Part shown: one piece after another, positions 1 to 64,000 of the stretch
Position numbering within the stretch: position 1 is the stretch's first letter
Layout of the letters: every line of letters starts with the position of its first letter
Source of the DNA: Eledone cirrhosa
Lineage: Eukaryota
Reading direction: 5' to 3'
Length of the DNA: 64,000 bases
Assembly: GCA_964016885.1 (NCBI GenBank)
Contig: OZ024743.1
Coordinates: 17,298,001 to 17,362,000 of the forward strand
Position numbers and translations under genes: made by a program
Notes under the pieces: model-generated
What the model saw: only the letters and a program-made list of their open reading frames with translations
What the model was told of the DNA's origin: nothing
Database searches by the model: none

Positions 1-1100
1 AATCGAATCTTGGGCGGTGTGCAAGCAAATTCGACCTACTATATGAACGAGTTAGCAAAGCACTCGACAAGGTAGGTCCTTAGAGTAATAACATACGTTT
101 ATATAGCTTGACAAATTGAACATTGTGGTAGGCAAAATCTAACACACAATACAAAAGTAACGAAAGAACTAACAGTTTGAGAAAAAATACACCTGAACAA
201 ATCAAACGTTATACGTTTAAAGTGTTTCTATGAATCCGAAATCAAATGTCAGACTTACGTAACTGGCAAGCTCCTGGTATTCATGATCGAACAGAGGATT
301 CATTTCATCAACAGGTTTTCGTTCTACCAAAGAACAGGGCGACATACTAAATGTTGCAGCTAGAAGCAGCGAATCCGATTTTTAGTTGTCACATGTTATT
401 TCCAACAACGGAAATAGCCCGCGGTTTTTGGCGGGTCATTCAAAGTGTTAGACAGGAAATATTATAATTTCCGCTAACTTTCAGAATAAGCTCTCGACCG
501 GATGTTATTAAACAAACACAAATAATTAAATAATGGACAGAATTATCTAATTAAATTAATTAGTTAATTAATAAGTCTAGGAGAAAATAATATAATTGGA
601 GGCTTAGTAAAATCGAATCATTGGCGGTGTGCAAGCAAATTCGACCTACTATATGAATGAGTTAGCAAAGCATTCGACAATGTAGGTCCTTTGAGTAATA
701 ACATACGTTTAAATAGCTTGACAAATTGAACATTGTGGTAGATAAAATCTAACACACAATACAAAAGTAACAAAAGAACTGACAGGTTAAGAAAAAATAC
801 ACCTGGACAAATCAAACGTTATACGTTTAAAGTGTTTCTATAACATCCGAAATTAAATATCAGACTTACGTAACTGGCAAGCTCGTGGTATTCATGATCG
901 AACAGATGATTCATTTCATCAACAGGATTTCGTTCTTCCAGAGAACAGGGCGACATACTAAATGTTGAGGCTAGCAGCAGTGAATCAGATTTTTAGATGT
1001 CACGTGTTGTTTCCCAAAAGGGAAATAACCCGCGGTTTTTGGTGGGTCATTCAATGTGTTAGACAAAGGAGATATTGTAATTTCCGCTAACTTTCAGAAT
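1..1100. repeat. Tandem duplication of a ~610-bp ORF-less unit (about 1.8 copies visible)
   Basis: AATCGAATC..GGCGGTGTGCAAGCAAATTCGACC occurs at 1 and 611; the two copies are colinear to ~490 and ~1100 with scattered substitutions. Confidence 0.9.
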
Positions 1101-1229
1101 ATATATATAGAAAAAGAGATGAAATCGAAAATGCAACTGGAGTCTTATTTTGTTAAAAAATATGACTCCAGTTGCATTTTCGATTTCATCTCTTTTTCTT
1201 TATACTTTCACTCGTGTAGGACACCTCAC

Positions 1230-1321
<92 letters not shown>

Positions 1322-1336
1322 ATATATATATATATT

Positions 1337-1367
<31 letters not shown>

Positions 1368-1373
1368 ATATTA

Positions 1374-1527
1374 CTACCATAATGGCCCGGCGTTGCTCGG
1401 GATTTGCTCTAGGATTCTTATATATTTGATATATATTTATCCTTATCGAGCCTCGTGAAACAAATACGTTTGTTTATATGTTGTTATTGTGTATGCAAAA
1501 ATATCTGTACATGAATATATAATTATA

Positions 1528-1558
<31 letters not shown>

Positions 1559-2316
1559 TAAAATAACATAATAAAATTTAAGCAAAGAATCACTGGTTTC
1601 ACACTTAACGGGATCTTCTGAAACTAAAAAAATCAATCTGTGAACGCAGAAAATGAATCGCTGCTCTCTCCCTTAACGGAATCTTCTACCTAAAAGCAGT
1701 ATGAAGTACACTAAGACTAACTGATGTAATCGTTGGCCTAGTTTGTTTATATTTTGTTTTTGTGTATGCAAAAATATCTGTACACGAATATCTATATTAA
1801 AATAATATATTAATGTTTAAGCAAAGAATCGCTGCTTTCAACCTTAACGGGATCTTCTGAAACTAAAAGAATCAATCTGTGAACAATGATGTAAATATAT
1901 CGAAAAACGTTGCAACCGAAGGAAAACAGGCAGACGATACGTTGGTTCGTGAATACGCTCTTTGGCATAAGAATATATATATATACACACACACAATATA
2001 TCTATATATATACACACACACTGATCGCGTCATAATGTCGTAATGCAGACAGCCAGGCATACATACAGCTAGTATGAAGGCGCGACGTCATATCTATGTA
2101 TCTATCTAAAAAGAGAAAAACTAATAGAAAGAGAAAGAGATCGCTAAATCGCCTAATACGGTCCCTAGGTCAGAATAATTTGGAATTTGTGTTTGTCCAA
2201 AACACCTCCGGGGCCATACGGGTTACATGTGTAAAGTTTGAAAAAGAAATGTTGGGTATTTCTCGAGTTTTAGGGAAAAACACACATACATACATCCTCT
2301 GTTTTATATATATAGA
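1374..2316 (-). mobile_element. Non-autonomous Helitron-like element carrying captured hammerhead-family sequence
   Basis: Minus strand starts TCTATATATATAAAACAGAG-GATGTATGT (5' TC) and ends with hairpin CCCG-AGCAACGC-CGGG followed by CCATTATGGTAG|T (CTRR-like end). Confidence 0.65.
1815..1863 (-). ncRNA. Type I hammerhead ribozyme, CAGAAGA (U4A) family
   Basis: RC reads GTTT CAGAAGA TCCC-GTTAA-GGTT GAAA GCAG-CGATTCT-TTGC TT AAAC; a more degenerate copy lies at 1576-1624. Confidence 0.6.
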
Positions 2317-3426
2317 CTAGCAGAAAACCACCCGTGGGCGGTTTCTGCTAGTCTATATATCTAAAACAGAGAATGTCTGTCTGTCTGTCAGCTCACTAAA
2401 ACTTGAGAACCATCCAACCGATTGTTTTCAAACTTTAGACATGTAATACTTATCGTCCTGTGAGTGTTTTGAGCAAAGATTATTTCAAATTTTCAATGCC
2501 CTAGGGACCGCATTAGGCGATTTAGCGTTCTCTCTCTATAATTATTAGTCTTTCTTTTTAGATAGATACATAGATATAACGTTGCGCCCTTATAATATCT
2601 ATCTGTATGTCTGGATGTCTGCATTACGTCATTATGACGCGCTCAGCGCGATTCCCTCGGCCTCAGTGACCAAAGTTAGTGGAGAGGGGAAGGTAATGTT
2701 TCTGTAGCACATGTTTTAGCGTCTATTCACTCTCTCTCTCTCCCTCTCTCCCTCCTGCTATCCCCCTCTCGTAGTCTGTCTCTTTCTTTCACTCTCACTC
2801 TCTCTCTACGCACGTGTTTCCATTGTCGGACAGACAGACAGAGAAATTGCTGGTTATATATATAAGTAGACTAGCAGAAAACCACCCGTGGGCGGTTTCT
2901 GCTAGTCCATATATCTAAAACAGAGAATGTCTGTCAGTCTGTCTGTCAGCTCACTAAAACTTGAGAACCATCCAACCGATTGTTTTCAAACTTTAGACAT
3001 GTAATACTTATTGTCCTGTGAGTGTTTTGAGCAAAGATTATTTCAAATTTTCAATGCCCTAGGGACCGCATTAGGCGATTTAGCGTTCTCTCTATATAAG
3101 TCTTAGTCTTTCTTTTTAGATAGATACATAGATATAACGTTGCGCCCTTATAATATCTGTCTGTATGTCTAGCTGTCTGCATTACGTCATTATGACGGGC
3201 TCAGCGCGATTCCCTCGGCCTCAGTGACCAAAGTCAGTGGAGAGGGGAAAGTAATGTTTCTGTAGCACGTGTTTTAGCGTCTATTCACTCTCTCTCTCCC
3301 TCTCTCCCTCCCGCTATCCCCCTCTCGTAGTATGTCTCTTTCTTTCACTCTCACTCTCTCTTTACGCACGTGTTTCCGCTGTCGGACAGACAGACAGAGA
3401 AATTGCTGGTTATATATATAAGTAGA
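2317..3426. mobile_element. Two tandem 554-bp non-autonomous Helitron-like units with Helitron termini on both strands
   Basis: Palindrome CTAGCAGAAAACCACCCGTGGGCGGTTTCTGCTAG at 2317-2351 and 2871-2905; TC starts followed by (TCTG)n at 2352 and 2906 (+) and at 2870 and 3426 (-). Confidence 0.7.
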
Positions 3427-3438
3427 TATATGTATACA

Positions 3439-3559
<121 letters not shown>

Positions 3560-3736
3560 ATGCATATTGCTAAACTTCCAAATATTATTAAATGTGTATT
3601 CAAAAGGATAATATATACTATTATAGTAATAATAATATATTTGAAGACTAAATTCCCAAAATAGCTCGATAAGGATAAATATATATCAAATATATAAGAA
3701 CCCTAGGGCAAATATTTATTCAAATAGGGCATTAAA

Positions 3737-3785
3737 GTTTAAGCCAATAATCGCTGCTTTCACCCTTAACGGGATCTTCTGAAAC
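3737..3785 (-). ncRNA. Type I hammerhead ribozyme, CAGAAGA (U4A) family
   Basis: RC reads GTTT CAGAAGA TCCC-GTTAA-GGGT GAAA GC..GC TT AAAC. Confidence 0.6.
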
Positions 3786-5620
3786 TAAAAAAAGTCAATC
3801 TGTGAACGCAGAAGTAAATATTTCGAAAAACGTTGCAACCGAAGGAAAACAGGAAGACGATAGTTTGGTTCGTGAAGACGTTCTCTGGCAATGAACGGAA
3901 AAAAGCGAAGATAATAGGTCATTATATGGTGCGATGAGAACAAAGACAAGCAGAGACAAAACCACGTTTTTAGTATAAATGAAGTCGTAGGCTAATGTTC
4001 TATTTAGGAAACAGAATGATTCTTGGCTTCAGAGTTAAGAATAATGTAAATAAAATAGTAGAACGAAAATGACACAGATTATTAAAATCAATCATAATTA
4101 AATATATACATACACGCATCCCATATACGTACATACACATGCATACGCGAAAACAACCGCCATGCATGCATATACAAGCATGTACATATAAACACGTGCA
4201 CACATACATAAACCCGCGTGACACCTGTACCCGCACACAAACAAACGTATACACCAAATACACATAAAAAATATATGTGTGTGTGTGTATATATATATAC
4301 ATATAATTATATAAACGTATATAAATATACACACATAAATTCGTATATAATGCACGCACACATATATATTCACTAAACGTACGTCAACCAAAACACAAAG
4401 TACACATATATACACACATTACATACGTGCAAACACGCAAAGAAACAGAAACAAAAAATACACATATACACATGTACCAGTATATATAATATAATATATA
4501 CACCTATAACAAATACAAGCAAATATGCAAACATACGGGTAAGATATACTTACAAGCAAACATACGGGCGAGATATACTTACCTATACAAAGCCTATATA
4601 GATTTAACAGCTTGTGACTTTAAAACCCGGCTCTACCAACACCGACTTACGTTACGAAACCCGGCTCGGCGACATGCCACTACACTCTTTGGCCACATAT
4701 GGGACCTCCAAGATAATAACATAACATAAAATCTTACTTGAAGCTTACTGTCCAGGGCCAACTCCTACACGGGAGGACGCCATCCGTGTAAAGTATGCTG
4801 GGAGAAAACATTACAAAGGCTGTTTACGAATGACCAACCCCTAAACAAAAAAGACAAATTGTAACTGCATGCAAGCACCGATTGCGTAGGACTTATCTCG
4901 CCCTCAAACCCCCTCAATAACCCGGGTGGGTAGACAGTGGCTGCAACATCGTCCTTTCCCCCACTTTCTGAACAATATGGGGGAAACCCCAGCCAACATA
5001 GGTAGATGTACTTCTCTTCTTTTCCATTTTGTTTTATTCTTCGCTTTATCTCTTCCTATCACTCTATTCCACTCCCTATCCTCTTCCTTTTCTTTTTTCC
5101 CCTTTCGCCATCCCCGAAGCAGCCCGACGGGCTTTTGTAGCCTCAGTACCCCCACCCCGGTAAATTATATATAGAATTGGCCGAAAACGCAATACCAACA
5201 ACATGCAGCTGTTTTAGACCCTATAGATTTTTTATTACTTTTTACTATCCAATTCTATAATTTTTTTTTTTTTTCTTTATGTAGTATCTTCTAATCTCAA
5301 TTTATTAACCTATTCTATAGTATTGGCCGAAATATAACAGCTGTTTTAGATTCTAGAGAATTTCTTTTATTACTTCTTACTATCCAATTTTATAATTTTA
5401 TATTTTTTAAACATTTATTTATTATCTTCTAATCTCAATTTATTAAGCAATTCTACAACGTCCCGTCTCTATTTTCTCCAGAATCCTTTTTCGCCTGCTT
5501 CCTATCTAGCCTATTTTCATACACACTCCTTTGAATTTGCTGCCATGAACGACTTAATTGTGTTTAAAAGAAATGTTGACCAATCCTTTTGACAACTACA
5601 ATATTCGCATATAAGGAATT

Positions 5621-5716
5621 ACCCCTTGAAAAGTTCGACTATTTATTTACCACGCTAAACATTCTAATTTAGTCCAGGAATAGCCGTCAAAACGGCTTGA
5701 GCTCTGCCGTCGGGGT
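5621..5716 (+). ncRNA. Degenerate type I hammerhead (UUGAAAA core, G12A)
   Basis: ACCCC TTGAAAA [long stem II with CTATT/AATAG] AAAA CGGC..GCCG TC GGGGT; stem I 5 bp, stem III 5 bp, GUC site. Confidence 0.55.
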
Positions 5717-5806
5717 CAAACATTTTCCTATTACACATTCTACTACACTAAGTATTGAGTACTCTGGTGCGTATGGTTCATCAGATATTTTACCACACCT
5801 CCTTCG

Positions 5807-5861
<55 letters not shown>

Positions 5862-7697
5862 TGGTGTACATCAATACGATCGGTCGGAGCGAATCTAAAT
5901 TTAAGACACAGAGCTCTGATATTTATAGGCATCAATATATAGAAAGTAAGCTACAAATCCTCGAAGAGATTTTAAATAATTTCTTCTGTTTTCGAATTGC
6001 GGTCTTATTTATCAAATTGTTATGTCAAACGAAGAGTAGACCTGAAAATATGTTCTTAAATGCAGTGTTTAGCGCCTTCAGTGTCAATGTTTTCTTGTTA
6101 TTATACATGCCATTTTCAGATTTACAAGTAACGTTTTTCCCCTTAACATATATTTTGCATACACGAAATCACGAGCAGAAAATTATTCATTTAAGTTTAG
6201 AGTAAACATTGCTGAAAACATATAAAACGAAATATTGTTCACCTTGTAAACAAGAATAGGAACCAAATTGCATGCAACGAAAGCAAAATTAAATTTGCGG
6301 AAAATTGAAACCAAATAAAAAGTGAAGCGAACAAAAATCTATTTTTTATATGAAATATATGTGTTTCGTTTAAATGAGTTAAACAACAACGTATACGCAA
6401 AGCGGCACAATGAGTATTGGATGCTATGCACTCTTCATTGGATGGTTTTTTTTCAAATGTCATGAAATACGTTTCACACTAATATATATGTTATTAAAAT
6501 TTTCTTTCTAGGAAACCGCTTCTAAAAAAATAGAAACAACAGCCTAGCTATTTCGGCGGAGCCAATTAGGGATTCATAAATTTGGTTCAAAACCGATAAG
6601 ATTTAGTTAAAATTAAATGTTACAAATTACCCTACATCTTCATTAAAATTAATGCAATCCAACACAGTACACCAGACTTGTGGCAATATAATGCCGATAG
6701 GATTACTCCTAATAAAGTGTTGTAACTATAAGATATATAGTCGCTGCTTCCATTCTTAACCCAAATACAAATTAAAAAAAATAATTGATAACATTGCAGT
6801 CCATCAAACGCAATGAATTATGGAGTACGAGACAATGATGAAATAATAATAACCACCCTTTACTTAACTATTGTTAGGATTATATTGAATATTACGAGGA
6901 GAAGATTATTTAAATTACCTTCTAAACGATTCTAGAAAGCTACACACTAGTAAAAACAGGTCTTATTTATCAAAGGATTTTAGTAAAACTTTTACACATT
7001 GTGAACACCAAACCCAACACTGGCGAGTTAGTAAAAGGATAAAATGATACTAACATTTATTTGTATTTGGTGTACACAGGAAAATATTTGGTGGCTTTCA
7101 TCAAGAAGTAAAGTATACTTTGGTAGGTATGTTGTCACCAATTTAGCGGAGAAGTATTTATTAACAGAGGTTGAGCTGTGAATTAGGCTGGCATGCCAAG
7201 AGAAATGAAATAATTCAATTAAGATTACAAGAGAACACACGGTCGACTGGCTGAAGCGTTTAGCCAGCTCGTAGTAATGTTTTGTCGTTACATATTGTTT
7301 GTGCTTACGGAGCAAAAGAACAAGTCGTGTTTACCTTAGCACGGTCTAGCTGGAAGTAATAGCGTCCTCAAATCTTTGCGGGCTATTTCTCCCTCAGAAC
7401 GCGTAGGGATACATCCTCTTCTACTGGCGCTGATTGACTGAGCTGAGCCAAATCACGCACAGAGAAAGTATCTGAGCCCGCGGAATGTAGGTCACTACAA
7501 TACTATAAAATATCTCGGATATATATAAAATCTCGTAGAAATATCCGAGATCTGCAGTAGACAACTGTTGAGGAAAATTCCCCTCCTCCCCGTTCTTGCT
7601 TTCTTCTTATTCACACTGCATTTTAAGTTAACTTAATATGCAACTACACAGCTATTTCTATACTCCATATTTTCTTTATATATATATACAGTATATA

Positions 7698-7759
<62 letters not shown>

Positions 7760-7762
<3 letters not shown>

Positions 7763-8435
7763 CGGCGATGAATTAGTTTCGCGAGGTTTTTGATATGAAA
7801 TCGTGTGTCGAAACAAATATTGTTATAATTGGGGAGGGTCATATTTGTGTAATATTGCCAGAATTAATAACAGAACACACTCACTGTTTGGTTGGTTTTC
7901 GCTTTTCGCTTCTGTGTCTTTTATATTGGTAATCTAATTTATTCCGTCCTCAATGTTGCCATTGACTGACCAACGGTCAAAAATAATACACGTACAATAT
8001 AGACACAAACACATATATATAGTTTATCAAAGTTCTTTCGTTGCACATCTGCAACATCGTCAGTGGTGCTATTGTTTCCTCCCGTTACATTGTATTTTCT
8101 ACGCCATCTTTATTTAGTCTGTTTATATATTTATTTATTTGTTTATTTTATTTTGTCTCCTTTGCGCATGCGTTTGCGTGTGTGTATAGTGTTTTGTTTG
8201 ATGTGTGTTCGTGATTGGGTGACTGTGCATTGGTTAATATATTCTACCTTTACTGGTGTGTGTTTATATGTGTCTGTTGTTATTGTGCTTGCATATGTAT
8301 TTATTTATTTATTTATCTATTTATTTATTTATACTTCTCTTAGGTCAGTGTTGGTTGTTTGGGTGTTGTTGTTATTCCATTCATTATTTCTATATATATG
8401 TTGTTGTCATTCCATTCATTCTTTCCATATATATA
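7760..8435. repeat. Dispersed ORF-less repeat; second copy at 29560-30280
   Basis: Colinear with 29560-30150 (GGGAGGGTCATATTTG...CAGAATTAATAAC...GCGCATGCGTTTGCG); starts at a (TA)n tract. Confidence 0.85.
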
Positions 8436-9135
8436 TTAGAATTGGTGCTCTGAAATAGCTATATATATATATGAATGTATATATAGTGTATTTTGCAATA
8501 CACTGTATGCTTAATTAAAAGCATTTCGAAGACCGTATGCTATTGTTTTAGAGTAGTGACAGACTCACTTACTTTAATTTTCAGCAAACAGGGGGAGATA
8601 AAGCTGACAAGGCCTTGTTTCGCATTTATTGATGCTTATCAAAGCCAACTACTCCTCCTGTTTGCTGAAATCATGGATGTTTGGTTCTTATAGAATTCTA
8701 GTAAATAATCAGGAACTGATTATACAGAGCGGCTGCCGGTCAAGCACAAATTGAAAATTAGAATTGGTGCTCTGAAATAGCTATATATATATGAATGTAT
8801 ATATAGTGTATTTCGCAATACACTGTATGCTTAATTAAAAGCATTTCGAAGACCTTATGCTATTGTTTTAGAGTAGTGACAGACTCACTTACTTTAAGTC
8901 TGTCACTACTCTAAACCAATAGAATAAGGTCTTCGAAATGCTTTTAATTAAGCATACAGTGTATTGGAAAATACACCATATATACATTTATATATATATA
9001 TAGCTATTTCAGAGCACCAATTCTAATTTTCAATTTCTGCTTGACCGGCAGCCGCTCTGTATAATCAGTTCCTGATTATTTACTAGAATTCTATAAGAAC
9101 CAAACATCCATGATTTTAGCAAACAGGAGGAGTAG
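8435..9135. mobile_element. Retrozyme-like / pLTR-only element: 322-bp unit, ~1.4 tandem copies plus a fold-back arm
   Basis: ATTAGAATTGGTGCTCTG at 8435 and 8757; 8897-9135 is the reverse complement of ~8650-8886; contains a hammerhead. Confidence 0.75.
8602..8646 (-). ncRNA. Type I hammerhead ribozyme with U3-A8 core
   Basis: RC reads GGCT TTGATAA GCAT-CAATAA-ATGC GAAA CAAGGCCTTG TC AGCT; palindromic stem III and GUC site. Confidence 0.85.
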
Positions 9136-9763
9136 TGGGATGCAGAACAATAATATGAGAGACGTAAAATAAGAAAATTATAAAATTAACTTACTTACTA
9201 AAATTTCACTCCAACTAATAATTTTCTTATTTTACGTCTCTCATATTATTGTTCTGCATCCCCATGCATTGAACCACAAAGTTACTAAGACAAAACCTAT
9301 ATATTTGCTAGCATAGGTATGCATCTGTGTATATATATGTTACTAGATATACTAATTCTTTATAATTAACTCCAAATTATTTTGTCGAGCAAAAATTGGC
9401 CGAAACTGCTACTATAGTAACGGTCCGGCTGTTGTCTTCTTAACAAACCACTCTTCACTGATTGACCTCGATGTCACGTGACTGATTCTTTTGAATTTGC
9501 CACCGACGCAGTAGGCAGTGATTTTTTCAATGGCTTGGAATTTAGTCCACGCTTTGCTTTTTTCCATCCACTGAATTATTTTTGTATAAGTTCCCTGTGT
9601 CCACGTATTGCCTGGAAACTTAGCTGAGAATATATTTCCCTGATGACGAAAGGCTTCTCTGTACGTTTCTTCGGAAACTATGTTTATTCCCTTTCAGAAA
9701 ACTAATTAGTTGGAGTGAAATTTTAGTAAGTAAGTTAATTTTATAATTTTCTTATTTTACGTC

Positions 9764-9770
<7 letters not shown>
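9136..9770 (+). mobile_element. Retrozyme-like element (~525-bp unit, terminal redundancy, short inverted arm), related to 60240-61375
   Basis: ATTTTCTTATTTTACGTCT at 9221 and ~9745; 9137-9220 is inverted; ends in (TA)n. Confidence 0.75.
9635..9716 (+). ncRNA. Type I hammerhead with branched stem II
   Basis: TTCC CTGATGA C-GAAAGG..[GTTTC-TTCG-GAAAC]..CCTTTC-A GAAA(A) CTAATTAG TT GGAG; one extra A after GAAA. Confidence 0.75.
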
Positions 9771-9844
<74 letters not shown>

Positions 9845-12584
9845 ACCAAACAGTTTATATGATTTCCTCTTACTGCTTTCAACTTATATTTAAGTTGTGT
9901 TTTTGTTTAATATTCTGAAGGAGAAAGAAGATAACTGTTTGCACAAATCGGATTTAATAGCTTCTATATATATTTCTCTTATTTTCTTTGAATACAAATA
10001 TTACTATCAAGTGAAAACAAAAGCTAATAAATATGCGACAATTGAAATATATGTAGAAGGAAATGTAACCGTTGTTTACTGATAACATTTAGACTATCAA
10101 ATGTGGTTTATGAAAAGGCTTGGCTGGTAATCTGAATGAATATACCAAGAATATCCACGCGAGAATGCTGACTTATTTTTCAAAATACCTGCAACCCTCA
10201 ATTCAGCAAATAATGTCAAGCTTATATCCTAGCTGACGTTTGTAACAATTGGTATTTTCTATTCAATTTAAACAATGTTCTTTTTTCTTTTCCGTTTAGC
10301 TTCAATTTTTATATGGAAATCAGAAGATCATCCAAATATGAACACATTTTGCCTATATTTAATTCGGAATTTTAGTATTTTCTTTGAAAAAACAAATATA
10401 AACATAACGATAATAGTTGGTAATTAATTCGGGTAAAATACGTGTTCTCATTAATTGGATTGTTTATTATCAAGCATCCACATGGGTATATTAACGTGAC
10501 ATGAACATAATGAATTGCAATTTATTACCGATGTTGTTGATAGTTAATTCTCGTGTTACGAAATATTCCCCTGTGAATTGACATGTTGTATCTCAAATAT
10601 ATATCATAATTAACTCCCAATATGAGTGCTAATATTATGTACAGTGAAATGTAATATATTGATGTGCGTCTACGCGATTAAACGCGCACGTCTGCGTAGC
10701 TATTTAAGTTGGTTGTAGGTTTGTGACTCTACTGTGCTATTTCCTATGAAGCTTTTTCTTAGTATATTAATATTTGTTTGTGAAACGAGAAATATGTATA
10801 TATTTATACTATTTCGGAGTATTGGTAGACCTCGTTCATTTAATTATGTATATTTCTGTTTAAATTTGGAAGACCATGTATTGTTGTTTTAAATTTTTTG
10901 TATAGATTATTTTCTGAATTTCAATACATCACACTGTCATTACTGAATGGCAAATAAATTTCTTATATCAATATTTAATGGAACATTTGTATATGTATTT
11001 GTCAATTACTCTTACATTTGAACATATATCGTCAGTGTCGTTCTTTCGATGGGTAACAATTTTCGACTTCCTAGCATATGCTGTTTTCAATTCCGCTTTT
11101 AGAGTCATAGAAATATACCCGGCAAGTTATCTGACGCTTTCTCAGTTTCTAGTGCAAAGATTAGACACATTCTTAATTGATGGTTAATCCGCTCTGGTTG
11201 AATTGTCTTTAGGCATCTATACTCATGTCTCAACGATGTAATAGATAAGAGAAATAGTTATTTAAATGCGACTAACAATATTGAAATCGGGATGTCTAAA
11301 ACGTAGTGTTGTATTTCAATTAGTGAAATTCGACTAGTGCCACGTTTTATTCACGAGCATAGGTTGGCGTTCCGGGACCTAAAGATAAAAATAATACTTT
11401 CCGAACAAATATCTATTCGCCTACAATTGATTGTTTTCACCATTTGATACATAGTGTTCTATGTTAGGGTATTTGCTTATAACAACACAGTTATTATCTC
11501 TTTTTGTTTAGAATTACATTCTAAAATTGATTATTAAACATACCATCTTATTGTAAATTTTTCCCAACCATATCTTAAACACTTCATCAGGAGCATTATT
11601 TCAATCGTAATCCATTACCCTATCTAGTGTTAGAATTACCAGCGTGTCTGTATGGTTTCTGTCTTATATTTGCCATATAAATTACGCACGTGAAAAGAAT
11701 ATCGAGATAATTTTTTTATTCTGAAGTTATTGTATCTTATTTTAATGATGTTGTTGATTATATATCACATTTTCTCATATTTCATCAAATAATTTGTAAG
11801 ATATGTTTGGAATATTAAAGTTCTATTTATCAATTTCGTGGAAAAATATGCAGATGAATGGAACTCATTATATATTCCCTTGTGCGATGTATCGTATTAT
11901 ATTTATTGTGTACGATAGAAACCATGAGTAGAATTACGAGGAACCAATGGAAACAAAACATGATTTTGAGATTCATGTGTATTTAATAATTTCGGTATAG
12001 CCTGTTTCGCCAATACCATGTATTGAAAGGTAATTATTTGGAAATACGATCACATATATCAGAATTTGAATTCCTTCGAATATGGTATAACGTGATATTA
12101 TGTGCATACATACTTCCATATTGTCCCTGTATAACAAATCATTTTGAATGATATATCATCATTTTGCCGTATAATTGTAATTATTTCTTTTAATTTGTAT
12201 ATCATCTGATATTATGTATTATTCTTGAAATATTGTTTAGACATAGTTATCTCTGTTTCACCAAAGTATACTCGAGAGCTTATCAGTATGATAATGCTTT
12301 CATGTTAATAGATTTTCTATATTTAAATTACAATAACATGAGTTTTTCAACAAATTTATATAAATTGGACTAGATTTAACAATACGTAAATTAAGAATTT
12401 CATCCGTATTTATTCAAGATGTTCTTAAACCTAAAGAATAACTTCGTGATATGTGGTTTTATGTACAATTGCATACTAGCCTAGCACAGAACAGATATTA
12501 CTTAATTATATTAGGAGATTTCTTAAAAATGTGATTTGCGTTTAAAATGATATCGGGATATGCCCCCAATATTAAATTATTTGT

Positions 12585-12770
12585 ATTGGGAGTAATGGTA
12601 GAGGGTCGGACGCCATGCTTTCCAGCATAGTTACATCTCTTTACGTTCTGAGTTCAAATCCCGTCGAGCTTAACTTTGCCTTTCATATTTAAGAGGTCGA
12701 TAAAATAAAATACCAGCAATGTATTGAGTAAGTGCTGTCTTTGTGCCGACATTAGAAGCAATTATTTGAT
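12585..12770 (+). mobile_element. tRNA-derived SINE (diverged)
   Basis: B-box GAGTTCAAATCCC followed by AACTTTGCCTTTCAT..GGTCGATAAAATAAA, matching the other copies in the window. Confidence 0.8.
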
Positions 12771-13217
12771 ATATGATAAATTCATTCAATATCGTGCCAA
12801 AATCATGATCTACTATATAAAAAAATAAATAAATATAAAATACAAAATGCTGAACATAACAGATAGGAGGAGGGGAATGGAATGGAAAACATCGATGTCG
12901 TCACATATATGGTTGTATGTTGTATATTCTCATTGTCTAAATCGCAATAGGAGTATAAGATTTGTTTGTTATTCCCAGATTTCTTATCCTGATTACAAAC
13001 GAAATAGAAGGGAAATCACTCTCAAATTAACTCCTACCATAGAAACGTCTGGAAAATGATCCTCAAAGGAGCTCATTGAAATTGTTTCCAAATAAACAAT
13101 GGCATTTGAATAGTTAGCCAGATATTGGCCGGTGGAGAACTAGACTAAAAATAAATACGAATAGAAAAGAAGATAAATGATCTGACTCGTTATAAAAACA
13201 AACAGATCGAAGCCATA

Positions 13218-13292
<75 letters not shown>

Positions 13293-13463
13293 GGAATTAA
13301 TAAATCTGTACTCCAATGTTACTAGGTAGTTGCATTGGGTGGAGTCAACCGACGTCGGAGATTTCTCAACGTATAATAAAATATAATAAAATATGCTTTA
13401 AAATCCGGAGAAAATATGAAGAAGAAGTTTATGAAACGGAAATGCGGGTATAAAGAATTTACT

Positions 13464-13580
13464 AGGTAACAATTGTTTCTATAGTGTGTGGGTTACCTAT
13501 ACCTCGCTATTTGTATAATATAAAAATATTATCATAAATCGTAGGTACACTGTAAGAGAACACACCATGTCGTCAGACCT
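13464..13580 (-). ncRNA. Type I hammerhead with ~90-nt stem II in Naiad pLTR
   Basis: RC reads AGGT CTGACGA C-ATGGTGTGT...ACACACTAT-A GAAA CAATTG TT ACCT. Confidence 0.85.
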
Positions 13581-14024
13581 TTTAGGTAGAATGATAGGAG
13601 AATATTTTATACACTAGATATGTGAGAAAGTAGGAGGTGGGAAGGGAAGAGGAAGAGGGAGGCGAGTAAGGGGGAGGTAGTCTTAGGATTCAAGACTGTC
13701 AGAGTAGTAGAGATTGTATAGAAGAAAATGTTTTGGTAGCAGTTAGCTAAATGAGGCGTGTTAGGGTTGGCGGGGGAGTAAATTCTTCTAGTGGTGTTGT
13801 TTGGACAAAATTTAGTTAAAGGGGTCAATGTAGTACAGAATTATAGACAAGTTATTGGGGCTATTATAGTAGCAGAATATTTCTAAAGGGGTCTCAAAAA
13901 ACAGTGTTTTGTGCTATTATTATAAAAAGCGATATCGTGTGTATAAACATATAAAAATATGAAAAAAAATAATAACAATCTGCAAATGGTGGTGTAAAAA
14001 GATAACATTACATGCATTTAAAAA

Positions 14025-15228
14025 AAGAAAAAGTCGTTTTTAAACGATGGTTACAGTAAAGTGAACGTTCAATTTTGCTGTTCAAAAGTTTGTTTTCCGA
14101 CGTTAAAATGCAGTATATCTCCATATTGCATAATTTACAAAATCGGTGATTTTGCATATATGCTGGCGCATACGCAATAATTTATCAATCAAGGGAGAAT
14201 GCTTGATTGTTCTTCCGAAGCTGCCAGGCTTTATCGGCGAGGGTTGTTACGGAGCGCATTTTCTCATGCTTGATCGAAGATCGATGTTGGTATAGGCGAG
14301 CTTTGAAAGATGTTGCGGTACATCCGACGTAATACCATTTGTTGGTTCCGGAATTTATTGTACATCGGTAGACAATATTGCGTGCTAGGCATTGGTTATT
14401 CAATGGGCACGAACCTGGTTTAGTGCAGTTACAGTTATTTTTATGCTTTGCAGTATTATCCTGGATAGTTTGGTGGGGTTGTAGCTGCGTTTTAGTGCGT
14501 TGTATGTCGCTATGCTGGTGCGCTTTGTCATTAGGGATGTACTTAGTTTTGTTGAGTTGAGTTTTTTAATTAGTTGTTCTATGTTAGGTGCAGTGGAGTA
14601 TGAGAGTCTAATGGTGCGGGAGTTTAAGATTTTATAGTATGTATGTGAAGTTGTAAAGTGTTTATTGATCAGTGTTTAGAATCGTGAGATAATCTTAGTG
14701 CTAATAGAAATATTGTACACGGGGTTATACCATATGTACTCTCTGCGTCTAACTCTATTTGTTGGTTTGGACCTATTATTATGCCTATTAATGTGTATGT
14801 GTGGTGCAATACTAGTTCGACTTAGATGTGATTTATTCATAGTACCTATGTGGTTATCTTCTAGATATTCTATTTTGTCGCAGTAACCAGCTTTTCTAAG
14901 TGCGTCATTATAATACTCAGCATGCTCGTAGAATGTCTGCAAATTAGACGATAGTCGGGAGATCCATATGGATATATTTTTAGGGATAGATCTAATAATG
15001 GAATGGGGATGGTTCGATCTTACATTAACGTATTTGAGATTTTCATTAAGTTTGTGAAATGGCTTTATATTACCGTTAGTAAGGTTGAAGGTGACATCCA
15101 ATAAATTGACCACTTTAAGATTGTGTTCGAAGGTAATACTAAGTCCTAGTTCTAAGAAAAGTTTCCTAATGTTTTTACGTCGCCTTTCTAGGTTTTGTGT
15201 GTTCATATTTTTGACTAATAGGAGTGCA
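14025..15228 (-). pseudogene. PLE RT C-terminus/thumb + GIY-YIG endonuclease, disrupted
   Basis: ORFs 14676-15206 and 14185-14403, broken by stops and a frameshift; C-terminal CKLC..LLNSKIE..CNH follows the TGA TAA stops. Confidence 0.88.
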
Positions 15229-15290
15229 GCTCACAGACTCCAGAACGAATTTATTGACCTCCACGGCGGGAACTACCGTGATGATGCACT

Positions 15291-15932
15291 ATGAAATACT
15301 ATAAAATCTTAAACTCGCGCACCATTAGACTCTCATACTCCACTGCACCTAACATAGAACAACTAATTAAAAAACTCAACTCAACAATACTAAATAAGTA
15401 CATCCCTAATGACACAGCACACCAGCATAGCGACATACAACGCACTAAAACGCAGCTACAACCCCACCAAAGTATCCAGGATACTACTGCAAAACATAAA
15501 AATAACTGTAACTGCACTAAACCAGGTTCGTGCCCATTGAATAACCAATGCCTAACACGCAATATTGTTTACCGATGTACAATAAATTCCGGAACCAACA
15601 AATGGTATTACGTCGGATGTACCGCAACATCTTTCAAAGCTCGCCTATACCAACATCGATCTTCGATCAAGCATGAGAAAATGCGCTCCGTAACAACCCT
15701 CGACGATAAAGCCTGGCAAATTCGGAAGAACAATGAAGCATTCTCCCTTGATTGATAAATTATTGCATATGCGCCAGCATATAAGCAAAATCACCGATTT
15801 TGTAAATTATGCAATATGGAGATATACTGCATTTTAACGTCGGAAAACAAACTTTTGAACAGCAAAATTGAACGATCACTTTACTGTAACCATCGTTTAA
15901 AAGCGACTTTTTCTTTTTTTAAATCCATGTAA
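15291..15932 (+). pseudogene. PLE GIY-YIG endonuclease fragment (inverted copy)
   Basis: ORF 15291-15755 plus in-frame continuation after TGA TAA. Confidence 0.88.
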
Positions 15933-16358
15933 TGTTATCTTTTTACACCACCATTTGTATATTTTTATTATTTTTATTTCATATTTTTATATGTTTATAC
16001 ACACGATATCGCTTTTTATAATAATAGCACTAAACACTGTTTTTTAGACCCCTTTAGAAATATCCTGCTACTATAATAGCCCCAATAACTTGTCTATAAT
16101 TCTGTACTACATTGACCCCTTTAACTAAATTTTGTCCAAACAACACCACTAGAAGAATTTACTCCCCCGCCAACCCTAACACGCCTCATTTAGCTAACTG
16201 CTGCCAAAACATTTTCTTCTATACAATCTCTACTACTCTGACAGTCTTGAATCCTAGACTACCTCCCCCTTACTCGCTTCCCTCTTCCTCTTCCCTTCCT
16301 ACCTCATACTTTCTCACATATCTAGTGTATAAAATATTCTCCTATCATTCTACCATAA

Positions 16359-16475
16359 AGGTCTGACGACATGGTGTGTTCTCTTACAGTGTACCTACCA
16401 TTTATGATAATATTTTTATATTATACAAATAGCGAGGTATAGGTAACCCACACACTATAGACACAATTGTTACCT
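16359..16475 (+). ncRNA. Second copy of the Naiad pLTR hammerhead (GAAA mutated to GACA)
   Basis: AGGT CTGACGA CATGGTGTGT...ACACACTATA GACA CAATTG TT ACCT. Confidence 0.7.
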
Positions 16476-16536
16476 AGTAAATTCTTTATACCCGCATTTC
16501 CGTTTCATAAACTTCTTCTTCATATATATATATATT

Positions 16537-16611
<75 letters not shown>

Positions 16612-17111
16612 GAAGAGAGAAAGAGAGAAAGAGAGAAAGAGAGAGAGAATGAATTGTTAATTTAAAACATTAAATAATTATGTAGAAGGCATGCTATTTA
16701 TATATATATATGCAGATGAATAGAAGAACCATTACGGTTATGAATGCAGATAGATTATATTACTTTTGAGAAAAGGGTGGATAGAAATAATCTAATGCCT
16801 ATTTAATTTTTTTATTATGTGTAGTGTCACGTTATGTTTATAGATAACAGTACACAGACAAATTTATAATGTTACGAGCAAAATAAATAATTTAAAAGTT
16901 ATCCTCATTTGAATGAAGACTTTAGAAAAATAATTTCTTAAGCATTCTCAAATTTCCATTCCGACAAAAAATTGCTTTAAAAATAATATCATTTATTTTT
17001 GATGAATATACCTTTAAATTGTTCACAGAAAATTTGCATGTATATATAAACGTATTTTAGTTGTAACTCCAATTTCCAATTAATTTTCTTATTCATATAA
17101 TTAAGATACAA

Positions 17112-17154
<43 letters not shown>

Positions 17155-17374
17155 TTGAAAAAAATGAAAACGAAATTTCATTTCTCACTCTTAGTATGGC
17201 ACTTACTTAAATGTAAGTATGTATGTATACGTACATACATATATGTATACAGACGTACAGTAGGATGCATATATATATGTTTGTTGACAAACAAACGAAC
17301 AAAGCTGCGTTATAATAAACGTGGGCTAAACTGATGCGTGCATATATGTATGTGTACCTGTGTGCATATATGTA

Positions 17375-17425
<51 letters not shown>

Positions 17426-17664
17426 GCATGCTACTGTACGTCTGTATACATATATGTATGTACGTATACATACATACTTACATTTAAGTAAGTGCCATAC
17501 TAAGAGTGAGAAATGAAATTTCGTTTTCATTTTTTTCAACTTATCGTTTTCGGTATGCCTGACCGATTTAACTCACTCAATATGCAAATTAGGCTGCTCA
17601 GCCGTTAATTTTCATAAGGAAAGTATATACTTTCGAACGTTCAACTATCTGGCAGATGGGTAAA

Positions 17665-17705
17665 CGGTGCTGATGATAGCTAACAAGCTTGCAACTAGTA
17701 CATCG
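17665..17705 (+). ncRNA. Type I hammerhead (GCAA variant)
   Basis: CGGTG CTGATGA T-AGCT-AACA-AGCT-T GCAA CTAG TA CATCG. Confidence 0.7.
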
Positions 17706-17874
17706 TTCCTGTGTCAGTGTTGAACAAAAAGGTGACGTGGTTGCCTTAACACCGTATGGTATAAATTCAGGCTGTTCTGTTTGTTGACAAACAAACGAAC
17801 AAAGCTGCGTTATAATAAACGTCGGCTAAACTGATGCGTGCATATATGTATGTGTACCTGTGAGCATATATGTA

Positions 17875-17917
<43 letters not shown>

Positions 17918-17973
17918 GCATGCTACTGTACGTCTGTATACATATATGTATGTACGTATACATACATACTTAC

Positions 17974-18046
<73 letters not shown>

Positions 18047-18288
18047 TAGATAGATAGATATATGTAAGTATGTAGGTATACGTACATACATATATGAATA
18101 CAGACGTACAGTAGTATGTATATATATACATACATGCACACATATATATATATATGCACGTATCGATTTACAGAACATTTATTATAATGCTCGGTTTGTT
18201 TGTTTGTAAACAAACAAACAGCACGAATTACGCCGTACAGTGTTTAGGCAATCACGTCACCTTTTTGTTCAACGCTGACACAGGAATT

Positions 18289-18325
18289 ATGTACTAGTTT
18301 CAAGCTTATAAACTATCGTCAGCAT
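18289..18325 (-). ncRNA. Type I minimal hammerhead, canonical core
   Basis: RC reads ATG CTGACGA T-AGTT-TATA-AGCT-T GAAA CTAG TA CAT; palindromic ACTAGT stem III and GUA site. Confidence 0.8.
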
Positions 18326-18759
18326 CGTATACCTTCCTGCCAGATGGTTGAACGTCTGAAAGTATATACTTTCCTTATGCATATTAACGGTTGAGCAGCC
18401 TAATTTGCATATAAATGAGTTTAGTCGGCCGTGAGAAACGAAATTTCGTTTCATTATAATAAATGTTCGGTAAATCGATACGTGCATATATATGTGTGTG
18501 CATGTATGGATATATATACATACTACTGTACGTCTGTATACATATATGTATGTGCGTATACATACATACATACTTAAATTTAAGTAACTGCCGTACTAAG
18601 AGTGAGAAATGAAATGTCATTTCATTCTATTCCATTTATCGTTTTTGGTGCGCCCGGCCTACTAAACTAACTCGATATGCAAATTAGGCAGCTCAGCCGT
18701 TAATATGTATAAGGAAAGTATATACTTTCAGACGTTCAACCATCTGGCAGGAAGATATA

Positions 18760-18800
18760 CGGTGCTGACGATAGCTAATAAGCCTGAAGCTAGTATATCG
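18760..18800 (+). ncRNA. Degenerate hammerhead copy
   Basis: CGGTG CTGACGA TAGCTAATAAGCCT GAAG CTAG TA TATCG. Confidence 0.6.
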
Positions 18801-19253
18801 TTCCTGTGTCAGTGTTGAACAAAAAGGTGACGCGGTTGTCTAAACACTGTACGGTGTAATTCGGGCTGTTTGTTTGTTTACAAGCAAACCGAGCATTATA
18901 CTAAATGTTCGGTAAATCGATACCTGCATATATATATGTGTGTGCATGTATGTATATATATATATACACATACTACTGTACGTCTGTATGCATATATGTA
19001 TGTACGTATACATACATACTTAGATTTAAGTAAGTGCCGTACTAAGAGTGAGAAATGAAATTTCGTTTCATTTTATTCCATTTATATATGTATATATTTA
19101 TTAAAATAACAGATTAAAATTTAAGCAAAGAATCGGTGCTTAAACTTTAATCTCTTGTCTTAATGAATATTTGCTCTAGGGGTCTTATATATTTGATATA
19201 TATATATCCTTATCGAGCCCTCTTTGGATTTTAGTTTTCCCATTTATTTTTAT

Positions 19254-19304
<51 letters not shown>

Positions 19305-19556
19305 AGCAAATTATAAACATGTAAGTATGTTTTTGAACGGTGCGCGAGTTTGAAATTAGAAATTATAAGCACTCACCGTATTTTAGACTAGAGACATTTT
19401 TAGCCTGATAGTGGAGTTTATAACCCTCGGAGAAATGGAAAAAGATGAGTGTTGCCGTACATGGGAGTACATATATGCATATATATCTATATATGTATAT
19501 ATATATATATATTATGAAAATAAAACAAAGAAGCCTTCAATACATCAAAAGTCTTT

Positions 19557-19602
19557 ATTAGCCAACAATGTTTCGTCCTATTAAGGACTCATCAGGGAAA
19601 TT
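19557..19602 (-). ncRNA. Type I hammerhead ribozyme
   Basis: RC reads TCC CTGATGA GTCC-TTAATA-GGAC GAAA CATTG TT GGC. Confidence 0.85.
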
Positions 19603-20329
19603 AAAACTACAAGAAGCACTATCGGCCAATACAAGCCGAAAACTCAGAAGAATATGGAGTGTACATACACTAAAGTATTGGAAGATTATGGGTAAAAATA
19701 TATAATAAAATCACTATTGAGGTGGATAACATTTTGAACCATATTACAAATATAGTCCAAAGCAAAAAACTAGAGCTAAACAAAGGTGGCTATATAGAGC
19801 GGGAATTATAGTAATACATGTAATACAATATAATATAATATAATATACTTGTAACAATAATAAAATTAAAATTAAAATTGAAAAGCACAATATACATGTA
19901 CAGCACATATACATGTACAGCAATACACATTTCCATCATTAACAGCACAAAATAAACCTTATTAGGAGTTTAAATATAAATAAGCATAATAGGAATAACA
20001 ATTAAAATAATACGTATATATAATATACAGTATAACATGAAGTAATGATTTGATTAAAAGTAACACATAATATATAATAAACTATATAATTATATAATAT
20101 TTCATATAATATAATAGATAATCTCCGGTTAATTTACACAAACAATATAGATGTCACAATAACACTATAATAATAATATAATAATATATAATGGCATATA
20201 AGTTAACAAATCAATTCATATAGAGTTACAGAGCAGGTGAGAAAAAATATATATTGTACAATACCAAAATTATGATGGTACAAAAATATAAACATCTTAC
20301 AGAATATATAAAATTTAACATATCATAAT

Positions 20330-20508
20330 TGTTTCTACTTTAGGCACAAGGCCAGCAAATTACCCAGTACATTACTGGTACTTTATTTTATCGACCCCGT
20401 AAGGATGAAAGGCAAAGTTAACCTCGGCGGGATTTGAACTCAGACTGTAAAGGGACGTAACTATGCTAGAAAGCATGGTGTCCAACCCTCTACCGATACT
20501 GCCAATTC
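20330..20508 (-). mobile_element. tRNA-derived SINE with 12-bp target-site duplication
   Basis: ACATATCATAAT at 20318-20329 and 20509-20520; absent from the paired arm. Confidence 0.92.
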
Positions 20509-22797
20509 ACATATCATAATGGTACATAAAATCATCGGTAAGTAATAAGGATCAATAGTACATTTACAAAGAGTTGAATAACAACTTCAATATAAAATAA
20601 TGAACATAATATAATATATAATTACTTATAATTACAAGGTTGGTAAACAGACACATATGTGAATGAGTGAATAAGGGCCAAACAGAAAATACTATGCACA
20701 GTAGTATTAATAAATAAATAAATAAAATCGACCGGAAATCAAAAAAACAAAAACAAAAGTATTTACTTAGGTCTCACATGCAGTTAAGTAAAAACTTAGG
20801 AAACAACCCGGATAAATGACTAGAAAACCCTATTTGATAAATTAATATTGAAAATATTTAAAATACTTAATAAGGCAATACAATATTAGCTATGGTTTAA
20901 GTGCTATTAGCTATGGTTTATTATAAGTAAGCGGAGACTTTCTAAGGTTACTATTATAATAATGTATTTTACTAGAGTAACCGGAATTAGCTAGGGCATT
21001 AGTGAATCCTTACTTATTAGAAAGTCTGAGATATTCTCTTCTTGCCCCCACGCTATTTCTAATTCTTACTTTTATTATAAACCTAAAGGTTCTAGTAGTG
21101 TAAATTGTATCCATTAGCTGATAAATTCCATTACTTATTTTTTTAGTTTAGGTTCATTTCGTTTACCACCATTATTATCATCATTATTATCATTGGTTTT
21201 TGGCAACTTTTTATTCTAGCTCTCATAATCTTTTGGCTAATATACCATATCTATCTTCTTACACATTAAATTTTGACTATTAACACCTTATGAGTATATA
21301 TCTGATTATATATTTTATATTATTTTATTTCATTTTATTTTATTTTATTTGGATCCTTCTTTGGATAACTACCCCCCTCTCCCCCCATGCACACATAAAC
21401 TTATTGCTACCCTCTTCAAATATATTATGATTATATTTAATCCCCTTTTTTATGCTCCTTTCTATTATAAAATACAGTATATTGATTATGATTTTATGCT
21501 CCTTTGTATCCTACATACATTTCTTTTTTTCTGTCCACATTAGCCTACCATAATTCTGCTTAAAATCAGTTTATTAGATAACGTTATGTAAATGATAGTA
21601 GAATATTTCATTCCTTTCTATATATATTTATAGTGATATCTTAATGTTTAGGGATTTTGATTATTTAAACCATAGCTAATATTGTATTGCCTTATTAAGT
21701 ATTTTAAATATTTTCAATATTAATTTATCAAGTAAGGTTTTCTAGTCATTTATCCGGGTTGTTTCCTAAGTTTTTACTTAACTGCATGTGAGACCTAAGT
21801 AAATACTTTTGTTTTTGTTTTTTGATTTCCTGTCGATTTTATTTATTTATTTATTAATACTACTGTGCATAGTATTTTCTGTTTGGCCCTTATTCACTCA
21901 TTCACATATGTGTCTGTTTACCAACCTTGTAATTATAAGTAATTATATATTATATTATGTTCATTATTTTATATTGAAGTTGTTATTCAACTCTTTGTAA
22001 ATGTACTATTGATCCTTATTACTTACCGATGATTTTATGTACCATTATGATATGTTAAATTTTATATATTCTGTAAGATGTTTATATTTTTGTACCATCA
22101 TAATTTTGGTATTGTACAATATATATTTTTTCTCACCTGCTCTGTAACTCTATATGAATTTATTTGTTAACTTACATGCCATTATATATTATTATATTAT
22201 TATTATAGTGTTATTGTGACATCTATATTGTTTGTGTAAATTAACCGGAGATTATCTATTATATTATATTATATATTATATAATTATATAGTTTATTATA
22301 TATTATATGTGTTACTTTTAATCATTTCATTACTTCATGTTATACTGTATATTATATATAGGTATTATTTTTATTTTTATTCCTATTATGCTTATTTATA
22401 TTTACACTCTTAATAAGGTTTAGTTTGTGCTGTTGATGATGGAAATGTGTATTGATGTATATGTATATGTGCGTACGTGTGTGTATATATATACATATGT
22501 ATATTGTGCCTTTCAATTTTAATTTTAATTTTATTATTGTTACAAGTATATTATATTATATTATATTATATTGTATTACATATAGTACTATATTCCCGCT
22601 CTATATAACCACCTTTGTTTAGCTCTAGTTTTTTGCTTTGGACTATATTTGTAATATGGTTCAAAATGTTATCCACCTCCTTAGTGATTTTTATTATATA
22701 TTTTTACCCATAATCTTCCAATACTTGAGTGTATGTACACTCCATATTCTTCTGAGTGTTCGGCTTGTATTGGCCGATAGTGCTTCTTGTAGTTTTA

Positions 22798-22842
22798 ATT
22801 GCCCTGATGAGTCCTTAATAGGACGAAACATTGTTGGCTAAT
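22798..22842 (+). ncRNA. Type I hammerhead ribozyme
   Basis: ATTGCC CTGATGA GTCC-TTAATA-GGAC GAAA CATTG TT GGC(T)AAT. Confidence 0.9.
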
Positions 22843-22985
22843 AAAGACTTTTGATGTATTGAAGGCTTCTTTGTTTTATTTTCATAATTCTTCGGCTCTG
22901 TTTAATTACATTGAGCTATACCTTTTACTGTCATTTCTATAATACGAAGAGGGTGTTTAACTCCAACACGCTCCAGTATTTAAAT

Positions 22986-23074
<89 letters not shown>

Positions 23075-23199
23075 GTTATGCAAGACATGCTTAGAATTAT
23101 CCTGAATGCGGTAATGGTTATTTACTACACCAGATAGAGTCTATGTACGTTGAGGGGTTACTCAACGAGTTGTGAGGGAACAGTTAAAGAGACTCGGTT

Positions 23200-25203
23200 T
23201 CCGATTCTTCTGTATTCCGGAGTGTAGATAAAGAATGAATTATAAAACATGTAGACACCATAAAAAGGTAATTTATTCCGAGTAGTTATACAGCCTAGTC
23301 ATGCCATGTGCAAATTGGTAGTTATTTATTTGCAGATACTCAATTTTCAAATGCTGTTTATTCTACTATGTCTTCAGAGCAAATGGCTAAAGTGTAAATT
23401 CCCTTGTATTTCTTAAAGGGAGTTATAGGGGAAGATAGAGTAGAAAAGGAATAGAGATAGAAGATAGAGTAGAAATGGGAGAGAGATAGATAGAGATAGA
23501 GAGAGATAGAGATAGAGAGAGAGAGAGAGAGAGAGATGTTGGGGTCGGAGAAATGGGAGAGACTGGTTTGAAGAATACAGATAGCTTAATCTAAATGTTG
23601 TGATAGAGGGCCAACGAGTGGTTTTATTATACTGCTTATTCTCAAAGTGACAGCTTAGGCATTGTGTTGATATTGTCAAGTTTGGAATTATGTATTGCCA
23701 CAGAGATCAGGTTGAAAGATGTGAGGAATTACGGAGATAGACAGAGGGTGAGAGAGAGAGTTAGAGAGAGAGAAAGGGAGAGAGAGGGGCGACCGAAAAA
23801 AGCTAAGAGAAAGGGAAGGGAAGGTGATATACACCGAGTTTGTAGTTGTAGTTTGCTGATCGCACTTAAGTATCCATTTATTACGATAAGCAAGGTACTG
23901 ACTTATAATGTGTGTGTGTGTGTGGGAGGGGGGGGGGGTATAGTTAGGAAGTAGTTATTGCGTGAAATTAGTTAGCGTGAGAGTGGTGTCGTAATCTCGG
24001 ATTCATATTATGTAAAGTTACATTTAAAGTGAGCAAATATATCCCAATATCTCCATGGTACAGCTGTTAACCAACAAAAACTGCAACTGCCACCTTCCCG
24101 AAAGAATAAATGCTTGGAGTCCAACATTGTTTATCAATGCACTGTTGAATCAAACGACCAGAAATGGTATTACGTCGAGTCTACCACTACCTCCATTAAA
24201 TCACGCTGGTATCGTCATCGATTTTCGAATTAAACATCCTGAACACCGTTATGTAACCACGCTCGCCAACAAGACCTGGCAACTCCGTTAATACAGCCGG
24301 CAGTCCACCTTAAAATGGGATAAATTATCCAGCGCTAGTGCAACCTTGATCTCTTTTACATCTTGAAATATAAAAACAAGTTACTAAATGACAGAATCGA
24401 ATGATCGTTATACTGCAACCACAAACTGAAGGCTAAATTTTCTCCCTATAAACTAACTTAAAATAATATGAACCCGAGACTTCTACACCACTTTCTCGCT
24501 AACTAATTTCACTCAATAACTACTTCCTAACTATACCCCCCCCCCCCACACACACACACACTACAAATCAGTACCTTGCTTATCGTCATAAATGGATACT
24601 TAAGTTCGATCAACAATCTACAACTACAAACTCGGTGTATACCACCTTTCATTCCCCTTCGCTTAGCTTTTTTCTGTTCCCTCTCTGTCTCCCTCTCTCT
24701 CTCTCTTTCGCCCTCTCTCTATCTCCCTACTTCTCCACATCTATCAACCTGATCTCTGTGGCAATAAATAATTCCAAACTTGACAATATCAACACAATGC
24801 CTAAGTTAAAACTTTGAGAATAAGGAGTATAATAAAACCACCCGTTGGACCTCTATCACAACATTTAGATTAAGCTATCGGTATTCTTCAAACCACTCTC
24901 GCCCATTTCTCCAACCCCTACATCTCTCTCTGCTACTCCCTACCTCCCCTTCCCCTTCTTTCTCTCTTCCTTTTCTACTATATCTTCCCCAATAACTGAC
25001 TTTAAGAATACAAGAGAATTTACACTTCAGCCATTTGCTCCGAAGACATGGTAGAATAAACAGCATTTGAAAATTGAGTATCTGCAAATAAATAATACCA
25101 ATTTGCACATAGCATGAGTAGGCTGTATAACTACTATAGAAACATTTGTAAGCACTCGGAATAAATTACCTTTTTATGATGTCTATCGGTTTTGTTATTC
25201 AGT

Positions 25204-25205
<2 letters not shown>
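23200..25205. mobile_element. Decayed Naiad-type PLE 3' end: inverted pLTR, GIY-YIG remnant (24055-24460, +), pLTR
   Basis: Frameshifted NCNC..CL..NIVYQCTV..WYYV..TTLANKTWQLR; 23230-24040 is the reverse complement of 24450-25200. Confidence 0.85.
25037..25153 (+). ncRNA. Type I hammerhead with ~90-nt stem II (CCGAAGA)
   Basis: GCT CCGAAGA C-ATGGTAG...CTACTAT-A GAAA CATTTG TA AGC; the opposite arm has CTGAAGA but has lost the GAAA segment. Confidence 0.75.
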
Positions 25206-25270
<65 letters not shown>

Positions 25271-25391
25271 CAAATATATATATATATATATGCATATATC
25301 AACATTAAATAAATAAGAACATTAATTAGAAATTGGAGATACAACTAAAATGTGTTTACGTATACATGCAAATTGTGTGTCTGTATATATT

Positions 25392-25461
<70 letters not shown>

Positions 25462-25546
25462 GAGGTTATATTTAATTTGTTGGGATACAAGCAAAATATT
25501 TTTATAACTGATATAAAGCACTCAACAAATTATTGGAGTAAATAGC

Positions 25547-25903
25547 ATATATTAACAAATGGAAACTATCTTTATAAAACCATATTTATTTCATTATACA
25601 TATTTCAAGGGCCACCAAAGCAAACTATGGTACGCTTTCATAGAGAGAAAATATAATATAGGTGAGTTTTATAAATAAATATTGACATACCCTGAAAAAA
25701 TGCAACCATTCTGGTTGGAATCTCCTGGAGATTCCAACCAGAATGGTGGTATTTTTTCAGGGTATGTCAATATTTATTTATAAAACTCACCTATATTATA
25801 TTTTCTCTCTATGAAAGCGTACCATAGTTTGCTTTGGTGGCCCTTGAAATATGTATAATGAAATAAATATGGTTTTATAAATATAGTTTCCATTTGTTAA
25901 TAT

Positions 25904-25905
<2 letters not shown>
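25547..25905. repeat. Near-perfect ~180-bp-arm palindrome; single homologous copy at ~31680-31845
   Basis: Centre GAATCTCC-T-GGAGATTC at 25726. Confidence 0.92.
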
Positions 25906-25966
<61 letters not shown>

Positions 25967-25994
25967 ATGTGTGTGTGTGTGCATATATATTTAC

Positions 25995-26030
<36 letters not shown>

Positions 26031-26334
26031 AGATGGGTGTAGCTGTATGTCTGTATTTCTGCATCTGTGTGTATGAGTATATATATTATATAAATATGTT
26101 GTGTAGCGCATCATTTCTTAAACTTTATATCCATATTTGGAAGAACACTGGATAAAATCTAGAAACAAACCTACATCCTGTCTCTATTAAATTACCCCCT
26201 TTACTATAATATGTTTTCATCTATTATCTGTTTCAACCACGCCAAGAGTCTTAAATAACAGCCCCGATCTATAATTGTCTGATCACTATAATAACTAAAA
26301 CGTTTTCCGGAATTAGGACATTATGAGTTCCTAA

Positions 26335-26510
26335 GTACGGTGGATTGGCTGTATCGGTAGTGGGTCTGCTGCCATGCTTTACAGCAAAGAGTTACGGCCC
26401 TTTGCGTTCTAAGTTTAAATCCCGCCGAGGTTAACTTTGCCTTTCATCCTTACGTTTCGGTAAAATAAGGTATAATTGCTGGCCTTGTGCCAAATGTAGA
26501 AACTATTACG
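26335..26510 (+). mobile_element. tRNA-derived SINE (diverged)
   Basis: GGTGGATTGGCTGTATCGGTAG..AAATCCCGCCGAGGTTAACTTTGCCTTTCATCC. Confidence 0.85.
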
Positions 26511-26705
26511 ATTTCGTAAAAAGCTTGATTACCAACTTTTGAAAGATTAGGCAAAATATGAAATGTATGTGGTCATTCATCGCTTGGTTTAAATCTAGTG
26601 AAGCTATCCTGTACAAAGATAGCAAGGTGTAAATATTCTGAAGATCTCAAAGCAAAACAATGTGTTTTAGCAGATTAAAATACTTCAATATATATATATA
26701 TATAT

Positions 26706-26745
<40 letters not shown>

Positions 26746-27177
26746 AAATATATATATACGTTGCTATGCATGTATTTATGTATATATGTATATCCCTATA
26801 TTTATACAAATATATGTGTCAATGGAATGGACGATAAATTATGGTTGCCAACTTACTTTAATTTTAATTAAAATTACACCCTTTGTGATGAAATCAATCA
26901 TTAATATAATGTCTAATATTGAGAAAGCAGAAAGCGTCTGATTGTTCTCATCATAGAAGCAACAAAGGTGTAATTTTAATTAATTATAATCATAGGCTTA
27001 GTATATAACGTATACTAGTCTTCTTTCTGCAATTAATTTCCACACACTATATGACTTTGGGTGCAATTTTCAAAAATATTTTAAAACTCTCTCCATGTCT
27101 CCCTCCCCCCTCTCTCTCTCTTTCTCTATCTCTCTCTATATATATACATATATATATCTTTCTTGCTCTCTCTCAAT

Positions 27178-27242
<65 letters not shown>

Positions 27243-27567
27243 TCTCTCTCTCCCTATCTGCCCTTCTATATATATATGTATATATATAATATATATATGC
27301 CTGTGTCTATGTGTGTGTGTAATTATATATAAATAAGAAAAATATATAAAAGATTTAGTTTTATTATAATTCGAGATTTGTCTGTTTTTATTCAGCCAAA
27401 TATATATATATATATAGAAGTGGTTACACAACAGTTAGTTCACCATACCGAGAAAGGTTCTAGTCCTGTAGAAGTTCTTCTATATTAACACCGTTATACT
27501 CTGCTATGTATTGAGTACATTACTTACTGTGGTTACCTCTGATTCAACCCGGAATAACTTATATGTA

Positions 27568-27680
<113 letters not shown>

Positions 27681-28088
27681 GAAACGAGAGAAATCAATGT
27701 AAGCAAGAATCCAACAGTAATTCAGACATATAAGTGATATTACGACAAGACGAAAAGTATTTAACGTAAGATATGGGAAAACAATTTAATCCCAATTCAA
27801 AACAACTCAAGACCAAAAATTTTATCCACAGATTGTCTGTAATCCGGGGAAAAAAACCAATAGAATCTTAACTCAAAATAAAATTAAGAGTAAATACTTA
27901 TCCGTCAATTTGGAAAACCTACAAATGCACTATATAGTCTTAAAAAGCCTATTTCACTAAACCTTTTAGTGGGGTTAATCATGTTTGGAACCGTTCCTCA
28001 GTGGTGCTCAATATTTTAACTAAGAACCACAGCTAAAATATGCCAGAGGGGAATTTAAACCAGGCTAGACAAACCTCGTGTTGAATTG

Positions 28089-28134
<46 letters not shown>

Positions 28135-29559
28135 CTGAATAAAATAGGCAATTCCCGAATTACAATAAAAAATAACCTTTACATGTTTTAACTTGTATGT
28201 GAAAGAGGAAAAGAAATGTCTTATAAGGTCCTAGTCCATTTTCTCTAAAGTGTTAACAAAGGAGTTTGGAACACAGGAAATAAAAACATAAAAGGTTTAA
28301 TAAGATGTAGTAAGTAGATATGCATGGGGCTCTGGCCTCCCTTTGTGTGAAGGGCATCCGGGACTAACTTTTGCAACCCTTTTGCCTGTATTGTTCAGAT
28401 GCATTATACTTTCGTGCGTGCCGTTTTTTTTAAATTTAGTTTACGTATGGGTCTGCTTGCATTGGGCTGTACGTTAGTGATAGTGTGGATAGTACTGGGT
28501 GTATTATATATTCATGTGTATGATTTTGTGTGTAGACAGTTTGATGATGTCTCCGGCGTTTGATGTTGCGCTTGTGTGTGCTTTAATCTGCGACATGTTA
28601 GTAGAGTCTGTGTGCGCGTTTATGTGTGTGTGAATGTGTGCCTAAGTGAGTATGTGTATGTCTCTGTGTGTGCGTGTTTGCATCCAGTGAGGAGTTGTAT
28701 TTAAAATATGTTATCTTTTTTTTTGGGGGGGGGGGGCACAAACAACAGTCGTATCTTGTTCTTGGACCTTGAGACTCAAAAAATTGGATTAAAATGCATT
28801 TGCAGTCCAGAGTGTTCAGCTCTCTCCAATTTTCATAATATCGTACATCATCTAATTTCTACTAAAAAATGACAAAAAATTAGGTTTTTCTTCGAAGTCG
28901 CATATTTGAAGGAGCCTATTGTTATTCCTAAAAATTTAACGTCTATACAATTGACATCAAAGGTATGGGAGTTGCATCATTCAACATACTCCCCATTTGA
29001 CTTTAACTGAAAAAGGTAAGACGGAAAAACTACTCGCTCTGCATTTTATGCGTGTAAAAATCTGCGCCTACTCTATTCATATCATTCACTCTGTCGCTTT
29101 TCAAATTTGACATGTCTCTTTGGATATCTTGATCCTGTGACATTTGTTGCATCTCTACATTCTTTAGATTGTACAAGGAGCCCTATAACTCATCTCTCTT
29201 GACAAGTCTATATCAACATGTAGATATTACCCCTATATGAAACTGCTTAATTGAAGTGGAAGGCATATGTTTTGCGTAATACAAATGTAGTATCTGAACA
29301 TAAAAATTCCTAGATTATACTCATATCTCACGTCACAGGCTTTCAATGAGGTGACATCACCTGCCTGGTGTTAATCCATCACTATTGGTACCGGAATGTT
29401 CTGATACAATTAATTATCAGATCCTCAATACCTAGTCTTTCTCCACTTGGATTCACTTGCTTCTGCATAGCGCGTTAGCCCCGTTGGTTGCATAGCTACG
29501 GCTTCCTAAAACCGTATTTCTTGAGAAATACGAAATTTATATATATATATATATATATA

Positions 29560-30280
29560 TTGTTATATTTGGGGAGGGTCATATTTGCGTAATATTGCCA
29601 GAATTAATAACTGAACACACTCACTGTTTGGTTGGTTTTCGCTTCTCGCTGTCTTTTATATATATATATCTGCGATCTAACTTACTCGGTCCTCAATGTT
29701 GCCATTGACTGACCGGCGGTCAAAAATAATACAGATACAATATAGACAAACACATATATATAGTTTACATAATTTACATAAATCTTTCGTTGCACATCTG
29801 CAACATCGTCAGTGGTGTTATATTCATTGTTCCTCCTGTTGTGTTGTATGTCTACGCCATTTTTTTGTTCAGTCTGTCTATATATTTATTTATTTATTTG
29901 CTTGTTTGTTTATCTTATTTTATTTTGTCTTCTTTGCGCATGCGTTTGCGTGTGTGTATAGTGTTATGTGTGATGTGTGACTAGTGTGTATAGTGTTGTG
30001 TCTGCTGGGTGACTAGTGTGTGTTTATGTGCTTGTGTATGTATTTATTTATCTTATTTTATTTAATTTTATTTTTATTTACTTATTTATACTTCTCTTAG
30101 GTCAGTGTTGTTTGTTTGGGTGTTGTTGTTGTTCCACTCATTCTTTCTGTTTAGCTTTTGAGTGTGTTCTGTTATTAATTCTGGCAATATTACGCAAATA
30201 TGACCCTCCCCAAATATAACAATATCTGTTTCGACACACGATTTCATATAAAAAACCTCGCAAAACTAATTCATCGCCGC
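29560..30280. repeat. Copy of the 7760 family with an inverted terminal arm
   Basis: 30160-30225 is the reverse complement of 29560-29622; bounded by (TA)n on both sides. Confidence 0.85.
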
Positions 30281-31844
30281 TATATATATATATATATATA
30301 TACAAAAGTTATATTTATATCTCCTCTACATATTGTTTACTCTATCCAAACACCTATAAACTAATTTCTTAAATTATATTCATATATGTTCAGAAATTTA
30401 ATCTAATTCTAATTTTAATATCGTTTACTTCGTAAATATATATAATACATTTCTTAAAACTCTAATTTATTTCTTAAAACCTTTACTTTCTAATATTTCT
30501 ACCTCATAAATATATTTTTACCTTTATCTATCTTACTTCCAAAAATATCTCATAATCCTTTCGGAATGATTACTTGAAACTTTTAAAAATCTCTTTATAA
30601 CTTTTTGAAAATTTTAAAATGTTTTAAACATTTTTTCTTTTATATTTTAGAAAATTATCTAAAAAAAATATTTCTTTTGGTCAACTAATATTTTAATATT
30701 TTTTGGATTTTATATGTTCCAATATTTAAACACTTTTAAATATTTTAATATTTTAAGTGTTTAAGTATTTTCAAATATTTCTGAATACTTCTTTATATTT
30801 TGAATACTTTTAGATGTTAATTATAATTTATGAATAGTTTATAAGCTTTTTAAAAGATGTTTGTGTATCTTGGGAGTCTTTTTGAGATTTCTAAAAAATC
30901 CCTTAAAACTTCTTTATAGTTGTTTATAATCTTAATTGTTATAGTCTTAATTTTTATAGTCTGAAATTTTAAATGGTTTTAATATATACTTTTAATTAAG
31001 TATTTAATCTTTTGTAAACTCTCGTAATTTGTCGTAATCTTTCTATTTTTTCTAACTATTTATTATTTGACTTACAACCGATAATAAATTCTAGCTAAAT
31101 ATATTTTTGTCAAACTTATCCCATAATAACTAATAAATAAACAAAACTGGATTCTCAATATTTTCCCAATGTAAAACTATTATGTATAACATGACATACC
31201 CATCTATACTCATATATTATTATTAAAATACTTTAATATATTGTAAACACATCTTTATTATAATATATTGTATAATTTAATATTATTTTCAATTTATCAA
31301 AAGTTTTCATTTATCATTATTTTTAATATAAATATAGCATAAAAGAACGATACATTTACGATCTACGTACTCATACCTTGATAAGCTTATTTCTTCGCTC
31401 GTTCTTCCTTAACTTTTTTTCACTATAATTTTTCTCTCTTTCTTTCTCCCCTTTTTCCTCTTTCCTCTTTCTTTTTCTTTCTTTTTTTTCTTTTTTCTTC
31501 TCTCTTTTTTTCTTCTCTCTTTCTCTTTCTCTTTCTCTTTTTCCTGTTTTTCTCTCTCTTTTTCCAACAGTATAAATTAAATAAACCGTTGGTTTTTCAA
31601 CTCTTTCTGACATTCATTTGCATACTCATACATAACTTTGAATTACCCTAAATAAATTGTTTCCACTATCCAGAGATCCTTCAACCGCCAAGGTTGTTTT
31701 TCTGCGGGTATATCAACATTTATAAAACAAATTTTGTATTGTATCTGATGAAAGCGCACCAAAATTTGCCTTGGTTGCCCTTGAAATATATATAATAAAA
31801 TGATTATGGTTTTATAAATATAGTTTCCATTTATTAATATATTG

Positions 31845-31917
<73 letters not shown>

Positions 31918-33562
31918 GTAAGTGTGTGCGTGTGTGTGAATGTTTGTATGTGTCTTTCTGTGATTGTGTGTTTGTGTGTGTATGTGTGCTTAATTGACCT
32001 TGATAATGTAAGGATATTATATTAATATCTGCATGTTCATTCATATAATAGTATCCACAAAATTTGATGATGACAAACACCGTAAATTTGTTTAGGATAT
32101 AGATGAAATATTGACTAATTGTTATTATCATTCAAATATATATTATAATATCACCAATCGCCTTTGACTGCATGTTTACTGAATAAAAAATAAAATATGT
32201 CATAACAATCAATATGTTATGAATACGTACACGGAATCGTAGAAGTGAGACATCTTTAAGTGACGAGGGTCAATTAAAGATGTTCACTATTTGCTTTCAA
32301 TGTAGAGGAAAATAGAGGCTTCTGAAAATGTACAGATCCATATAATAAATGTGCACATTCTCTTCGGCATTTACGCTGTCTTTATTAATCTTCTACACGA
32401 TATATCTAAATATATTTCATTCATCATACATGTCGACAGCGTTGTCCACAATTTATTTCATACTAATACGAAATATATACATGTGCACTTTTAACATAAA
32501 AGTTAATACCACCATTTCCCGCACGGTACTACATTCCTTAGTCTATAAAAAGCCATCGGTTCCATATATGTTCGTGCATGTTTTGTTTCATTGATTTCCT
32601 CTGCTGAATTCAAAATAATGGTCGAAACCATGAGAGAATATCCGAGTGTTTTTCAAAGAAATTCTGATTACCATTCTTACCCGTCCATATACTCCGTCAG
32701 TATATTTATATAAACGTCCTTGAGTCTCGTTTAACATGCAGCATGTATGCTTTATTTCTTTTTAAGCTGCAAAGTTCACGACAAAATTGATATATTATTT
32801 CAATTTACATCAGCGATTTCCTTTGTGATTTCATGGAATGAATTGTCCATGTTCCTGTAAAGAGATACTTTTGAGATTGAAGAATATATGTTGTTCTTTA
32901 CATCTTTATTGTGTTATCCCCAACGTATAACGGCAAATATATTACGATATGAAAATGCCTGTGTATTTTTCAGGTAATTATATACATCTAATGTGTGAGA
33001 ATATTTTTCGCTTTATATATACAATTTCTTCTATACATGAAATTGAGGTTAAACAACGAAACACATATCTACTAAATACGTTCAAACCTTTCTCTTATGA
33101 TTAACTGAACAAACTACTTTAACTTCATAAAGAAAATATTTAACAGCCCCTAGTGTAAATCATTTTTAGTTATAACATATTTTTATCCTGAAAGAAACAG
33201 AAAAAACTTATAAACTTGCACGTTCAAAAAAGAAAAAAGCCTATTAAAGCTTATGCACTGATGGACTGTAAGTGCATAATATGCACTTAAAATCTAACTG
33301 CCGTCCTAAAAAGCTCCATATTTTGAATTCTCTCATTAACCTGACATAGTTTTATGGCATGAATTATTGTTATTTTATTCTGTCTATTTCCCGAAGAGTT
33401 ACGCTTGAGATAGCGCACAATAACTGAGATAATTGTTACCTAATACATACCAGTTGCTCTGAAAATGGATGCGATATTCTGGCCGAATTCATGCGTTCAT
33501 AGAGATGTATTAATAAATAATATATTTTTATCCTTGGCTTTCTTAAAATTTGAAAAAATAAA

Positions 33563-33596
<34 letters not shown>

Positions 33597-35039
33597 TATA
33601 TCTTGAAATCCTGCAAACTCAGACGATTCAAAGCACTCAAGCCCCTGTTGGGAGGAGCCCTCCCTTGAAGATCTCCACCACCTTCTGTTTGGTTTTCCTC
33701 ATGTCATGGGTTTTGCCAAACTCACCCATAGTATGTGTGGATATCAATTGTCACTAAGGAGTTAAATCCTGGTGTTGTGATTTTACGTCTCTTTTACTCT
33801 CAACACTAGATTTATTCACCGACCATTTAAGCATTACACTCTTTCTATTGGAAAACGTGTTACCAGTAGCCTGCAGAAGTCTCTCTTGATATAAATTGCT
33901 TTGATATTACGGTTATCTGGTTAAGACTTCTTATAAATAGCCAATGCGGCCAGCGGCTGTTTCTCTCAAGGGTTAGACCCGACATATACAAAAACAATTA
34001 TCTGAATCCATTAGATTCTGAATCCATTCAGAATCAATCGAAAGAACTCCGAGGCTCAGAAAAAGCAACGAACCATCACTTGAAATTGAGGAGAGGTGGC
34101 ATCTTAAATACTTTAACTTAATAGCGTTTAGCGGTGAACTGTGAATGATATAAAACTGAAAAAAATATTTCGATCGGATACCCGGAAAGCTATCCCATAG
34201 AGCGATAAATAAGACATGGGTAACTGGTACAGTCCATGTCGTGAGAAGCGCATTATCAATTCATATAACTTACAAATACTTTTACGATTTGATTCATTCA
34301 ATTATATTATTAATCATATCTCTATTGATTGATGAATGTGTTACTTATATGCGTACGTACCTTATTGTTGTGTACGTGTGCATCATATTGTGTCTATACT
34401 CCCCAGCATATATATTGTATCAAATTAGGCGTTTATTATTTATATGGGACTAACTATTGAACTAAAATCTAATAAAAGAAGTGTGTTACATTTAAAATCT
34501 CTTAGCATTTTATTTATATTGTATACCGTTTGAATACATTGTGATAAGTCTAGTATCATGTTAATTACAACACTTAAACTGCCTAACTCAGAGGTTATAT
34601 AATGGCAATACTAATGAAAGATTTTATTCATTAATTATCGAATTAATTTAGTTTTCTATTTGTCTCGACACCCCGTGTGTGTTTGTTAGACACATTTAAA
34701 CATTTGAAGGTAGCAATTATGTGTAGCCTTCGATTGCAATACTTAATATCACTCGTTTGTTTGATTCTGAGTTCAATTAAATTCTAGAAGTTTGAGTTTG
34801 GAATCTTTGATATTGATTTAATAATTATTTGCGTAGTATAGTATTTACGTTGCGATTAAAACTTAAAGTTCTTGCTTGACCTAGCCCAAGCTCTAGCCGT
34901 TCCATTACGTGGAATTAATATTAATAATAATAATAATGACAATAATAATAATAATATTAATCATAATAAAGGGAAGTAGACGCACATGGTGGATATAGTG
35001 TTATGGAATCGCTCCCGTAAGTTTTTAATTTTTACGTAT

Positions 35040-37515
35040 TTAAAACAAGATGTTGTTTGGACAACCTGAAGGGAAAGAAGGCACCGACTTGATCCCTGAG
35101 GCGGAACAAACTAAGACATTCTGGAGAGGAATATGGGAGAAGGTTTTTAAACTTAATGATCAGGCAGTGTGGATTGAGACAGTACAAAAGGAGTTTAGTG
35201 AACTGGCACACCAACAAACATATTTGAGCATCACACTTGAAACTCTTAAGGGGCAGGGCAGAAAACTAACCAACTGGAAATCAACAGGCCCAGAAGGTGT
35301 GCAGGGGTATTGGATTAAAAATATAACATCCCTCCCCCCGAAACTGACAACCATATTCAATGACTGCTTGATGTCAACTGAGGTACCGGAGTGGTTGACA
35401 AAACGTACCACAGTTCTGGTAATGAAAGACCGAACCAAGGGTCATGATGTTACCAACTATAGACCTATCACATGTCTGTCCGTAATGTGGAAAATGTTAA
35501 CAAGCATTGTGTCTGAGGAAATCTACCATCACCTCCACATAAACAAAACTTGTTACCGGACGAACAGAAATGATGCTGAAAGAAGTCCCGTGGTACAAAG
35601 GACCAGTTACTTAATGATAATATGGTAATGAGGAAGTGCAGGAGGAGGCACACTGGTCTTCCCCCGGGATGGATAGACTACAAAAAGGCATTCGACATGG
35701 TACCTCATTCTTGGATAACCAAAAGCCTAGATCTCCAAGGTGGCAGATAACATCAGACAGTTGTTGAGCAAAAGTATGAAGTCCTGGAAAACAGAGTTAA
35801 CATGGGTCGGAGAATCCTTGGGAGGCGTGAAGATCAAGAGAGGTATCTTCCAGGGAGATTTTGTCCTCTCTGTTGTTTGTCCTTTCACTGATCACCCTGA
35901 CCATTATACTGCGAAAAGTGAGAGCAGGATACAAGTTTGGAAAGGGAGAGCTTACCATCATTCACCTCCTCTACATGGACGATCTTAAGCTCTTCGGGAA
36001 GAGTGAGAAAGAGTTGGGTATGCTTGTTGAAACTGTCCGTATTTTCAGCAATGATATATGTATGCAACTTGGTATTAGTAAGTGTGGAGTCATTGTGATG
36101 AAGAGTGGTAAATTGAGCAGAAGCAACAGAATCCAGGTACCAACAGGTGAGATGATAAAGGAAATTGATACTGAAGAAGGATACAAATATTCAGGTGTTC
36201 TGGAGGCTGATGACATCAAGAACAAACAATTGAAGGAATTGATAAGATCTGAATACATTCGAAGAGTAGGGAGCGTATTAAAGTCACATCTGAACAGTAG
36301 GAATGCCATAAGTGCAGTAAATTCCCGAGCTGTGTCTATTATTAGGAACACTGCGGGAATTCTGAGATGGAATGTTGCTGAACAAACAGAAATGGATAGG
36401 AAGACTAGGAAGCTATTGACTATCTACAAAATGTTCCACAAGAGGAGTGATGTCGTTAGACTCTACTTAAGGAGATTTGAAGGTGGAAGAGGTGTTATCA
36501 GCATAGAGGACTGTATTCAGATGGAGAAAAACAATCTACACACATACATGACTGATATTAAGGAGCCAATGCTCAGAACTGTACTGAAGGAGGGGACAGT
36601 AGGCCAGGGGATGTCCAAAGAGGAAATAACATCAAGGAGGAAGAGCAGCCTTAAGGGAAAATCCCTTCATAGTACCTTCTTTGAGAAAACTGAATTTAGA
36701 GATCCACAGACATGGAACTGGTTGAGAAGAGGAGACCTCAAAAAGGCTACAGAAGGAATGCTAATGGCTGCGCAGGAGCAGGCCCTCAAAACGAAGTGGT
36801 TGAAGCACCATATTTACAATGAGGAGGCTAGCCCACTGTGCAGGATCTGTGGAGAGAGAGAGGAGACTGTGGCTCACATTGTGTCCGAGTGTAAACACCT
36901 AGCCCAGACCCACTATAAGGGCTGGAGACACGATGTGATGGGCAGGGTGATCCACTGGTACCTGTGCAAAGTAAACAATTTACCACACTCTTAGAAATGG
37001 TATGAGCATAGGCCAGAGACGGTGATGGAGAACAATCAGGTGAAGGTGCTGTGGAATTTTAGGATACAGACGGACAAAAAACTGGAACACAATAGACCTG
37101 ACCTGGTGGTTGTGGACAAAGAAAAAAGATCGTGTCTGATCGTGGATGTGGCCTGCCCTTTCGACACGAGAGTGCAAGAGAAGGAGAGGGAGAAAATTAA
37201 CCGATACCAGGACCTAAAGTGGGAGGCGAAAAGGATTTGGAACTGCCATGAAGTCAAAGTGATCCCGATTGTCATAGGCGCACTGGGGACTATCTCCAAA
37301 GGTTTCCAGGGATGGTTAAAGAAAATCGGCCCCGTCACGCTTTTTGGAACGCTTCAAAAGGCATGCTTGCTTGGAACAGCAAGAACCCTCCGATACGTCC
37401 TTAATATCTGAGGCTGCAGGTAGTGGCTTGATATTCATTCCAACGGACTTTCCAGTTAACCAACATCAATGACTGAGATTCAAGGAATAATAACAATAAT
37501 AATAATAATAATAGA
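35040..37515 (+). mobile_element. 5'-truncated R4/Dong-type non-LTR retrotransposon (RT + CCHC + restriction-like endonuclease), disrupted
   Basis: NYRPITCL, IDYKKAFD, RGIFQGD, LYMDD, CRICGEREETVAHIVSEC, RPD..IVDVACP..EKINRY; frameshifts and stops; (AAT)n at both flanks. Confidence 0.93.
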
Positions 37516-37559
37516 TTGATCAGATCAAGCTATTAGCACAAAGTCAGCGAAGGGAAAAT

Positions 37560-37990
37560 GAAACATGTGTCAGTGAAAACGAGGTAAACTGTAACACTTC
37601 GAATCCCAGGGTTGGGGCGGAATCACTGGCAACAGAACAAATTAAAGAAAGGATCGAAAAAGTGGAGGGAGTGCATGCTCAGGATGAAACTCCAAATGAA
37701 AATAATGAGATCGTAAAAGATAAAGAAATGAATGAGAATGAACTTGCCAACTTGAAGGATGAAATTATGATCGAATGGATGAAAATGAAAGAATCTGACA
37801 TGGGGCAACGAGACACCCTCCCTAAGATCCAGAACTCCAAACAGGACCAAAAGATAATACACAAGACTAACATAATTCTCAAAAACATTATCATCACAAA
37901 CAAACTAAACATTACTGATTTAAATCATCTCTATTATGCATCGGCTAAAGTCATCACTCACTTATCTGGAGTGAAGATGAAAAAACAAAG
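37560..37990 (+). pseudogene. Probable N-terminal fragment of a second R4/Dong-type element
   Basis: RDTLPKI...ITDLNHLYYASA resembles the pre-RT region of R4-clade proteins (recalled, not aligned). Confidence 0.55.
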
Positions 37991-38996
37991 CGTACTTTCT
38001 GCCTCAGGTGATGTGGGTTCTGCGCGCCCAGACGCACCCCAGGGCCTTTCAGATTTGAGCCGCCGTGGCTCTCTCCACCCGATGTGACATTTTGCTTACA
38101 GTGCGGTAAACCACCGTCCGTAGCTGCTGGTCCTTGAAAACAATCGGTTGGAGGTTTCAAGGAAACTCTATTGACGTTTCTTGCCACCATGGCCTTTGCG
38201 ACTGCCATCTCCTCTTCTGTGACTAACACCGTTTCGATATTTCGGGCGACACCTGCAAACGAAGTGGTCCCTTTTTCAGCGGCAACACTATTGCTGCCGC
38301 TACTGCACATGCTAGTAGTGCTGAGATCGCTGTTACAGGTATTGATGTCATTGTTGATGTTTTCGTTGGTACTGTTGTTGCTGTTGTTTTTGTTGCTTTC
38401 GTTGATACTGTTGCTGTTGTTACTGTTATTGTGGTTGTTGTTATTATTGTTGTTTTTGTTGATACTGTTCCTACTATTATTGTTGTTGTGGCTGTTGTTA
38501 TTGTCATTGTTATTGTCGTTCTAGACCTTACTGCTGTTATTATTGTTGTTGCTGTTGTTATTGATGTTGTTGTTGTTGGTGTTATTCTTGGTGTTGTTTG
38601 TGTTAGAAATGTTTGGTAATTTTAAATCTGTAACATTATCATTAAAAATGATATCGTTCCGCTTTTCCTTTTATTTTAATTTATATTTCCCTTCGCTTGA
38701 ACGCTGTCTCGTTGATATGTTGACAAAGTCTCTCTCTGTGTTGTCTGACAGCGCTCTCTCTCTTTTTTGCGTTATCCATGTTGAAAGAAATGTTTTACAA
38801 ATAATATTTTTACAAAATACGACACCCCGTAAAGGGGTGCCGTATTATTTACGAGTGAACCCCTGTATTAGGTGGGTTACTTCTTCTAAACTTTTATCAA
38901 GTTTAAAACTTGAATAAAACGTTCAGAACGGTTGAAAACGAAGTAAACTTGAAAAAAAAAATTGGAAGCGATAAGAAGCGTGGCTTCACCTCAATG
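37990..38996 (-). mobile_element. Putative 5' end (UTR + Asn-rich ORF1 start) of a LINE
   Basis: Minus frame has a poly-Asn tract then SFAGVA..; starts next to (ATT)n; an AATAAA-bearing 3'-end-like piece lies at 39012-39140. Confidence 0.35.
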
Positions 38997-39974
38997 ATAA
39001 TAATAATAATGATTTCTTTATTAACCACAAGGGTTTACATGAAGTAGACATTAAGGACAGTGCAGGACAATACCAATGCACACTGTGAATTTACTTGCCC
39101 TAGGTGCCAGGAAGACACTCGGCATATATCTCAGAAACAATAATAAAATAAAATAAAAATAACAATAATAATAATAATAATGAAATAATCTTTACTTTAA
39201 AATACACATAGCACCTCGAATTACAAATTGCTCTCTTATTCATTATCAAAGGCGTTCAGATGAAATGCTGTTTTGTCGCTTGTACATTAATGTATAAATA
39301 TCATTTTCAACTTGTGAATATATATGCTAACAGGATGAAAGAATATGATAAAGTGATAAAGGAATATGATAAAATGATTAAAAAATCCAAACAAAAAGCA
39401 ATATGAATCAAATGGAAACGCCAACAATATATACAATGTGAAATATATTTCTAAAGCAATACAACCTTAATACTACCTCAGGAAAGTGCAACTCGAATGT
39501 CATTGCGTATCCACATCAGTAAATTGTGTTGACTAGGATATATTACATGATAAATGCATTACTTTATATTCTGTCAGAGGTACATATTGTTACCTCTCCT
39601 GTTTATTATTTTCATGGACAATACTGACACGCTATGGTCGATTGGAAGTGATATCACGACTGACATGTGTAAGATTATTCAGACTGATTTTACAGACGAT
39701 ATCGTGTTACTTAACGTGACAGAACTTGTTTCGGACTTGCACTTCATTGGTTTGATGCCGTGTACTTCATGGTTGGAGTGAAAATCCGTGGTACGAAAAC
39801 TGACATTACTCCTTACAAGGAAAGCCACACAGTGCACTGGACATGTGGAACATTCTTTGTTTTATGCAAAATTAATTTCCGTTTAGAAATATTTTCTGAA
39901 AATCATAAAAAAAATATGTATGTGAATAATAATTATGCTTTATTGTGTGTCAGAATGGAGATAATCTTTGTAGC

Positions 39975-40848
39975 TTTTATTATTAGCATATAGTTACGTC
40001 CCTTTATGATCTGAGTTCAAATCCCGCCGAGGTTAACTTTGCCTTTCATCCTTACGGGGTCGATAAAATAAAGTACCAGTAATGCTCTGGGTATTTGCTG
40101 GCTTTGTGCCTAAAGTAGAAACAATTATTGCAATATGTGGGCGGTGAATTGGAAGTATTGGTGGAGGGTTGGATTATGCTTTCTAGCTTAGTTACCTCCC
40201 TTTACGATCTGAGTTCAATTCCCGCCGAGGTTAACTTTGCCTTTCATCCTTACGGGGTCGATAAAATAAAGTACCAGTAATGTACTGGGATAAATGCTGG
40301 CCTTGTGCCAAAAATTAGAAACAATTATTGCAATATGTGTTCTGTTTACAATGTGTGAAATACATTTGTCTCAGCTAACATTTTTCTAATGTATATCAAT
40401 CCCAGTTGATTTTAAAATATAAATCAATTTATTGAAAGTTTTGTTTTTGTTATTCTGGAAAACTGAAACCACTTGCATTGTGGCTTTGCTATGTTTTGGA
40501 ATTGGTGGTATTATTGCTAGGGTGGTGAGTTCAAATCCCGCCGAGGTTGACTTTGCCTTTCATCCTTACGGGGTCGATAAAATAAAGTACCAGTAATGTA
40601 CTGGATAATTGCTGGCCCTGTGCCAAAAGTAGAAACAATTATTGCTAGGGTGGTGGATTGGCAGTATCGGTAGAAGGTCGGGCGCCGTGCTTTGAAGCAT
40701 ATAGTTACCTCCCTTTATGACCTGAGTTCAAATCCCGCCGAGGTTAACTTTGCCTTTCATCCTTACGGGGTCGATAAAATAAAGTACCAGTAATGCACTG
40801 GGATAATTGATGGCCTTGTGCCAAAAGTAGAAATAATTATTGCTAGAT
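39975..40848 (+). mobile_element. Cluster of four tRNA-derived SINE copies in head-to-tail pairs
   Basis: GAGTTCAAATCCCGCCGAGGTTAACTTTGCCTTTCATCCTTACGGGGTCGATAAAAT at ~40013, ~40211, ~40527 and ~40724. Confidence 0.92.
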
Positions 40849-41299
40849 CTATTTGTGATTTCTATATCATCATAACTTAAATAGCAAACAGCTAATAGCT
40901 TTACAAAATGAACATTCTGGTTCCTGGTTCAATAGCACTGAATAGCAATTCTTTTTCATCTATATAAATGTTTTTGTAATACGTTTAAAAAAAGACACAT
41001 TACCATTATTGATATTTATTATGACAAATGAAAAAAAATCATTATTATTTTCATTATTGTTATGAAATTGATATCTCAATCATTGATATAATTTAACCTA
41101 AAATGATATCCTAATGAATATGCAGCCTCAGAAATTTAGTAGTCAGAAGAAATGGCCACCTTCGGAACTGTTACAGATCAGATAATCAGCACGACAAGGT
41201 TGCCAGAGCTCCTCCTTCTTTATTTGCTGATTCTCAAGCCATTACTCCATGAGCTGTAGCTAGTACTGTATCCAGGACGTATTGTGTTATGGAAGGGCT

Positions 41300-41800
41300 G
41301 TCTTGTCTTATGCGGACGACTTCAACTTGATGTCGAACACTTCGGAATCGCGGTGGTCGGCAACTATATAGAAGTATATGAAACGGTGAAGAGGCAAAAT
41401 TAAACCGGATAAGTCGGTGCATTTTCAGTTCAGTACTTGGAGAGGCAATACCATGACTTTCAATAGTGTTGTCAGAGCCTTGACGGAGGATCCGGTCAAT
41501 TTATTGGGGTCTGATGCAGTCCGAACCTACTGGTAATTGAAAAGAGACGACGTTACAAGTAAAGAAATCACTGCTACCGAGAAATCGACGTAAATCTATA
41601 TCTGCGAGGTCGGCTGAAATGTGCAAACGCAGGCGTCTCTTCCAGCATATATTACCACTTGTCATATTTTCCTTAACCCAATCATTGACTCACAACATTG
41701 GAGGGCCAGCATTTACATGTTGTGTAAAAGGGACATTTTCCACTAGTCAAGCATTCCATTTGCTGCCAACACATTTTGCGTGGATGGATGGGCTTGCCAT
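41300..41800 (+). pseudogene. Possible highly decayed RTE/L2-type LINE C-terminus
   Basis: Weak peptide echoes RRIRSIYW and KRRRLFQHIL; locally higher GC. Confidence 0.25.
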
Positions 41801-42239
41801 GGCTGATGATATGCAACAGACACTCACGTTAAGGCTAGATATTCCTAAGCTGTGAAAATATGTTCCTTGTATGAGGCACGTGTTTCTGCAACTCGTCTTT
41901 TCAGGCTCTCACACGCTCTACTGATCGGGAAATTCAGTCAGTAGAAATTACAAAAAAGTGACCTATACAAAACTAGTCGTGGGCGAATTGACGACGTATT
42001 TGGGAAGACACTGGGCATCGACAAGATGGAACTAGCCAGTTTGTTCCGAAGGAATTACTTTCCAAGGCAAATGGATAACCTCCAGAAATCTCTGGCATGA
42101 CAGTGCTACCAGGGCGCACTGTAAGTTAAAAACAATGTCTACAGATATGGAAGTTGGTGTGAGACACATGTAAAACCAAACTACATTGTTCTGTTAAATC
42201 GTCCTTTGTATTACGTCCACTAATGAACAATAAATAAAT

Positions 42240-42428
42240 AATTGTTTCTACTTTTGGCACAAGGCCAGCAATTACCTAGTGCATTACTGGTACTTTATTT
42301 TATCGACCCCGTAAGGATGAAAGGCAAAGTCAACCTCGGCGGGATTTTAACTCAGATCGTAAAGGGACGTAATTCTATGCTGGAAAGTATGGCGTCCGAC
42401 CCTCTACCGATACTGCCAATCAACCGCT
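42240..42428 (-). mobile_element. tRNA-derived SINE
   Basis: Reverse complement of the SINE consensus seen elsewhere in the window. Confidence 0.9.
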
Positions 42429-45134
42429 TGTTGATGTTGTTATTGTATTTTTTTATGTTGTTATTTTTACAACTAATATTAAAATCATGGAGAGAGTCGT
42501 TAGAGCGTTGAAAAACATCTATTAAATATCAGTTTAGGAGTGTACGTTCAAAGTTGAAACTTTACGGATACCATATAATAAAGTACCTGTGAAAAAATGG
42601 TTTTGCTCTAATTGAATCGCTAATTTATTCTCAAATCCGCATAAACATTTCACATTCACCTAAGTTATGAAACAGTAATAACACTAACAATGCCACCAAC
42701 ATCCTCATCATATTTATTTACGTTGTCGTCTTCAAATCACATTCATTTTCAGCTGTGTGAAAGTTTCTGAACGAAAAATAAACATTTTATTATTTCTAAG
42801 TGCTTTCTAAATTCCGTATTTGAATTGCTACGTACACACTATCGACTGATATGCTTAATTATGACATAAGTGATTTGTAGTTGCTGTGCTATAATCATTT
42901 ATAGCGTTGTGATATTTCTTTTGGGATTACTTTATATTATTATATTCTCTTATTTTCTAGATATATATTATTTTCCATTGGGAATCATTGTAGAAATTGT
43001 ATTGGAGATTTCCATCAAACTTCCTCTAGAAAACATTTCTAAATCCACCTATTAGGTAATTAATTAAAACAATTTACCTGCCGTAACCACTCATATAAAC
43101 GGAAAGTTTGTATTTCTTCACGGTAGGCGTTCTTTGTTTTTCCTTCCCCACTTTGTACATAGACAGTAAGTTTTTGGCTACAAATAAGAGTATATCCAAA
43201 ACTGTTCCAATATTTGTAGAAACATGTTATTATAATGTTTGCGTTAAGGCTATACAATGTATCGGTAATAATATACTTGCAATATGTCCCCATGCGATGT
43301 CGAATCATAGTTTAACACCCTTCACTCTTTAATAAGAGTATAGGAAAAAGGGATTTGATACAATATTTTTGGATGTTGCCTACCTATTGAACCTAATATA
43401 ATGGGAATAGCATTTGGAATGATGTGCTTTCTATTTATCTTTATATGTAAGTGAAGAAAGGAGTACATGTATTAGTATATTACGCTAATGCAGATGATAG
43501 AACACATGCACTTCTTTATAATTCAAAGGTTTCCATTGTTCATATTATAGCTCTGACTTTTATTCATGTGAATACATTATACCGATATAATTGCGAATGC
43601 ATATATCTTCGAGTCATCAGGAATTACATATATTACACAATAGACATTTATATTTTCCTAAAGAATATTCCTCGTAAATGAAAATTGAATGGTGATTTAC
43701 AAGTGATATCTTATAAATGATATTATGAAATATCAGTTCCTGTTCATTTAAATGCACATCCGATTGAGTTTAAAGTGTGATTGTTTCTTACCTCTGTATT
43801 ATGTATTTCCAGACATGTTAATAAGCACTATCATTGTTTGAAAACAATAACCAGTACTATCGCCTTGAAGAGAGGACACATCCATCGTACATTTGAATAA
43901 ATAGAAGTAACCAAAATACTAGTAATATTTCCTTGTTCTATATTTGAAAAAAGGAAAACTATAATTGAGATTCGATTATGAAATTCACTAGAAATAACCA
44001 CGTTGTGTGCAACCGCAACTTCGTATATAGACCACAATCTACATAAAAAAGAAATTATTTGAAAAGCTGGAATCTGTTCAACTCTCATTCAATGCATTAT
44101 TTCAGACTTTAATTTCTATTCTCAGTTGCCTGATTAACTGTTTCATATAACAGCATATGTACATACATATGTGACTTTAAAGTAAAAATACAAATTCTCA
44201 AGTAAGGTAAACCACAATGCTCCTTTTGATTATAAGGAATGGAAGATAATATGCATATAATTATAACATATATATATAGGCAGAACGATACATGCATAAA
44301 CGCACATACTCACATACATACATATTTATAAATATATATATGTGTGTGTGTGTGTGTTCATTGCTGGGTGTGAGTGAGTATATGTGTGTGTTACGGCGTG
44401 TGTATATATATGTATTTTACAAGTACTACATATATTCTAACACTTGATTCCATGAATAGAGGCAATACTGAAACCATATTTTAGATTACACATTATACAG
44501 GCAAAGAGAGCAAAATTATTTTCCAAGAGTTCATTTAAATTTCGATTGAACCAACTTCTAAATAGATTCGACAACGCATTACAATATTGTGTACGAAAAC
44601 TTCAGAGCACTGCTAATGTTTTTTTGAGACATGACAACACACCTCGTACTTCACCAATGTATTATAATATGTTGTTTAAAGTAAATAACGACAATGCTTT
44701 GACATTCGTAGACCTGATGAATATGCATACATCTAACAGCCAGATCCATACAGTGATCATGTCTCGAGCTATCTGCCGGCGAAACAATTGTAACATGCAA
44801 TAAACTGAGTCCAGATGCATCACTGATCTTTGGTTTTGATACTATCCACACTCTGCTCTGTATGAATATTGAGTGCTAATTTTGGCATACCGCCTATGGA
44901 AGCACCATAGCTACCATTATACACACGTATATGTATATATATATGTATTATGTTGAGTTAATAACTCATAATACTCCCTTATATTAAAATTTGCTCGCGC
45001 AAAGAATTCCGACCCCTTATCCTTTTAATTGAGTTCGTACTAACTTTAGGTAATATATTCTTCACCTTGATAGTATCCCTTATTATTTGAACACACACAT
45101 ACATACACTCACACTCACACCACACGCATATATA

Positions 45135-45196
<62 letters not shown>

Positions 45197-45198
<2 letters not shown>

Positions 45199-46112
45199 AT
45201 AAGGGCGCTGCGGAGTTGCAAATGGGTTACCTATGAAAAAAGTTTGTCCTTCATCAGTGATCTTCCAACTATCATAGGTAATTCATCGCTTTAAAGACCA
45301 TATACCTCCGGTTGGTGCGAGCAACGGCTAAAAAAAGTCGTTTGGACACGTAAATAAAGGGGACGCGAGGGTAAACAAACAAAATGGTGAGGCAACAGAA
45401 GGTGAGGAAGAAGGAGACAAGTCCCAGGGTGAGGTAAGGAAGAGGCTAACAGAGAGAGAGACTGCTAGAAAGGGTAAAGATACATAGAACGAAAAAGACG
45501 GTGTAGCAGCAGAGGAAAAAATATGTGTAAATATGATAAGGGCGCTGCGGAGTTGCAAATTTCATATGTAACCCATTTGCAACTCCGCAGCGCCCTTATT
45601 TACACATATTTTTTCCTCCGCTGCTACACCGTCTTTTTCGTTCTATGTATCTTTACCCTTTCTAGCAGTCTCTCTCTCTGTTAGCCTCTTCCTCACCTCA
45701 CCCTTCACTCACTCATTCTCTGTCAATACCTCTCCTCCTCCTCCTCTTTCTTCCCGTTTGACCTGTGAGTAACTCTTTTCTCTCACATTCTCGGCCAAGC
45801 TGGTCGGAATTTTTTCTCTCTCTTCTACGATTTCACAGAACTTATGTTTACCGAATTCGCAGACCAGACCCCTTTTTCCTCCCGTTAGACCTGTGCGAAA
45901 TTCCCTCCTTGCTCACATTTCAACCAGGTTTGATGGTCTTTATTCTCTCGTTCACGATTTCACCGAACTTAAATTCATAGAAATCTGGGACTTGTCTCCT
46001 TCTTCCTCACCTTCTGTTGCCTCACCATTTTGTTTGTTTACCCTCGCGTCCCCTTTATTTACGTGTCCCAACGACTTTTTTTAGCCGTTGCTCGCACCAA
46101 CCGGAGGTATAT

Positions 46113-46115
<3 letters not shown>
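45197..46115. mobile_element. ORF-less fold-back element with ~338-bp terminally redundant unit, between (TA)n tracts
   Basis: AAGGGCGCTGCGGAGTTGCAAAT at 45201 and 45538; inverted copy from 45568 with an extra ~285 bp internally. Confidence 0.8.
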
Positions 46116-46161
<46 letters not shown>

Positions 46162-48180
46162 GTGGTGGGAGAAAACGATAAAAAGAGTATGCAGTGTGTA
46201 GAGAGACAGAGAGAGTTACAGATGTGCCAATAGTTTTGCGGGCTGATGTCTGTGCGAGTGCGTATGTGTTTGTGTGTGTGTATGCGTATGTGTGTGTGTG
46301 TGTATATGTGTGTTTGTGTGTGTATATTACGGGGTCTTAAACAAATAAATATTTCATATACACCGATATATTCGTACTAAACTTCTGAAGCAGCTTATAT
46401 TTTGTCTTCCGTGTTACCGCGGATTTGTTGAGGAGACGATGGACAATATTCGACTTGTTGTAATTGTGTCAATCTTCCTCTATTTGTCTGTAATATTTTG
46501 ACAGTTTGCTTCTCTTTCTACTCTCAATCACTTCCTTTCCCTTGTAATGTTTCTTCTTGTTTAATATCTGATTGTGATATATCAATTAGTGAGAAACAAC
46601 GTGTAGTTTACATACACTAAACAAGTGGAGATGACATAGAAAAACCGAAATACAATGAATGAAGCGTCAGTTAGAATATAATTATAAAGCAGACGATTAA
46701 CGTGTATGTGTGTAATTCGTTCGTGATCTCTCTTAATAGTATTACAACTCATCATATAACATGCCAGAACAGAAACTGTGTATCACACAAATCGCATATT
46801 GGTTTATTGATGAATACTTATTTCATATATTCTTAATCAGTGGCGTTTATCCAAAACGTTTCCCATTTCTACCTGGCCTTTAACCTCTATAGTCTTTCAT
46901 AACATTCATATCAATATTCCATTTTACCATCTCTTAATATGTCTTCTCTTCGCGATAATAGTATTCACGCGATAATAGTATTTTACGTAGACGAGTAGGA
47001 GTTAGACCTATTTGTATTAAGTTCTTTCAACGTTTTATCCACTCAAACAATTTTTTTTTCTATATTATCTAAAATTACACAATGATGTTTAGGGTGAGAC
47101 ACATTTATTAACAAGCAATGGAAAAGATAAATCCATGAAATTAATCCATGAAATTAATATTTCCTGAAATGCAGCAGCATAAACTATATAAATCTCTCAC
47201 ATCGCAAATTAGCTAACGCCTACCGTCAACAATTGATCAGATTCAAAATTTAAACCATAATACACCAACACAATCCTATAAAGAATTATATATATACATA
47301 TGCCAACACACCAGGACAGAAGCTACAGGTGTTGCAATCGATCAGAGAAAGTAACATAATCAATATCTTAACAATACTAAGACATTCATGAAAACCAGCA
47401 ACTAAATAAAACATACCATAACAACTACAATATCAATGAGGAAATGAGTTTGAAAAGATGTTTTAGACAAGAACATAGAAATATCTACACAATAATTACA
47501 AAATAATTCCAATCAATAATGTTCAATATTTCGCACAAAACAATAAATGCAGCACTATCATTTTAAATTTACAATAATAAAGAGAGAAATACACATAGTA
47601 AAATATATTTCCCAGCTGTTCCAGATAAGGCAAAATCATATCTATAGACTGAAATATTCATGAACATTTCCCCCGCCACATCCGCACAACCAAAAGCTAA
47701 TACGTATATAGACAAATACATAAATAAGTGAATGAAAACGTACGGAATCACTGAAATTCAGAAACATTGAAAATATATATTTCCCTATTTTGCATTTATA
47801 TTGCTTTGTTATTATATTTATATATAGTATTCACTTTTTTCAACTAGTTTCCGTAACAAATATGTCTAAAATACTATTTGTATGATTCGATTTCCATTGA
47901 ATATAAGAAAATTGGATCAATGTTCCCATCAATTAACATTGCTATTAAGAAAGCATTTCAACCTAAATTCTCTTACACGTGTCAATAGTAAATCATGACA
48001 ATTATTGATTACTAGTCATACACATAAGTTTATATATATATATATGTATATATATTGAAAACATATCAACCATCACAATCTCCGTGTTTTAAATTTTATA
48101 TATGTCACTATCCTGAATATAAATTTTGAGTGGTTACACATACACACACACACACATATATGTATATATACATATATATA

Positions 48181-48284
<104 letters not shown>

Positions 48285-48743
48285 TAAACGGAATAGAAAA
48301 TGCTGACAAATTGTTCACAGTTGAAAAATGGTTTAATTAGGAATAAAAGAGTATTAGTGATTGTATGGGTTAGTGTTCAGTTGTGGTTTTAAGTTTTTAA
48401 GTTTTTACCGGTTGCGCATTTCTAAATGCTTTTCAAAAATAATTTTGAGATAGAGTGTCCGTGCTGTTTGCTCTGATCTGATTAGTTTTGGGAATTCTAC
48501 CTGTTTTTATGTTAAAAAACTGGCTCCAATTTGCAAAAATTCTTGTGGTCAAAACAATTTTGATTGGTCGGTAGAGGTCATGTGAATGTAAAAAATTGAT
48601 TTTGCGCCAAGACTGTTTTTATGTAAAAAAAGTGGCTCCAGCAAAAATCCTTGTGGTCAAAATAATTTTGATTGGTCGGTAGAGGTCATGTGAATAAAAA
48701 ATTGGTTTTGCGCCAAGATTGAGAAATGACTCTTTCACAACAA

Positions 48744-48803
<60 letters not shown>

Positions 48804-48872
48804 TAGTAGTAGTAAGGAGTTCGATGTTGTGATAATGGTTAGCAGCGATGTGTCTCAAATGGCTATTAAGAT

Positions 48873-48929
<57 letters not shown>

Positions 48930-49200
48930 GCAGAGTAATTCGTGGTGGCAGGGATGGTGAGTAAGAGTGTGTTTGAAAGCAATGGGGGGTATTTTAGCAT
49001 GTCAAAAGATATTTTTCAGCTTTTGTCTTATACGGAGAAGTGCGTGTGTGTGTGTGTGTGTGTATATATAAGTCTCTTTGTATGTTGATGTACGCGTGTG
49101 TATGTGTGTGTGTATATATGTGTGTGTGTGTATGTGTGTGTGGGTGGAGCAGTATTTTTGTTTTTCCCCCTGGTAAAATGGTGTACATTATTCGACTTTT

Positions 49201-49274
<74 letters not shown>

Positions 49275-49426
49275 TACATATATATACATATATATATGTG
49301 CACATATATTTTCTTGTGTTGCACCATAGAGCATGTGTGTTTACGTATGTCATTGTGATTATATGTGGATAGAGATGTGTGCTGATGTAGAGATGTATGT
49401 TGACGTGTGTATGTTGTGGGTTCGTC

Positions 49427-51637
49427 TTAGGGAGAAGTGTTTAGACGGGGTCCGTATTTATTAATGAAGTAAGATTCCTTGCTGATGCGCTGGGTGTGGG
49501 TGGCATTATCTTTAAATTTGTAGAGGGGAGAGATTCTGAAGTTGGGATGATTTTGGGCGGCACAGGTATCAATGTGTTCACTCAGTGGTATTTTCCTGTA
49601 TTCCCGTATTTTGATTTGGGATCTATGGACAGTCATGCGTTGGTGGAGGCTGTTTTTGGTCTGGCCTATGTATTGTTCTCGACAACCTGAACAAGTTAAT
49701 ACATATATTAGATTTTCCGATACACATGTCAAATTGTGTTTTACTATAAAACGTTGTCCATCTTTGAAATAGAATTCCGAACCCTCTATTAGGTTGATGC
49801 AAATGCCACAGTTGGGTCTATCGCATTTTTTTACTGTGGGTTTCGTTGTTGTGGTTAGCAGTACTTTGGCATGTGTTAAGATGTTTTTCATTGACTTGGA
49901 TTGTATTTTGCTCTTTATGATGTCGTGTGTTCGTAGAATTTGGTTCATTCTATAGTCATTTTTCAATACAGGGATGTTCTGGAGGATGGTGTCAAAGGCC
50001 TCATTGTTGAAGGGGTTGCGTGTGGAGATGTATGGAAGAGCTTTTAGTTTTGGTTGATTTACTTTAGGGTGTCTAAGGTCCTGGATACAGAGTTTTAGGG
50101 CACGTTGGATTCCATTGTCAATTAGTGATGCAGGGTAGTCCCTGCCTATGAGTGTGTCCTTTAGTTCTTGTAGCCGTAAGTAGCAGATGTTTTTATTGGA
50201 GACTATAGTACATATTCTCTTGGCTAAGTTGTAGGGAATACTAATTTTAACGTGTCTAGGGTAGCAAGAGTTGAAGGGGAGATATTGCTTGGAGTCTGTG
50301 GGCTTGTAGTATATGTCTGTTTCTATTTTTTTGTTATGGATCTTAATGAGGATGTCGAGGAAGGGGAGTTGTTGATGGCTGTATTCCATCGTGAAGTTAA
50401 TATTTGTATTGAGCCCATTTATAAGGATGTGAAATTCTTTAAGTTGTTCGATATTTTCGGGCCATAGGATGAAGCAGTCGTCTAGATATTGCTTCCAGTT
50501 CCTTTCAATGTGTAAGTGGAGGGTGTTTCCAAATTTGTTTAGGACTTTAGTGTAGAGGGTGATTTCCAGGTATCCCATGACGAGGTTGGCATAAGTGGGG
50601 GCTGTTTTCGTTCCCATAGCGGTCCCAGATTTCTGCCTGTAGGGTTTGTTATTGAAAACGAAGTAATTGTTCTCCAAGATAAATTTGAGTCCCTCTATCA
50701 CGAATTCTTTTTTGATGCGTTGTGGGAGTTCATTGTGGAAATTATCCAGCCAGAATTGGATAGCTTCTATTCCTAGGCTGTGGGGGATGTTGGAGTATAG
50801 GTTGACTACATCGAACGTCACTAGTAGGGTTTGTTCAGAAAGTGGCATATTAGGGAGGTGATTGAGCATATCTAGGTCGTCCCTTATATAGCTTTTGATG
50901 TGCTTGAGGAAGGGTTTGAGAAGGGTATCAATGAAGTTGCTAAGACGGTGCGTTTCGCAAGCGGGGCCTGCTATTATAGGTCTTAATTTGAGATCATTGG
51001 GTGAGGGGACATTGATGACTATGTCTGTGGCTTCCTTGCATGCCTTACTTATTGATTCGCTTTTATGTACTTTAGGGATACCGTAGAAAAGGCTGGATTT
51101 ACTTGTGAAGTCTGTGATGAAGCTGAATTCCTTGTTAGTGAGTCCTTCTTTGTATTGGTTGATTATAGTTTTTAGGTTTCTCATAATTTTCTGTTGATTG
51201 TAGTGTTCAGCCTTTTCGTAGTATGTTTCGTTTTCCAAAGTGGAGAGCGCTAAGTTGATATAGAATTCTGTCTCCATTAGGACTACTGTACTCCCTTTAT
51301 CAGCCTCTTTAATTGTAATGGTTCTGTCGGTTTTTAATCTATTTAATTCTTCCCATTCTTTCTTGTTGAGGTTTGGCTTGTGTTTTTGTCTGTGCAAGTG
51401 TTGGTAAGGGAAGTTTGTGATGTGTTCACAAAATTCGTCCAGGATTTTATTTCTACCTTTTGAAGGGGTGTAATTGCTTCTATTTCTGGCTAATGATTCA
51501 TCCTCATTGTACTGGTCGAATAGTTGTTCACTAAGTCGTAACTTTCTACAGAAGTCTGTTATGTCTTCCTTCATTTCATAGTAGTTAGGACGTAGTGGGG
51601 TCGGTGTGAATTTAAGACCTTTGGAGAGTAAGTTCAT
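49427..51637 (-). CDS. PLE reverse transcriptase + Zn finger + GIY-YIG endonuclease (736 aa; N-terminus further upstream is decayed)
   Basis: LLSKGLKFTPTP, ADKG, RPII, FDVVNLY, GTAMG, YLDD, FLD, YYKPT, CxxxxCxxC linker, LIY..CxxC..YIGQT, R...H. Confidence 0.95.
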   Translation of the reverse strand: MNLLSKGLKFTPTPLRPNYYEMKEDITDFCRKLRLSEQLFDQYNEDESLARNRSNYTPSKGRNKILDEFCEHITNFPYQHLHRQKHKPNLNKKEWEELNRLKTDRTITIKEADKGSTVVLMETEFYINLALSTLENETYYEKAEHYNQQKIMRNLKTIINQYKEGLTNKEFSFITDFTSKSSLFYGIPKVHKSESISKACKEATDIVINVPSPNDLKLRPIIAGPACETHRLSNFIDTLLKPFLKHIKSYIRDDLDMLNHLPNMPLSEQTLLVTFDVVNLYSNIPHSLGIEAIQFWLDNFHNELPQRIKKEFVIEGLKFILENNYFVFNNKPYRQKSGTAMGTKTAPTYANLVMGYLEITLYTKVLNKFGNTLHLHIERNWKQYLDDCFILWPENIEQLKEFHILINGLNTNINFTMEYSHQQLPFLDILIKIHNKKIETDIYYKPTDSKQYLPFNSCYPRHVKISIPYNLAKRICTIVSNKNICYLRLQELKDTLIGRDYPASLIDNGIQRALKLCIQDLRHPKVNQPKLKALPYISTRNPFNNEAFDTILQNIPVLKNDYRMNQILRTHDIIKSKIQSKSMKNILTHAKVLLTTTTKPTVKKCDRPNCGICINLIEGSEFYFKDGQRFIVKHNLTCVSENLIYVLTCSGCREQYIGQTKNSLHQRMTVHRSQIKIREYRKIPLSEHIDTCAAQNHPNFRISPLYKFKDNATHTQRISKESYFINKYGPRLNTSP

Positions 51638-52545
51638 AAGGTTGGGTGTTGGTTCTGCACTAGTAAGATTGATAATTTTTATTACTATCGGTTTCTCCTC
51701 CCTGTCTTGTGTTATTTTGTTTGCCTGTATCTGTGTGCTGTGTCTAAAAAATGGTTGGGGTAGAGGGGTTGTCTGCTGATGTTAAGTGGTCTCCTGTGTT
51801 TGTTATATTCCTTGTTGTTGTAAAATGTGGTTCGGGTTGGTGGTTGTAGATTGAATGGGGTGTTCCTGTACTGCGAGTATGGGTGTGTGTTCCTATGTGC
51901 CATGTTGTATTGTGGTGTTATAAGTGGCCTACGTTGTTGGTTGTATCGTGTGGTGTGGGTTTGTTGTGTATTGTGGAAGCGAGAGTTGAGAAAATGGTAA
52001 TTACCATGCTGTCCCCTTGAAGCGGGGAAGTTGTTACATCTATCATGGCGGTGGTATCTTTTCCCTATGTTTGACGATGTGGCATCCGCGTAGTAGTTGA
52101 GTGATTTGGTATGGTGTCTCCTTGAAGGGGGAAAGTTGTAAATGTCATTCTGGGGGAGATGATTTCTTGGATTTGTGTTCCTTCTTATGGTAGCGAGGTT
52201 GGGAAGTTCATCTTCGGTGTGGTGCTTCCTTCTTCGTTTGTTAGAGGCTTGGGGGTTTGAGAAGTTGTTGTGCGGTTCAGTTATGGGTTTTCCTATTTTT
52301 ATGAACGGGTTATTGGAGGTGTAATCCGTTTGAAAAGTCGATTCATAGTGTAGGAACCAAGCGGCACTTTTTTCCCAGCGTTGAAGGGATTTCAGTTCTT
52401 CTCTGTTGCAGTCCCCTTTCCATAATTTGGAGATCTTCTCTACCTTGGAGCCTTCAGTTTTTGTTGTTTTTTAACATAAAAACAGGTAGAATTCCCAAAA
52501 CTAATCAGATCAGAGCAAACAGCACGGACACTCTATCTCAAAATT

Positions 52546-52584
52546 ATTTTTGAAAAGCATTTAGAAATGCGCAACCGGTAAAAA
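52546..52584 (+). ncRNA. Variant hammerhead in Neptune pLTR (UUGAAAA / GCAA); second copy at 48402-48440 (-)
   Basis: TTT TTGAAAA GCATT-TAGA-AATGC GCAA CCGG TA AAA; palindromic ACCGGT stem III and GUA site. Confidence 0.6.
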
Positions 52585-52740
52585 CTTAAAAACTTAAAAC
52601 CACAACTGAACACTAACCCATACAATCACTAATACTCTTTTATTCCTAATTAAACCATTTTTCAACTGTGAACAATTTGTCAGCATTTTCTATTCTGTTT
52701 ACCAATATATAATAACTTGTGTGTTACACCTCTATTCTTT

Positions 52741-54216
<1,476 letters not shown>

Positions 54217-54732
54217 CGTGTGTAACCACTCAAAATTTATATTCAGGATAGGGACATATATACAATTTAAAACACGGATTTTGTGATGGTTGATATGTTT
54301 TCAATACTTTTGTGTACACAATTGATAATATATATGAACGAATGCAATTAACGATAATAACATTTCGGTATATCATAGAAATATGCAATGAAAAACATCA
54401 TCTATACTTCCACATAGACAAACACACCCAACTGTACACATATATTTATTAGAACATACAAATAATGACACACACATTGTAGGTGGTTGTATATATGTGT
54501 GTGTGAATCCAAAGTAGATATCCAACATCGTCCGTATGAGTGTTTTTACAAATTTAAATAAATATATATCCACCTACATGTCGTCATTTCTAACATAATT
54601 TATTATCGCTTTTCTCTTCTCTCACTTCCACTCTCAACATAAACATAATACATATATGTGTGCATCTATGTATGTATATATGTCTATACGTATATAACAA
54701 TCGATATCAATATATGCATATATATATATTTA

Positions 54733-54771
<39 letters not shown>

Positions 54772-54777
<6 letters not shown>

Positions 54778-54995
54778 GAGAGTTATAAAGTCAAATAGTC
54801 TTTTACAATTAAATAGCTCAAAGAAAGGGATATTTCTGAGCCGTGTAATACAAATGAATATATGATAGGGATAAACACTAATACAAGCATATAAGTGTTT
54901 GTATTGCAAATGAACAAGCTAGATAGAAATATCCCTTTCTCTGAGCTATTTAATTGTAAAAGAATATTTGAGTTTATAACTCTATATATAATATT
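54772..54995. repeat. Short inverted repeat at the end of a small ORF-less element
   Basis: 54772-54837 is the reverse complement of 54925-54992; 54840-54920 is also inverted relative to 55335-55415. Confidence 0.75.
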
Positions 54996-55411
54996 CTCGG
55001 CTCCATGCGTTGAGCTAATTTCTAGTCCCATAAAAACGGCTGCTATGTTTAGCGGCACAAGTATAGGACGCGCTAGACGCTGGGATACATGTGCGTTCAA
55101 CAACACAGTTATCTCATTCTTCCTAAGTATTTTGAAGTGAACCTTACCAATTTCTGGATACCTGCAGATGAGCACAGGAATAGGAAATGTCACTTAATTG
55201 TTGCGGATCAAATTTAAAATTTGAAATTTAAATTTGTCCAGGTATCACGGCCATTGCCAATATAGGTTTCTTTTTATTGATTTATTATTTTAAATCGAGA
55301 CAGGCAAACTGTATTATTTTAATTAGTATTTTTCAATCTAGCTAGCTTGGTCACTTGCAAAACAAACACTTATAAACTTGTATTAGTGTTTATCCCTATC
55401 ATATATCCATT

Positions 55412-55458
<47 letters not shown>

Positions 55459-55511
55459 CAGGACAGAAGAGTGACATGGTTTGCTATACAAAAAACGTTT
55501 TTAATCTCATT

Positions 55512-55617
55512 GCTGACAATTGTTTCTCTGAACTGGTAGGTCTAGAGATCGCTATCTGCTTATGTTCACGTTACTCGATCGTCAATACAAAGTTATAACC
55601 AGTCAGTTCATCGGAGC
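55512..55617 (-). ncRNA. Type I hammerhead, CCGAUGA core, long stem II
   Basis: RC reads GCT CCGATGA A-CTGA-CTGGT...ACCAG-T-TCAG-A GAAA CAATTG TC AGC. Confidence 0.75.
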
Positions 55618-56928
55618 TTGCGAGAATGAAAAGAATATACATGCATGAAAAGAATATACAGGCTACTATATTTAGTAGTAATGGCATTCAGTCAGAACAG
55701 TAACAACAATATCAACAATGCTATCAATAAATTATTTAAAATAATCACAACATCAATCTAGGTGGGAAGTATAGTATACCTACGATTTTAGCGTGTAAAA
55801 CTAGCTGACATCAGGCAGATGTATAAAATTGACATGTAAAAACTGTCGTAGGGTGTATTATATCTAGTGTAAAGATAAGCTGGTGTCTTTAAACAATGTA
55901 GGTCAGGTGGCTGTAATATTCGGTTTTTATCTGACAGATGAAGGATTTATCACTGTAGTGGATTTGGGTGGTCTATATTCGATGAGATGGCCGTCTAGCT
56001 TTCTCATCATCAATAACATACATGTATAAGACAACGCTAACAAAGAAGCTAAATAATGGGTAAGTTAATACAGAGGTAAGGAGGCAATATATATATACAC
56101 ACATGCACACAAACATATATATATATATACACACACACATACATATAAAGAGAAAACATGCAGATTATAATTATAGCAGGAGGAAGGTACAGTTCTGTTG
56201 TAGTAGTATTTTGAAATGTTCTTGGATTTAGGATCAAGTGCTGACAGCAACTAAGAAGAGATATGTTTATGGGTTGATGAGGTACTTACAGACATTAGTG
56301 TGGTATAGAACTAAGAAGGCTAGAATGTACTTAATGATTATATATCTGTGGTGGTTCGTGCAGAGTAGTGGGTATTCTAGTTGAAAGCTATGTCACGTCG
56401 GTTCGATTTACGAAGGTTTAAATCTTATGAATTTAGTGGCGATCCTGTGTCTGCAGAAGATAGATCTTCTAACTTATTGTTAAGTAGCCTTTTTACATTT
56501 CTAAGGATATAGAGTAGTTTTAGATCACATAGCCTAAAGTGGGACATACATGTACTGTAGGTTTTAGCGGCCGACAATCATAGACCATTTGATACTGTAC
56601 CTAGTTTTGCTGTCCTTCACTTCCCATATTTTTTTGGCGAGGGTTGTAGAACCCATAAGTGCACGGTTTTTCATCGAGTAACTGTGCACATACCATCTTT
56701 TTTTTGTAATGCCAAGTGGCGTTGTCTGAGTTGACCGTACACATGTACACATGCCCGTTGGGGTGTTGCTGCTGCGCGCTTGTATGTGCTTGCGGTTGTG
56801 ATACTGTGATGTGTTTATGCTTATAATTTAGTGCAATGTTGCGCATAGGTGGGGCCGATTGCCATTACTACTAAATATAGTAGCATGTATATTCTGTTCA
56901 TGCCTGTATATTATTTTCATTCTCGCAA

Positions 56929-57024
56929 GCTCCGATGAACTGACTGGTTATAACTTTGTATTGGCGATCGAGTAACGTGAAAATAAGCGAATAGACCTAC
57001 CAGTTCAGAGAAACAATTGTCAGC
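56929..57024 (+). ncRNA. Type I hammerhead, CCGAUGA core, long stem II
   Basis: GCT CCGATGA ACTGACTGGT...ACCAGTTCAGA GAAA CAATTG TC AGC. Confidence 0.75.
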
Positions 57025-57248
57025 AATGAGATTAAAAACCATTTTTGTATAGCAAACCATGTCACTCTTATTTCCTGATTTATTATTACAACAAGTGTTT
57101 GCAACATAGGAATTATAGCGTACTCGCAGCATCACTATGGAAATGCCTTTTGGGTCAAACTTAGCCAAGCGTTGATATCATCCACTACCCGGAGTACCAT
57201 AACTGGACTACACCTAAGTGGACTACTTATAACAATAATTTGTTACCC

Positions 57249-57286
<38 letters not shown>

Positions 57287-57292
57287 CGTTTA

Positions 57293-57399
<107 letters not shown>

Positions 57400-58058
57400 T
57401 TATATATATATATATACACACACACATACACACATACACACACACACATATTTATATATATATATATATATATTAGTACAGCATCAACGAAGCTTTGACT
57501 GCGGCCAAGCTAACGAATGCAGATTCGGGATGCAGCTTACCACTCGATGGAGAATATTACCCCAGAGTTATAACAATACGTTTAGACAGCTTGGCAAATC
57601 AAATATAGCGACCGACAGTCTGGCCACATTGCCATAGCAATGAAAAAAACTGAACTCAGGAAAAGATTTTGACTGACCTGGACCACTGCATGGACATCGA
57701 ATGCTACACATAACGCATAACGTATAGCATACATATATATCACATATAACATACAACATCCACGCTAGGTTTCTGTAAATCCGAGTTCGATAAATTCCGC
57801 TTGCAGGGGTCTGCAACTTAATGGCCTTTGACGATAGGACAAAGGATTTACTTCGTCAACAAATCTTGCGTTCTATAGCCTCGGCGGGTGTGTTTTCTAG
57901 CAGTAATTTTCGCTATAGACACGTGGTTTTCCCAAATGGAAGTGACCGCCGTTTTGATGGTCAAATCGAAATTTGGGACAAAAGAATGAAATTCCGTTAG
58001 ACAAACCGAATTAAGCACTCAACCAGAAGTTGTTACACAAAAGTTAGTTCACCATACC

Positions 58059-58165
58059 GGGAACAATTGTTTCACCTTAGCGGATCCTGATCTCGTAATG
58101 TTCATTACGTACTCCCATGTACGTCAATACTCATCGTTTTCCATTTCTCCGAGGTTTCTTAACCC
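58059..58165 (-). ncRNA. Degenerate long-stem-II hammerhead (UUAAGAA)
   Basis: RC reads GGG TTAAGAA ACCT...AGGT GAAA CAATTG TT CCC; truncated relative at 19320-19470. Confidence 0.55.
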
Positions 58166-58313
58166 CACTATCAGGCTAAATAATGTATTTAATTCCTTCA
58201 GTCAAAATACGGCGATAGCTTTCATTTCTAATAATTTGAAACCACCCACTCGCTGTTTCGAAAATATTCTTACATATATATATATATTTATATAAAAATA
58301 TATATATATAAAA

Positions 58314-58431
<118 letters not shown>

Positions 58432-58548
58432 GTATCTATATGTGTGTGTGTGTATCTATCTCTCTATATATATTTCTATAAATGTATATACACACAGGGA
58501 TATATATGTGTGTGTGTGTGTATACATAATGCATACGTAAACAGTTTT

Positions 58549-58627
58549 TTCTTCTTCTTCTTCTTCTTCTTCTTCTTCTTCTTCTTCTTCTTCTTCTTCT
58601 TCTTCTTCTTCTTCTTCTTCTTCTTCT
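58549..58627. repeat. (CTT)n microsatellite
   Basis: Direct reading. Confidence 0.98.
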
Positions 58628-60239
58628 CATTATTATGAAGTTGTTACACCAATAATGTATTATTGATACTGAGGGTGATCCTGCATATTAAGATGATGAT
58701 ACATGATAATGATTCCTCTCTTAACGTAGGAGCATTACATTCAAGTAATGGCAGAGACATTTTAAATGATCTGATTATTGCGGTTAATCATAACCAGTTG
58801 GCGCTGAACCAATGTATGTGAAATGCTAAAATATCTTAGTTAATATGTCTTGTATTGATATGGCCTTATAAACGTGGACATCGTACTGCGACTTCACTAC
58901 TGTAGTCATGTCAGAATCTCTGACCCAGACTGGAATTCGAAACATTAAAAAAAATGAATTCTTTATTTACTTTCAGTTTGGAATAAAGTTTCGGCAACAT
59001 TTATATATGTATATCGCTATAAAGAAGAATAAAACATTAAAAACGGATAGAAAACCTTATATAACAATGTTTTTCCTGAATTATGTAAAAATAATTTCGA
59101 TTTAAATGTGAAAAATCTTCCATAATACATTCATATATAAATACTACATACGGATCTGACACGCATTATGACTAAGCTAGTTTTATGATTGAGTTCAATG
59201 TGTAACAATTAATCTGTCGAGTGCATGCATTTGAGTTTTGGAAGCAGGGGGCACCATTTCTGTTCACATCCATTCACTTGAATAACATCGTCTAAATCAT
59301 TATAAAATATATGCAATGTTTATAAAATACAAATGTACGCATACATAAAAAGACACACACACGAAGGCACGCACCCATCACTCGCACACACACATGCACA
59401 CACCAAACATATATATATATATGAGTGTGTGTGTGAGAGAGCGCGTGTGTTTCAGTGTATGTGTGTAGGTAACCTTGTATGAATGTAAACGAGTCACATG
59501 TGTATGCGCGTCTTTATGAAACCGAATGAATAAAACATATATACATCATAAACAAACTAAAAACAATATATTACAACCAATCTTGCTAAATAAATAATAA
59601 TGAAATCGAAATAAAACATGAAAAGATCCAAATGAGAAATAAATGCACAGGAAATGGAAAATTATCGTACTCGTACGCTGAAATAGAACTATTGAATTCA
59701 ACTTCCGTTGTATTGGATATTTCAAAGGAATATTTCTGGAATTATGCAGTATCCCTTGTTGTCTGCAAACCACCCTAATTTCGATTTGGTTGAGATTTTT
59801 TAAGTTGCTGATTTATAATTGTTTCGGTTGTTTGGAAACTTCCATATATCTAAAATACACTGCACGTGGTTCCATTAGTTATATTATTCTTGGCTAATGT
59901 GAATGATACATTTTGTCATCCGAAAGTTCATTAATGAATGATTTTTTTGAGCAAAACAAAATACACAATATGAAAAATAATATAGAAACACTATTTAGAT
60001 TGCCTTAACTTTAACTCTGTTCTAAGAAGGAAATATTCAGTGATTTGAAGTTATATTATTTCATCCGGTGACACGTGTGCTTTTTTATGCAAAGATAAAC
60101 CCTAACTATATTTCAACATAATATACATCTCTATATTTAACATTAGTGTTTCACAGAATATTCCCAGGTTGACAGATTATTAATTTCATCTTCAAAAAAA
60201 AAAAAAATATATATATATAGAGAGAGAGAGAGAGAAAGA

Positions 60240-61375
60240 AAGAATTTAGTATATCTACTAACATATGCGTACAGATGTACGCTAATGCTAGCAAATACAC
60301 AGGTTATGTCATAGTACCTAGGTGGTTCAATGCAGGAGGATGCAGAACAATAATATAAAAGACGTAAAATAAGAAAATTTTAAAAAATTAAAAAAATTAA
60401 CTTACTTACTAAAATGTTCACTCCAACTAATTAGTTTCTGCAATGGGATAAAGACAGTTACGTAATCTAACTGTCGATAATTCATTGCGTCATCAGGGAG
60501 TCTATTCTCAGCTAAGTCTCCAGGCAATGCGCGGACACTGGGGACTCATATAAAAATAATAATAATTCGGTAGATGGAACAGCTAGCGGGGACTGGATTC
60601 CATGCACTGAAAAGCTCGCTGTCACTGGTCAAATGGCAAATCCTAAATAATCAATCACGTGACACTGAGGCTAGTCGGTAGGAGTGGGATGGTAAGATGA
60701 CAGAAGCCTACTATCACACCAATAAATTAGTAGTGGTTTTGGCAGGTTTGCTCGACAAATAAGTAATTTGGAGTTAAATATAGAGAATTTAGTATATCTA
60801 CTAACATATGCGTACAGATGTACGCTAATGCTAGCAAATACACAGGTTATGTCATAGTACCTAGGTGGTTCAATGCAGGAGGATGCAGAACAATAATATA
60901 AAAGACGTAAAATAAGAAAATTTTAAAAAGTTTTAAAAATTAACTTGCTAAAATTTTCACTCCAACTAATTAGTTTCTGCAATGGGATAAAGACAGTTAC
61001 GTAATCTAACTGTCGAGAATTCATTGCGTCATCAGGGAGTCTATTCTCAGCTAAGTCTCCAGGCAATGCGCGGACACTGGGGACTCATATAAAAATAATA
61101 ATAATTCGGTAGATGGAACAGCTAGCGGGGACTGGATTCCATGCAGCTGTTCCATCTAACGAATTATTATTATTTTTATATGAGTCCCCAGTGTCCGTGC
61201 ATTGCCTGGAGAGTTAGCTGAGAATAGACTCCCTGATGACGCAATGAATTCTCGACAGTTAGATTACGTAACTGTCTTTATCCCATTGCAGAAACTAATT
61301 AGTTGGAGTGAACATTTTAGTAAGTTAACTTTTTAATTTGTTTTAAATTTTCTTATTTTACGTCTTTTATATATT
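60240..61375. mobile_element. Retrozyme-like element: ~540-bp unit, ~1.7 tandem copies (minus sense) plus fold-back arm
   Basis: AGAATTTAGTATATCTAC at 60241 and 60784; 61145-61375 is inverted; hammerheads at 60420-60501 (-), 60959-61040 (-) and 61228-61309 (+). Confidence 0.85.
61228..61309 (+). ncRNA. Type I hammerhead with branched stem II, intact core
   Basis: ACTCC CTGATGA C-GCAATG..[GACAGTTA/TAACTGTC]..CATTGC-A GAAA CTAATTAG TT GGAGT. Confidence 0.88.
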
Positions 61376-61785
61376 GTATTTATTTACTTTGTTCTTAACT
61401 CTGTAGCGGAGATTCATTTGGTCTCCTAGTTAGAATTTTAGTCTACAACTTCTGCTTTAGCTTTTACGTGGTTTTGTCTTTGCGTGCTATTGTTCTCCAC
61501 GCTCCACATATGACGTATTATCTTCGTTTTTTTCGTTCATTGCCAGAGAACGTCTCTATGAACCACATAAGAGAACATTAGTCTTCGGCCTCTATTATAC
61601 CATAAACGTGGTTCTGTCTTTGCACGTAATTGTTTTTCACCGCTCCTATTAATGTCGTATTATTCGTTTTTTCCCGTTCTTAGCCAGCGAACGTTTCCAC
61701 GAACCAAAGTATCGTCTTCCTGTCTTCCTCCGGTTGCAACGTTTTTTGAAATATCCAGTCCTGCGTTTACAGATTGACTTTGTTA

Positions 61786-61834
61786 GTTTCAGAAGATCCC
61801 GTTAAGGGTGAAAGCAGCGATTCTTTGCTTAAAC
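61786..61834 (+). ncRNA. Type I hammerhead, CAGAAGA (U4A) family
   Basis: GTTT CAGAAGA T-CCC-GTTAA-GGG-T GAAA GCAG-CGATTCT-TTGC TT AAAC; its element (~61380-61860) ends in (TA)n. Confidence 0.7.
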
Positions 61835-61856
61835 TTTAATCTGTTATTTTAATAAA

Positions 61857-61954
<98 letters not shown>

Positions 61955-61964
61955 CATACATATA

Positions 61965-64000
61965 CGTGTTTTGCAACGGGTCACTTTGTGGCTCAATGAA
62001 AAGTTAATAAATTAAATAATCAGAGCTATATATCATAAAACATGTCTACAGAATCACCAGATAAAATATATACCATTTCCTCTCCCAATTAGCATAATTA
62101 ACTATATAAAAAATCGAATAGACCAGGCTCCTCCACAATTAGAGCGCTTACAGCGATTCGCCATGGACAAATTCAACTACACTTCTTCCATGAAAGTCAT
62201 ACCGTTCCCGTCAGATAACACGTACATAGGCCTGCTGTTATACCACACCAACTCTTTCATCTGACGCATGAGGTTGCGCGCATTTCACCACGACAGGCGG
62301 ACACAACAACTAGGGTCGGACGCCCCTCGGGACAACCTAAAGCGGATATTTATTTCGAGAAGACACCCACCACACAACGCACAACTGGAGGAATTTGAAA
62401 ACCGTATTGTCAACATAGTTGTAACATCATGTTCCATAGGAATACTGCGCGACGAACAAAATATCTCAAATGTCACGGATCCACCATCAAAAGCATGGAG
62501 AACTGCCAGGATATACTCCTGCCCTCGGTCAAGACTGGTAACGTATACATGGTTGACAATTTTACATATAATGACTGCCTCGGGAAGGAGATTAGGAAAA
62601 ACTATAGGACCACTGGACAGGCACATTTAGGTGGTATTAACGCCACGGCAAAATTTATACTGACGGGGCTAGGACTAGAGGATACGCCAGATATATATGT
62701 ACCTAGAAAAACACGGATATCTATTAAGGACCACAAATTAGACTTTAAAACTAAACTAATGGTTAGGTTAATAGCACCCTCTAAATCCGACCTAGGAAGG
62801 TCCAGTAAGAATATTATAGATAGGATAATACCGGTACTTAGAAACAAAACTAAGGTTAGCCTATGGTCCTTCACTAAGGAGGTAATTGACTGGTTCTCAG
62901 CAATAGATGACAAACACCAAGTAAATTTCATCCTGTTAGACATAGAGAGCTATTACGCGTCGGTATCTCCGATACTAGTCAATAGGGCCCTAATAAGCGC
63001 CATGGCCGGATCTAGCCTCACTAGGGTGAGACAAACCTCATAGTAGCAGCCAGAAAGACGCTAATGAGTTTCGAAGACAAGTTATGGGAGAGGAGGAACA
63101 GACCCGACAGTCTCGATATCCCCATGGGGTCAAGTGACTCGGCACAGGTGACCGACCTGGTGGGGATATATCTCATCCATTGGCTGACGGAGGAGATCTC
63201 GGGGATCGGAGGTGGAATATACAGAAACGACGCCCTTTTCACCTTCCGTTCCCTTAGCCCCAGTCAGATGGAGCGCATGAGGAAGCGCATATCGCATTTT
63301 ATTAAACAATACGGCTTATCCGTGACAATTGACACTAGCACTAAGACTGTCAATTTCCTGGACGTTACCTTGGAAATGAATACGGACACCCACAGACCGT
63401 ACCATAAGCCCAACGAAAACCTGCAATATGTGAACAGGCAATAGAATCACCCCAAGTCAGTCATAGAAGCCATAGTTAAAGCGATGTCAAAACGCGTATC
63501 CACCCTGTCGTCGAACGCAGAAATGTTTAAACAGCACGCCGAATATTATAATGAGGCACTGTGCAGAGCCGATTACAAAGACACCATAATATATACCCCG
63601 GATAGAATAGAGCCTAATGATATGACGTGCAGAAATTCTTCTATCTAAGGGGGCGCCCTCTTAGATAGAAGAATTGACCCGGTAGCAGTAGCCAAGAACA
63701 CCAATAACAGCACTACTAACTTTAATGATACGGAACCGACCCTAGAAGGACTAAGGCACCCATGGGAGCCAGACCACCCAGTGTGCGGAAGCATAGGCCT
63801 GGCACGCACACTGCATACTCAGTGGCAACTGGGACCTTGGACAGGTCTTCGACAAGTAAGAACGGGGCACACGCCACGGAGCACGTCCAGCCTAGTTCTA
63901 GTGCCACAGCACCGACAATAGCATCAGATAGACCTAAAAGGAATAGACGTATAGATGACCACATAGAACGACGTAAATGTATAACTGTAGAACATAACCA
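61965..64000 (+). pseudogene. Decayed Naiad-type PLE reverse transcriptase (runs off the window)
   Basis: SMKVIP, RMRLRA, KDHK, RLIAPSKSDLG, DIESYY, PMGSSDSA, GIYRND, VNFLDVT, PYHKPN, NHP; frameshifts and stops; starts after (TA)n. Confidence 0.9.

Follow-up and report, generated by a model that had tools for sequence, protein, structure and literature searches.

A long-stem II variant of hammerhead motifs in Hydra-clade Penelope-like elements of Eledone cirrhosa

A stretch of 64,000 nt from Eledone cirrhosa (positions 17,298,001 to 17,362,000 of contig OZ024743.1, assembly GCA_964016885.1; hereafter the window, numbered from its first letter) contains hammerhead motifs whose stem II is enlarged to 81-92 nt. 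The locus raises two questions: which elements carry these motifs, and is the insert a selected RNA domain? We annotated the following long-stem motifs and related copies:

13464..13580, minus strand: complete family A type I hammerhead motif (core, fold and two A.G loops in stem II)
16359..16475, plus strand: family A hammerhead copy with GACA replacing GAAA (A14C)
23225..24044, minus strand: inverted partner of family B, its hammerhead lacking GAAA and stem III by deletion
25036..25154, plus strand: family B hammerhead motif with a U4C core and a 92-nt stem II (25047-25138)
44710..44796, plus strand: additional long-stem hammerhead motif of family 2, with a 60-nt stem II and one A.G loop
55512..55617, minus strand: family C hammerhead motif with a U4C core, an 81-nt stem II (55527-55607) and an A.A first pair
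56929..57024, plus strand: family C copy with the insert shortened to 71 nt by a 10-nt deletion, next to the longer (tail) terminus
58059..58095, minus strand: decayed short-stem hammerhead copy

The copies at 13464, 25036 and 55512 are complete type I cores with a palindromic stem III and an 81-92-nt stem II, following the type I scheme of CUGANGA, GAAA and UH, three helices and an open stem I. In the 13464-13580 copy (minus strand), stem I consists of 4 bp (AGGU/ACCU; 13577-13580 paired with 13464-13467), the core CUGACGA at 13570-13576 is canonical, and the 90-nt stem II (13480-13569) begins with a C.A closing pair followed by 9 bp. GAAA and the palindromic stem III ACAAUUGU occupy 13469-13479, followed by U17, and cleavage is predicted 3' of 13468. 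Folded as a domain alone, this stem II reaches a z-score of -4.5 against 200 shuffles. The family B motif (25036-25154, plus strand) has a 4-bp stem I, the core CCGAAGA (U4C), a C.A first stem II pair and ACAUUUGU; its stem II contains both loop motifs described below and a weak middle helix, and this window copy folds no better than shuffles (z -1.2). The same is true of the window copy of family C (z -0.6), which has a 3-bp stem I and the core CCGAUGA (U4C; 55512-55617, minus strand). Given its A14C change, the 16359 copy is likely inactive.

The preliminary description of this DNA had assigned a single long-stem design to the copies at 13464, 16359, 25036, 55512, 56929 and 58059. That design stands for the three complete copies, and the copies at 16359 and 56929 share it with an A14C change and a 10-nt deletion, respectively; the 58059 copy drops out: its core reads ATCAGGA, and it is a decayed member of an abundant family in which stem II measures 11 nt. 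The mismatched first stem II pair that it had pointed out was borne out: it is C.A at 13464 and 25036 and A.A at 55512, and positions 10.1-11.1, usually G-C, are mismatched in 62 of 85 motifs genome-wide (U.U 23, A.A 21, C.A 7, A.G 6, others 5). First-pair mismatches were already common in published Hydra hammerheads (PMC8557442 File S2), and U.U at 10.1-11.1 is a known tolerated variant in the portions of PMC8557442 File S2, PMC7229834 and PMC3088659 available to us; we found no description of C.A or A.A at this position in those portions of the same three sources.

Rfam hammerhead models gave no match at gathering score across nine loci and never called the long-stem copies; in the window, the only hammerheads among the Rfam matches listed (150 of 172) were three short-stem ones. 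These three (19557-19601, minus strand; 22798-22842, plus strand; 53954-53998, plus strand) have a G-C first pair and a 14-nt stem II, belong to a separate inverted-repeat family, and score slightly below the gathering cut-off.

The elements that carry the long-stem motifs were annotated from reverse transcriptase (RT) and endonuclease (EN) motifs:

13295..15230, minus strand: 5'-truncated Hydra-clade PLE of family A, with RT thumb, EN, 3' UTR, hammerhead and a tail to ~13295
14676-15230, minus strand: RT thumb of this family A element
14026-14433, minus strand: family A C-terminal GIY-YIG with CxCx5C, CxxC and CxH, and two stops
15230..16525, plus strand: inverted partner of family A, in which the 3' 1230 nt adjoin 63 nt of RT motif C
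24105-24428: frameshifted family B Hydra EN
56591-56750, minus strand: family C Hydra EN remnant

Judged by these motifs, the host elements are Hydra-clade Penelope-like elements (PLEs) and not Naiads, as the preliminary description had them; the assignment uses EN and RT motifs, and the accompanying tree was built from EN sequences collected in this analysis. Window families A, B and C, like the full-length copies of family C, have the EN behind the RT thumb and at the end of the ORF, so the N-terminal GIY-YIG of Naiads is absent from all three families. The Naiad CCHH and DKA are missing as well: a single Cys lies between the VY and Y(I/V)G motifs, and DKT replaces DKA. According to the available text of Craig et al. 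2021 (PMC8557442), the Hydra clade is defined by a C-terminal GIY-YIG with CxCx5C and no CCHH. The elements here have this C-terminal GIY-YIG without CCHH, the CxCx5C linker, and E and N residues flanked by CxxC and CxH (CNCTKPGSC..CKLC..CNH in family A, CNCHLPDRC..CGLC..CRH in family C), and they carry RWK and DKT without GxKF (ADKT in both families, with RRVRWK in the 794-aa ORF of family C and RRIRWK in family A). With the Naiad label gone, so is the implied surprise of hammerheads in a clade said to lack them. Among the top 30 of 150 GIY-YIG hits in this genome, none had an N-terminal EN followed by RT; most were C-terminal and Neptune-like. Pfam returned no family at useful scores in five of six proteins, all Hydra ones included, and a homologue search of the element proteins gave hardly any named matches.

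The elements are organised as a hammerhead, 213-282 nt to an ATG, a 794-aa ORF, a 3' UTR and a second hammerhead 3.5 kb on. An intact family C copy (locus L410) has hammerheads at 4565 and 8092, an ATG at 4945, the 794-aa ORF between them and a (TA)n end. Partial tandems and (TA)n ends occur, and the 3.5-kb family C unit is above published Hydra lengths (under ~3 kb). Elements end at (TA)n at one of two distances from the predicted cleavage site, 52-60 nt or 165-231 nt beyond it, a two-terminus tail pattern, which implies that reverse transcription starts downstream of the cut. Among the 150 scored hits, several contain frames of 806-808 aa and many share the same score, suggesting recent activity. 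At L410:4547-4903 (hammerhead and 5' UTR), contig depth is ~50-100x that of the ORF start, so short pLTR-only pieces dominate family C. The tails are ~120-170 nt here, compared with 30-40 nt published. Many copies (L061, L074, L079, L089, L092) break off or switch orientation no more than a few bases upstream of the hammerhead core, as though RT stalled or folded back at the structure. The plus-strand partner of family A terminates at (TA)n ~55 nt past its hammerhead, and its RT motif C is inverted in this copy only; we rejected the idea that family A is an amplified palindromic unit, since other copies are colinear and the inversion is confined to the window copy.

Across the 3.0-Gb genome, the pattern core-N60-100-GAAACAWTTGT has 14,375 matches (sites with two upstream cores being countable twice) against 37 for the reversed pattern. 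The same pattern ends with an 8-39-nt spacer give 15,199 matches against 21 reversed, and a looser pattern with a 40-59-nt spacer gives 7,697 against 885 for the control. For family assignment we sampled 30 loci and 40 stretches from 100 listed matches, plus the window, yielding 86 motifs that fall into 12 clusters; the multi-member clusters are 42-63% identical to each other, two of the 12 have a single member each, one a rearranged copy and the other probably a chance match, and a short-stem reading of cluster 1 is possible. Long-stem hammerheads comprise at least 10 families, and short-stem families are equally abundant. A filter for stem I and helix II was passed by 51 of 85 genome motifs and by 3 of 120 metagenome matches to a near-identical pattern; in the metagenome scan, 119 stretches matched at chance level and had no Hydra protein nearby, and no relative was found in viral contigs. 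Stem II lengths form a continuum of 11, 20, 26, 47-53, 58-63 and 78-98 nt, and stem II enlargement appears to have been repeated several times in this genome. Loci L154 and L158 and the 40-59-nt matches add further families with a 47-59-nt stem II and other palindromes (ACCAUGGU, ACAUGUGU). The 95-nt stem II of L032 and L050 (family 4) folds into two hairpins on a three-way junction and does not resemble the rod described next. Two Hydra families with long ORFs (L194, L203, L204, L197, L199-L201, L209) have no recognisable hammerhead in the 1.6-2.2 kb past EN; one of the two has a lone CUGAUGA/CUGAGGA ~95 nt past EN, without a matching GAAA-stem III.

In one lineage the stem II insert follows a common plan. 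A single layout (NN-A(U/G)U, 6-7 nt, YG-A(G/U/A)U, hairpin, (U/C)AG-CR, 5-7 nt, AG-NN) parses in 8 of 11 representatives and folds into a rod: a basal helix, an NN-A(U/G)U : AG-NN loop, a 6-7-bp helix, a YG-A(G/U/A)U : (U/C)AG-CR loop and an apical hairpin. The distance between the two A.G-containing loops is 11-12 nt along the 5' strand and 9-11 nt along the 3' strand, approximately one helical turn. The 2 bp closing loop 1 vary by family yet always pair (GU/AC, GC/GC, AC/GU), and the AG-8nt-AG spacing has 5,456 reverse-strand matches against 33 for a spacing one base longer. Long-stem families 4 and 5 adopt other folds. Kink-turns have tandem 5'-GA/5'-GA pairs beside a 3-nt bulge; the loops here are 5'-AG/5'-AG or 5'-AU/5'-AG without such a bulge, and thus are not kink-turn or box C/D motifs. 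Likenesses to the k-turn, loop E, SRP and tetraloop-receptor motifs were rejected as unlike in orientation or sequence.

Families 9, 10 (C) and 11 align over a gap-free 51-column block. Their 28 sequences have 90% of cells paired and 51 double changes, values that none of 500 shuffles reaches for either measure, with slid partners at 27-42%; the structure scored was named from these same sequences and RNAalifold, and these counts, like the others given here, are inflated by relatedness. The number of pairs with a double change in these families is not above shuffles (93 of 500). Families 2 and 3 (13 sequences) are 91% paired with 15 double changes (0 of 500 shuffles). The alignment of families A and 13 spans 90 columns without a gap, and compensatory changes occur in 7 of the 13 pairs, including 3 within the insert; as two families are compared, each compensatory change counts as one event. 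Among 33 distinct family C domains, shared variants occur in 12 of the 26 columns that belong to loops and in 5 of the 55 that belong to helices or motifs (Fisher p 3e-4, the columns not being independent). Likewise, 7 of 9 frequent family C variants in sequencing contigs sit in plain loops; these contigs (three sets from one sample, possibly the same genome) were used for variant positions only. Paired columns contain more G.U than A.C (33 vs 22 and 21 vs 7), which mildly favours the sense strand. Primary identity between families barely exceeds shuffles in stem II (0.54 vs 0.49) and is at shuffle level in the upstream 120 nt (0.50 vs 0.51).

Applied in its strict form, a two-loop descriptor, handmade and written once A, B and C had been seen, recovers family C in 37 of 43 domains, family A in 18 of 31, family 11 in 7 of 12 and family 13 in 4 of 4, compared with 0-3.5% of shuffles; families 13 and 14 had been retrieved by patterns containing the 3' motif. 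Families B, 4 and 5 give no match to it (0 of 11, 0 of 13 and 0 of 12 domains, respectively). A covariance model from the C/9/11 insert returned more C-type copies and none of A, B, 13 or 14 at E<=5, so the match across groups depends on the handmade descriptor. In the EN tree, A, B, C and 13 form a supported clade (99/94), with family 5 outside and short-stem families elsewhere; the tree comprises 31 rows and 137 columns, its bootstrap is unsettled, one row duplicates C, and families 2, 3, 4, 9, 11 and 14 are absent. The A and C proteins are 62% identical over the N-terminal 428 aa, 49% in the thumb and 42% in EN. In summary, there is good comparative evidence that the insert is a selected extra RNA domain in one lineage (A, B, C, 13): the earlier proposal of an extra RNA domain, made for all these hammerheads, is upheld for that lineage by covariation inside the insert and conserved internal loops.

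The closest published relatives are the Hydra-clade hammerheads of Craig et al. 2021 (PMC8557442), which share with ours the clade, the pLTR position, type I topology, palindromic stem III, first-pair mismatch and (TA)n insertion. Their File S2 lists loops II of 3-10 nt, often with U.U or U.C first pairs and a palindromic stem III, whereas stem II here measures 58-98 nt and adds conserved internal loops and frequent U4C. Of 13 Hydra loci on contigs from other hosts, 11 had a hammerhead, all with a stem II of 12-31 nt. Selaginella PLE-X1 hammerheads, marked as deviating in the same file, also have an enlarged loop II (29 and 35 nt), but they belong to Chlamys-type, EN-minus plant elements, are about half the size, and the File S2 table does not contain the repeated A.G module. 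The minimal, dimeric hammerheads that Cervera and de la Pena 2014 (PMC4209133) report for PLEs share the short stem I, a helix III that is palindromic (or absent), low activity, the dimer model and a proposed circular intermediate; as far as the available text goes, their helix II has 6-8 bp, a small loop and a conserved G10.1-C11.1, in contrast to the multi-helix domain and mostly mismatched 10.1-11.1 seen here. The preliminary description had contrasted the long inserts with stem-II-reduced PLE hammerheads; this misdrew the difference, for the minimal forms lack helix III and keep a helix II of 7-8 bp in the parts of PMC4209133 at hand.

Other systems resemble these elements in single respects. 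The hammerhead of Anolis carolinensis Poseidon (Frangieh et al. 2024, PMC11167929, available in part) likewise lies upstream of two termini (tail), with a model of protein-assisted cleavage; Poseidon is another clade, its ORF begins inside stem II, and the available text mentions no enlarged stem II. Naiad PLEs share (TA)n targeting and inverted and partial-tandem insertions; the PMC8557442 sections available give them an EN at the N-terminus, with CCHH, CxC and DKA, and no canonical hammerheads, and the elements here agree with none of these points. The Naiad core search in those sections used a 7-17-nt spacer, and eight half-cores lay 35-50 nt apart. The discontinuous Clec2 hammerhead is also natural, with a large insertion in one arm and a position near a poly(A) region, but by the portion available of the review PMC6155905 it is type III, with a 150-1500-nt insertion in helix I, in single-copy mammalian genes. 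In the literature searched we found no published description of a 60-98-nt stem II in PLE hammerheads (Lunse et al. 2017 may describe related variants), and five stem III words had no match in published consensus files, where line breaks could mask some.

What might the insert do? Our preferred reading, which we hold tentatively at a probability of roughly 0.4, is that these are type I hammerheads of Hydra-clade pseudo-LTRs and that in one lineage the stem II rod docks the element's own RT-EN, which would switch on weak, dimer-type cleavage. The two hammerheads of a partial-tandem transcript would pair via their palindromic stem III and cut out a unit-length RNA, which may circularise; as reverse transcription must begin downstream of the cut, the template would be uncleaved or re-ligated RNA. 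The rod would present two equivalent loops, one turn apart on the same face, to RT-EN, so that cleavage is coupled to RNP assembly; such a placement would fit a protein that is dimeric or has two sites. A.G pairs oriented in this way make the major groove wider and are favourable to binding by proteins. The short stem I, palindromic stem III, mismatched first pair and U4C suggest weak cleavage that needs dimerisation or help, as argued in part from PMC4209133, PMC6765202 and PMC3088659; U4C reduces in vitro hammerhead activity in the text available of PMC3088659, which makes a helper plausible. The Anolis Poseidon hammerhead offers an analogy in both directions: in the available parts of PMC11167929 it cleaves only with its protein, reverse transcription starts internally and the protein is predicted to be dimeric, whereas the protein-binding region maps 3' of the ribozyme, in the ORF, and insertion in vitro does not need cleavage. 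By this analogy, the last two points would count against docking. The short-stem families are as numerous (15,199 matches), so the rod is not needed by Hydra elements generally.

Other roles for the rod have to be weighed against docking. It could be an RNA-RNA module whose tertiary contacts with an extended stem I or the dimer partner replace the loop I/loop II contact and tune the ribozyme without protein. Stem I does continue through a bulge in several families, the rod loops are conserved, and stem I-stem II contacts are needed for hammerhead activity at low Mg2+ (PMC3088659, available in part). However, the conserved loops would lie ~18-30 nt from the core, probably beyond reach of a 4-8-nt stem I in the same monomer, the internal loop nearest the core is the most variable part, and stem I extensions vary across families; we consider this explanation unlikely. 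We think it a little less likely still that the rod was selected apart from catalysis as a host-factor site (export, stability, 3'-end formation or translation) for which the hammerhead is only the carrier. Within 25 nt past the cleavage site, 118 of 178 copies with a long stem and 18 of 37 with a short one carry an A(A/U)UAAA hexamer, and the ATG lies 213-282 nt downstream. This hexamer, which could be either a poly(A) signal or a TATA-like element, is found past the cleavage site of most Hydra hammerheads, here and in other hosts (L421-L431). As it also follows short-stem hammerheads, it is not tied to the insert, and on any RNA that is not circular, cleavage would part the rod and the ORF downstream of it.

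Alternatively, loop II may simply be tolerant in weak ribozymes, enlarged repeatedly by RT fold-back duplications and selected only for generic pairing that prevents core misfolding. The continuous range of stem II lengths from 11 to 98 nt fits such an origin, as do the unrelated long folds of families 4 and 5 (family 5 lying outside the A/B/C clade), the frequent local inversions at hammerheads and the success of short-stem families. Generic pairing does not explain, however, why unpaired A and AG residues keep a fixed spacing despite helix turnover, or why families 9, 10 and 11 share their gap-free block, and we give this account as little credence as the host-factor site. Far less probable than any of these is that the spliceosome removes the insert as a small intron, restoring a short stem II. 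The rod starts with GUAUU and ends with UAG in families 9-11, and PLE pseudo-LTRs are known to contain introns, one touching the Drosophila Penelope hammerhead (PMC4209133, in the part available). Yet family B has GC at the equivalent 5' position and families A, 13 and 14 have AC, in every case complementary to the 3' side, which points to base pairing and not a donor site; the GU...AG span is merely 47 nt; and no insert-skipping joint appears in the sequencing contigs, which come from one sample and may be the genome's own.

The window contains further elements. A non-coding 540-nt tandem and inverted repeat (60241-61377 and 9533-9786) is retrozyme-like and has its own long-stem hammerhead with a 51-nt stem II, a C.A first pair and the palindrome ACUAAUUAGU:

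60496, minus strand: hammerhead of the 540-nt repeat
61035, minus strand: hammerhead of the 540-nt repeat
61233, plus strand: hammerhead of the 540-nt repeat
9640, plus strand: decayed copy of this hammerhead

A Neptune-like PLE (48275-52711) has a 784-aa open frame between 246-nt perfect inverted repeats, with GxKF, DKG, RVT_1 and, C-terminally, a GIY-YIG with CCHH; no hammerhead was found in its ends. Non-LTR reverse transcriptase fragments in several frames lie at 35044-38087 and are presumably RTE/CR1-like.

Hammerheads of the Hydra clade were already known; what appears to be new is the long-stem II variant. The hammerheads of Penelope-like elements cleave poorly, one needs its protein and insertion in vitro proceeds without cleavage. 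Closely related families with short and long stem II in one genome, together with the intact 794-aa copies of family C, make the role of the ribozyme periphery and its recognition by RT-EN directly testable. The finding also reveals a blind spot: ~14,000 hammerhead motifs lie outside descriptors with 7-17-nt spacers and went uncalled by Rfam in the loci tested. It is conceivable, though we regard it as doubtful, that the variant is a natural protein-gated switch, in which the repeated A.G module would bind dimeric RT-EN and make cleavage and re-ligation to a circle conditional on RNP assembly; since long-stem forms escape Rfam and short-spacer descriptors, PLE clades called hammerhead-less, among them Naiads with their half-cores 35-50 nt apart, may hide them.
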